From the NCBI GenBank assembly GCA_038227875.1, contig JBBRPR010000077.1:1-37979 (forward strand): 37,979 nucleotides of DNA. The letters are read 5' to 3'. Of this stretch, positions 1 through 37,979 are shown in pieces (position 1 is the stretch's first letter; each line of letters starts with the position of its first letter). The notes under the pieces are model-generated. The model was given only the letters and a program-made list of their open reading frames with translations, did no database searches and was not told where the DNA came from. Both the position numbers and the translations under genes were made by a program. The stretch is from Planctomycetota bacterium (lineage in GTDB: Bacteria; Planctomycetota; SZUA-567; H5-PLA8).

Positions 1-139
1 CAAAACTCCGCTGCCGTAACCTCTCCCATGTGGCGTATCCTTTCTGCCCCGCTGTGGGGGCTTTGGTGTTCCTTTGACAGATCACCAAGGATACGCCGCA
101 CTTTTCCTCCCGCCCAATCCACAAGATTTGACAATACCC

Positions 140-595
140 CTAGAAATAGTACGGCCAGCCGTAATAGATCTGAGTGCCGTGTTCATCCTGAGCCGACAGG
201 AAATGAAATGGGGAGGGAAAACAATTCAGGAAGAGAACCAACCCGCACGCCAGCGTAATCACGATCAGGGTAGCTAAGTGTACTTGCCAAAATCCCCGTT
301 GGTGCGGCTCGTCGACTGCGTATCGGGACCCTTCAGCAACCTCTCGCTTTCGAATAATTTGCTCGAGTGCCAGCGCCGTAATACCAATCACAATGACGTC
401 AAGCATGATGCATACAAGCGGATTCGAAGGCGGATGCTCGTAGGCAATATTGACGAAACCGCTGAAATGCGGCACAAAAAACCAGTTAATGCCACGTAAG
501 TTCATCGGCACCAATAGGCCCCATTCAATTAACAGAATTGCAAGCGTACTAAAATGTATCTGCCAAAACCGCCGCTTAGGCCATTCCCTATTCAC
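140..595 (-). CDS. Membrane protein of the RRxWFQIHLSTL family; two fused units, second possibly truncated
   Basis: GTG at 595 overlaps the upstream TAG (588-590). Unit 1: KRRFWQIHFSTLAILL-TM...TM-LEQIIRKRE. Unit 2: RGFWQVHLATLIVITL-TM...YYGWP, then TAG before the expected second TM. Confidence 0.65.
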   Translation of the reverse strand: MNREWPKRRFWQIHFSTLAILLIEWGLLVPMNLRGINWFFVPHFSGFVNIAYEHPPSNPLVCIMLDVIVIGITALALEQIIRKREVAEGSRYAVDEPHQRGFWQVHLATLIVITLACGLVLFLNCFPSPFHFLSAQDEHGTQIYYGWPYYF

Positions 596-944
596 GCGGC
601 ACCTTGCTTTCATGCGTTCGGGATGAAAGCTTTTGGGATATGAACAATAGTAAAAAGTATGGGGCACACGTAGCGACTAGCCAAAACAATGTATTTAACG
701 CGACATGCAAGAAAAATCGCTCAACTTCAACCTTCCTTTTAATTGTAAGATCAGCATTGGCAACTCCACTATATGTCTGAAAAGGCGTTCCAAAGTAGCA
801 TATCTGTCCTTCATGCCTAATCGGCCGTGCTCCAATTTGTCGTTCGACACACATTTCTGCAGCTAATGAAGCTCCGACCAAAGATAATATAATCAACGTC
901 GAAAGGTTTATTTGAAACCACCGTCGGCGCGGAGACTCAGTCAT
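588..944 (-). CDS. Small two-TM membrane protein, RRxWFQIHLSTL family
   Basis: MTESPRRRWFQINLSTLIILSLVGA; YFGTPF at the YGWP-equivalent position; second TM near the C-terminus; ATGA overlap with the upstream gene. Confidence 0.75.
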   Translation of the reverse strand: MTESPRRRWFQINLSTLIILSLVGASLAAEMCVERQIGARPIRHEGQICYFGTPFQTYSGVANADLTIKRKVEVERFFLHVALNTLFWLVATCAPYFLLLFISQKLSSRTHESKVPRE

Positions 945-1123
945 CGGCGCTTTACCTCGCGACGGCGGGCGGCCCGAAGGCCTTTCCGAGTAATGTAAAT
1001 CTTTTTGGGTTTATATACTTCCAGTTGCTCAACCAGGACGCAGTTCGTCTCCCACAATTTTTCAACAATGCGTTCAAGTTCCTTGATTCTCTTCCGCAAT
1101 GTGTTGATTTCTGACTGTTTCAT
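941..1123 (-). CDS. Small basic coiled-coil hypothetical protein
   Basis: 60-aa ORF coupled by ATGA overlaps at both ends; heptad pattern INTLRKRIKELERIVEKL; ends ARRREVKRR like its neighbours. Confidence 0.6.
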   Translation of the reverse strand: MKQSEINTLRKRIKELERIVEKLWETNCVLVEQLEVYKPKKIYITRKGLRAARRREVKRR

Positions 1124-1389
1124 GGCCTGCGGCCCTCGCAGCCGCGGCGGATCAGCAACTCACAGCCGACAACAAAGAGTATCAAGCAGCCGCCCTGAAA
1201 CAGCGCCAGCCTGAGAGTTTCGTTTTGCGCGTAACGTTGCCAATTTCGCCTGTGCTGCCCTTCAGGATCACGCGAAATTTCCCGATAGTAGCGCAGGTCC
1301 GCATAAATCATTCCGCCCGCAATTAACGCTGCGATAAGCAGGGTCGAAAGATGAAGTTGGAACGGAGGCTGCTTCGGTGTGTCGCTCAT
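1120..1389 (-). CDS. Small two-TM membrane protein, RRxWFQIHLSTL family
   Basis: KQPPFQLHLSTLLIAALIAGG...TM...CELLIRRGCEGRRP; ATGA overlaps at both ends. Confidence 0.75.
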   Translation of the reverse strand: MSDTPKQPPFQLHLSTLLIAALIAGGMIYADLRYYREISRDPEGQHRRNWQRYAQNETLRLALFQGGCLILFVVGCELLIRRGCEGRRP

Positions 1390-1748
1390 CGCTTGCAGCC
1401 CTCGCGGCGGCGGAGGAGGGATTCGGTGGCATATGCAACTGCAAAGAGAGTCAGAGCGAGAGCCCCGATGTTTTCAAACAGCATGAAATAATTCAATAAG
1501 TAAACATCTGCTCCAATCGTGAACATCTGCGTCGGCCACCCTATAATAAAGTTGATCGTTAATTTCCCATCCGGAAAGAACGTCAGCATTTTGCTGCTCG
1601 GGAATCCTGCCTCAAAAATATCTATGCGAGATTGTTCAATCCTCCGTTGATGGATGTTGGCGAGAATGAATCCTCCCGCCGCAATCATCATCAGCACTGC
1701 CGTCAGCAGATGGAACCTGAACCACGAGCGCCTGGGGCTGGAGGTCAT
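1386..1748 (-). CDS. Small two-TM membrane protein, RRxWFQIHLSTL family
   Basis: PRRSWFRFHLLTAVLMMIAAGGFILAN...GWP...TM...ESLLRRREGCKR; ATGA overlaps at both ends. Confidence 0.75.
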   Translation of the reverse strand: MTSSPRRSWFRFHLLTAVLMMIAAGGFILANIHQRRIEQSRIDIFEAGFPSSKMLTFFPDGKLTINFIIGWPTQMFTIGADVYLLNYFMLFENIGALALTLFAVAYATESLLRRREGCKR

Positions 1749-2650
1749 GGCCTGTGGAGCTCGTTCGCGTCCTGATACGCGTCGATCATTACGGGAATCG
1801 CACCGTCGCCAATACTGGTTAGGCCTTTAATGGCCGGAATATAATCCAGAGTAATCGCAGCGGTCTTAGTCTTGAGGTCCATCGCCATGATTTGTGCCGC
1901 ATCAGCGGCCTCGGCACAGGAGGGATCGATCATTGCCAAGGCATACGCCGCAGCGCTCGAAACGAGATGCGCAAGCCCCTTGCGCTGCTCATCATTGATA
2001 GTCTTTTCGAATTTAAGGAAGGGAATGATGACAGGAACGGCATCCTTCGCGTCCGGACCAATATTGCCGAGCGTTTGAATTGCTTCGGACAATTCCATGG
2101 ATTCAAAATCGGCAACGGAAAGCAATGCGATGATCGCCGGAACGGCATCCTTTGCCTTGGGTCCCATCATTGATAACGCTTCCAGTGCTTTTCTACGCGT
2201 AAGTACATCAGATCCACTGGCAAGTGTACCTGCCAGCCCCTGCACAGTTTTTGGAAGGTCACAATTGATAATATGCAGTCCATCGCGGCCAATCAAGAAG
2301 TCGCTCGAATCTGGATTTCTAAGCGCGGCGACGAGCGCCGGAATCGCCTTTTTTCCTAAGTGTGTCAACGCTTCGGCCGCCGCCAACCGTACCTGCACGT
2401 CGGAGTCACGCAGTAGTCGGATCAGTTGGGGAGCGGCAGGCTCTGCCGTGGATGCATTGAGCGATTTAATGGCTTGCATGCGAACGACTGCATCACTGCT
2501 TGAGAACGCAGAAGCGGGTGCGTTCTCTGGTTTGTCTACATCGTGGCGGCGCAACACTGCCACGATAAATAACAATCCCACCCCTGCGAAAATCGCAATT
2601 GCAGTCTTCAAGGTTACCTGACCAACCCATTTCTGTTTCTTTTCGACCAT
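1745..2650 (-). CDS. Membrane-anchored HEAT/PBS-lyase-like repeat protein, possibly C-terminally truncated
   Basis: N-terminal TM (TAIAIFAGVGLLFIVAVL); repeats LIRLLRDSDVQVRLAAAEAL, MGPKAKDAVPAII, IGPDAKDAVPVII. ATG 2650 chosen because it lies 7 nt after TGGTACAAT. Confidence 0.8.
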   Translation of the reverse strand: MVEKKQKWVGQVTLKTAIAIFAGVGLLFIVAVLRRHDVDKPENAPASAFSSSDAVVRMQAIKSLNASTAEPAAPQLIRLLRDSDVQVRLAAAEALTHLGKKAIPALVAALRNPDSSDFLIGRDGLHIINCDLPKTVQGLAGTLASGSDVLTRRKALEALSMMGPKAKDAVPAIIALLSVADFESMELSEAIQTLGNIGPDAKDAVPVIIPFLKFEKTINDEQRKGLAHLVSSAAAYALAMIDPSCAEAADAAQIMAMDLKTKTAAITLDYIPAIKGLTSIGDGAIPVMIDAYQDANELHRP

Positions 2651-2657
2651 GCGCAGG

Positions 2658-2666
2658 ATTGTACCA
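2658..2666 (-). promoter_or_regulatory. Extended -10 (TGnTACAAT), probable leaderless promoter for the HEAT gene and downstream array
   Basis: Minus strand reads TGG TACAAT CCTGCGC ATG; no Shine-Dalgarno sequence. Confidence 0.5.
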
Positions 2667-2710
2667 CCTCCCACACCTCCGGCTATCTTTTCCCAGCCCT
2701 AGCGCCGCCA

Positions 2711-2761
2711 CCGCCTCCAGCATTCGCCCGCATTCATGCTAGAATGCGGCCATGCGCCTGT
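2711..2761. repeat. 51-bp exact direct repeat, copy 1 (part of a ~110-bp diverged duplication)
   Basis: CCGCCTCCAGCATTCGCCCGCATTCATGCTAGAATGCGGCCATGCGCCTGT is identical to 3413-3463; imperfect similarity extends left to ~2655. Confidence 0.95.
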
Positions 2762-2811
2762 CGCCCGTTCAGCAGACCAAGTTATCCCAACTTCCGGGTC
2801 GATGTCTAAAT

Positions 2812-3348
2812 TCATGACAGGACGTTTGGACGGAGCAGCGGCAGGTATTTTTCACGACCATGCCGTTGAACAAATTCGACGTAACTTGCATCGCAGAGTG
2901 CTGGATGACCGGGCACGGCATAGGGCGATGCCGATTCGATGAGTTTACATGCGGCAACGGGTTCGATGCCGCAGGCGACAAAGTAGAGCGACAGGATTGT
3001 CGGAGATCGGTTTATACCGGCGTGGCAGTGTACGAAGATTTTGCTTCCTTCCAGCATGAGTGATTGATGAATGGCGTCCAGACAATCGAGCAGCACGGGC
3101 TTTGGGATTAGCCTGCCGTCCACGATTGGCTTCCAGACGATTCCCGAAAATCCCATCTGCTTGAATAGCTCGGCGTCCAAATAGGGTAGGTCAAAATTGA
3201 AAAGATGCGTGACCCCACCTGCTCGAAGCAACCGGCAATCCGTCTCATCGGGATAGCCGCCCTGAGCGATGGCCCGCGTGATCCAGTAGATGCCGTTTTC
3301 CTCGAACGTCTTGCGAGTCGGAGGCATTGAATTTTCATCGTCGTCCAT
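2812..3348 (-). CDS. Dual-specificity/tyrosine phosphatase family protein
   Basis: Catalytic loop IFVHCHAGINRS (HCxxGxxR) and acid-loop-like WKPIVDG; start placed at ATG 3348. Confidence 0.85.
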   Translation of the reverse strand: MDDDENSMPPTRKTFEENGIYWITRAIAQGGYPDETDCRLLRAGGVTHLFNFDLPYLDAELFKQMGFSGIVWKPIVDGRLIPKPVLLDCLDAIHQSLMLEGSKIFVHCHAGINRSPTILSLYFVACGIEPVAACKLIESASPYAVPGHPALCDASYVEFVQRHGREKYLPLLRPNVLS

Positions 3349-3412
3349 GATCCGCCGTTCTACCTCCCTTCCGCTACTTCGGCCATCTATTCCCGGCCAT
3401 CGCGTCCAGCCG

Positions 3413-3463
3413 CCGCCTCCAGCATTCGCCCGCATTCATGCTAGAATGCGGCCATGCGCCTGT
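3413..3463. repeat. 51-bp exact direct repeat, copy 2
   Basis: Identical to 2711-2761 (offset 702 bp); contains inverted repeat CCGCATTC-N6-GAATGCGG and the start codon of the FGE-domain gene. Confidence 0.95.
3439..3447 (+). promoter_or_regulatory. Extended -10 (TGnTAGAAT), probable leaderless promoter of the FGE-domain gene
   Basis: TGC TAGAAT GCGGCC ATG (ATG 3454, 6 nt downstream); no Shine-Dalgarno sequence. Confidence 0.5.
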
Positions 3464-4494
3464 TGCCGCTCATCGTCATCGTGCTGGCCGGATCGCTGGC
3501 CGCGTCTGAGCCTGCACCCGCCTATCCGCTTTGGGACGGCGTGGAGTCCGTGGCCGACTACGCCAAGAAAGTCAATCTGCCGCCTACGAAGACGCTGGAC
3601 CTCGGCAACGGCGTGAAACTCGAACTGCTGCTGATCCCGGCTGGGAAGTTTGTCATGGGGACGCCGGAGCACGAAAAGCCTGTGATCGGACAATCGATGA
3701 CGGGGATCAGCGGTGGCATCCTTCTTCTCGTGGTGGCGGTCTGGTTGATCCGCGCCCGGCGTAACCGGAAGCGGCCTCAGTTCTCAATGGGGTTGATGCT
3801 AGTGATGACGTTTGTGGCGGCGATTGGCGTCTGGGGCGGCGTGCGTTGGAACGATGCCGTGAAACACCCGGACGATTTTCCAGCCGAACATCCGGCGCAC
3901 CCGGTGACGATGACCCAGCCATTCTATATGGGGAAGTACGATGTAACGCAGGAACAGTACCAAGCCGTGATCGGGACGAATCCCAGCCATTTCAAAGGCC
4001 AGGACAACCCGGTCGAGACGGTTTCATGGGATGATGCGCAGGCGTTCTGCAATAAGGTGACTGAGCAAACAAAAGCTGGCGTTCGATTGCCGACCGAAGC
4101 GGAGTGGGAGTATGCGTGCCGAGCGGGTACTACAACGGAATTCTATTCCGGCGACTTGGAGTCTGATTTGGATCGCGTGGCGTGGTATGTAGCGAACAGC
4201 AAGGGCACAACTCATCCGGTTGGGCAGAAGGAATCCAATAAATTTGTGCTGTACGACATGCACGGCAACGTGTGGCAATGGTGTCAGGACTGGTACGGTG
4301 AAGATTACTACTCCAAAGCTCCAGCTGAAAATCCGCAAGGCGCGGATCATAGTGCCTCGCGTTTGTTGCGCGGCGGTTCGTGGAAGTTCGGTCCCATGAT
4401 CTGTCGGTCGGCTCGCCGCCTCAGGCGCGCTCCGGACTACCGCTACGATGTCATTGGTTTCCGGGTGGTGGTGCCTGCGTTCAGGACGCCCTGA
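3454..4494 (+). CDS. Exported FGE-sulfatase (SUMF1/CLec-fold) domain protein with inserted TM hairpin; candidate DGR target
   Basis: Signal peptide; motifs IPAGKFVMG, PVETVSWDDA, RLPTEAEWEYACRAG, LYDMHGNVWQWCQD, RGGSW...GFRVV; two-TM insert after FVMGTPE. Confidence 0.9.
   Translation: MRLLPLIVIVLAGSLAASEPAPAYPLWDGVESVADYAKKVNLPPTKTLDLGNGVKLELLLIPAGKFVMGTPEHEKPVIGQSMTGISGGILLLVVAVWLIRARRNRKRPQFSMGLMLVMTFVAAIGVWGGVRWNDAVKHPDDFPAEHPAHPVTMTQPFYMGKYDVTQEQYQAVIGTNPSHFKGQDNPVETVSWDDAQAFCNKVTEQTKAGVRLPTEAEWEYACRAGTTTEFYSGDLESDLDRVAWYVANSKGTTHPVGQKESNKFVLYDMHGNVWQWCQDWYGEDYYSKAPAENPQGADHSASRLLRGGSWKFGPMICRSARRLRRAPDYRYDVIGFRVVVPAFRTP
4360..4494 (+). repeat. Candidate DGR variable repeat VR1
   Basis: Aligns with 4869-5006; scaffold codons are identical while intervening codons differ mostly at positions 1-2. 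Confidence 0.55.
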
Positions 4495-4496
4495 CC

Positions 4497-5006
4497 ATGC
4501 GCAACCCCTCGCCCATTCACATTCGCGTTTCGCTACTCGTCGTACTCACGACAGCCTGCTCAATCGCCCACTGCGCCGAGTCCCAATACCCGCTCTGGGA
4601 CAACCACGAATCCATCGCTGACTACGCCAAACGCGTCAACCTCCCGCCGACGAAGACGCTGGAACTGGGCGACAACGTGAAGCTGGTTGCCTGGTATGGC
4701 GGGAACAGTAAGAACACATCGCATCCTGCTGGTCAGAAGGAGGCGAATGTATTTGGGCTTTACGACATGCACGGCAACGTGTGGCAATGGTGTCAAGATT
4801 GGTTCGATAGTGACTACTACTCCAAGTCACCGGTCGAAAATCCGCAAGGCCCGGATCATGGTGCTTCCCGTTTGTTGCGTGGCGGTTCGTGGGGCGACAT
4901 CCCCTTGGCCTGTCGGTCGGCTTTTCGCTTCAGGTGCGGTATGGGGCAACGCTACTACATCTTCGGTTTCCGGGTGGTGGTGGTGCCTGCGTTCAGGACG
5001 CCTTGA
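4497..5006 (+). CDS. Internally deleted paralog of the FGE-domain gene (signal peptide, N-cap and C-terminal third)
   Basis: YPLWDNHESIADYAKRVNLPPTKTLELGDNVKL is joined in frame to VAWYGGNS; the equivalent of residues 57-241 of the upstream paralog is absent. Confidence 0.75.
   Translation: MRNPSPIHIRVSLLVVLTTACSIAHCAESQYPLWDNHESIADYAKRVNLPPTKTLELGDNVKLVAWYGGNSKNTSHPAGQKEANVFGLYDMHGNVWQWCQDWFDSDYYSKSPVENPQGPDHGASRLLRGGSWGDIPLACRSAFRFRCGMGQRYYIFGFRVVVVPAFRTP
4869..5006 (+). repeat. Candidate DGR variable repeat VR2
   Basis: See VR1. The 3' tail GGTTTCCGGGTGGTG(GTG)nCCTGCGTTCAGGACGCCYTGACC is nearly identical in both genes. Confidence 0.55.
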
Positions 5007-5026
5007 CCGCCCTCCCCCAATCCATC

Positions 5027-5055
5027 CTTAGCGCCCCTTGCGTCTTTGCGAGAAA
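5027..5055. repeat. Short CTTTGCGT-type tandem repeat
   Basis: CTTAGCGCC CCTTGCGT CTTTGCG AGA; related to 30269-30296. Confidence 0.5.
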
Positions 5056-5325
5056 AACAAAAACCCCTGCACGCAACAGCATCACAAAGTGCGCCTCATG
5101 CATATCCTGTATTATAAAATCTTTTTTACTAATTTTAAATAAATCACTTGACTTTTGCGTTCAATGACCGCTTATATAGTATAGGAAATTATGCGATGCT
5201 TCTCTTCATACCGAATATGTGCGCGAAACGGCACCGCCATTACCGACTTCTCGCCGGACTTGAATTTGAAACCGCAAGAGCGCCCCGCACGCCCCCAGCG
5301 CCCTGAAAAGGAGACCCCCAACGAT

Positions 5326-5353
5326 GTAACATTTTGTAACATTCCGTAACATT
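5326..5353. promoter_or_regulatory. Three phased GTAACATT direct repeats (10-bp period), putative protein-binding site
   Basis: GTAACATT at 5326, 5336 and 5346, upstream of asd. Confidence 0.55.
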
Positions 5354-5502
5354 GCACCTGGGGCGGGATCCCGCGGGTCGCATACCCCACTCAATCCGCA
5401 ATCCAAAAGCCCCCAGTTGAATTCCACCCATTTCCCGATAACGTGGCCAGACTCTAAACGGGCTCTGTGAAGCTCAAGGATCAAGGAAGGGAGTAGACAG
5501 TC

Positions 5503-6597
5503 ATGGCGTCTCAGGCAAGACGGCGCGTCGCGGTCGTTGGCGCGACAGGCGTGGCCGGTCAACAGTTTCTCGTGTCCCTCAAATCGCATCCCTGGTTCGA
5601 AGTCAAGCGGCTCGCCGCTTCCGAACGCAGCGCGGGTAAGAAATTCCGCGACGCCATCAAGGATTCCTCCTCCGGCGCCACGCGGTGGTTCTGCGATGCC
5701 CCCTGCCCTCCGGAAGTTCTCGACATCACCGTCGAAAACGCCGAGAAGCTGATTCTCGACGACATCGACCTGGTCTTCACGGCCATCGAAAGCGATGCGG
5801 CGAAAATCGTCGAGCCCCTCTACGCGGCCCGCGTGCCGGTGATCTCCACGGCCAGCGCCTTCCGCTACGAACCCGACGTCCCCGTCTTTCTGCCCGGCGT
5901 GAACATCGACCACGCGGCGCTGATCCCCGTGCAGCAGAAGAAGCGCGGCTGGAAAGGCTTCGTCACTCCTGGCCCCAACTGCACCACCGTCGGTCTCGTC
6001 TTTACCTTGAAGCCGCTCTACGACCGCTTCGGCATCAACAGCGTGATCATGACCAGCATGCAGGCCGTCAGCGGAGCCGGTCGCAGCCCGGGTGTGCTCA
6101 GCTACGACATTCTCGACAACATCGTGCCGTACATCCCGAAGGAAGAAGAGAAGGTTCAGACCGAGACGCAGAAGATTCTCGGCGCGCTCAAAGACAACAC
6201 GATTATTCCCGCGCCGTTCAACGTCTCCTGCACCTGCACGCGCGTGAACGTGATCGACGGCCACACCGAATGCGTGTACGTCAGCTTGAAGAAGCCGGCG
6301 ACCGCCGATGAAATCAAGCAGGCGTGGCGCGATGGCTACAAGGAATTCCTGCAGCTGGGACTGCCGAGCGCTCCGCCGGAACTGACGCACTACACGGAAG
6401 AACCCTTCCGCCCGCAGCCGCGTCTGGACCGCGACATGCACGACGGCATGGCCACGGTGATCGGCCGCCTGCGCACCGACGGCGTTTTGCAGAACGGTTT
6501 CAAGTACGTGCTGCTGAGCCACAACACCAAGATGGGCGCCGCGAAGGGCGCGGTCTTGACCGCCGAATATTTGATTAAGCGCGGCGTGATTGCATAA
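5503..6597 (+). CDS. asd: Aspartate-semialdehyde dehydrogenase (archaeal/fungal-type)
   Basis: VAVVGATGVAGQQF, HPWFE, LAASERSAGKK, GPNCTT (catalytic Cys), QAVSGAG, DNIVPYI, DGH, SHNT.GAA; GGAAGGGAG upstream. Confidence 0.93.
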   Translation: MASQARRRVAVVGATGVAGQQFLVSLKSHPWFEVKRLAASERSAGKKFRDAIKDSSSGATRWFCDAPCPPEVLDITVENAEKLILDDIDLVFTAIESDAAKIVEPLYAARVPVISTASAFRYEPDVPVFLPGVNIDHAALIPVQQKKRGWKGFVTPGPNCTTVGLVFTLKPLYDRFGINSVIMTSMQAVSGAGRSPGVLSYDILDNIVPYIPKEEEKVQTETQKILGALKDNTIIPAPFNVSCTCTRVNVIDGHTECVYVSLKKPATADEIKQAWRDGYKEFLQLGLPSAPPELTHYTEEPFRPQPRLDRDMHDGMATVIGRLRTDGVLQNGFKYVLLSHNTKMGAAKGAVLTAEYLIKRGVIA

Positions 6598-6637
6598 AGG
6601 AAAATGATCTCAATAACGTCCCTGTAAAAGTTCAACG

Positions 6638-6673
6638 CGCGCGGCCGAGACCTGAAAAAACGGCCGCGCGTTT
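6638..6673 (+). terminator. GC-rich hairpin after asd
   Basis: CGCGCGGCCG-N13-CGGCCGCGCG followed by only TTT; weak U-tract. Confidence 0.4.
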
Positions 6674-6939
6674 ATGGCCCATCCTGATCGACACCCGTGC
6701 CTCGGCAGTTCAATACAATAAGGTTGTGCGAATTCGCGATTTCTTAAGAATCGTGAAGAGCCCCTGCCGCCGGTGGCGTTCTCATAAGCGGCACAGTTAC
6801 TTGCGGCTAGTGAAATCGGATCAACCTTTTGCAGGTGCACGATGAGTAAAAGAGTGTAGCGCGATGACTTCGGGCGTGTCCGCGGGTTAAGTGAAGAAAA
6901 TATCCGTAACAAAATGGCATAAGGGGAGTCTGTCTAGGC

Positions 6940-8067
6940 ATGAAAAAGCTCATTTTAAGTTTTGCTGCGATGCTTTGCCTGTGCGGTTCAATCTGTTATG
7001 GCGGCGATCGCGACGCGGCCAAGATCCTTCTCAACTCGGCTGAGAAGAGTCTGAAGGAAGCCGACTATACGACGGCGCAGAGCATGTGTGAGCGCGCGCT
7101 GGCGGAAGACAAGGACTATCCGAAGGCGCACCTGATCATGGGCCAGATTCTCGAAGCGGCCGGCAAGGCCAAGGAAGCGATCACGAGCTACCAGCTCGCT
7201 GCAGACCTTGCGAAAAAAGAAAAGGACTCGGTCACGGAAACGCAGGCGCTCAGCGCCGCCAAGAAACTCGCGCCGGGTTTGCTCGACATCAAGCTCGCCG
7301 ATCAGAAATTGAGCGACAAGCTTGCCGCGCTGGCGACCAATGCAGCCAACGAATCGCAGTTGGATACCGCCAAGTCCGCGTACCAGGCGGTGCTCGCCCT
7401 GAACCCGGCCAACGAAGACGCGAAGAAACATCTCGACGACGTTCAGCACAAGATCGACGCGCGCGGCGATCCGGTGAAGGCCAAGATCGCGGCCGCCGGT
7501 CTCTCGGAAGTCTGGTACCAATTCGGCAACGGAAAGAAGGACGACGCGCGCAAGCTGGCCGAAGAAATCTCGAGCAAGTTTGCGGACACGCCGTTCGGCA
7601 AGGAAGCGGCAAAGCTGGTCGAATGCAATTTCGATCTCTCGAAGACGCTCACGCAGGACATCGCGGAAGCGAAAGTGCAGTTCAAGGAAGCCGCGAAAAA
7701 GCCCACGCCGGTCACGCCGACAACAACATCGACGGCGCCTTCTACTAAATCGCCGCAGGCCGGTGTGGACATCGACGCCGTGGAACGGACCGCGACCGAA
7801 GAAGCCAAGGCGCTGGCGAAAGACAAGATCGTTCCGACATTCCTCGACACCTACACGAAGGGCAAATCGTTCTATACCAAGGCCACTCCCGGATCGGAAG
7901 GCAATCAGAAAAACGTCGCGTCGGCACTGGAACAATTCATCCGCTGCGAAGCGCTGTACATGCGCATCGATCAGGAAAAGCTGATGACGCCGGAAGTCGA
8001 AGACCACGAGAAAGACGCCAGCATGCTCCGCTACGCCTGCATGAAGATGACCATCCTCTCGCACTAG
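6940..8067 (+). CDS. Exported TPR-repeat helical protein
   Basis: Signal peptide; TPR-like helices (AHLIMGQILEAAGKAKEAITSYQLA; YQAVLALNPANEDA); Pro/Thr linker. Confidence 0.8.
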   Translation: MKKLILSFAAMLCLCGSICYGGDRDAAKILLNSAEKSLKEADYTTAQSMCERALAEDKDYPKAHLIMGQILEAAGKAKEAITSYQLAADLAKKEKDSVTETQALSAAKKLAPGLLDIKLADQKLSDKLAALATNAANESQLDTAKSAYQAVLALNPANEDAKKHLDDVQHKIDARGDPVKAKIAAAGLSEVWYQFGNGKKDDARKLAEEISSKFADTPFGKEAAKLVECNFDLSKTLTQDIAEAKVQFKEAAKKPTPVTPTTTSTAPSTKSPQAGVDIDAVERTATEEAKALAKDKIVPTFLDTYTKGKSFYTKATPGSEGNQKNVASALEQFIRCEALYMRIDQEKLMTPEVEDHEKDASMLRYACMKMTILSH

Positions 8068-8077
8068 CGCCGCTTGC

Positions 8078-8102
8078 GGGGCCAGGGGTCAGGGGTCAAG
8101 GG
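8078..8102 (+). repeat. GGGGTCA heptamer tract (also a G-quadruplex motif)
   Basis: GGGGCCA GGGGTCA GGGGTCAA GGG just after the stop at 8067. Confidence 0.65.
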
Positions 8103-8358
8103 TGAGAGATTGGGGATGGTACGGACACTGTCTGCGGTGTTTGCGCGGTCGTGGCGTGACTGCCTACTGCCACTCCCTACCTTCTTGATCCGACCGCGTT
8201 GTGCTGGCTCCCATAGTAGTTTGTACACCCACTTCTGATCTTTCTCGTAACCGATCCGAAAGCGCAAAATTTTCGAAACACGTGACCGCGAATGGCGTCT
8301 ACATGTGAGTCGTATCGCGGCAAGAAATTGAGTCTCTATCCTACGAGGTTAACGCGCC

Positions 8359-9528
8359 ATGCGAAGTCTTCTGTTGTGCCTGATTCTGAGTCTCCTGACG
8401 CTGAACGTCGCGCGTGCCAGTGAAGCCGATGGGCTTGCCTTGGCCGGTGAAGGATACCTGGCCAGCAACAAGGTCGAGAAAGCGAAGGACACCTTCTTCA
8501 AGGCGCTCGTCCACGACGAGAACTGCCCCGTCGCGCTCTACGAGCTGGCCAAGATCTACCAGAAGGAACAGAACACGGCGGCGGCCTCGGACTTCTTCTC
8601 ACGCGCGATTCATCAGATGGAAAACGGTGTCGGAGCTCACCCGGAATTCGCGGGCAAGATCACCGACGCGAAGACGCGCCTGCTGGCCGTGAATCCGTAC
8701 GCCGCGCAGTTCACCGGCGCCATGGAAGATTACGCGCAGGACATCGGCCGCGTCGTCAAGAAGAACAACGACACCATCACCAACGAAGAAGCGTACTCGC
8801 GTGTACAGGTGCTGTGCCTGGCGAGCATCATTCCCGCCAACAAGATGCCCGAGATCACGCGCGCCACGCCGCCGCAGCCGGAGAAGAACTCCCGCACCAG
8901 CAAGCTCACGCAGAACAATAACAATGATGGACCGGTCGTGAATAACGTTCCGCCCGATGTCGAACGCGCGTTGAAAGCGGCCGGCTGGACGTCGATCACC
9001 GGAACGTGGAAGAAGAAGCCCGACGGCACGTTCGAAGTCACGAACGGCAAGCTCGAGGCGCAGAAATTCAACGGCGCCATTCAGCTCTCGATTCTCTCCG
9101 GCAGCAACGGCACCATCTCAGCGTTGGTCCGCAACGACAACAAGGACCCGTATCGCTCCATGGGCAGTGGCACGCCGAGCACCGGGACCTCCACCAGCAG
9201 TGGCTTCGGCAGCCGCTATTCCTTCGCCACCGGTTACGGCGTGATCATCAACAACAACGACTGCAAGGTCTACACGCCGCAAGGCGGCTTCGTCGGCAAC
9301 GAATACTACCCCGGCATGGACCACGCCACGACGCTTCAGTCGGTCCCCAAGCACACCGTCCTGATCACCGTCGCCGACAAGGAAAACGGCAAAGGCACCG
9401 CGCTGGCGATCCAGGTCGACGGCAAAAAAGAAAACAATTCCAACTACAAGCTGAACAAAGACGGCCCGTTCACCATCGAAGTCAAAGGCACGGCGGTGCT
9501 GGAAGATCCGAAGGCCGCGGGGCAGTGA
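8359..9528 (+). CDS. Exported protein with N-terminal TPR and C-terminal beta-rich domain
   Basis: GAGG upstream; signal peptide; TPR (ALYELAKIYQKEQNTAAASDFFSRAI); beta-strand-rich C-terminal half. Confidence 0.8.
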   Translation: MRSLLLCLILSLLTLNVARASEADGLALAGEGYLASNKVEKAKDTFFKALVHDENCPVALYELAKIYQKEQNTAAASDFFSRAIHQMENGVGAHPEFAGKITDAKTRLLAVNPYAAQFTGAMEDYAQDIGRVVKKNNDTITNEEAYSRVQVLCLASIIPANKMPEITRATPPQPEKNSRTSKLTQNNNNDGPVVNNVPPDVERALKAAGWTSITGTWKKKPDGTFEVTNGKLEAQKFNGAIQLSILSGSNGTISALVRNDNKDPYRSMGSGTPSTGTSTSSGFGSRYSFATGYGVIINNNDCKVYTPQGGFVGNEYYPGMDHATTLQSVPKHTVLITVADKENGKGTALAIQVDGKKENNSNYKLNKDGPFTIEVKGTAVLEDPKAAGQ

Positions 9529-9594
9529 TGAACGGAGGCGTTGAAGAACGCCTCAGCGGAATTGGTAAGTGATTCGGACCAGATGTCGTAAAAC

Positions 9595-9625
9595 AAAAGC
9601 GCTTCGCCGACGGCGAAGCGCTTTT
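9595..9625. terminator. Bidirectional intrinsic terminator
   Basis: AAAAGCGCTTCGCC-GAC-GGCGAAGCGCTTTT, a perfect stem between convergent genes. Confidence 0.8.
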
Positions 9626-9628
9626 AAT

Positions 9629-9670
9629 TGACCGATGAAAAATGACCCATGCCCGATGACCAATGACTCC
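9629..9670. repeat. Solo arm of the TGACCAA-heptamer element
   Basis: TGACCGA TGAAAAA TGACCCA TGCCCGA TGACCAA TGACTCC; same unit order as 12451-12492 and 26688-26729. Confidence 0.85.
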
Positions 9671-9672
9671 GT

Positions 9673-12234
9673 TCAGCCCCACGTAATCAAGCTGGGGATG
9701 AACTGCGAGATCAGGTTCTTGTTCTTCGGCAGCACCCGCACCTCATAGCCAAAGCGTCCCGACTGATCGCACGGCAGGATCCCTTCGTACGTGTAGACGT
9801 TGGGTGCTGAGCCGTTGCCGGTGCAGTTGAGCGTCAGGGCGGTGCCGGTGGTCACGGCGCCGAGGTCGGAGACCGGGCCCGTGTAGGCCTGGACGTCCAC
9901 CGAATCCGGGCTGACCGGCCCGAGATGCACGAACGCCTTGACGTTCATGCGATCGCCGACGGCCAGGCCTTCGGAACGGTCGGATTGAACATTTTCGACG
10001 CGGATCTGAGCCCAGCGCTGATAGAGGCTCATCTTCCAGTCCCACATGTCCTTCGCGCCTTTGAAATTATCGGCGTTGAGCGCCTGCCAGGCCTCGCCGG
10101 CGGGGAAGTATTCCTTCTCGTAGTATTCGCGGACCATGCGATGCGTGCTGAACGATCCCGCCGCGGTGACCATCGCCCGCTTCATGCGCCGCACCCATTC
10201 ACGGGGCAAACCTTCGGAGGTCCGGTCGTAGAAGAGCGGTACGATCTGTTTTTCGAGCAGGTCGTAGAGCGCGCGGCTTTCCACGTCGTCCTGGTATTCC
10301 AGATCGGTGTACTCTTCGCCGCGGCCGATGGCCCAGCCGTTCTGTCCGTCGTAGCCTTCGCACCACCAGCCGTCGAGGATCGAGCAGTTCAGCACGCCGT
10401 TGGCGGCGGCCTTCATGCCGGAGGTCCCGGAAGCTTCCAGCGGACGGCGCGGGTTGTTCAGCCAGACGTCGACGCCCTGGACCAGGTAGCGCGCGACAGT
10501 GATGTCGTAGTCTTCCAGGAAGATGATGCGGTTCTTGAAGCGCGAGTCCCGCGACATCTTATAGATCAACTGGATGAACTGCTTGCCGGCGTTGTCCTTC
10601 GGATGCGCCTTTCCGGCATAGAGAATCTGCACCGGGCGGTCGGCATTGGAGAGCAGCGCCGACAGCCGTTCGGGGTCGCGGAAGAGCAGCGTGCCGCGCT
10701 TGTACGTGGCGAAGCGGCGCGCGAAACCGATCGTCAGCGCTTCGGGATCGAGAATGTCTTCGGCCTTCTCGACTTCCTTCGGAGGGGCTCCAGCGCGTGT
10801 GAGCTGATCGCGGACGCGCTGCCGCGACCACGTCACCAGCCGCGAGCGGCGGCGCTGGTGGACGCGCCAGATTTCCGCATCGGGAATCTGGTCCGGTCCC
10901 TTCCAGCTCGGGCCCTGCTGCGCCGCGTCGTACGACCAGCGCTGACCGCAGTAACGCACGAACAGTTCGTTGAGCAGATCGGAGACGTAGGAGCGGATAT
11001 GGCAGCCGTTGGTGATCGACGAGATCGGAACTTCGTGGATCGGCACTTCCGGCCAGACGCCCGCCCACATCTTGCGCGAGACGACGCCGTGCAGTGCCGC
11101 CACGCCGTTGGCCTGCCCGGCGGTGCGCAGCGCCAGGACGGTGAGCGAAAACGTTTCGCTTTCCGCATGCGGATTCTGACGCCCGAGCGCCAGGAACATC
11201 TTGCGGTCGATGCGCAGTCGCGTGTAGAGCTCTCCGAAATACTTGTCCATCAGGTCGATGCCGAAGACTTCGTTGCCCGCCGGCACCGGCGTGTGCGTGG
11301 TGAAGACGTTGCCGGGAATTCCCGCTTCGATGGCCTGGTGGAACGACAGACCCTTTTCGTCCATCAGGATGCGGAAGCGTTCGATCGCCGAAAACGCGGC
11401 GTGGCCTTCGTTCATGTGGACGACTTCAGGTTCGCGGCCCAGCAGGCGCAGCGCGCGCACGCCGCCGACGCCCAGGATCAGTTCCTGCTTGATGCGGTGC
11501 TCATGATCTCCGCCGTAGAGCTGATCGGTGATCACGCGGTCTTCCGGCCGGTTCAGATCGATGCGGGTGTCGAGCAGGTACAGCGGCACGCGGCCGACCT
11601 GGACGCGCCAGATCTGCGCGTACACTTTGCGTCCCGGAAAATCCACGTTGGTGATCAACGGCTTGCCGTCCTTGCCGCGTTCGAGCGTGCAGGGCAGGTT
11701 GTAAAAATCGTTGCCGAACAGGTATTCCTGCTGAAAGCCTTCGTGGTTGAGGTACTGCCGGAAGTAGCCGTTGTGATAGAAAAGTCCGACGCCGACGAGC
11801 GGAATGCCGAGGCCCGACGCGGCTTTCAGATGATCGCCGGCCAGCAGCCCCAGGCCGCCGGAATAGATCGGGAGACATTCGTGAATCCCGAACTCGGCGG
11901 AGAAGTACGCGACGTGGGTCTTCTTCTTGTCCGAGTAGTTTTCCGTATACCAGGTCTTGGCGACCATGTAGGCGTCGAGTTCCTTCTTGACGCGGTCCAT
12001 GTGCGAGAGGAAATCGGCGTCCTTCGCCAGCCCGTTGAGCCGGTCCTGGCTGACGCGGCCGAACATGGCGATCGGATTGTGCGACGACGCTTCCCAGACT
12101 TCCCGGTCGATGCGGACAAACAGATCGCGCGCTTCCTGGTTCCACGTCCACCACAAATTCAACGCGATGTCGCGCAACGAGTTCAGGCGCGTCGGAAACG
12201 ATGGAACAACCGTGTAAGTCCTTACATTGCGCAT
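9673..12234 (-). CDS. glgP: Alpha-glucan (glycogen/starch) phosphorylase
   Basis: NLWWTWN, AYFSAEFG, YSGGLGLLAGDHLK, HMNEGH, FTTHTPVPAG, GFARRFATYKR, EASGTSGMKA (PLP lysine); start placed at MRNVRTY. Confidence 0.95.
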   Translation of the reverse strand: MRNVRTYTVVPSFPTRLNSLRDIALNLWWTWNQEARDLFVRIDREVWEASSHNPIAMFGRVSQDRLNGLAKDADFLSHMDRVKKELDAYMVAKTWYTENYSDKKKTHVAYFSAEFGIHECLPIYSGGLGLLAGDHLKAASGLGIPLVGVGLFYHNGYFRQYLNHEGFQQEYLFGNDFYNLPCTLERGKDGKPLITNVDFPGRKVYAQIWRVQVGRVPLYLLDTRIDLNRPEDRVITDQLYGGDHEHRIKQELILGVGGVRALRLLGREPEVVHMNEGHAAFSAIERFRILMDEKGLSFHQAIEAGIPGNVFTTHTPVPAGNEVFGIDLMDKYFGELYTRLRIDRKMFLALGRQNPHAESETFSLTVLALRTAGQANGVAALHGVVSRKMWAGVWPEVPIHEVPISSITNGCHIRSYVSDLLNELFVRYCGQRWSYDAAQQGPSWKGPDQIPDAEIWRVHQRRRSRLVTWSRQRVRDQLTRAGAPPKEVEKAEDILDPEALTIGFARRFATYKRGTLLFRDPERLSALLSNADRPVQILYAGKAHPKDNAGKQFIQLIYKMSRDSRFKNRIIFLEDYDITVARYLVQGVDVWLNNPRRPLEASGTSGMKAAANGVLNCSILDGWWCEGYDGQNGWAIGRGEEYTDLEYQDDVESRALYDLLEKQIVPLFYDRTSEGLPREWVRRMKRAMVTAAGSFSTHRMVREYYEKEYFPAGEAWQALNADNFKGAKDMWDWKMSLYQRWAQIRVENVQSDRSEGLAVGDRMNVKAFVHLGPVSPDSVDVQAYTGPVSDLGAVTTGTALTLNCTGNGSAPNVYTYEGILPCDQSGRFGYEVRVLPKNKNLISQFIPSLITWG

Positions 12235-12363
12235 GTCCGGTAGGTCCCCAAATTGACAGAGTCGTGTGAATCCCGCGCCCAAGTACGCAAAAACCATGCT
12301 TGGCTTTCAAGGTAGCCAGTACACGTTAAGAGGCGATGACGAAAACGCAAGCCGCGCGAACAG

Positions 12364-12490
12364 AGTCATGGGTCATTGGGCGATGGTCATCGACCATTTT
12401 ACGAGGAGCGTAATGGCAACCCCAAGCGCCTGTCTTCCACTCTGCGTAAATGATAAATGAAAAATGACCGATGCCCAATGACCAACGACT
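12364..12490. mobile_element. MITE-like element with heptamer-built inverted arms, flanked by CAG on both sides
   Basis: Left arm AGTCATGGGTCATTGGGCGATGGTCATCGACCATTTTACG is approximately the reverse complement of right arm CGTAAATGATAAATGAAAAATGACCGATGCCCAATGACCAACGACT. The repeat is directly visible; mobility is inferred. Confidence 0.55.
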
Positions 12491-12543
12491 CAGTTCCCGC
12501 CCCGATTTCTGTGAGCAATGTGATCGAAAATCAAACGCCGCGC

Positions 12544-13635
12544 CTACTCATCGGCGGGTTCCTTGACTTTCTTTTTTTCGTCGACTTTCGGGGGATCTTT
12601 GGCTGGATCTTTGGCAGCGGCGGGGTCTTTGGGTTTGTCGGCGACGGCAACGGGTGCGGCCGGCTTGGCGTTGGGATCGACGACGACGAAGCGTTCCCAC
12701 AGCGTCGACTTTTTATTGTTGGAAGCGTTGCAGGTGACGCCAACGATGTACGCGCCGGCTTTGCTGGGTTTGCCTTTCATCACGCCGTCGGGCGTCAGAT
12801 TCAGCCCGGGAATCGGCGGGCTGGCCAGCACGTACGAATACGGATCCTTGGCGCCGCTGGCGGAGTACTTCGTCTCGTAGGCTTCGCCCAGTTTCAAATC
12901 GGCGCGGTTGCTGACGCTCACGGTCGGCGCGGCCGGATCGTAGGGCTCGTACGGCGGCATCTGATCGCCGGGGATGATCGCGGCCATTTTCTGAGCGGGC
13001 TTCTGGTAGTACAGCATGAGCTTCGGGCGTTGCGCTTCGGTGGCCCATTCATGCGAGCGCACGCGAATTTCGGCCGTGCAGCCTTTCTGCAGCATGATCG
13101 CGACGCCTTCGTTCTTGCCCGGCTGCGCCTGCCACGCTTGCGCGGCGGCAGTGACGTCGAAGTAAATGTCGCGGTTCCCGCCGCCGCCGATCGGACCGAT
13201 GAACGAATACCCAGACGCGGGCTTCGGATCGAAATCGCCGCCGACATGCTGCCAGGTCATCTTGCCGTTGCGGATGTCCCACGTCGCCGACTCTTCCGAC
13301 CACGCCGTGATCAGCGGCTGGCAGCGCAGGTACGCGGAGCGGTTTTCTGAAAATGCAAAGTTCCATGCCGTGAGGCGCAAGACCGCGGATTTAAATCCGG
13401 GCGCGGCACGTTTCAGATCGAATTTGATGATCGCGCGGTTGCCGGTGTCATCGGTTTTGCCGTAGATCTGCATCTCGTCGGCCGAGCCGCGTTTCTGGGC
13501 CTTGCCGGTGTACTCGGAACTCAGCCAGGTATCTTCGGAGGCATCGATTTCCACCGGATCATCAGCCGCGCGCAGTGTTGTCACTGCCAACAGCACCCAC
13601 GCGAGTACCAGTATCGTCCGAACAGTCGCGTTCAT
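12544..13635 (-). CDS. Exported DNRLRE-like domain plus putative Ig (He_PIG-like) domain protein
   Basis: Signal peptide; EDTWLS...RAIIKFDL...SAVLRL...WSEESATW...GGDF...FDVT...RPKL; then ASGAKDPYSY...PGLNLTPDGVMKGKP; GGAGAG upstream. Confidence 0.75.
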   Translation of the reverse strand: MNATVRTILVLAWVLLAVTTLRAADDPVEIDASEDTWLSSEYTGKAQKRGSADEMQIYGKTDDTGNRAIIKFDLKRAAPGFKSAVLRLTAWNFAFSENRSAYLRCQPLITAWSEESATWDIRNGKMTWQHVGGDFDPKPASGYSFIGPIGGGGNRDIYFDVTAAAQAWQAQPGKNEGVAIMLQKGCTAEIRVRSHEWATEAQRPKLMLYYQKPAQKMAAIIPGDQMPPYEPYDPAAPTVSVSNRADLKLGEAYETKYSASGAKDPYSYVLASPPIPGLNLTPDGVMKGKPSKAGAYIVGVTCNASNNKKSTLWERFVVVDPNAKPAAPVAVADKPKDPAAAKDPAKDPPKVDEKKKVKEPADE

Positions 13636-13778
13636 CGTCTCTCCTTACTCAAACCAGGTCAGGAGTTATGTTATCGTAAAAAGTACAAGAGATAAAGAAA
13701 GAAGTTGGCGCCGTATCCCTGTTGCCTCGCGCTGGAGTGTCACTATATTGAGGCACTCCACTCAGGGATGACTTCCCG

Positions 13779-14153
13779 ATGCCATACTCGATTGCCCTAG
13801 TTCCCGATGCTGCGTTCCTGATGATCGAATTCATCGGCGTGATCGAACCCCGAGATCTGGTCCAGATCGCCGGCGAGACGCGTACTTATGAACGCGGCGA
13901 TGTGGTGCCCCATCGGCTCACCGACATCACGCGCGTGGAAAAAATCAGCATCTCCTTCGAAGACATTTTTCGTCTCGCTTCCAACCGCAAGGCGATCACC
14001 TTCAAGAACCCGTTCAAATCCGCGCTTGTCGTGAACACTGACACGCAGTTGGGCTACGCGCGGATGTTTCAAACCTTGAACGACCACCCGCAGATCATGC
14101 TGCAGATCTTCCAGGACTCGGCCGCGGCGCAGGTGTGGATCAAGGAAAATTGA
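13779..14153 (+). CDS. Small STAS/SEC14 (SpoIIAA-like) family protein
   Basis: LTDIT, KSALVV...GYARMF and IFQDSAAAQVWI resemble this family. Confidence 0.6.
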   Translation: MPYSIALVPDAAFLMIEFIGVIEPRDLVQIAGETRTYERGDVVPHRLTDITRVEKISISFEDIFRLASNRKAITFKNPFKSALVVNTDTQLGYARMFQTLNDHPQIMLQIFQDSAAAQVWIKEN

Positions 14154-14360
14154 GTACCACACCGGCACTTTAAATTCCGTAATACAAATCTCTCGGGTAT
14201 TTTTCTCTTTTTTCAGTATCACAAACGCCTGTATACATACGTCACTACCGTGACGCTCGTCGCTCCGTGTTGAATCAAACAGCGGCAAGATACGTCAGCG
14301 TCTCTGTTTTGACGGCCGGCTCGCGTGGACTGGCCGCACTCGTAAACCGTGGAGGATTTC

Positions 14361-14690
14361 ATGAAGAAGTTTGTATGTGCGATTGCTTTTCTGTTGGCAC
14401 TGTCGGCCGCCGCCGTGCGCGCGGAAGACAAACCTGCGATGCCCGCCACACCGGCCGCAGACAAGGAAGTAACGCTGACCGGACAGATTTCCGCCAAGAA
14501 AAAGGACGCTGCAGCCGAGGTCGCCGCCATGTTCAAAGTGGAAGGCGTCACCTATCACCTCGTCGCCAAGGACGACGAAGTGGGCAAGGCGATCAAAGCG
14601 GCGATGAATTCGAAGGCCGACATCAAGGGCACGCTGAAGGGCGACACGATTACCGTCACGTCCTGCGAGAAGAAGACCAACAAGAAGTAA
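14361..14690 (+). CDS. Small exported protein, possible OB-like fold
   Basis: GGAGG before ATG; signal peptide ending AVRA; VTLTGQI...IKGTLKGDTITVTS. Confidence 0.8.
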   Translation: MKKFVCAIAFLLALSAAAVRAEDKPAMPATPAADKEVTLTGQISAKKKDAAAEVAAMFKVEGVTYHLVAKDDEVGKAIKAAMNSKADIKGTLKGDTITVTSCEKKTNKK

Positions 14691-14711
14691 CTTCAATTCT
14701 GTGCTAAGCTC

Positions 14712-14748
14712 AGGGCCAGCGCGTTTTCCGCCGCTGGCCCTTTTTTTT
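14712..14748 (+). terminator. Intrinsic terminator
   Basis: AGGGCCAGCG-N10-CGCTGGCCC followed by T8. Confidence 0.8.
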
Positions 14749-14762
14749 GAAGCGTGTGCGAC

Positions 14763-15803
14763 ATGAACGTCCTCTCCCGCGATCAAGTCCGCAACATCGA
14801 TCGGCTGGCCATCGAACGCTACGGCATTCCCGGCGTGGTCCTGATGGAAAATGCCGGACGCAACGCCAGCGCCGTGATTCTCGAACAGCTCCGCGAACTC
14901 TCCGTGCCGCCCGAAAAGTCGCGCGTGGCGATTCTCTGCGGCGGAGGGAACAACGGCGGCGACGGCTACGTAATCGCCCGCCACCTCCACAACGCCGGCT
15001 GCGTGGTGATGCTCTACGCCGCCAGCGATCCTGCGAAGTTGAGCGGCGATGCCGCGATCAACTACGCGATCATCAAACAGATGAATCTGCCGCTGCGGCG
15101 CATCACCACCGCCGCGGAATTCAACGCCGTCTTCCCGGAACTCGACGACGCGCATCTCCTCGTCGACGCGCTGCTGGGCACCGGCTTCCGCGGCGACGTG
15201 AGGCCGGATCTGGCGGCGATCATCACCTATTGCAATCAACTCCAGGCGAAGGGCAAGCGCGTCGTTGCGATCGACGTGCCCTCGGGATTGGACTGCGACA
15301 CCGGCGCGCCATCGAACGCCACGATTGTCGCGGACGTCACTGTCACATTCGTCGCGGCCAAGCGCGGGTTTCTTGAAGACTCCGCGAAAGAATTTCTCGG
15401 CACGGTGATCGTCGCGGATATCGGTGCGCCGAAAGAATTGATCGGAGTAGTTCAATTTAAGGAGGGATCAGATATTTTGAATGCTCAGGCAATGTTGAAG
15501 CAAGCGTTGCCGTCGCGCATCTCTGTGGCTGACGCCATGATCTTGATGCAGATCATGCTTAACTATGAGGTATTATTTCCGAACAACCGATCCGCCAAAG
15601 GATGCGTACCGGGAGATTATTTTTTCTCTCGAGAAGATTGGGGACACGTCTTTTCACCCTTCGTAGACAACATTGATCCGATCGAATTAAAAACCTCGTA
15701 CGGCGTGCGTGAGCGTTTCTTGCCAACGGATGTTGAACAAGCCACGAAAGAGTGGAAATGGAGGCTCGCCCTCGGCGGTTTTAAAATCAATTTGATCAAG
15801 TAG
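14763..15803 (+). CDS. nnrE: NAD(P)H-hydrate epimerase (YjeF N-terminal domain) with an unrelated ~115-aa C-terminal extension
   Basis: LMENAG, CGGGNNGGDG, VDALLGTG, AIDVPSG, ADVTVTF, ADIG; no dehydratase (NnrD) motifs in the extension. Confidence 0.88.
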   Translation: MNVLSRDQVRNIDRLAIERYGIPGVVLMENAGRNASAVILEQLRELSVPPEKSRVAILCGGGNNGGDGYVIARHLHNAGCVVMLYAASDPAKLSGDAAINYAIIKQMNLPLRRITTAAEFNAVFPELDDAHLLVDALLGTGFRGDVRPDLAAIITYCNQLQAKGKRVVAIDVPSGLDCDTGAPSNATIVADVTVTFVAAKRGFLEDSAKEFLGTVIVADIGAPKELIGVVQFKEGSDILNAQAMLKQALPSRISVADAMILMQIMLNYEVLFPNNRSAKGCVPGDYFFSREDWGHVFSPFVDNIDPIELKTSYGVRERFLPTDVEQATKEWKWRLALGGFKINLIK

Positions 15804-15851
15804 GCACTCTTATCGCGCTCGCTAAAGCACAGGTGTGAACGCCGCTCAATT

Positions 15852-15881
15852 TTGACAATACGCCCATCCATCAGGTATGTT
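15852..15881 (+). promoter_or_regulatory. Putative sigma70 promoter
   Basis: TTGACA-N18-TATGTT, 45 nt upstream of ATG 15927. Confidence 0.45.
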
Positions 15882-15926
15882 GAAGCCGTAAGCGCAACAA
15901 GACACTTCTATCTGGGGGGCACTCTT

Positions 15927-16418
15927 ATGAGCCTCTTACTTGCTTCCAACGCGCCGACCGGCGGTGAACTTATTGGCATCGTTGTCCAAATCATCGTCAT
16001 GGGCATCAGCGTGACATTTTTCATCTTGAGACTCCTGGGCTTTCGCACCGATGCCTATGGCGGCCCGGATGTCGCCGTATCGCATCAGCCCGATCACGTT
16101 CACAAAGGCCTGATGAAAACCGACCGCGATTACCGGCGGCGCATCCACGAAGCGTTCGTCTTCATGGCGCTGGCGATTCTCTGCCTTGTGGCGGCCGGGG
16201 TTCTCAAGGGCGTCGCCGATGCGAAACTGGCCATCTACGTCGCCTGCTGCGGCGTGGGCCTGGAATGGTGGGCCACCGCGACCACCGCGCGGCTGGTCAT
16301 GGCCAAATTCACCGAGACGGTGCAGATGCTTTTCGTCATCGCGTTCACGATGGCGATGCTCCTGGCCGTCATTGTCAGCATCGTCCTTGCCATGCGCCTC
16401 GGCCAAGTCACCGGATGA
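15927..16418 (+). CDS. Hypothetical integral membrane protein (about 4 TM)
   Basis: GGGGGG before ATG; four hydrophobic segments; GC3-rich codons. Confidence 0.7.
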   Translation: MSLLLASNAPTGGELIGIVVQIIVMGISVTFFILRLLGFRTDAYGGPDVAVSHQPDHVHKGLMKTDRDYRRRIHEAFVFMALAILCLVAAGVLKGVADAKLAIYVACCGVGLEWWATATTARLVMAKFTETVQMLFVIAFTMAMLLAVIVSIVLAMRLGQVTG

Positions 16419-16439
16419 AATGGCGCGCGGACAAACCGG

Positions 16440-17678
16440 TCACGGTTTTGCCGCGCTGAGGAACTTTCGCGCCGCTTCGTCTTCGCACAATCCAATCGCG
16501 CGGGTGTACGCAGCGCGAGATTCGTCGATGCGGTTCAGGCGCTTAAGTAGGTGCGCGGCCAGCGCCCAGTACGACTGGTAGCTCTTCACGTCTTCGGCGG
16601 GAATCGCGGAAAGCAGCGACCATCCGGCCTCCGCCCCACGCGCTTCGGCGACGACGGCGGCGCGACCGACGAGCGCGCCAAGAGTTGGCGCGTGGCGCAC
16701 CAGGCCTTCGTAAAACAGCGCGATCGATTCCCAATCGGTGCGGCCCGTCGCGGCGCGCTGCGCGTGCACCGATTGGATCGCCGCTTCAAGTTGAAAGCGC
16801 CCGATGCGGCCGCGCTGTGACGCGGCGTGGAGCAGCGCTTCGGCTTCGGCCATGTACTCCGGCGACCAGCGCGCCACGTCTTGCTCGGAAAGCGGCACGT
16901 ACGCGCCGTCGGCGGTGCGGCGGGCATCGCGCCGCGCTTCGCAATGGAGCATCAACGCCAGCAGGCCTTCGGCTTCCGCTTCGCCAGGAAGCAATTGGAG
17001 CAACAACCGCCCCAGCCCGATGGCCTCCGTCGACAGGCCTTTGCGGCGCGGATCGGAACCGGAGACGTCGTCCCAACCGGAACCATACGCGGCGTAGATC
17101 GCCTCGAGCACCGCTTCGAGGCGCGGCGGCAGTTCATCGGCGCCGGGAATTTCAAACGCAATGCGCGCGTCGCGGATCTTCGTCTTGGCACGGCTGAGGC
17201 GTTGACCCATCGCCGCTGGCTGCACCAGAAACGCCGAGGCGATGCGCGCGGCGTCGAGGCCCAGGACGGTCTGCAGCATCAGCGGCGTGCGCACGGTTTC
17301 GTCGATCGCCGGATGAGCGCAGATGAACAGCAGCTTCAAGCGTTCGTCGGGAAACGTGGCGTGCATGCGCGCGGCTTCCTGAGCGATCTCTCCAGCTTCG
17401 TCGGCCATGGCCAGCAGCGTCGGCGCTGCAGCGGCTCGGACGCGGTTGTGCTCGGCCACGTCGATCAGCCGCCGGCGGGCGGCCGTCAGCAGCCAGGCCT
17501 CCGGGTTTGCCGGCACGCCATCGCGCGGCCAGGCTTCCAGCGCGGCGTGGAAAGCGTCGCTCAGCGCATCTTCCGCGGCGGCGACATCACGCGAACGCGT
17601 GGCGAGAAACGCGAGCAGGCGGCTGTAGGAATCCCGCGCCGCTTGCTCAATGGCAAGTGATGCCGCATCGGGATTCAT
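16440..17678 (-). CDS. ECF sigma factor with C-terminal TPR extension (ECF42-type, DUF6596)
   Basis: AEDALSDAF..ALEAWPRDGVPANPEAWLLTAARRRLID; DERLKLLFICAHPAI; LSEQDVARW; GRFQLEAAI..VH; TDW..I; directly downstream of DGPF/YciI genes. Confidence 0.88.
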   Translation of the reverse strand: MNPDAASLAIEQAARDSYSRLLAFLATRSRDVAAAEDALSDAFHAALEAWPRDGVPANPEAWLLTAARRRLIDVAEHNRVRAAAAPTLLAMADEAGEIAQEAARMHATFPDERLKLLFICAHPAIDETVRTPLMLQTVLGLDAARIASAFLVQPAAMGQRLSRAKTKIRDARIAFEIPGADELPPRLEAVLEAIYAAYGSGWDDVSGSDPRRKGLSTEAIGLGRLLLQLLPGEAEAEGLLALMLHCEARRDARRTADGAYVPLSEQDVARWSPEYMAEAEALLHAASQRGRIGRFQLEAAIQSVHAQRAATGRTDWESIALFYEGLVRHAPTLGALVGRAAVVAEARGAEAGWSLLSAIPAEDVKSYQSYWALAAHLLKRLNRIDESRAAYTRAIGLCEDEAARKFLSAAKP

Positions 17679-17681
17679 ATA

Positions 17682-18044
17682 TTAGGAACAGGGATTCGCG
17701 ATGATTTCCGGGCGCACCTCGACGCAGCCGTGCGCCGCGATCGGACAACGCGCGGCCCAATCGAGAGCCGCGTCCAGCGTCGGCACGTCGATGACGATGA
17801 AGCCGCCGAGTTGCTCCTTGGTCTCCGGATACGGGCCGTCCTGGACGTGTGTTTTGCCCTCGCGCACGCGCAAGTGTCGAGCCGTGCCGGGTGCGTCGAG
17901 ACCGCCGCCGGCCACGACGACGCCGGCCTCTTCCAAGGCAGTGCGGTACGGCCGCCAGACGTCCTGATACTTCTTCTGAGTCTCCGGATCTTTGCGTCCG
18001 GAAAACCCCTGGCCATCAAAGTAGAACAAGAGTGTGTAGTGCAT
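17682..18044 (-). CDS. YciI/DGPF family protein
   Basis: VQDGPYPETKEQLGGFIVIDV..LDAALDWAARCP....VEVRP; GAAAGGA upstream. Confidence 0.9.
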   Translation of the reverse strand: MHYTLLFYFDGQGFSGRKDPETQKKYQDVWRPYRTALEEAGVVVAGGGLDAPGTARHLRVREGKTHVQDGPYPETKEQLGGFIVIDVPTLDAALDWAARCPIAAHGCVEVRPEIIANPCS

Positions 18045-18070
18045 GGGCGTTCCTTTCAGAATTGAGGAAG

Positions 18071-18100
18071 GAACCCTCAGGTCAATTGACCTGAGGGTTC
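18071..18100. repeat. Perfect 30-bp palindrome (REP-like)
   Basis: GAACCCTCAGGTCAA|TTGACCTGAGGGTTC with no spacer. Confidence 0.9.
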
Positions 18101-18107
18101 AGCAGTG

Positions 18108-18470
18108 TCAGGAACACGCCTTTGGATCGAGATTCGGGCGTACTTCAATGTTTCCGTACGGCGCCGCCGGACACTTCGCGGCCCAATCGAGCGCCACGTC
18201 CAGCGAGGGCACATTGATGATGTAATAGCCGCCGAGCTGCTCCTTGGCTTCCGCGTAAGGGCCGTCCTGCACGAGGCGTTTGCCGTCGCGCAGTCGGACG
18301 GTGGTCGCGGTCTCCGGCGGCTCGAGCCCCGCGCCACTGACCAGGATGCCGGCCTCGATCAGGGCCTTGGTGTAGGCCGGCCACGCGGGAAAGAAGGTGC
18401 GCACCCATTCCGGATCTTTGCGCGCCGCAAATTCCTTCTGGGGTTCGTAAATCAAGATCGTGTAATTCAT
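18108..18470 (-). CDS. YciI/DGPF family protein
   Basis: VQDGPYAEAKEQLGGYYIINV..LDVALDWAAKCP....IEVRP; AAGGGA before MNYTILIY. Confidence 0.9.
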   Translation of the reverse strand: MNYTILIYEPQKEFAARKDPEWVRTFFPAWPAYTKALIEAGILVSGAGLEPPETATTVRLRDGKRLVQDGPYAEAKEQLGGYYIINVPSLDVALDWAAKCPAAPYGNIEVRPNLDPKACS

Positions 18471-18518
18471 GGCAGTCCCTTTCGAAGAATTTTGGTTTTC
18501 GTCCTCGTTCACTGCCAT

Positions 18519-18545
18519 GTCGGGTGAGAGCCACGCGTTTCGACA
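18519..18545 (-). promoter_or_regulatory. ECF42-type promoter
   Basis: TGTCGA-N17-CGAC upstream of the DGPF-DGPF-sigma operon; matches the ECF42 consensus as I recall it (TGTCGA / CG(A/T)C). Confidence 0.65.
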
Positions 18546-18686
18546 GCGTTCTGAAAATTATTTTTAACCGTGCGTCGCGCGCGTTCAACAGGCGGCGTGC
18601 CAATCGTTATAAACGACCCAACCCATTGTAATGGCGAGGGTGCACTTCGCGGGGTACTGTGAAATCGAACCCCGGAGGAATCGATT

Positions 18687-19550
18687 ATGTTTTACACTGT
18701 GCCGCAGTCGTGCTGTGTGATCGTCGAACGCTTCGGAAAATTCGCACGCGTCGTCCGCGAAGGCCTGCACGTCAAAGCGCCGTGGTTTGAAGACTTCCGC
18801 TGTGTTCCAAAATGGGGCAAGAACGCCAACCGCTATGGCTGGCTGATCGACCTGAGCGAACAGCAGACCGACACGCCCGTGCGCGAATGCCAGACGAAGG
18901 ACAACGTCGACGTCCGTGCCAGCGCGATGGTCTTCTGGCAGATCGTCGACCCGCGCAAAGCCGTCTACGAATCCGAGAATCTCCCGGCCTTCGTGGAAAC
19001 GGTGGGACTCAACGCGCTCCGCGCCGAAATCGGCAAGCTGGAGCTCGACCAGGTTTTCTCCGAGCGGGGGCTGCTCAACCAGCGCGTCGCCGAGGAACTG
19101 GAAGCGACGGCGCTGAAATGGGGCATCCAATTCACGCGCGTCGAAATCCAGGAACTGAAAATGCGCGACGACACCGCCGGCGCGATGCGCCAGCAGATGG
19201 AAGCCGAACGCCGCCGCCGCGCGACGGTCGCCGACTCGCTGGGCAAAGCTGAAGCCGACGTGAAGCTCGCCGAGGCCGAGAAGCAGGCCGCGATCCTCCG
19301 CGCCGAAGGCCGCGCCAAGGCGCTGGCGACGATGGGCGACGCCGAAGCCGCGTACCTGGCGAAGCTCACGCAACAGACGTCCTCGCCACTGGCCGTGCAG
19401 ATCCTGATTGCGCAGAAGTACCTCGACGGCTTTGAAGCGATCAGCGCCAACCCCAGCGACAAGGTTTTTCTGCCCAATTCGTTCCACGGCCTGCTCGCGC
19501 AGAGCGCCGCCGGCGTCCACGAACGGCCGTCGCGCAACGAACTGGCGTAG
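18687..19550 (+). CDS. SPFH/band 7 (stomatin-like) protein
   Basis: IVERFGKF, QTKDNV, LRAEIGKLELD, WGIQFTRVEI, QMEAERRRRA; GGAGG upstream. Confidence 0.9.
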   Translation: MFYTVPQSCCVIVERFGKFARVVREGLHVKAPWFEDFRCVPKWGKNANRYGWLIDLSEQQTDTPVRECQTKDNVDVRASAMVFWQIVDPRKAVYESENLPAFVETVGLNALRAEIGKLELDQVFSERGLLNQRVAEELEATALKWGIQFTRVEIQELKMRDDTAGAMRQQMEAERRRRATVADSLGKAEADVKLAEAEKQAAILRAEGRAKALATMGDAEAAYLAKLTQQTSSPLAVQILIAQKYLDGFEAISANPSDKVFLPNSFHGLLAQSAAGVHERPSRNELA

Positions 19551-19583
19551 TAGTTCCTATTCTCTCTTGAGAGAAAAACACTT

Positions 19584-20741
19584 ATGTTCGATTGGCTGAT
19601 CCGAAAAGAAAATCCCTATGCGGTCAGCGGCCTGGCGCGGAACAAAAAAGCGCGCCAGTATCTCCGCGGCGATCTGCAGACCCTCGACGACCAACTGGTG
19701 TTGCGCAGCCGCTATGGTTCGGCCGCCTTGCCGCTCAAAGGTCTGGTGATTCAGCGCAATCGCTGGCTCGGCGGACCGATCCGGTTTACCCATCCCGATC
19801 AGCCCGGCTGGACGCTGTAGACGCCGTCGTTGAAAATCTTCGACGATCCCAACTTCGGCGGCGGCGGAAGATTCAAGGCGCGCTACTGCGTCCACTTTGC
19901 GTACACGCGACAGGCGCTCAAGCTGGGTCTCCTTGCCGCGCTGCTGGGCTTCATCTTCGTGCCGGCGTTTCGCAACACCGTGACCGGCAGCACCGTCGCG
20001 CTGATTCCCACTCAAGATGACGTATATGTGGGCGAGGAAGTTTACGGGCTGATGCGCCCCGGTCTCAACCGGATCTCCGATCCACTCGTCGTGAACGACG
20101 TCCGCCAGATTTTCGGACGGCTCACCGATGCCGTTCCAGCTCCCGAACACCATTTCAATTTCCAGATCGACGTGGTGCTCGATCCGGCGGTCAATGCGTT
20201 TGCCCTTCCCGGCGGTCACGTCGTCGTCAACAGCGGCTTGATTCTCGAGACGCAGAACGCCGACGAACTTGCCGGCGTGCTTGGCCATGAGCTGGGGCAC
20301 GTCACGCGCCGGCACGCGATGCGGAATTACGTCGCCGAAGCCGGCGTGTGGGCGCTGATGCAGCAGTTCGTCGGCCATTCGCACGTGGCCCGCATTGCCG
20401 CGCGCTATTCGCGCCAACTGGCCGGCATGAAATTCTCCCGCGACGACGAGAGCGAAGCCGACCAGATGGGCTGGCAGTACGTCCGCCGCGCTCATTTCGC
20501 AACGGCCGGTTTGGAGCACTTCTTCGCCCGGCTCGCCGACCACGAGCGCAATGAACAGGAAAGCGCCGACGTCGAATACCTGCTGCGCTCACACCCGCTC
20601 AGCCAAGAGCGTGCCATGACGCTGCATGCACTGTCCGCCGAGGCGGCCGCCGATCCGCACATTCAATCCGCCGGATTTGATTACGCCGAACTCCGGACGC
20701 GCGTCCGGGAATTGCAGCTTCAGCGCTTCCCGAAAAAATAG
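19584..20741 (+). pseudogene. M48 family zinc metallopeptidase split by an in-frame amber codon
   Basis: ORFs 19584-19820 and 19830-20741 are in the same frame, separated by a single TAG at 19818-19820. Motifs NAFALPGG, GHELGH, SRDDESEAD, SHP. Confidence 0.75.
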
Positions 20742-20797
20742 AATCGCATCGCCTGCGCAATGGAAAATGAATTATGGAACAACTGGAAAATGGGCCC

Positions 20798-21880
20798 CTA
20801 CAGGCTGACTTGCCCGGTGAGGTCTTCCAGCAATTCAGGCAGGCTTTTTTGAGTGGCGGCGACCGCGGATCCGAACTGGCCGCTCTTTTTCAGCACGGCG
20901 ACCAGCGCTTCGACGACCTGCGGATCGAACTGTGTGCCGGAACAGCGCCGCAGTTCGGCCATCGCCTCTTCGGGCGTGCGCGGGGTGTTGTAGCTGCGCT
21001 GCGAGACCATCGTGTCGTAGGCTTCCACCGCGTGAATGATGCGCGCGCCGAGCGGAATCTGTTCGCCGGATAGGCGTTCGGGATAGCCCGTGCCGTCGAA
21101 GTGTTCGTGATGATACTTGATGTAACCGACGGCGCTCTGCAGCTGCTCGATCGGTTCCAGGATCGTGCTGGCGATGATCGGGTGGCGCTCGACGACCTCG
21201 CGTTCGCCGGCGTCCAGCGGACCGGTCTTGCGCAGGATCGCTTCGCGGATGCCCATCTTGCCGATGTCGTGAAGAATACCCGCGATGCCGATGCGCTTCA
21301 CTTCGTCGTCTTGGAAGCTCATTTCGCGCGCGACGGATGACGCGAGCATCGATACTTTTTCGGAATGCGAACGCGTGTACGGATCCTTCGCCTCGAGCAC
21401 CTTGGCCATCACCGCGAGCACATTCAGGAAGAGCGTTTCGTTGCGCGACGTCGAGCGGCGGATTTCTTTGCGGAGGAAGCGGCGGGTCAATAATTTCTCG
21501 GCCTTGAGCACCAGCAGATCGAGATTGATCGGACGCATCACGTAATCGTCGGCGCCGCGGCCGATTCCTTCCAGCGCGATGTGGCGCTCGTCGCGTTCGG
21601 AGAGCAGCAGCAGCGCCACGTCGAAGACGTTGCGGATTTCGTCGAACGTTTCCAGGCCCGGCCGGTCCGGCAGCGAGAGGCTCAAGACCACCAGGTCGAT
21701 CGGTTCGTGGCGGGCCAGGCCGACGGACAGCAACCGCAGCGCCTCTTCGCCGTTGCGGGCGAGGTTGCAGCGTTCAAAACCTTCATTCTGAAATTTGGTA
21801 ATGACGGAGCTGGCGCTCTCGTCAAAGGGATCGACAACGAGCACTCGCATGACCTTGATGGCTTGCTGGGCGGTCAACAT
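20798..21880 (-). CDS. Atypical receiver plus HD-GYP domain protein (putative c-di-GMP phosphodiesterase)
   Basis: EAKDPYT.SHS, LHDIGK, HHEHFDGTGYP, GTQFDP; N-terminal REC-like fold with degenerate phosphorylation residues; start uncertain (21880 or 21850). Confidence 0.88.
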   Translation of the reverse strand: MLTAQQAIKVMRVLVVDPFDESASSVITKFQNEGFERCNLARNGEEALRLLSVGLARHEPIDLVVLSLSLPDRPGLETFDEIRNVFDVALLLLSERDERHIALEGIGRGADDYVMRPINLDLLVLKAEKLLTRRFLRKEIRRSTSRNETLFLNVLAVMAKVLEAKDPYTRSHSEKVSMLASSVAREMSFQDDEVKRIGIAGILHDIGKMGIREAILRKTGPLDAGEREVVERHPIIASTILEPIEQLQSAVGYIKYHHEHFDGTGYPERLSGEQIPLGARIIHAVEAYDTMVSQRSYNTPRTPEEAMAELRRCSGTQFDPQVVEALVAVLKKSGQFGSAVAATQKSLPELLEDLTGQVSL

Positions 21881-22108
21881 GCCTGTGTCTCGAATGCTCA
21901 ATCAAATCACCCATGACGAGTGACAGGCCGACTGCTGTGAGGTGCAATCAATCCTGCGTACATTCTACCTGTTCCTAAGAAAGAACTGGCAGAAATGACA
22001 CGAAAATCTCAAACTAAATGCAAATTGCAACGCACTTGCACCACCCCACTTTTACATGGTGCAACGCAAATTGCAAAATCTAAACATTCTGATCAAAGCA
22101 CGTGCCAC

Positions 22109-23008
22109 TCAATCACTTATGCTATGCAGCAGGGCACGCTGGATATGGAGTCTATTTTCGGCCTGATCGTAAACCACGGACTGCACCCCGTCTATGGCAC
22201 TGTCGGTGATCTCGTCGCCGCGATGTGCAGGCAGGCAATGCATCACAATGGCATTCGGGACTTTCGCCAATAATTCCGCGTTAATCTGGTACGGCTGGAA
22301 AATGGAACGGCGTTTTGCCGCTTCGTTCTCCTGGCCCATCGACGTCCATACGTCGGTGTAGATCACATCCACTCCGGCAACCGCTTCCGCCGGATCGGTG
22401 GTGAATGTCGCACCGGTCGATTTCAAAAACGCGGCGGTAAAGCCGTAGCCTTGCGGACTGGCGATCGACAGTTTGCCGCCGACCTTATGCAGGGCGTGCG
22501 CCAGCGAGCGGCAGACGTTGTTGCAGTCGCCGACGAACGCGACTTTCACGCCCTCGAGCCGGCCCATTTTTTCGCGGATCGTCAGCAGGTCGCCCAGCGC
22601 CTGGCAGGGATGATGCATGTCCGACAGTCCGTTGATCACGGGCTTGTTGGAATGCTTCGCCATCTCGATGACGGTTTCGTTCTTGTACGTGCGGAGCACA
22701 AAGACGTCGATGTAACGCGACGCAACTTTGGCCAGATCCTTGATCGACTCGCGTTCGCCAATGCGCCCGGCTTCCGGCCCGACATAGACCACGTGTCCGC
22801 CGAGCTGGTACGTGGCGACTTCGAAACTCAAGCGCGTCCGCAGCGACGCCTTCTCGAAGAAGAGGCCCACGACCTTGCCCGTCAACACCTTGGAATGCTG
22901 ATACGTGTTCGGGTCCGCCTTATGCCGCGCCGCCAGATCCAACAGCGCCAACAAGTCCGGCGTGCTCAACGAATCCAGTCCGATCAGATCTTTCTTCTTG
23001 ATGCTCAC
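22109..23008 (-). CDS. argF: Ornithine carbamoyltransferase
   Basis: FEKASLRTR, HPCQALGD, GDCNNV, DVWTSMGQE, HCLPAHRG, QAENRLH; GTG start after GAGAGGA. Confidence 0.93.
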   Translation of the reverse strand: MSIKKKDLIGLDSLSTPDLLALLDLAARHKADPNTYQHSKVLTGKVVGLFFEKASLRTRLSFEVATYQLGGHVVYVGPEAGRIGERESIKDLAKVASRYIDVFVLRTYKNETVIEMAKHSNKPVINGLSDMHHPCQALGDLLTIREKMGRLEGVKVAFVGDCNNVCRSLAHALHKVGGKLSIASPQGYGFTAAFLKSTGATFTTDPAEAVAGVDVIYTDVWTSMGQENEAAKRRSIFQPYQINAELLAKVPNAIVMHCLPAHRGDEITDSAIDGVQSVVYDQAENRLHIQRALLHSISD

Positions 23009-23092
23009 AGCGTTCAATCCTCTCTTGCAGTTCACTGCGTGCGGAAAAGCACTGGTTCCAATATTTGCGCTTCGCGCGCTCAGTCCTCAGTC

Positions 23093-24310
23093 CTACTTCA
23101 ATTCGCTCAACGCCTGATCCACAATCGCCACGCCGTCGTCCAACTGTGCGGGCGCAATGTTTAACGCGGGAAGCATGCGCAGCGTCGTGTCGTGCGTGAC
23201 GTTGATGATCAAGCCCAGCTCCAGGCACCGCTGGAACACGGCCTTGCCGGGGAACGTCAGATCGATGCCCGCCATCAAGCCGATCTGGCGGATTTCTTTG
23301 ATCTTCGTGGGATACTTGCCGCGCAAGGCTTCCAGCTTCTGGCTCAGGTGCGACGCCGTCGTGCGGACTTTGTCGAGCAGCTTGTCGCTGTCGATGGTCT
23401 CGAAGACCGCCAGCGACGCCGCGCAGGCCGTCGGGTTTCCGCCATAGGTCGTGCCGTGCGTGCCGGGGACCATCGCCTGAGCCACCGACGCCGCGGCGAC
23501 CATCGCGCCGATCGGAAATCCGCCGCCCAGCAGCTTGGCCATCCAGATGACATCCGGCGGCGGCGCTTTGAGCGTCTGGTACGCAAAATAATTTCCTGTG
23601 CGTCCCATGCCGCACTGGACTTCGTCGTACATCAGCAGCGCACCGTGTTTGACGCACAATTCTTTCGCCGCTTTGAGGTACTCCGGCGTGGCGATGAAGA
23701 TGCCGCCTTCGCCCTGCACCGGTTCGACCATGAAGCCGATGGTCTCCGCGTCGAAGGCTTTCTCCAGCGCCGCGATGTCGTTGAGCGGCACGAAAGAGAA
23801 GCCGGGGACGAGCGGTTCGCAGCCCTTCTGCAGGTTGGTCTGGCCGGTGGCGCTGAGCGCAGCGTAGGTGCGGCCGTGGAAGCCGTTGGAGCAGGCGATG
23901 ATCTTCCACTTTCCGCCGTGCTGCTTGCCGTAAAGTCGCGCGAGCTTGATCGCGGCTTCGGACGCTTCCGTACCCGAGTTGCACAGAAACGCCCGCGGGT
24001 CGACCATTCCGTTGGGGCCGCCGACTTTTTCGCAGAGCTTCTGGCCGAGCAGCGCCTGCTGTTCCCACATGTAATTGTTGTGAACGTGGAGCAGCGTGTC
24101 GGCCTGCTTCTTGATCGCCGCAACGACGCGGGGCGGGCATTGGCCGAGGCTGTCGACGCCGATGCCGGCGATCAGATCCAGATAACGCTTCCCTTCCGCG
24201 TCCCACAGGTAACAGCCCTCACCCCTGACGAAGGCAATCGGCGCGCGCGTGTAGTTGCCAATCAAATGCTTGGCATACAGGGCTTGCACTTCGGCGGTAT
24301 TCAGAGCCAT
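23093..24310 (-). CDS. argD: Acetylornithine aminotransferase
   Basis: NSGTEASEAAIK, FHGRT, EPVQGEGG, DEVQCGMGRTG, AKLLGGG, HGTTYGGNP; GGAGGA upstream; arg operon context. Confidence 0.9.
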   Translation of the reverse strand: MALNTAEVQALYAKHLIGNYTRAPIAFVRGEGCYLWDAEGKRYLDLIAGIGVDSLGQCPPRVVAAIKKQADTLLHVHNNYMWEQQALLGQKLCEKVGGPNGMVDPRAFLCNSGTEASEAAIKLARLYGKQHGGKWKIIACSNGFHGRTYAALSATGQTNLQKGCEPLVPGFSFVPLNDIAALEKAFDAETIGFMVEPVQGEGGIFIATPEYLKAAKELCVKHGALLMYDEVQCGMGRTGNYFAYQTLKAPPPDVIWMAKLLGGGFPIGAMVAAASVAQAMVPGTHGTTYGGNPTACAASLAVFETIDSDKLLDKVRTTASHLSQKLEALRGKYPTKIKEIRQIGLMAGIDLTFPGKAVFQRCLELGLIINVTHDTTLRMLPALNIAPAQLDDGVAIVDQALSELK

Positions 24311-24358
24311 CGTCAGTTCCTCCACCCGGGGTTAAGGGAATTTAAGAATCCAATACAC

Positions 24359-25231
24359 TTACAGGCGAATTTCCGTGCCGATTCCTTCCGGCGTAAAGAT
24401 TTCCAGCAGCAGCGAATGCTGCAGCAGGCCGCTGATCACGTGGGTCTTCTTCACGCCATGGCGCAGCGCGGCGACGCAGGCTTCGATCTTCGGAATCATG
24501 CCGCCGACGATGATGCCGTCCTTGATCATCTGGTCGCATTCGGGAATTGTGGCATTGGAAATCAGGGATTCCGGCTTGTCCTTGTCACGCAGGATGCCCG
24601 GGACATTCGACAGGTAAACGAGCTTCTCGGCCTTGGTCTCCGCGGCAATCTTCCACGCGACGGAGTCGGCGTTGACGTTGTAAAGATGCCCGTCCTTGCC
24701 CGTCGCGATCGGCGCGACGACGGGAATGACGCCGCCGGAGCTGATGCGCTGCGCCAGTTCCGCGTCGATCGAGGTGATCTCACCGACGTAGCCCAGATCC
24801 ATGCCCGGATCTTCTTCGAAGACTTTCTTCTCGCAGCGCAGGAAGCGCGAACCGCGGCCGTTGAGCGGAATGGCCTGGCCCTCGGCTTTCTGAATCAGCT
24901 CGACGACGTTGACGCTGATTTCATCGATCAGCACTTTCTGCGCGATCCCCAGCGTCGCTTCATCCGTCACGCGCCGGCCCTTGACGAAATTGGCCTTCAG
25001 GCCCAGGCGTTCCATCTCTTCGGTGATGCGCGGGCCGCCGCCGTGCACCAGGATCGGCCAGACGCCGACCTGTTCGAGGAACACCACGTCGCGGACGACC
25101 GAGGGCAGAATCTTTTTGTCGGTCATCGTGCTGCCGCCGATCTTGATCACGACGGTCTTGCGGTCGAAGGCCTTCAAGTACGGCAGCGCCTCGATCAGCA
25201 CGCGCGATTTGGTCAGTGGACTGCTCATCAT
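24359..25231 (-). CDS. argB: Acetylglutamate kinase
   Basis: LIEALPY, IKIGGS, VHGGGP, GRRVTD, NVNAD, GGMIPK, LLLEIFT.EGIGT. Confidence 0.95.
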   Translation of the reverse strand: MMSSPLTKSRVLIEALPYLKAFDRKTVVIKIGGSTMTDKKILPSVVRDVVFLEQVGVWPILVHGGGPRITEEMERLGLKANFVKGRRVTDEATLGIAQKVLIDEISVNVVELIQKAEGQAIPLNGRGSRFLRCEKKVFEEDPGMDLGYVGEITSIDAELAQRISSGGVIPVVAPIATGKDGHLYNVNADSVAWKIAAETKAEKLVYLSNVPGILRDKDKPESLISNATIPECDQMIKDGIIVGGMIPKIEACVAALRHGVKKTHVISGLLQHSLLLEIFTPEGIGTEIRL

Positions 25232-25262
25232 CTTATTCCTTTCACCAGCGGCCAAGGCTGCT

Positions 25263-26495
25263 TCACGTGTGGTAATCGGCGTTGATCGAAATGTATCCGT
25301 GCGTCAAATCGCAGGTGTAGAACTTGGAGCGTCCCGGCCCTTCGCCAACCAGCAGCACGACGCTGCAATCGCGTTCTTTCAGCGCCTCGGAGACGACTTT
25401 TTTGTCGAACTTCGTCGGCTGACCTTCGCGGAACACTTCGTGTCCGTCGAGCGTCAGCGACGCGTCCATCGGATCGAAGACCACGCCCGCGCGGCCGGCC
25501 GCGGCGAGGATGCGTCCCCAGTTCGGGTCGTTGCCGGCGATCGCGGTTTTCACCAGCGGCGATTCGGCGATGGTCTTGGCAATCTTCTTGGCGTCGGCAT
25601 CGTTCTTCGTGCCGCCGACGTAGATGGTGATCGTGTGCGTCGCGCCTTCGCCGTCGGCGGCGATCTGGCGGGCCAGGCTGTCGCAGACGGCTGAAAGCCC
25701 CGCGACCAGCGCTTCGAAATCCGCGCCGCTGGTCTTGCTGATCACCTTATTCCCCGCCTTGCCCGAGGCGAACATCACGAAGCTGTCGTTGGTCGACGTG
25801 TCGCCGTCGACGGTCACGCAGTTGAACGTTTCGTCGACGATCTGCGAGACGGCCTTCTGCAGCACCGCCGGAGCGACTGCTGCGTCGGTGGCGACAATAC
25901 CAAGCATCGTGGCCATGTTCGGCGCGATCATTCCCACGCCCTTGCACGCGCCGGAAACATGCACCGTCTTGCCGCCGATCTTCACCGTGACCGCGGCCGT
26001 CTTCGGCACGGTGTCAGTGGTCATGATCGCGCGCGCGAAATCGCCGGTGTTCTTCTTCGCTTTGACGAAGTCCACCGCCTTCGCGACGCCCGATTCGACT
26101 TTCTCCATCGGCAGCATGTGCCCGATGATCCCCGTCGAAAACACCAGCACCTCGTCGCTCTTCGCGCCGATGCCCTCCGCGACCAGCGCCGTCATGCGCT
26201 GCGCATCCTTCATGCCCTGCGGTCCCGTGCAAGCATTCGCGTTGCCGGCATTGATGACCAGCGCGCGGGCGCGGTTTTTGTTCGACTTGAGATTCGCGCG
26301 GCAGACCTTCACCGGCGCGGCGCAGACGCGGTTGAGCGTAAAACACCCCGCGACCGCCGAGAGCTCTTCGCAGTACACCAGCGCGATGTCCGGCGGCAAG
26401 CTCTTCGCCGTCTTGATCCCGCAGTGCAACGATGCCGTGCGGAACCCCGGCACCTCATGGATTTTTCCGTTCCAAGGTTTTACTGCGGTTGTCAT
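25263..26495 (-). CDS. argJ: Ornithine acetyltransferase / N-acetylglutamate synthase
   Basis: NAGNANACTG, STGIIG, AIMTTDT, KGVGMIAPNMATML, DGDTSTND, DGEGAT, DPNWGR, CDLTHGYISINADY. Confidence 0.95.
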   Translation of the reverse strand: MTTAVKPWNGKIHEVPGFRTASLHCGIKTAKSLPPDIALVYCEELSAVAGCFTLNRVCAAPVKVCRANLKSNKNRARALVINAGNANACTGPQGMKDAQRMTALVAEGIGAKSDEVLVFSTGIIGHMLPMEKVESGVAKAVDFVKAKKNTGDFARAIMTTDTVPKTAAVTVKIGGKTVHVSGACKGVGMIAPNMATMLGIVATDAAVAPAVLQKAVSQIVDETFNCVTVDGDTSTNDSFVMFASGKAGNKVISKTSGADFEALVAGLSAVCDSLARQIAADGEGATHTITIYVGGTKNDADAKKIAKTIAESPLVKTAIAGNDPNWGRILAAAGRAGVVFDPMDASLTLDGHEVFREGQPTKFDKKVVSEALKERDCSVVLLVGEGPGRSKFYTCDLTHGYISINADYHT

Positions 26496-26514
26496 TGTCG
26501 TCCTCGTTTTACAG

Positions 26515-26727
26515 AGTCATTGGTCAGTGGGTATTGGTCATCGGTCATTTTTCATTTACGGGGAGCGGATGGTTGCGCCCGTCCGTAATAACACCCGTAT
26601 CAGGTCTTCGTGAACGACCTGTGAAGAACCGTTGTCCTATTTCGAATCGCATGACCTTTCATGTATCTCAGTCTCCGCGTGCGAAAATGACCAATGAAAA
26701 ATGATCGATGCCCAATGACCAATGACT
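26515..26727. mobile_element. MITE-like element with heptamer-built inverted arms, flanked by CAG on both sides
   Basis: Left arm AGTCATTGGTCAGTGGGTATTGGTCATCGGTCATTTTTCATTTACG; right arm AAATGACCAATGAAAAATGATCGATGCCCAATGACCAATGACT; same family as 12364-12490. Confidence 0.55.
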
Positions 26728-26732
26728 CAGTT

Positions 26733-26781
26733 AAAAACAACTTGGCCCCTCTGATCCCGCGCTAACGGGAGAGGGGCCAAG
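26733..26781 (-). terminator. Intrinsic terminator after rpsI
   Basis: CTTGGCCCCTCT...AGAGGGGCCAAG 12-bp stem followed on the minus strand by TTGTTTTT. Confidence 0.7.
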
Positions 26782-26804
26782 ATGTAAGTGAACAACGCCC
26801 CAGA

Positions 26805-27212
26805 TTAACGCTTGGAGTACTGGAACCTGCGGCGGGCGCCGGCCTGGCCGTATTTCTTGCGTTCGACCATGCGGGAATCGCGGGTCAAAAAGCCTTCGTG
26901 GCGCAGACTCTTTTCAAGATTGCGATCGTACAGCAACAGCGCGCGGGCGATGCCCATGCGAATCGCTTCGGCCTGTCCGGTGATTCCGCCGCCGCTGACG
27001 TTACAGAACACGTCGAACGCCGTCGCCAGCTTCGAGAAGCGCAGCGCCTGCGTCACCGCGTTGCGGTGGCCTTCCATCGGAAAGAAATTTTCGATCGGGC
27101 GTTCGTTGACCAGAATGTGGCCCGAACCCGGCCGCATGCGGACGCTCGCCGTCGAACACTTGCGCCGTCCCGTGCCCCAGAAATATCCGCCTGTCGTGTC
27201 GTCGCTGCTCAC
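26805..27212 (-). CDS. rpsI: 30S ribosomal protein S9
   Basis: GTGRRK, GGGITGQAEAIRMGIARAL, LTRDSRMVERKKYG..GARRRFQYSKR. Confidence 0.97.
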   Translation of the reverse strand: MSSDDTTGGYFWGTGRRKCSTASVRMRPGSGHILVNERPIENFFPMEGHRNAVTQALRFSKLATAFDVFCNVSGGGITGQAEAIRMGIARALLLYDRNLEKSLRHEGFLTRDSRMVERKKYGQAGARRRFQYSKR

Positions 27213-27276
27213 TGTACTTTGAACTCCGTTCCAAACTTGGCCTGGTCTTCAAATCACAACGTAACGAATTTCGTGC

Positions 27277-27744
27277 TTATGCCAACGGCGCCCAGCTCTT
27301 CGGCTGCTGCGACGAATGCGGATGCTTGTCGCCCGCATACACCTTCAACTTCGAGAGCATCACCTTGCCCAGCATGGTCTTGGGGAGCATGCGGCGGATC
27401 GACTCGCGAATGATGGTGGTGGGGTTCTTAGCCTGCTCTTCGGCCAGCGTGCGCACGCGCAAGCCGCCCGGGTAGCCCGACCACTTGCGGTAGGTTTTGG
27501 ATTCGTACTTCTTGGGATGAATCTTGATCTTCTCGGCGTTGATCACGACGATGAAATCGCCAGTGTCCACGTGCGGCGTGTAAACGGGCTTGTCCTTGCC
27601 CATCAAGCGCATCGCCAGGGGAACGGAGAGCCGTCCGAGCGACTGGTCGGCCGCGTCGACGATGAACCAGTTCTGCTTCAGTTCACCGGTCTTGGCCGTG
27701 TAGGTCTTGAATACGTTGGTCTTTTGTACGCCCGGCAACGGCAT
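27277..27744 (-). CDS. rplM: 50S ribosomal protein L13
   Basis: WFIVDA, LGRL, GKDKPVYTPHVDTGDFIVVINAEKI, SGYPGGL, RRMLPK, LKVYAGDKHPH; AAGGAG upstream. Confidence 0.97.
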   Translation of the reverse strand: MPLPGVQKTNVFKTYTAKTGELKQNWFIVDAADQSLGRLSVPLAMRLMGKDKPVYTPHVDTGDFIVVINAEKIKIHPKKYESKTYRKWSGYPGGLRVRTLAEEQAKNPTTIIRESIRRMLPKTMLGKVMLSKLKVYAGDKHPHSSQQPKSWAPLA

Positions 27745-28045
27745 TTGAAAACTCCTTACGCCACCAGCCCTTTTTCAGGCTCGCGGCCGTGCAACCGACT
27801 TAAAACCTGCAACGCCCAATGAAAAACACAACCCGCCCAAACGGCGTGGGCGGGACGGCCATTGATAACGTAATAGGGTCAAATGTCAAGCAGGGTTTTG
27901 AATGCCACGAGAAAAATTACCACATTTTTCCGAGTGGTCAAAAGCCAACATGGGGACTGTAGTCCCTATCCTGATTCAAGATCGAATCGTCCTCGACATC
28001 CTATGATCCACGCTCGACAATCGCAAGCCGAACCGAGGGTCCTGC

Positions 28046-30163
28046 ATGCCAACGTACGCGCGCTGTCTTCCGTTTCTCGCGGGAGTTATTTCCATGGCGA
28101 CGAATCCAACGCTGCTCAGTTCCGAATGGAAAGCGGCCGACGTCCGCCTGCCCGCGACGCCCACTCGCCCGCTCATCGCCTGTTCACCAGAGGAACTCCA
28201 GCGCCTCCGCGCCGCCTGGAAAGCCACCGGCGCGGAACACGACGTCCTCGCCGCCACGGTTGCCGATGCCGACAAGGCCCTGGCCGAACCGCTCGACTTT
28301 CCGCCGCGCGGCGGGCAACACAACCAGTGGTATCAATGCGAAAAGTGCCAGCGCGCGCTACAGACGATCGACAGCACCCATCACAAATGCCCGGGCTGCG
28401 GCACGGTCTATTCCGGCGAACCGTTCGACGACGTGATCTTCGAACGCGTCCACGACCGCAACCTCTACCACGCGCGCACGACAGGATGGGCCTACGCGAT
28501 CACCGGCGAAAAAAAGTACGCCGACTTCACGACGCGGGTGCTGCTCGGTTACGCCGAACGCTACGAAACCTATCCGTTCCACGACAACTCGCGCAAGACG
28601 GGAACAACTGGCGGTCATCTCTACGAACAGACCTTGAACGAAGCGTACCACATGGCGATCAACATCGGCCCCGCCTTCGATCTGGCGTTCCCCGCAATGA
28701 GCGACGACGAGCGCCAGAAGATCCGCGAGAAGCTCTTCAAGCCCATGCTCGCCAACATCGACCACAACAAGGCCGGCAAGAGCAACTGGCAGTCGTGGCA
28801 CAACGCTGCCTTCGTTTCCGGCGGCGCGTGTCTCGACGACGTCGAATGGCTGAAGAAAGCGATCGACGATCCGAAAAACGGATTGCTGTTTCAGATGGGC
28901 GTCTCCGTCACCGGCGACGGCATGTGGTACGAGAACAGCTGGGGCTATCATTTTTACACGCTCAGCTCCCTGGTCGCGACGGCCGAGTGCAGCCGGCGCC
29001 TGGGCTTCGGTCTCTGGGGCTGTCCCACGTTCAAAAAAATGTTCACGCTCCCCGCGCAGTACGCCATGTCCGACGGCTCGCTGCCGCGCTTCGGCGACGA
29101 CGTGAACTCGAGCGCGCGCGGCTCCAGCGCCCTGTTTGAACCCGCGTACCATGTCTACAAAGACGACGTGCTGCTCGCTACACTCGACACCAAGCCGAAC
29201 TTCGAGAGCGTCCTCTACGGCCGCGACGTTAACGTCCGTGCCGCCGCGCTGAAACTGCAGAGCGTCGTCTTCAAGGACGCCGGCCACGCGCTACTCCGCA
29301 CCGACGGTCCGGCTCAGCTGACCGCCGCGTTCGTCTTCGGTCCGTTCGGCGGATTTCACGGCCACTTCGACAAGCTCAGCTTTGTCCTCTTCGGCTACGG
29401 CAAGGAACTCGGCGTCGATCCCGGCCGCGCCAAGAGCCAGGCCTACCGCCTGCCGATTCACACCAACTGGTATCGCGCGACGATTTCGCACAACGCTGTC
29501 GTCGTCGATAAAAAATCTCAAGACGGCGCCGGCGGAGAGCTCGACAGCTTCGCCGCCAACGAGCACTTTGCGCTGGCGCAGGCGCACTGCGATACCGCCT
29601 ACAAAGGCATCGCGCAGACGCGGCTGCTGCTCCTCGCGCCCGACTACGCGCTGACCTTCGATCAGCTCACCGCCGCCGACGGCAAAGACCACCGCTTCGA
29701 TTGGTGCTACCACAACCGCGGCGCGTCCGCCGATGCGGAAGGTTTACAGGAGACTTCGCCGCTGGCCGATGAGCATGGCCAGGAGTTCATGCGCAACCTC
29801 AAGAGCGCCACCCGCGACACGCTGCTGCGCGTCACGTTCCCCGACGAGAAGGTCACCACCGAGCTTCTGGTCGATGCCCAACCCGGCAGCGTGCTCTGGA
29901 CCGGCAACGGCGTCGGCGACTCCGTCGATCAGCGCGTCCCGTTGGCGATGGTGACCCGCACCGGAAAATCCGCCCGCTTCGCCGCCGTCATCGAGCCGGT
30001 CGCCGCGGGCAAGAAGGCCCAGGTCGACAGCATTTCCAGCAGTGAGAAAGACGGCGTCATCACCCTCACCATCTCCCGCGGTCAGGAGAAGGACGAAGTC
30101 ATCCTTACCGGCAAGCAGGCCGAAATCCGCCGCGACGGCAAAGTCGTCTTGAAGACGGAATGA
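28046..30163 (+). CDS. Heparinase II/III-like polysaccharide lyase (alginate-lyase-type helical domain plus beta domain)
   Basis: QTLNEA, NWQSWHN, DGMWYE.SWGYHFY, GGFHGHFDKLS, HNAVVVD; alternative start at ATG 28094. Confidence 0.8.
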   Translation: MPTYARCLPFLAGVISMATNPTLLSSEWKAADVRLPATPTRPLIACSPEELQRLRAAWKATGAEHDVLAATVADADKALAEPLDFPPRGGQHNQWYQCEKCQRALQTIDSTHHKCPGCGTVYSGEPFDDVIFERVHDRNLYHARTTGWAYAITGEKKYADFTTRVLLGYAERYETYPFHDNSRKTGTTGGHLYEQTLNEAYHMAINIGPAFDLAFPAMSDDERQKIREKLFKPMLANIDHNKAGKSNWQSWHNAAFVSGGACLDDVEWLKKAIDDPKNGLLFQMGVSVTGDGMWYENSWGYHFYTLSSLVATAECSRRLGFGLWGCPTFKKMFTLPAQYAMSDGSLPRFGDDVNSSARGSSALFEPAYHVYKDDVLLATLDTKPNFESVLYGRDVNVRAAALKLQSVVFKDAGHALLRTDGPAQLTAAFVFGPFGGFHGHFDKLSFVLFGYGKELGVDPGRAKSQAYRLPIHTNWYRATISHNAVVVDKKSQDGAGGELDSFAANEHFALAQAHCDTAYKGIAQTRLLLLAPDYALTFDQLTAADGKDHRFDWCYHNRGASADAEGLQETSPLADEHGQEFMRNLKSATRDTLLRVTFPDEKVTTELLVDAQPGSVLWTGNGVGDSVDQRVPLAMVTRTGKSARFAAVIEPVAAGKKAQVDSISSSEKDGVITLTISRGQEKDEVILTGKQAEIRRDGKVVLKTE

Positions 30164-30268
30164 CCCGATGCCCCGCGAGGAGTGGCCGGGCCCCTCGCGA
30201 ATCTCGATGCCACTGCGATCGCACTGGCAAAGCCGGACACCCGGCCGTCTCTGCTGTTCTGTGACGTT

Positions 30269-30296
30269 CTTTGCGTCTTCGCGGCTTTGCGTGAGA
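30269..30296. repeat. Short CTTTGCGT-type octamer tandem repeat
   Basis: CTTTGCGT CTTCGCGG CTTTGCGT GAGA. Confidence 0.6.
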
Positions 30297-30389
30297 TGAC
30301 CCGTCCCCGCGCCCCTATAAGGGAGGGCTCCAGAAGCCCCCAAATCCCCAAAACAAAAGCTAAATATTTTCGAAGATTATAGATTTGTG

Positions 30390-30411
30390 CCCCAACCCAT
30401 TCCCTACCCCC
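30390..30411 (-). other. G-quadruplex motif upstream of the TPR gene
   Basis: Minus strand GGGGG-TA-GGG-AAT-GGG-TT-GGGG. Confidence 0.45.
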
Positions 30412-30459
30412 AAGGATTGGGGTACATTAGGTACGTATACGGTAGAGAGACACAACGTC

Positions 30460-32430
30460 ATGGCACATCGTCCCCGTTCAAAAACCTCAAGTAACCGCCG
30501 CCGGAAAGCCGAAGGGAGTAAGCACATGCGGCAGAAGCGAGCGAGCCGAACAGCGACGTCGAAGCGATCAGCGCGACGCCGCAAGGTCAGTCCGACGGCT
30601 CGACAGCGGAGCGCCCGAAAGCGTGGGCGCTCCAAAATAAAGTCCGGGGGGACGTCATCCGTGGCCAATATTGGTACACGCAAGAAGAGTGTCCGCAGGA
30701 AGTCGATCTCGACCAAGGGTCAGCCGGCCGTCGCCGGATTGTCCGCGCGCCGAGCCGACATCCATCCGCTCGACCGCGCCATCTCGGAACTCCGTTCCGA
30801 ACTGGCCCGTACACCCGACGATCACACCATTCTCAGCCGCCTGGGCGCGCTCTTCTACCGCCGCGGCGATCTGGTCGAGGCGGAAAATTTCTACCGCCAG
30901 GCGATCGCGCTGGCGCCCAACCGCCCCAGCCTCTTCAACAATCTCGGCAATGTCCTCTGCGACATGGGCCGCATGCGCGACGGCATCGCCGCCTACGAAC
31001 ACGCGATGTCGATCGAAAAAGCGCTCGACCCTGGCCGCCCTACCTCGCCGGAAGCCGAAGCCAATCTCGAACTGGCGCGCATGGAATACCGCCTGATTCA
31101 CGAACGCGTCGAGTACCTGGAGAAGGCAGCGCAGTTGGACGTTTCGTCGGCTGAGGCCGGAAACGCTTTGGGGTGCGGCTACCTGCTGTGCGGGCGGCGG
31201 GAGAAGGCACTCGAAGCGTTCCGGCAAGCCGCGAAACTGGAAGCGCGCAACGTCTTCGCCGGCTTGAACATCGCCTTCGTTCACACGCTCAACCTGACCG
31301 GCCACGCCGACCTCAACGCCGCCGTCGCCGAAGGCGCAGAAGCGCTGATGCGGTTCCCCGGCGAAGCGCGCCTCTACATTCATCAAGGCGAACTGCTCGA
31401 AAATGGCGGACTGCTCGAAGCCGCCGAAGAACGCTACGTCCGCGCCATCCAGGCCGATCCGCGCTCCTATGAAGCGTACGATGTGCTCGGCCGGCTGCGC
31501 GAAGCCACCGGTTACGCGCACACCCGCGACGAAACCGCGCTGGCCGTCGACAAGACGTTGCGCGCGCTGGAAACCCACGCACGCGAACGCCGCGTGAAAG
31601 ACGGCAGCGCCTCCGGAGCGCTCCCTTTATACGACCTCGCCTTTGTCGAAGTCGCCCGCGCCCGCTTCATGCGCCGCCCCATCGCGCACGCCGCCGCCGT
31701 CGACGCCCTCTTAAGGGAAGCGATCGCCGCCGGCAAGGAAGCGCAGCACATCGAAGCCTCGCCGCGCGATCTCCGTTCCGTCGAAGCGCCCGCCCGCAAT
31801 GTCGCCGCTCACGCCGCGATTCTGCGAGCACGATTGCTGGAAGCCGAAGGCCGCCGCGACGAAGCACGCGTGGTGCTCGAACAGGTCTGCGCCTGGGACG
31901 CCAACTGTGCGCGCCTGTGGCTGGAACGCGGCAGCCTCGCGCTGCGCGCCGGAGCGATCGAAGACGCGCTGGAATTTTTCGACAAGTCGACGATCCGCCA
32001 GCCGCAGAACGCCGTCGCCTGTCATTCGCTGCGCTTCGCCTTCGAAGGCTACCGCCGCTACCGCACGGAACGCGTGCGCTTCGAAACCGCGACGAAAGCC
32101 GACGCCCGTGACGGCCTCGCGCATCACCACCTGGCGCTGGCCGCGCTCTCAGTGCTCAAAGACGAAGAAGCGCTCTTCCACTTCACGCGCGCGTTGGAAC
32201 TGGACCCGCGCCTGTCGGATGCCGCCTGCGGTCGCGGCCGTGCTTTGGAACGTCTCGGTCATTTCGACGAAGCCGAAGCTGCGTACGCCAAGGCCCTGGA
32301 CATCGACCCGGAAAACCCGGAAGCCCAGCGCGCCCTGATCGCATTGCGCTCCCGCAACCTGCTGAACAACGCCACCTCGTCACTGTTCATCCCCGAATAC
32401 GGCCGCGGCAAGGGACGAATGGACGAGTAA
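30460..32430 (+). CDS. Multi-TPR protein with a highly basic N-terminal tail
   Basis: Many TPRs (LGALFYRRGDLVEAENFYRQAIALAP; ALFHFTRALELDP; AYAKALDIDPEN); start placed at ATG 30460. Confidence 0.85.
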   Translation: MAHRPRSKTSSNRRRKAEGSKHMRQKRASRTATSKRSARRRKVSPTARQRSARKRGRSKIKSGGTSSVANIGTRKKSVRRKSISTKGQPAVAGLSARRADIHPLDRAISELRSELARTPDDHTILSRLGALFYRRGDLVEAENFYRQAIALAPNRPSLFNNLGNVLCDMGRMRDGIAAYEHAMSIEKALDPGRPTSPEAEANLELARMEYRLIHERVEYLEKAAQLDVSSAEAGNALGCGYLLCGRREKALEAFRQAAKLEARNVFAGLNIAFVHTLNLTGHADLNAAVAEGAEALMRFPGEARLYIHQGELLENGGLLEAAEERYVRAIQADPRSYEAYDVLGRLREATGYAHTRDETALAVDKTLRALETHARERRVKDGSASGALPLYDLAFVEVARARFMRRPIAHAAAVDALLREAIAAGKEAQHIEASPRDLRSVEAPARNVAAHAAILRARLLEAEGRRDEARVVLEQVCAWDANCARLWLERGSLALRAGAIEDALEFFDKSTIRQPQNAVACHSLRFAFEGYRRYRTERVRFETATKADARDGLAHHHLALAALSVLKDEEALFHFTRALELDPRLSDAACGRGRALERLGHFDEAEAAYAKALDIDPENPEAQRALIALRSRNLLNNATSSLFIPEYGRGKGRMDE

Positions 32431-32463
32431 GCGCTGAATGCGAAGTGATGAACGTTGAACGTG

Positions 32464-32496
32464 AAAACGCGCCGCTAAATGCGGCGCGTTTTTTTT
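32464..32496. terminator. Bidirectional intrinsic terminator
   Basis: AAAACGCGCCGC-TAAAT-GCGGCGCGTTTTTTTT between convergent genes. Confidence 0.85.
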
Positions 32497-32520
32497 CGAC
32501 GGGAGAACGAGCAGAGGCGC

Positions 32521-32766
32521 TTACAAACGGTTGACGTTGATCATGCCGATCTTCTGTGCTTCGCTCAGCCAGAGCGTGACTTCGACGCCGGAGTCGACGA
32601 ACTTGTAGCAGTTCTTATACGCGCATTTGACTTCGGGGGTGAAGCCGAGGCATTCGGGAAGATCGGGTAACCCGCGCTGGCCGATGCGGCTCCAGAGTAC
32701 GTCGCGGAGCTCGGTGTCGCTGGGCAACTGTGCGGCGTATGCAGCGTGGTCGGGGTGCGGGTTCAT
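32521..32766 (-). CDS. Small hypothetical protein (81 aa)
   Basis: GAAGGAG before ATG 32766; GC3-rich codons; ends at the terminator. Confidence 0.65.
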   Translation of the reverse strand: MNPHPDHAAYAAQLPSDTELRDVLWSRIGQRGLPDLPECLGFTPEVKCAYKNCYKFVDSGVEVTLWLSEAQKIGMINVNRL

Positions 32767-33030
32767 AGCAACTCCTTCGTGCTGATCTGTGCCATAGTGA
32801 AATCTATAACGCGAGCATGCTACGTCGCTTCGGTGAAAAATGAAGGGTGAATATATGGGCAAAATAGACCCATAACGCTCACGTGCACTGGCGCACGGTG
32901 TGTGGGCGCGCCCCAATTCTTTGCGGTTTCGTTTGCCAATGCGATTTTGACGTCGCGAATTCGCCGGACGAAAATTGAAAGACAACGTGCGGCTCGCATG
33001 CCAAAATGAGCAAGCCTACTCCGCGAGTCC

Positions 33031-34017
33031 TCACCGATCCTCCGGCTTCACTTCCGTCCACGTCGCGTCCGGATTGTATTCGTCCATGGCGGCGCCGAGC
33101 TTGCTCGAGTCCGGGCCGAGATCCTTCTGGTAGATCACGCCCTGGTGGTTGATCACGAAGGTCATGATGCCGGACGTGCCGTAATCGGCAGGGTAGGCGA
33201 CGAGCGCGAAGCCGGCGATCATGTTGCCGTTGATCACGTAATCGTACTTGCCGTTGGGCGGGTTGGCGCCCTGCTTGGTCAGCACCTTGAAGAAGTAACC
33301 AGAGTACGGAACGTCGGCGCCGTCGCGGAAATCCTGGCCTTCTTCAAAAGCGGCGTCGAGCGGGCTGGGTTCTTCCTTGGAATCGACGGCGATGGGCCAG
33401 TAGAGGCCGTCCTTCTTGTCCTTGCTGCTGATCAGCTTCTGTGCGTACTTCAAGACCTTGTCGCCGGTGTGATCCTTGGTGGCGTAGGCGCGCTGCGCAT
33501 CGTCGTAGGCGTCGACGAACCGGATGGCGTGGAGTTCGTTGCGGCCGATGCGCCGGTTGAGAATCTCTTCCTTGCCCGCGGCGGTATCAAAGCTCCAGGA
33601 ATTGGCCTTCTTCACCAGCGGAATCGGGTAGGGCCAGTCTTTGAGTCCCAAGTGAGCAGAGGCCTTGTCGCCGGTGGTGACGATGCGCAGGTTTTCCTTG
33701 GCGGCGGCACAGATTTTCTTGCGCACCTCGGCGCTGGCTTCCTTGTCGGTCTGAACGACGAGGTCGGTGTGCTGATGCCCGAGGACATCGAGCACCGCGT
33801 CGTCACTGTTCTTGGCCATGGCGTCGATCAGCGCGGCGAATGCGGCTTCGGGGGAGTCATAGGTTTTTTGCGCTGCCGGGTCGGCCGGCGCCGGCGCGTT
33901 GCCGGCCGGTTCGGCGGCGCTGCTGGAGCGCGTGGACGCGCAGGCGATGACGAAGGCTGCGCAGAGGGCCGCGGCGTACATTTTCCGGTGAACCTTTGAC
34001 GTCGTCGTGGTGCTCAT
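33031..34017 (-). CDS. DUF2950 family exported protein
   Basis: WPYPIPLVK..WSFDTAAGKEEILNRRIGRNE, DGLYWP, PYSGYFFKVL, GFALVAYPADYG.SGIMTF, YQKDLG; AAGGA upstream. Confidence 0.9.
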   Translation of the reverse strand: MSTTTTSKVHRKMYAAALCAAFVIACASTRSSSAAEPAGNAPAPADPAAQKTYDSPEAAFAALIDAMAKNSDDAVLDVLGHQHTDLVVQTDKEASAEVRKKICAAAKENLRIVTTGDKASAHLGLKDWPYPIPLVKKANSWSFDTAAGKEEILNRRIGRNELHAIRFVDAYDDAQRAYATKDHTGDKVLKYAQKLISSKDKKDGLYWPIAVDSKEEPSPLDAAFEEGQDFRDGADVPYSGYFFKVLTKQGANPPNGKYDYVINGNMIAGFALVAYPADYGTSGIMTFVINHQGVIYQKDLGPDSSKLGAAMDEYNPDATWTEVKPEDR

Positions 34018-34075
34018 TGTTTTAATCCTTTCACATCTAAGAAATGGAACGCATCACTTTAAATGGGTTTCAATA

Positions 34076-35293
34076 TCAGCGTTTGCGACTGGCAGCTCCG
34101 CGTGCGGATTCACGCTGCGTGGCGCGGCCATCGGACGGCCGTTGGAAATTCTGCTGCGGAGCCGGACGGGCTGGCGGCGCGGGACGGGCTGGCGGCGCCG
34201 GGCGCGCCGGGGCCGGAGTCGGCGTCCGGTTGCGGCTGGCTTCGCCGCGTGCAGCTTCGCGATGGACGGTCTGGCTTCCCGAGCCGAAACTTTCTGCATG
34301 CGAAGGTCGGGTGGCGGGGCGCGTCACCAGGGGTGCCACGGGAGTCGCGGGAGCCACAGGCCGCGCGGGCCGGGTTTCAGGTCTGGTCGCCGGACGTGTG
34401 CGCGAAGGCGGCACCACCGGGCGCACGTGGTCGGGAGTGGCGCGACCACTACGGTATTGGTTGCTAATCGGCGCGCGCGAGGCTCCACGCTGGTACCACG
34501 GTGGAATGGGGCGGTAGGGCGGGCGCCAGTACACGGGGCGGCTCGGGCGATACCAGCCGCCACCCGGCCTCCAGCTTTGGTAGTGGTAGAAATGGTGGTG
34601 ATGCCAGTCCCAGCTGTTCTCCAGCCAGACGCCGATGCCAAAGCCGATGCCAAAGCTGATGAACGGCCGCTCCTGCCGCACGTAGATCACTTCAGGATCG
34701 TAAGTGGGCACGTAGATGACATTGGGTTGCGCGGGAACGATCGTGATCGCGCCCTGGTCCTCGGAGACTTCCTGCTGCGGGGTACTGGTGAGATTGCCGG
34801 CGGCTTTCGCTTCGGCGCGGACCTGCTGGACGGTGTCGGAGACATCGGTCATCTGGTAAGTCACGGCCACGCCGAGCTTCTCAGTCCAGTCGGGATTGTC
34901 GTTGAGTTTCTTAAGCACCGTCGGGTAGTTGAGCAGCGCAATGACGCTGGGATCCCACGTCGCCGATTCCGGCGCTTCAGTGGGCGTCTTGGAGGTCTGG
35001 GCGTAACGATAGGCATCCGTAATCTGCGACGGAAACGCGCTGGCCTGGAGCGTCAGCGAGAGCAGCGCGTCGGGGTAGAGCGCGATCGGCGCGACCAGAT
35101 CGCGCAGTTCGTCGTCGGAGAATTTCTGAATCTGCGAGGCGTCGATGTCGGTCGATTCAACTTCGCCGTCGCCGAGCACGATCAGATTGGTATTCAGGAG
35201 CGCCAGAAACGCGCAGACCCCGGCAAGTAACAAGGGGCGAATGCGCTGATCGAGCTTTGGAATTTTCAGCATTGTAGATCTCCAGCGATTCAT
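34076..35293 (-). CDS. DUF3300 family protein with Pro/Arg-rich tail
   Basis: LVAPIALYPDALL, WDPSVIAL, WTEKLG, AGNLTSTPQQ, IYVPTYDP; usual partner of DUF2950; start 35293 or 35272. Confidence 0.9.
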   Translation of the reverse strand: MNRWRSTMLKIPKLDQRIRPLLLAGVCAFLALLNTNLIVLGDGEVESTDIDASQIQKFSDDELRDLVAPIALYPDALLSLTLQASAFPSQITDAYRYAQTSKTPTEAPESATWDPSVIALLNYPTVLKKLNDNPDWTEKLGVAVTYQMTDVSDTVQQVRAEAKAAGNLTSTPQQEVSEDQGAITIVPAQPNVIYVPTYDPEVIYVRQERPFISFGIGFGIGVWLENSWDWHHHHFYHYQSWRPGGGWYRPSRPVYWRPPYRPIPPWYQRGASRAPISNQYRSGRATPDHVRPVVPPSRTRPATRPETRPARPVAPATPVAPLVTRPATRPSHAESFGSGSQTVHREAARGEASRNRTPTPAPARPAPPARPAPPARPAPQQNFQRPSDGRATQRESARGAASRKR

Positions 35294-35542
35294 TCAGGTG
35301 CCTGTAATAGGTTGTAGAGCCCGAGCCGCTTGATACCAGTGCAGCACCTGTTCCACATGAAGAGTGACGTGAGAATGCCGTACTAGTCCCATAATTTCTC
35401 GGTTTCCGTAACACGTTTTGATACAGGGTGTTCCATGATCCGACGGCGCACTATAAATGCTCAACCGTGGGAAAATGGAGGTCCAAGCGTGATTTTAGTC
35501 CATAGATAGTCCAGATTTTCAGGTCATGAATAAGGAGGCAAG

Positions 35543-36847
35543 ATGAGATTCCTGAGACCCTTAGCATTCTGTATTGGCCTGCTGGCAGGCGCGGTTTGCG
35601 GCAGCGAAGCACCCACTGCCAATGGCGCTCCGGAATGGGCCAAGGCCGTGCCCGTGCGCCAGTGGTACGCGCTGGCGGGCACCGAGTACCGGGCCGCGAT
35701 CAAGGCGCTGGCGCCAGAGAAGGGGTACATCGGCTACGACCCGATCGGCGGAACGGTTGATTCATACGACGACCCTGTCGCCAACGCCGACAACTCAGCC
35801 GTCTATTTCTATGGCGGCGGGCACGGCTCGTCGACGCTCAATGGCGTCTTTAAATTCGATACGATCAACCTGAAGTATTCGATCGCGATTGCGCCGACGC
35901 CGCCGGACAAGTATCCGCCGGCGTACGTCAAAGCCGAAGGAAACGATCTCACCTATCCGTCGGGCGCGAAGCCCGGACATTTTTCCGCGGACCTGACCGA
36001 TCCCGCCGACCTGCCCTTCAAAGCGCCACAGAATGCCCCGACCGCCTCGCACATGTATTCAGCCTGCGACATGCGCGGGGACGTGATTCATTACTTTTAC
36101 GGCGCCTACCGCTGCGCCAACGTCAAGACGGGAAAGTGGGAGTCCGTCGGCGAGATCGATGTCGGAGCTCAAGTCGGGAAGCTGACCGCGGACAAGAAGT
36201 ACGGCACCGCTTATCTGCAGCAGGGCACAGCCGCCGTCTACGACGACGTGACGGATCGCTTCCTGGTCTCTCTGGTGCCTGGCGACGCGGGCATCAACTG
36301 GCGCGGCAACCGCTTGTTCTTCTGGGATCCGGTCAAACAGGTGATCGAGCCCAAAGGTCCCGCCGACGGCATGGTCCCGATCTGCACGCGCTCCTCCATG
36401 AATTTATTCAAAGGCGGACGCTGGGCCTACATGTTGATGTGCAACGCGCCCACCACAGTGGCCCCAGACACGGTCAACGGAGCGTTCCGCTACAACTTCG
36501 ACACAGGCAAGATCGAGACGCTGCGAATCGAAGGTGATCTCTTCAAATTCGCGCCCGACAACACGCAGGAAACGGTGCCGTGTGTGTACCATGCGGGACG
36601 AAATTCGCTGATCCGCTGGGAGTACCTCAGCGACGTCAATGCGCTCTACGAAGTGAACTTGACCCCCGTCAGCGGCGCCGGCACCGATGCCAGTCCCTAC
36701 GTGCTGCACCAGACCCGCATTCCGCTGACCGGTGCGCTCAGCGTCAAGCCGTTGCTCAATTATCGGCGCATGTTTTACAATGCAAAGACCGGCGTGATGA
36801 TGTTCATGCCGAATTCGAATTCCACGTGGTACGCCGTGAAGTTGTGA
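35543..36847 (+). CDS. Exported beta-propeller-like protein
   Basis: AAGGAGG upstream; signal peptide; kelch-like YFYGGGHG...NGVFKFD; repeated four-strand units. Confidence 0.7.
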   Translation: MRFLRPLAFCIGLLAGAVCGSEAPTANGAPEWAKAVPVRQWYALAGTEYRAAIKALAPEKGYIGYDPIGGTVDSYDDPVANADNSAVYFYGGGHGSSTLNGVFKFDTINLKYSIAIAPTPPDKYPPAYVKAEGNDLTYPSGAKPGHFSADLTDPADLPFKAPQNAPTASHMYSACDMRGDVIHYFYGAYRCANVKTGKWESVGEIDVGAQVGKLTADKKYGTAYLQQGTAAVYDDVTDRFLVSLVPGDAGINWRGNRLFFWDPVKQVIEPKGPADGMVPICTRSSMNLFKGGRWAYMLMCNAPTTVAPDTVNGAFRYNFDTGKIETLRIEGDLFKFAPDNTQETVPCVYHAGRNSLIRWEYLSDVNALYEVNLTPVSGAGTDASPYVLHQTRIPLTGALSVKPLLNYRRMFYNAKTGVMMFMPNSNSTWYAVKL

Positions 36848-36894
36848 ACGCTACGGTTCGACTTTGCCAAGCATAAGTTTACGCCTGTATTCCC

Positions 36895-37632
36895 TTAGAA
36901 CTTTGAGAAGACGTTCAAAATCAAGATCTCAATGTGGGAAGCGGCGGCGTGTTCGGCAATCACGACTGAATTCGGATGGCCGCAACTGTTCCGCAGTCTA
37001 AGGCACTGATTTTGAAGTGTCTGCTTCACGTTATTGCCCATAACGGCGAGTGATTCGCACACATCCAAGAAAACGGATTCCTTCATCGCACCGAGATCGT
37101 CCTGTTGCTTTGCCTGCTGCCATTTTGAATTTCGGCGCAACGCCTCTGCGTTGAATACCGCTAAGTATTTATCAAAGACATGCTTGTGCAAGACTCCTAT
37201 GGCCCCTGCCCATGAAAAAACGACTGCAGCGCGGAATTGTTTGGCCTCAAAACATTTTACCGCCTCTTCGACAAAGCCGTGTGAAAGCGGGTCTGTGATT
37301 TTAGCGAGGTGTGTGCGAAGAGAATTACTCGTGTGCAAAATGACCTTGTTCCCAGGAACTGCGGCAACAAGAGTTGCAATGTGCTGCTTGCCGGGTTCTG
37401 TGAGCTCCCACCCCTTGTCCGTTAGAATTGCCAGCCCTTTTGACCGAGAAAGAGTCATCGAAATATTAACCTTCGCAGCGTTCCTCCATCCTGCGGTGGC
37501 GGCACGAGGTTTAAGCTCCGCCACCATTAACGGGCCGACAGGATTAATGGCCAATATCACCAAGAGCTTATCACGAATTGCCTTGCAGCATTTGTCGTGG
37601 ATAACGAGTTTGGCCTCATTTGGCGTCAGCAA
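36895..37632 (-). CDS. wHTH plus HEPN-like domain protein
   Basis: GWELTEPGKQH wing motif; FVEEAVKCFEAKQFRAAVVFSW and LRNSCGHPN (R-X4-H); TTG start after GGAG; lower GC than the core genes. Confidence 0.75.
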   Translation of the reverse strand: MLTPNEAKLVIHDKCCKAIRDKLLVILAINPVGPLMVAELKPRAATAGWRNAAKVNISMTLSRSKGLAILTDKGWELTEPGKQHIATLVAAVPGNKVILHTSNSLRTHLAKITDPLSHGFVEEAVKCFEAKQFRAAVVFSWAGAIGVLHKHVFDKYLAVFNAEALRRNSKWQQAKQQDDLGAMKESVFLDVCESLAVMGNNVKQTLQNQCLRLRNSCGHPNSVVIAEHAAASHIEILILNVFSKF

Positions 37633-37840
37633 CTTGCTTCTCCATGTTGGTCAAGGTGTTCTGGGATAACGCATAACGGCCGATCGAACCTTCGTTGATT
37701 TCATTTGCCTTGATCAGAGTATTTAGAATGTTGGAGAGGTTACCTCGATAACTAGAGCGAAAAAAAGCGGTGGCTGTCTTCATGGATTCCAGAATGGCTT
37801 TTCGATTTAAAGACGATTTACCCTGCTTGGCCGCTTGATA
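37616..37840 (-). pseudogene. 5'-truncated wHTH-like partner gene overlapping the HEPN gene start
   Basis: Frame reads QGKSSLNRKAILESMKTATAFFRSSYRGNLSNILNTLIKANEINEGSIGRYALSQNTLTNMEKQVADAK*. It is open only back to a TGA at 37919-37921, with no standard start codon upstream of the internal ATG at 37783. Confidence 0.5.
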
Positions 37841-37979
37841 GCGGATGTCCCATCCGTTGTTGAAATTGGTTGAACGTCCGTAGCCGAAACCGAAACGTAC
37901 CTTCCTTTCGCGGCCTCGTCAAGGGGCTCGCTTCGTATTGACCGCTTTGTCTACAGGACAGACGCGGTTTACAATCCAG

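Follow-up and report, generated by a model that had tools for sequence, protein, structure and literature searches.

A tandem array at a planctomycete locus belongs to a large, undescribed family of small membrane hairpin proteins

The window is a 37,979-nt stretch from a Planctomycetota bacterium (assembly GCA_038227875.1, contig JBBRPR010000077.1). One end of it carries a row of small minus-strand genes behind a HEAT-repeat gene, laid out as follows.

1745-2674, minus strand: HEAT-repeat gene, 309 aa (PF13646, E 6.9e-17), with one N-terminal TM segment (hydrophobic 25-41)
1386-1748, minus strand: unit 1 gene, 120 aa, a canonical member with WFRFHLLTAV, IIGWP and ESLLRRRE (family model E 1.7e-29)
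1386-1412, minus strand: junction 1, comprising C-tail codons of unit 1, ATGA and the start of unit 2
1120-1389, minus strand: unit 2 gene, 89 aa, with a short loop, the C-tail IRRGCEGRRP and two hydrophobic segments; matches HMM positions 1-63
1120-1146, minus strand: junction 2, comprising the C-tail of unit 2, ATGA and the start of the orphan ORF
941-1123, minus strand: orphan ORF, 60 aa, without a TM or hydrophobic segment, lying between two junctions and ending RRREVKRR
941-967, minus strand: junction 3, comprising the tail of the orphan ORF, ATGA and the start of unit 3
588-944, minus strand: unit 3 gene, 118 aa, AT-rich (GC 0.43), with a degenerate GWP (YFGTP) and a degenerate C-tail (family model E 2.1e-21)
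140-667, minus strand: last gene, with units 4 and 5 fused in one frame and three hydrophobic segments
1-140, no strand: end of a multi-copy repeat, which truncates the array

The original prediction saw five units in five small coupled ORFs, and this holds: the ORFs carry 1, 1, 0, 1 and 2 units, all on the minus strand downstream of the HEAT-repeat gene. The proposed unit architecture is also borne out, with a basic N-tail bearing a WFQxHLST-like motif, TM1, a loop, TM2 and an ExLLRRRE tail. Stop and start codons overlap as ATGA at 1745, 1386, 1120 and 941 (minus strand). The last gene probably starts at GTG 595 or ATG 613, since the usual N-tail has 8–10 residues; the final gene pair would then overlap by 8 nt or 26 nt, respectively. 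Units 1 and 3 match the family by E-value and unit 2 over the positions listed, while units 4 and 5 give N-only matches to the full-family HMM (140-307 and 140-580). Unit 1 has 33 homologues among public proteins at 31–98% identity. In the four genes that carry units, the net charges of the N- and C-tails run from 0 to +4, except in the last ORF, whose C-terminal stretch (the loop remainder) has −2; the two loops measured have 0 and +2. A predicted complex of units 1 and 2 scored 0.00, which counts neither for nor against interaction.

Two genes at the locus stand outside the family. The orphan ORF has no homologue in the source genome's own ORFs or in 20 relatives, and its Pfam matches are weak and of coiled-coil type (E >= 0.08). 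The HEAT-repeat gene has no orthologue in the 20 relatives, where the best match is 35–40% over the repeats only.

Unit 4 is complete. Unit 5 has the N-motif, TM1 and a loop reaching YYGWPYYF before a stop. As predicted, this last unit lacks TM2, because the multi-copy repeat cuts it, and its frame ends exactly at the repeat boundary. The repeat is 97–100% identical over 138–140 nt to the ends of five other contigs and to two internal copies, where the match stops at the same base; such copies lie at the ends of C114, C73 and C93 and on C151 and C111. In the source sequencing run its depth is 244 vs 13.1 for the array. The ORFs beside two copies examined include no transposase, and we class the element as a multi-copy repeat, not as an IS. 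A single 2,629-nt piece among the source-run contigs covers window positions 112-2740; runs of other samples (the comparison covered four runs in all) gave short pieces only. Read-contig joints here are cross-mapping of paralogue junctions with sides of 25–53 nt and were not counted for or against rearrangement.

The genome-wide copy count that had been proposed as a check shows a real, unannotated family. An HMM of the N-motif has 67 matches at E <= 1e-3 in 47 loci of the source genome, and a full-family model finds 93 domains in 84 ORFs (57 full, 25 N-only and 11 C-only). Arrays reach up to 7 units, and decay products such as frameshifted or truncated copies and partial units occur among the members. 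Public data hold 5,025 cluster representatives (50% identity) at E <= 1e-3, and the best 29 rows of the public cluster listing are fusions of 2–4 units. A protein-atlas search returned only Planctomycetota clusters without names. None of 75 members has a credible Pfam match (0/75), there are no PDB sequence matches, PADLOC gives no defence match, there is no phage family match either, and no published description was found in the literature searched. The array is part of a new, very large and undescribed family of small membrane hairpin proteins.

This family is almost limited to one taxonomic family of Planctomycetota. Among 31 genomes, 15 have matches (12–92 per positive genome): the source genome and 14 of 16 others of the same taxonomic family, but 0 of 14 outside it. 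A phylum-wide sample gave 5 of 201, namely the source genome, 3/3 same-family genomes and 1/197 other Planctomycetota. Such near-confinement points to a lineage invention.

Members share the N-motif, two TM helices, the GWP turn, and an acidic residue with an Arg cluster at the C-end; the conserved residues are M1, R7, W9, H13, L14, T16, A17, G25, G70, W71, P72, E109, R113–115 and R118. The AlphaFold2 model of unit 1 (pLDDT 80.1, pTM 0.65) has a helix at 14–32, four short strands and a helix at 87–118. In a model of a natural two-unit fusion (pLDDT 84.4), each unit is again helix-sheet-helix. Foldseek against PDB found 0 matches at E <= 0.001. In VIA-align wide, one unit scored at best Z 6.7 and the two-unit model 7.3, both below the tool's stated noise level, and the top matches are generic helical pairs such as the P2X or Mrs2 TM pairs. 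In the predicted topology both tails are short, basic and cytoplasmic, and the stretch between TM1 and TM2 faces the periplasm; this stretch would be a small membrane-proximal beta-sheet with the GWP turn and a variable insert.

All four junction strings quoted in the original prediction stand in the sequence, and those at 1120, 1386 and 1745 form one 19-nt repeat family at 84% identity. The HEAT-repeat gene had been said to end in a related junction. Its last codons (ELHRP and stop) and ATGA overlap do resemble the family junction, but the match covers only about the last 19 nt (1745-1763). Junction 1 has 86–92% DNA identity over 44–56 nt to junctions on contigs C28, C22 and C29, and junction 3, on the 3' side of the orphan ORF, has 87.5% over 56 nt to one on C97. 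Between genera both the sequence and the geometry of the junction vary (ATGA, GTGA, or TGA plus 3 nt plus ATG). A junction is made up of the C-tail codons of one gene and the N-tail codons of the gene behind it, joined through an overlap of stop and start, and is not a site of its own.

Synonymous sites show how far the ends are alike beyond their peptide. Across the whole family, residues that are identical have a codon identity of 0.372 (N), 0.331 (core) and 0.359 (C), against 0.394, 0.417 and 0.386 expected. In 11 members of an array subfamily of the source genome it is 0.538 (N) and 0.641 (C) vs 0.386 in the core. The tail codons of 13 members with E-x-L-L-RRR-E are 0.737 identical vs 0.40 +/- 0.039 in 2,000 simulations from codon usage (maximum 0.576). 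The claim that junction conservation exceeds what the RRRE peptide requires is thus upheld in array subfamilies, far above chance, but not family-wide, where synonymous sites are at chance. Fourteen units of a sister genome, G015, have four-fold identity of 75.6% at the N-end and 0.574 at the other end, vs 35% by chance, and array-specific synonymous signatures are visible in their sequences. The loop DNA of the same units aligns like shuffled DNA (0.686 vs 0.681). Ends that are alike at silent sites while loops are unalignable indicate that the ends undergo gene conversion or unequal crossing-over, and unit ends have probably been copied between neighbouring genes in this way. Some of the excess at the C-end may come from a constraint on translation initiation.

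The loops had been called unrelated and more AT-rich. They are not alignable across most copies, and vary in length as well as sequence, but the (Y)GWP turn (G70 W71 P72) is nearly invariant family-wide; it is present in two of the five window units and degenerate in others. AT-richness is weak: core GC is 0.523 vs 0.549 and 0.565 at the ends, and the whole family (0.537) lies below the long ORFs of the genome (0.613). The idea that loops are shuffled among copies fails, as no loop is shared between copies and an all-against-all comparison of 58 source-genome proteins gave only 2 alignable pairs. Window loop DNA has no match anywhere else in the genome.

We consider it fairly likely, judging from these sequence patterns, that the locus forms the end part of an operon with tandem, translationally coupled hairpin paralogues whose ends are homogenized by recombination. 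Arrays would grow and shrink via tandem duplication, unequal crossing-over and deletion between homologous ends. Purifying selection on the peptide, together with gene conversion within the genome, would keep the ends alike, while loops would drift or diversify until unalignable. In-frame fusions of 2–4 units, frameshifted or truncated copies, junction remnants on neighbours and rare chimeras would be by-products. As for function, the hairpin scaffold would insert in the membrane and perhaps dock to a common partner. That this constant scaffold displays a different periplasmic loop per copy, as a recognition or immunity-like repertoire, is our best but tentative suggestion.

The junction DNA excess might instead be the ribosome-loading region of the next gene, reflecting translational coupling and not recombination. 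The four ATGA overlaps in the window fit this, as do a GAGG that precedes the ATG of the canonical junction by about 10 nt and the C-end excess being greater than the N-end excess. We consider this explanation unlikely, however: 3 of the 13 tails have no ATGA-coupled family gene behind them and still use the same CGC CGC CGC GAG codons (C24_1084 and C61_29216, and C12_180717, which has a family gene behind via a longer overlap). In G015, where stop and start codons are free of overlap, the four-fold excess also extends over the whole of TM1, for 31 codons and as far as 90 nt from the start. Moreover, no upstream sequence is conserved among singletons.

A further alternative, which would require no gene conversion, is that tandem duplications came in recent bursts and the loops then diverged very fast under positive selection. 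Long arrays speak for such bursts, and so does one recent duplicate pair with two indels in 69 loop codons. For the one G015 protein tested, same-genus genomes likewise yield no orthologue whose loop matches; the best match there is 52% vs 55–62% for own-genome paralogues. Yet the loop dS of the recent pair (0.275) lies within the range of the ends (0.177–0.475), showing that loops can diverge in step with the ends, and the loop dN/dS of 0.49, from this sole measurable pair, is relaxed, not positive. With end dS near 0.3 even neutral loops should align, yet loops equal shuffled DNA. In addition, the only differences in a 98% identical strain variant (P0001) are at residues 5, 6 and 8, three clustered N-tail changes with none elsewhere. 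Bursts without conversion are on balance improbable.

Nor is it likely that the family is a true diversifying repertoire, in which the scaffold ends would serve as homology arms and loops would be renewed faster than by neutral drift, with no dedicated recombinase.

The original prediction went further and suggested that the junction may act as a recombination or capture site of an integrase-free cassette array. In its full form this would be a dedicated site at which whole units or foreign ORFs are inserted, excised or swapped. The 9.3-Mb genome does contain 18 copies of a 24-nt junction core (<=4 mismatches), against 0 in the reversed sequence used as a control. In two cases unrelated ORFs are placed exactly behind it, three cores are followed by truncated remnants (among them a 12-codon 'empty' junction-to-junction ORF) and three, with 3–4 mismatches, by unrelated sequence. 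Upstream of two arrays lie unrelated genes, HEAT and GT4, whose ends both read [AG]GCC-ATGA; among 659 other ATGA overlaps only 12 have this context. One array member (C28:102478-103020) is a chimera in which the family N-end is joined to a pilin-like body that aligns with prepilin-type paralogues of the genome from residue 1–12 onward. Two same-genus genomes lack a six-gene array of G015 at the syntenic flank. That flank is present in three same-genus genomes (71–74% nt identity), with no units within 8.7 kb; synteny stops there in all, so the comparison speaks to non-conservation of the array and not to the mode of gain or loss.

Against a capture site, a Pfam scan found no recombinase or integrase domain in 42 window ORFs (selected, about 60 aa or more), nor was one found in a set of 23 proteins (21 neighbours of other arrays and two FGE-like ORFs of the window); one HNH endonuclease occurs, in a single array. 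Folding of 12 junctions found no shared hairpin as RNA (z −2.18 to +1.61, 1/12 below −2) and no shared structure as DNA (91 nt; z −1.49 to +1.24, 0/12 below −2), and a repeat search found no inverted repeat at junctions. The genus dependence of the junction, the chance-level synonymous sites family-wide and the loops not common to copies also count against it. A dedicated capture site is therefore quite improbable. What survives of the idea of a recombination site is that the conserved ends behave as recombination substrates; the junction itself is two coding tails and genus-specific. Only the same part of the cassette-array proposal stands, as these scans found no recombinase, attC-like hairpin or shared loop.

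No neighbour gene is constant beside arrays; neighbours change from locus to locus, and the array heads examined are HEAT, GT4 glycosyltransferase, LVIVD-repeat or FGE-sulfatase genes, or unknown. A link to FGE-sulfatase paralogues was considered and is not significant (3 of 33 lie <=2.5 kb from a unit vs 1.1 expected, P about 0.10). One G015 array has an FGE-sulfatase gene directly upstream.

It is very improbable that the units are precursors, with the conserved ends as leader and follower signals that are cut off and the variable middle released as a secreted peptide or protein, even though the C-end (TM helix and Arg cluster) resembles C-terminal sorting signals. Conserved ends, a hypervariable middle and many copies do resemble RiPP precursor families (cf. 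PMC10783134), but no recurrent modifying enzyme, protease, or transporter or exporter lies beside the arrays, both ends are modelled in unit 1 as full-length TM helices (pLDDT 81–94 per ten-residue block) and fused proteins of 2–4 units are common.

The homogenization that we favour has a known counterpart in the concerted evolution of tandem prokaryotic paralogues by interlocus gene conversion, which leaves the same mosaic of silent-site-identical segments beside unalignable ones and the same array-specific signatures. The protein family is new, but the evolutionary process is already known. Unlike in typical gene conversion, the homogenized parts here are two short ends (about 30 codons each) of 90–180 codon genes, there are 12–92 matches per genome over many loci, and the variable part differs in length too.

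Other known systems are less close. Type IV pilins and pseudopilins likewise have a short basic leader, then an aromatic residue and a long hydrophobic helix, and 35 ORFs elsewhere in the genome have prepilin-type N-termini by motif. In contrast, the hairpin family has W9 or R before F10 where prepilins have G, has L or S/T in place of the acidic +5, has a second TM helix and has no pilin domain match; the class III signal (Gly −1, Phe/Met +1, acidic +5) is absent from the family alignments. Integron cassettes differ in that no IntI-type tyrosine recombinase was found in the 42 window ORFs and 23 proteins, and no attC hairpin in the 12 junctions. As for diversity-generating retroelements, there is no RT domain in the window ORFs scanned, loop DNA lacks a genomic match and loop lengths differ.

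The RIFIN, STEVOR and PfMC-2TM families of Plasmodium falciparum comprise many paralogues with conserved ends, in which two TM segments flank a hypervariable loop. The likeness of the hairpin family to these is an analogy of layout and not membership; they are eukaryotic, unrelated in sequence, exported to a host cell surface and tied to immune evasion (cf. PMC4502930). The rAID-1 arrays of Bacteroidales contain genes homologous to immunity genes, a conserved XerD-family recombinase and repetitive intergenic sequences, according to their description (bioRxiv 10.1101/471110). Small genes in long arrays, with sequence that recurs between one gene and the next and with skewed GC, are common to both systems and are read as a repertoire acquired piecewise. 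The hairpin arrays differ in having no recombinase found, no intergenic DNA (genes overlap) and members all of one family without a known relative; no XerD-family recombinase stands at the array heads examined, alongside the lack of Pfam (0/75) and PADLOC matches.

With more than 5,000 clusters and 12–92 copies per genome, this family has no name, Pfam model or solved relative. It makes up a visible share of the small genes in those Planctomycetota genomes. With a family model, thousands of 'hypothetical proteins' would receive a name and assembly breaks in these genomes would be explained. The two-speed pattern, in which scaffold codons are alike at silent sites and loops are unalignable, is unusually clean, which makes the family a good natural case for bacterial gene conversion and birth-and-death evolution. 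Should the loops prove to bind something, they would form a periplasmic recognition repertoire of a new kind. If the family were a true diversifying repertoire, each cell would hold tens of different modules for recognition or immunity that face the periplasm, and the family would be a bacterial equivalent of the 2TM variant families known from eukaryotic parasites.

The source genome (G000) is a metagenome assembly (9.34 Mb in 176 contigs, 59.6% GC, 88% complete) with arrays at contig ends; the window is its contig C77. At the left end of the window, a HEAT-repeat gene is followed by five small ORFs, with ATGA stop/start overlaps at the first four gene boundaries:

1745-2674, minus strand, HEAT-repeat gene, 309 aa (PF13646, E 6.9e-17)
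1386-1748, minus strand, small ORF of 120 aa, 3' of the HEAT gene
1120-1389, minus strand, small ORF of 89 aa, 3' of the HEAT gene
941-1123, minus strand, small ORF of 60 aa without a hydrophobic segment
588-944, minus strand, small ORF of 118 aa, 3' of the HEAT gene
140-667, minus strand, last small ORF, 3' of the HEAT gene, with a loop remainder at its C-terminus

The original prediction counted five copies of a unit in these ORFs; the unit consists of a basic N-tail with a WFQxHLST-like motif, TM1, a loop, TM2 and an ExLLRRRE tail. The five copies are present, distributed 1+1+0+1+2. In the four genes that contain units, both tails have a net charge from 0 to +4, except in the truncated last ORF, whose C-terminal stretch is the loop remainder (net charge -2); the two loops measured have net charges of 0 and +2. 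Under the positive-inside rule, these charges suggest that both tails are cytoplasmic and the loop periplasmic. Elsewhere the window carries ordinary chromosomal genes, namely asd, argF, argJ, rplM and one resembling a phosphorylase.

A model (HMM) built on the N-terminal motif and run on six-frame ORFs of the source genome (cut-off E <= 1e-3) gave 67 matches at 47 loci, of which 38 are single, 4 are double and 3 are triple; the others are the four-gene row of the window and a seven-gene array on contig C28. A full-length model found 93 domains, spread over 84 ORFs; 57 are full units, 25 cover the N-end only and 11 the C-end only, and several of these partial domains are frameshifted or truncated copies. 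In alignments of 37 and 75 members, M1, R7, W9, H13, L14, T16, A17, G25, G70-W71-P72, E109 and R113-115 are near-invariant. The loops thus have the GWP turn (G70-W71-P72) in common; they are homologues that have diverged about a small core, and not the unrelated inserts first described. AlphaFold2 predicts for a single unit a helix (14-32), four short strands round the GWP turn and a second helix (87-118), with pLDDT 80.1, pTM 0.65 and low confidence for the insert at 38-65; in a natural two-unit fusion the module is predicted twice (pLDDT 84.4, pTM 0.64). There was no credible Pfam match in 75 members, no PADLOC, PHROGs or PDB sequence match for the family, and no fold match above noise for its models, and literature searches turned up no account of a family like it. 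The family is real, large and unnamed. At C2:179372-180013 in the same genome, family-type N- and C-ends flank a 150-aa loop that looks Ig/PKD-like by eye; entire folded domains may be accommodated within loops.

The family matched 14 of 16 same-family genomes (12-92 matches each) and none of 14 from other families among the 31 relatives searched, a comparison in which the source genome has 79 matches. In an even sample of the phylum, 5 of 201 genomes matched at E <= 1e-5: the source genome, all three others of its family, and one of 197 others, which had just one match. Among 1.84 billion cluster representatives searched with a profile, 5,025 matched at E <= 1e-3, of which 2,560 reached E <= 1e-10; each of the top 29 rows is a protein with 2-4 units per chain.

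The junctions (C-tail codons of one gene, the stop/start overlap and the N-tail codons of the next) were proposed to be conserved beyond the encoded peptide. Family-wide they are not: codon identity at identical residues in 54 proteins is 0.372 at the N-end, 0.331 in the core and 0.359 at the C-end, against codon-usage expectations of 0.394, 0.417 and 0.386, so that junction DNA is no more conserved than the peptide requires. In the array-forming subfamily (11 members) the proposal holds, with codon identities of 0.538 and 0.641 at the ends versus 0.386 in the core. Over the eight E-x-L-L-R-R-R-E codons of 13 members, identity is 0.737 versus a simulated 0.40 +/- 0.039 (2,000 simulations, maximum 0.576), and 35 of 39 arginine codons in these tails are CGC, versus 52% genome-wide. 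In this genome, junction conservation is therefore greater than the RRRE peptide alone would predict. DNA matches of the window array elsewhere in the genome are limited to 912-967, 1371-1428 and 1655-1748, which are junctions and the first N-end. A 24-nt junction core occurs 18 times in the genome and 0 times in a reversed control.

Ends and loops appear to have evolved at two speeds. The pattern is clearest in the sister genome G015. Across 14 units from four of its arrays, the entire TM1 and TM2 are nearly constant; four-fold sites are 75.6% identical at the N-end (n = 1,308) and 57.4% at the C-end (n = 938), where chance gives 35%, and synonymous signatures differ from array to array. The loops of these units align at the DNA level only as well as shuffled loop sequence does (0.686 vs 0.681). 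At the silent divergence of the ends (~0.3), even unconstrained loops should be about three-quarters identical and would still align, so ends and loops have different histories. The simplest explanation, inferred from these patterns, is that gene conversion and unequal crossing-over begin in the conserved ends and halt in the diverged loops. P0001, a 98% identical strain variant of the window's first unit gene, differs at residues 5, 6 and 8 only, which looks like a short conversion tract. Ordinary duplication also occurs: in the one recent tandem pair, C28:101652 with C28:102047, loop dS is 0.275, inside the end range of 0.177-0.475, with dN/dS 0.49 and two indels. Against the proposed shuffling, loops are not exchanged among copies: of 58 proteins of the source genome, just 2 pairs can be aligned in the loop. 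Between genomes, which are compared at one per species, the best matches of one G015 protein in three same-genus genomes are 46-52% identical versus 55-62% for its home paralogues. In two sister species the six-gene G015 array was not found beside the conserved flanking region, although synteny breaks off at that point in any case.

The original prediction was that the junction may be a recombination or capture site, and several features leave room for such cassette behaviour. Behind the 18 junction cores lie a family gene (11), remnants (3) or unrelated ORFs starting from ATGA (2); three cores with 3-4 mismatches sit before unrelated sequence. Among the remnants is an ORF of 12 codons whose start runs directly into a C-tail, and the unrelated ORFs are the window's 60-aa orphan and an 89-aa ORF closing the C28 array. 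The HEAT and GT4 genes heading two arrays finish in [AG]GCC-ATGA, a context shared by just 12 of the 659 remaining ATGA overlaps; we read these ends as deletion scars joining the neighbour to a lost unit's last codons. A natural chimera among the array members joins a family N-end to a pilin-like body (L001:4479-5021 in the C28 array locus; C28:102478-103020). The body shares homology with pilin-like paralogues of prepilin type, matching an ORF on C1 at 47% over 129 aa (E 1e-35). All of these features are compatible with imprecise recombination, both homologous and illegitimate, within an array rich in repeats; a more specific process may be at work but would be less likely. A dedicated site, however, fares poorly: a recombinase domain is absent from all 42 window ORFs scanned, no hairpin is common to twelve junctions folded both as RNA and as DNA, array neighbours differ (HEAT, GT4 glycosyltransferase, LVIVD, FGE-sulfatase, HNH, GAF/PAS cyclase), and junction sequence and geometry vary by genus (ATGA overlap in G000 and relatives G001, G003 and G010; GTGA in G004; TGA, three bases and ATG in G015). 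What stands of the proposal is that recombination probably acts on the conserved ends. An HNH endonuclease gene (PF01844, E 2e-6) lies between two members of the three-gene C12 array (L005:2557-3126).

The last copy does lack TM2, as a truncation by repeat insertion and not by design, because a multi-copy repeat cuts it at the stop codon. Window 1-140 is the end of this repeat, 97-100% identical to the ends of contigs C114, C73 and C93 and to copies in C151 and C111; at internal copies the match breaks off at the identical base, on which the last ORF's stop codon falls. Read depth in the source run is 244 for the repeat versus 13.1 for the array. Four of the 47 family loci lie <=165 nt from contig ends formed by multi-copy repeats (~0.3 expected by our arithmetic). 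The repeat holds an internal 14-nt inverted repeat (29-42 / 87-100). Other, different multi-copy repeats adjoin arrays on C28, C24 and C97 and cut units there.

Upstream of the HEAT-array operon lie further features:

2677-2765 and 3377-3467, direct repeat of ~91 nt
2812-3435, protein of 207 aa that weakly resembles dual-specificity phosphatases (PF00782, E 3.4e-6, below gathering score)
3454-4494 and 4380-5006, two FGE-sulfatase-domain paralogues (PF03781)
5083-5360, short repeats of ~100 nt

The direct repeat (89% identical, central ~60 nt identical) contains the palindrome GCATTC-TAGCAT-GAATGC, and its 25-nt core occurs at these two genome positions only. One copy adjoins the HEAT gene upstream and the other overlies the starts of the phosphatase-like gene, which thus carries the same upstream element, and of a divergent FGE-like gene; the repeat may be a shared operator. 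FGE-sulfatase-domain ORFs number at least 33 in this genome, and the 346-aa paralogue has, by eye, two hydrophobic stretches and an Arg/Lys-rich spacer between signal peptide and FGE domain. The repeats at 5083-5360, with 77-93% matches on >20 other contigs, are REP- or MITE-like intergenic repeats.

Across thousands of clusters, the only conserved parts are the hairpin's membrane-interface residues, the Arg clusters and the GWP turn. The common job must therefore sit in the scaffold, whether it is insertion, self-assembly or the binding of a partner that the members have in common, and the loop would either confer specificity or be merely tolerated. Our preferred but tentative reading is that the family may provide a repertoire for recognition or protection that faces the periplasm; a role in envelope structure, with loops unconstrained, would be nearly as likely.

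Follow-up and report, generated by a model that had tools for sequence, protein, structure and literature searches.

Gene content of the locus

The window, by which we mean the whole stretch of DNA that was analysed, is a contig of 37,979 nt. Two adjoining genes, ORF1 and ORF2, lie 3.4 kb from its left end inside a lower-GC flank of 5.4 kb, and a third gene of the same family is present upstream as a stub (Table 1). Neither Rfam families nor tRNAs were found in the window, and no DNA similar to it was matched in phage or plasmid records. Both reading frames, as well as the two peptides quoted from them in an earlier sequence-only reading of this DNA, were present as described.

Table 1. Positions of the genes and of the features within them, in window coordinates.
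Feature	Position	Strand	Remarks
Third family gene, stub	2660..2766	+	Copy of the ORF1 upstream region and first 15 nt; ATG at 2752
ORF1	3454..4494	+	346 aa; intact FGE-sulfatase/C-type-lectin-fold protein, candidate DGR target
ORF1 signal-like hydrophobic N terminus, ~aa 1–19	3454..3510	+	Kyte-Doolittle 19-residue window 1.69 at residue 1
ORF1 two-helix hydrophobic hairpin, aa ~76–137	3679..3864	+	Hydropathy maxima at residues 77 and 108
VR1 block (RLLRGGSW...GFRVVVPAFRTP, stop)	4360..4496	+	Equivalent to the TR-homologous stretch in relatives
VR1 variable patch, 16 variable codons	4384..4455	+	Columns defined independently from 70 homologues
VR1 IMH-like 3' tail (GFRVVVPAFRTP, stop, then CC)	4456..4496	+	36/37 identical to the ORF2 tail
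ORF2	4497..5006	+	169 aa; in-frame internal-deletion derivative of a paralogue
ORF2 deletion junction (...VKL / VAWY...)	4683..4688	+	ORF1 3622–4176 without ORF2 counterpart; alignment with P0063 agrees
VR2 block	4869..5008	+	Variable patch 4893–4964; tail 4965–5008

ORF1 matched the Pfam family PF03781 (FGE-sulfatase) with an E value of 1.9e-48, and its homologues (345–348 aa) share 72–83% identity with it and cover 97–100% of its length. Among the genome contigs searched, the best relative was 60% identical, and the 90% clusters that hold ORF1 and ORF2 contain one member each. The N terminus was classed as signal-like from hydropathy. Two internal hydrophobic helices (aa 76–103 and 112–137) were modelled by AlphaFold2 with a block pLDDT of 81–90. 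This hairpin is placed within the FGE domain, after the first strands (aa 56–72) and before the remainder (from aa 143), and the Pfam match begins only at aa 143, corresponding to profile position 24. A consensus built from 56 members of the family retains the hairpin segment.

The start of ORF2 was placed at the ATG at 4497, abutting the stop codon of ORF1; the program-called ORF opened at GTG 4380. As judged by translation and alignment, ORF2 retains the signal-like N terminus, 33 aa, and a C-terminal portion of ~105 aa in which the VR lies, and its PF03781 match is restricted to profile positions 154–254 of 255. A protein encoded in a relative (P0063, 379 aa) is the full-length counterpart of ORF2 and aligns on both sides of a gap of 209 residues. 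That ORF2 might be a conserved short form was ruled out, as no database protein runs across the junction; coverage of ORF2 by database proteins was 89% at best and 51–78% for most matches. A common ancestry of the VRs of ORF2 and P0063 would be no more than a possibility: the two are equal at 6 of the 16 variable columns, but of the 133 proteins compared, three besides P0063 (4 in all) reach that level. The earlier description of the locus as two genes of FGE/CLec fold was upheld for the fold, on Pfam and PDB matches, and has to be amended for ORF2, a truncated paralogue with no whole FGE domain. In the stub, homology to ORF1 stops after codon 5 and the frame closes after 21 codons; its repeat (D5) spans 59 nt at 97%. 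With ORF2 truncated and the third gene reduced to a stub, the array appears to be eroding.

Variable blocks of ORF1, ORF2 and their homologues

The last ~135 nt of ORF1 and ORF2 form a block of three parts: scaffold codons, variable codons, and a tail. The start of the VR1 block was set at 4360, where near-identity of the scaffold to the ORF2 block begins; in the related loci L049, L035 and L031, homology between TR and VR opens at the same RV(L)RGGSW codons and continues to near the stop codon. Within the VR1 patch, the fixed codons between the variable ones are CCC, TGT CGG TCG GCT, CGC, CCG and CGC. The IMH-like tail (GGT TTC CGG GTG GTG GTG CCT GCG TTC AGG ACG CC) is 97% identical between the two genes as a repeat (D11) and, as had been stated earlier, near-identical through the stop codon; the ORF2 tail carries one extra GTG. 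TR/VR homology in L031 extends through the codons equivalent to this tail. The searches with ORF1 and with ORF2 together gave a wider set of 134 proteins of canonical spacing, of which 39 have FRTP and 9 have SRTP as their last residues. DNA folds 3' of the two window VRs gave no significant hairpin relative to shuffles (z −0.4 and −0.9). A BPP-1-like hairpin after the VR was discarded as a feature, since the folds of both window ends and of two true VR ends did not improve on those of shuffled sequence (z −0.2 to −0.9).

Differences between the two genes were counted in a codon alignment of ORF1 4177–4494 with ORF2 4686–5006. Nucleotide differences amounted to 38 of 183 positions upstream of the block, 4 of 87 in the scaffold and tail codons, and 26 of 48 in the 16 variable codons (Fisher, p=0.0005 for scaffold vs upstream and p=1.7e-5 for variable vs upstream). 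For third positions, the corresponding counts were 20/61, 2/29 and 7/16 (p=0.008 for scaffold vs upstream, p=0.006 for scaffold vs variable), and 19 of the 32 first and second positions of the variable codons differ. Besides a CGC/CGT site, the scaffold differs at 3 nt. Such likeness of scaffold and tail at synonymous sites suggests templating well after duplication. Direct templating of one copy by the other was ruled out, A being found in the other copy at only 5–6 of the 29 differences over 114 nt.

The NNY/NNY codon pairs reported from the sequence-only reading (TTC/GAC, ATC/GCC, CTC/TTC, CGC/TGC, GCT/GGT and GTC/ATC) were all found, as were the three awkward pairs (AAG/GGC, TAC/CAA and GAC/GGG). 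The off-pattern codon of VR1, AAG, encodes the sole Lys in its column among 70 homologues, and VR2 carries CAA (Gln), GGG, and ATG at a Pro column (P in 67 of 70 homologues). For VR pairs that are confirmed or candidate products of the same TR, third-position differences number 0 in L049 and L045, 2 in L026 and L059, and 3 in L033 and L022; by codon position, the confirmed pair L049 differs at 8, 10 and 0 sites and the candidate pair L045 at 10, 8 and 0. Against these values, the 7 of 16 third positions that differ in the window indicate that VR1 and VR2 are not both fresh copies of one AAY-type template; the scaffold change in ORF2 and its truncation likewise speak against a single recent template of this type. 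The caution already expressed on this point was well founded.

The variable columns were surveyed in 70 of the 120 best homologues, namely those with canonical spacing (50 were dropped). Column 14 is made up mainly of R/G/W (=AGG; G19 W18 R17), column 18 of D/G/V/A (=GAC; D22 G22 V12 A1), column 24 of I/L/V/F (=ATY; I33 L12 V11 F4), and column 5 of M/V/L (=ATG; M23 V11 L8). Across the 12 AAY-type columns, K/E/Q/M/W account for 20 of 840 residues (2.4%), compared with 21.5% at the other positions of these proteins, and Asn is kept at 97 of the 840 positions by hand count. At the DNA level, scored for 53 canonical VRs that belong to 45 loci, the third base was C or T in 566 of 636 codons of AAY-type columns (89%) vs 383 of 636 in scaffold columns. 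The remaining 70 of 636 (11%) end in G or A, so one such codon per VR would not be unusual.

Identity at variable columns was about 13% irrespective of relatedness, and lay at 12–18% in all bands of outside identity between 50% and 93% (59 sequences, 1711 pairs); P0003 and P0005, with an outside identity of 92.7%, are 12.5% identical at these columns. P0002 shares 85% identity with ORF1 outside the VR and agrees with it at 3 of 16 variable columns, and P0008 agrees at 2 of 16 (hand count); the VR of ORF1 shows no relationship to the VRs of its nearest homologues. At the level of the family, the substitution pattern fits confinement to template adenines; the window pair fits imperfectly, with its differing third positions and scaffold nucleotides.

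Search for TR, RT and Avd in the window and in related loci

Pfam analysis of the 57 ORFs of the contig detected no RT, Avd or HRDC, and tblastn of the contig with three RTs, two Avds and one HRDC found no DGR gene; the only matches at E ≤ 0.006 were the VRs themselves, against the TR-encoded end of the L049 RT ORF. That the window might contain a degenerate TR at some other place was ruled out by blastn (word size 7) and by an adenine-tolerant sliding scan, both of which returned noise (best non-self score in the scan 75–79/114). That the locus has no local TR or RT, as first read from the DNA, is thus borne out over the full 37,979 nt. The cognate TR was likewise not found in 79 related loci totalling 1.18 Mb, where the best score was 89–90/114.

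Cassettes of the TR-RT-Avd type were found at the same domain position in four relatives. In L049, one TR was adenine-compatible at 114/114 positions with two VRs, and RVT_1 was present; the TR of L035 also scored 114/114. L007 scored 110/114 and has the gene order HRDC-bAvd-RT-TR, and the order in L031 is bAvd-RT-TR (alignment A1). A blastn-based screen for adenine bias picked up L035 and L049 only, and the sliding scan was needed for L007 and L031. Two further loci flagged by the blastn screen, L042 and L051, were rejected as DGR pairs; their repeats are T-biased. In L013, a gene with the architecture of ORF1 is followed by bAvd (E 3.1e-20), next to which an IS66 TnpB gene lies on the opposite strand, where an RT might stand. 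The same RT and Avd queries picked out 3 of the 79 loci for RT and 4 for Avd; a DGR part lay within 10 kb in only 5 of the 79, the other 74 having none. Together, the adenine column signatures, the saturated variable columns, the cassettes in the four relatives, and the avd after L013 substantiate the earlier description of the 3' ends as DGR-type.

Fold of the proteins and origin of the variable blocks

The best PDB match of ORF1 was TvpA (2Y3C), a DGR variable protein, with an E value of 1.2e-36 (genuine FGEs, E ~1e-20), and the alignment is ungapped across the VR. PF03781 extends to the last residues of both ORF1 and ORF2, and the VR sits at the C-terminal end of an FGE-type/C-type-lectin fold, in the same position as in L007, L031, L035 and L049. 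The AlphaFold2 model of ORF1 has a mean pLDDT of 65 and falls below 50 at residues 280–346, VR included, so it is unusable for the binding face; Foldseek with this low-confidence model returned PvdO, TvpA and FGE at TM-scores of 0.27–0.44 only. Although FGE (SUMF1) and PvdO have the Pfam family and fold scaffold in common with ORF1 and ORF2, they differ at a Cys pair. The LCHDSYC segment of Streptomyces FGE (6MUJ/2Q17), whose Cys pair we take to be the catalytic copper ligands, aligns to KFGPMIC of ORF1, in which a 3-residue enzyme insertion is missing. Where CxxxxC has its first Cys, ORF1 carries Phe and ORF2 carries Asp, and the family as a whole is hypervariable at this position; neither protein has the active-site Cys pair of FGEs. 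NCBIfam scores were far below cutoff (PvdO 111 vs 500 bits, GldK 86.5 vs 350, and EgtB 63 vs 360).

We conclude that VR1 and VR2 were very probably written by a DGR. On the best explanation, ORF1 and ORF2 are paralogues in tandem that belong to a large family in Planctomycetota, the members of which would be exported proteins of FGE-type C-type-lectin fold, held at the membrane by the internal two-helix hairpin. The TR and RT would lie off the contig and act in trans, ORF1 being the probable functional target and ORF2 probably a decaying copy that still bears VR and tail. In the proposed mechanism, which follows that of characterised DGRs, a TR elsewhere in the genome would be transcribed, the DGR RT and Avd would make cDNA from it with misincorporation opposite template adenines, and this cDNA would replace the VR, with the conserved IMH-like 3' end as a guide. 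The outcome would be ~16 variable codons, re-drawn from AAY, ATG, AGG, GAC and ATY template codons and expected to form a ligand-binding face, set in a scaffold of fixed codons (W, P, CRSA, R, R, P, R, GFRVV...). Remote and trans-acting DGR targets are among those described in PMC5758913 and PMC10907252, and a Treponema DGR with seven FGE-type targets is described in PMC4891356.

As to whether the cognate DGR is still present and able to act on ORF1, we put the chances slightly above even. The genes could instead be orphaned relics, written by a DGR in the past that has since been lost or disabled, and now under ordinary mutation only, with ORF2 and the upstream stub marking a decaying array; we regard this as a real but lesser possibility. 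The contig without any DGR part would agree with it, as would the third-position differences at 7 of the 16 variable codons, where confirmed pairs from one TR have none, the off-pattern AAG, CAA and GGG codons together with the Pro-to-Met scaffold change in ORF2, the internal deletion of ORF2 and the 5' stub, and the IS66 TnpB gene, rather than an RT, beside the avd of L013. The account of Treponema in PMC4891356 includes isolates without the core DGR that keep 'leftover' targets, as well as truncated or over-mutated 'suspicious' targets. Pure decay is, however, hard to square with synonymous sites that agree much better in scaffold and tail than in other parts of the two genes, or with an intact ORF1 whose VR is unrelated to those of homologues 82–85% identical to it. 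Nor do the off-pattern codons require it, given the share of G/A-ending codons in AAY-type columns across the family and the Treponema DGR hypervariation at lysine codons on record in PMC4891356.

It is far less probable that no DGR was involved, i.e. that ORF1 and ORF2 are ordinary paralogues with a binding loop under diversifying selection and flanks kept near-identical by gene conversion or codon preference. The RGGSW...RSA.R....P..R....GFR scaffold is indeed found throughout the FGE superfamily, enzymes and PvdO included, and most related loci have no DGR part nearby. Selection, however, leaves three things unexplained: the scarcity of K/E/Q/M/W, the independence of variable-column identity from relatedness, and the limitation of columns to R/G/W, D/G/V/A or I/L/V/F, sets of residues that each arise from one shared codon in which only an adenine position varies. 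Gene conversion, for its part, would have to skip 16 interleaved codons yet fix 29 others. Genuine FGE or related oxidase enzymes with functionally irrelevant C-terminal differences are scarcely credible: Pfam and NCBIfam do put both proteins in the FGE-sulfatase superfamily, with sub-threshold matches to PvdO, GldK and EgtB, but those scores are all far under cutoff, the first Cys of the FGE pair falls on a hypervariable column, the insertion is missing, and TvpA outscores every FGE by about 16 orders of magnitude.

Within the preferred reading of a trans-acting DGR, a wider picture can be drawn only tentatively, and we think it rather unlikely in full. Planctomycetota would hold a very large, undescribed repertoire of hairpin-anchored FGE/C-type-lectin receptors in small tandem arrays, rewritten in trans by DGRs almost never linked to them, with this contig showing a live target, a truncated VR copy and a stub. 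The third-position scatter would then come from two co-resident templates or from third-position template adenines (Lys-type codons).

Among known systems, that of Treponema denticola is closest in its target, TvpA being the best solved relative of ORF1 and likewise a small exported FGE-only protein. The Treponema DGR has six remote TvpA paralogues, with several targets per genome, mostly far from the RT, and the truncated, over-mutated and leftover targets reported there (PMC4891356, PMC5758913) resemble the eroding array of the window. It differs in phylum, in having a lipoprotein signal where the ORF1 family has a two-helix hairpin inserted in the FGE domain, and in its mapped TR, whereas neither TR nor RT was found in the window. 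The STAND-, caspase- and kinase-FGE targets of Verrucomicrobiota, Planctomycetota, cyanobacteria and other multicellular bacteria, described in PMC10907252, have the same VR position and spacing (L049, L035, L007 and L031) and the same type of TR (…SWNNN..…), and the kinase-FGE target of L031 also ends in RTP. These are large cytoplasmic multidomain sensors of 715–1286 aa with an adjacent DGR, whereas the window proteins are short, exported and FGE-only. The mechanism we propose for the window is the same as in the prototype DGR of Bordetella phage BPP-1. For Mtd of this phage, TR RNA, adenine mutagenesis by RT-Avd, and IMH-directed replacement act on a C-terminal VR in a C-type-lectin fold. 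The BPP-1 cassette differs in being phage-borne and in cis, Mtd is not FGE-type, and the window VRs have no significant hairpin. The BPP-1-type mechanism is summarised in PMC5758913.

DGR surveys that start from the RT overlook distant targets, a point made in Roux et al. 2021 (PMC8144416). The present locus suggests that a DGR target may be recognised from its gene family alone, by single-adenine column signatures (R/G/W, D/G/V/A and I/L/V/F), by variable columns that are saturated whatever the relatedness, and by scaffold codons of paralogues that are identical at synonymous sites. The understanding of how DGRs work is unchanged, and the arrangement, a target remote from its machinery, was already known; the example is new. 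It also draws attention to a sizeable family in Planctomycetota, composed of putative binders of FGE type that are exported and have an unusual membrane hairpin.

Gene models around the variable regions

The window appears to be a complete contig, since the cluster entry for its own protein gives 37,979 nt as the longest contig. The sequence-only reading had described two FGE/CLec-fold genes, of which ORF1 is whole. ORF2, which the mechanical ORF list starts at GTG 4380, within ORF1, has a signal-like N terminus followed by 33 residues that align to ORF1 residues 24–56, and then continues directly with the domain's final ~105 residues. P0063, a relative's full-length counterpart of ORF2 (379 aa), aligns to it on either side of a gap of 209 residues, and the deletion junction is spanned by no protein found in the protein database search; ORF2 therefore derives from an in-frame deletion and is not another complete gene.

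Features of the window, with strand where assigned
Feature	Position	Description
Left flank	1–5400	GC 42–57% vs 58–64% in the housekeeping region to the right; resembles an accessory island truncated where the contig stops
Four small ORFs	588–1748 (-)	118, 60, 89, 120 aa, downstream of the HEAT-repeat gene; stop and start codons overlap; no match in Pfam, NCBIfam or PADLOC
HEAT-repeat protein	1745–2674 (-)	309 aa
Stub of a third family copy	2660–2766	~105-nt duplicate of ORF1 upstream region and first 15 nt; leads nowhere
207-aa ORF	2812–3435 (-)	Between the two upstream-region copies; sub-threshold dual-specificity-phosphatase match (27.3 bits, cutoff 33.5)
ORF1	3454–4494 (+)	346 aa; PF03781 FGE-sulfatase, E 1.9e-48
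ORF1 segment	3622–4176	Counterpart missing from ORF2 (alignment)
Hairpin	3679–3864	ORF1 aa ~76–137
Block (counterpart of the TR-homologous stretch in relatives)	from 4360; from 4869	ORF1; ORF2
Variable patch	4384–4455; 4893–4964	ORF1; ORF2
GTG (Val) codons after GFR	4465–4473; 4974–4985	Three in ORF1; four in ORF2
ORF2	4497–5006 (+)	169 aa; ATG 4497, two bases past ORF1 stop
AT-rich stretch	5040–5200	At the end of the left flank
GTAACATT	~5325–5350	Three times in tandem; could be an operator
Aspartate-semialdehyde dehydrogenase gene	5503–6597	Downstream of the triple repeat
~50-nt intergenic repeats	9621–9673, 12354–12399, 12443–12500, 26507–26560, 26680–26735	ATGACC/AATGA-rich; direct and inverted; 77–91% identity; look like REP/MITE-type elements

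Two conserved hydrophobic helices joined by a basic loop (RARRNRKR) interrupt the FGE domain of ORF1, forming a hairpin found throughout a 56-member alignment. In the structure model, which is otherwise mediocre, this hairpin is predicted with confidence as a pair of long helices, and it bears a weak, sub-threshold resemblance to the PVV-CTERM sorting domain (21.3 bits, cutoff 27). The papers cited below gave no description of a two-helix membrane hairpin inside an FGE domain, and no novelty is claimed for it. Over residues 280–346, variable region (VR) included, pLDDT is below 50 and the model is unreliable; that the variable residues would lie on one face is based on homology to TvpA, the Treponema denticola variable protein, rather than on this model. 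The closest homologues, on an 83-kb contig, are 82–83% identical.

Codon patterns in the variable regions

ORF1 4177–4494 and ORF2 4686–5006 were aligned by codon, and the peptides and codons quoted in the sequence-only reading proved correct against the codon table. Upstream of the block, 38/183 nucleotides differed, mainly at third positions (20/61), as in old paralogues under purifying selection. From 4360 on, scaffold and tail codons differed at 4/87 nucleotides and 2/29 third positions, and the 16 variable codons interleaved with them at 26/48 and 7/16, respectively. Fisher tests on nucleotide differences gave p = 0.0005 for scaffold and p = 1.7e-5 for variable codons against upstream; for third positions, scaffold differed from upstream (p = 0.008) and from variable codons (p = 0.006). 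The block pattern is real and unlike the outcome of ordinary divergence. The tail through the stop codon, described earlier as nearly identical, matches at 36/37 with one additional GTG in ORF2; the differing number of these codons (five at the P0063 C terminus) is a small triplet-repeat length polymorphism within the IMH-like (conserved 3') tail. Neither copy served as template for the other, because the partner has A at only 5–6 of the 29 differences.

Nearly all of the best 120 homologues (40–83% identity; Planctomycetota/Phycisphaerae wherever a source was named) share a conserved ...RLLRGGSW, after which come a variable patch and a terminal GFRVV..RTP. Columns were analyzed in the 70 with canonical spacing, 50 being left out for indels or scaffold changes. 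In each of four columns, the residues seen fit a common codon skeleton in which just one adenine varies: column 14 (G19 W18 R17) implies template codon AGG, column 18 (D22 G22 V12 A1) GAC, column 24 (I33 L12 V11 F4) ATY and column 5 (M23 V11 L8) ATG. Such residue sets are diagnostic. The other 12 variable columns hold K, E, Q, M or W, which are not obtainable from AAY codons, at 20/840 positions (2.4%) vs 21.5% in the remainder of the proteins. Across all 16 variable columns, identity was 12–18% whether the rest of the protein was 50% or 93% identical (1711 pairs, 59 sequences). In 53 canonical VRs from 45 related loci, the third base was C or T in 566/636 AAY-type codons vs 383/636 scaffold codons.

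Relatives with retroelement machinery

A genome contig search gave 79 related loci (best match 60% identical; the window's own genome not among them), four of which yielded template repeats (TRs) in a sliding scan tolerant of adenine changes; neighbouring genes were confirmed by Pfam. The L049 TR was compatible at 114/114 positions with two VRs and adjoins RVT_1; those of L035, L007 and L031 were compatible at 114/114, 110/114 (adjoining HRDC–bAvd–RVT_1) and 96/114 with an indel (adjoining bAvd–RVT_1). TR/VR homology in these relatives begins with the codons for RV(L)RGGSW and extends approximately to the stop, the limits of the window's block. Among solved structures, ORF1 matches TvpA best (PDB 2Y3C, E 1.2e-36; genuine FGEs ~1e-20), and the two align without gaps across the VR. 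The column signatures, these relatives and TvpA support the earlier claim of variable 3' ends of the type made by a diversity-generating retroelement (DGR).

Locus L013 encodes a same-family target, a Planctomycetota protein of 369 aa that shares the layout of ORF1, hairpin included. Next to it come a bAvd gene (E 3.1e-20) and then, where the contig stops, IS66 TnpB in the reverse orientation; this arrangement (L013 3639–4234) may be a DGR cassette broken by an insertion sequence. A paralogue in another Planctomycetota locus (L001, 2927–3118) is exactly without the variable patch (…GQARVL/GFRVVV…), and looks as if the sequence between both ends of the TR-homologous block was lost. Eight Microcystis loci (L010–L012, L016, L017, L019, L022, L032) each hold several FGE-type proteins with VR-like C termini and final residues GFRVVCGAGRTL; no reverse transcriptase (RT) lay within 10 kb of the retrieved genes. 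The R-T-(P/L)-stop ending is common to these proteins and the Planctomycetota family.

Source and state of the diversification

As the sequence-only reading had it, there is no local template or RT: neither these nor Avd or HRDC occurred anywhere on the 37,979-nt contig, and the 79 related loci held no cognate TR for the window VRs. The left end of the contig is 3.4 kb away from ORF1 and ORF2, which fall within the 5.4-kb lower-GC flank, and a linked DGR cassette past that end is possible.

The remark that third-position differences do not fit one recent template also held: same-template VR pairs, confirmed or candidate, show 0–3 (L049 and L045, 0 each) vs 8 in the window pair, 7 of them within variable codons. 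VR1 has AAG, the sole Lys of its column among 70 homologues, and VR2 has CAA, GGG and an ATG at a position kept as Pro in 67/70. Four of the seven differences are C/T changes, other VRs have 11% G/A-ending codons in AAY-type columns, and a passage on Treponema reports hypervariation at lysine codons (PMC4891356); the deviations are therefore not outlandish. They do show that VR1 and VR2 are not both fresh copies from one AAY-type template. The third-position excess in variable codons, with its near absence in the scaffold, may stem from third-position template adenines, from the use of two templates, or from selection having relaxed on ORF2 as it decays.

Both VRs were very probably written by DGR adenine mutagenesis. 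The best explanation, favored on balance, is an off-contig DGR that would still be able to act in trans, on ORF1 at least. That the VRs are relics on which the DGR no longer acts is plausible if less probable, and would suit the erosion of the array, the codons that depart from the pattern and the leftover targets reported in Treponema. Diversifying selection with no DGR involved is unable to yield single-adenine columns, and is very improbable. A catalytic FGE is hardly credible, because the first cysteine of the enzyme's CxxxxC pair, its catalytic copper ligands, falls at a hypervariable column.

Passages of Wu et al. (PMC5758913) give FGE-sulfatase CLec as the largest DGR target class (71/372), with non-adjacent targets in 45/372 DGRs, targets >100 kb away in ten, and seven non-adjacent targets for the Treponema DGR. 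Portions of three further papers describe targets kept in Treponema isolates without the core DGR, some targets being over-mutated or truncated (Nimkulrat et al., PMC4891356), inferred trans diversification in Thiohalocapsa (Doré et al., PMC10907252), and remote targets missed by RT-centred surveys (Roux et al., PMC8144416). With these precedents for the class and for remote and leftover targets, the window pair is therefore an added example of an arrangement already known.
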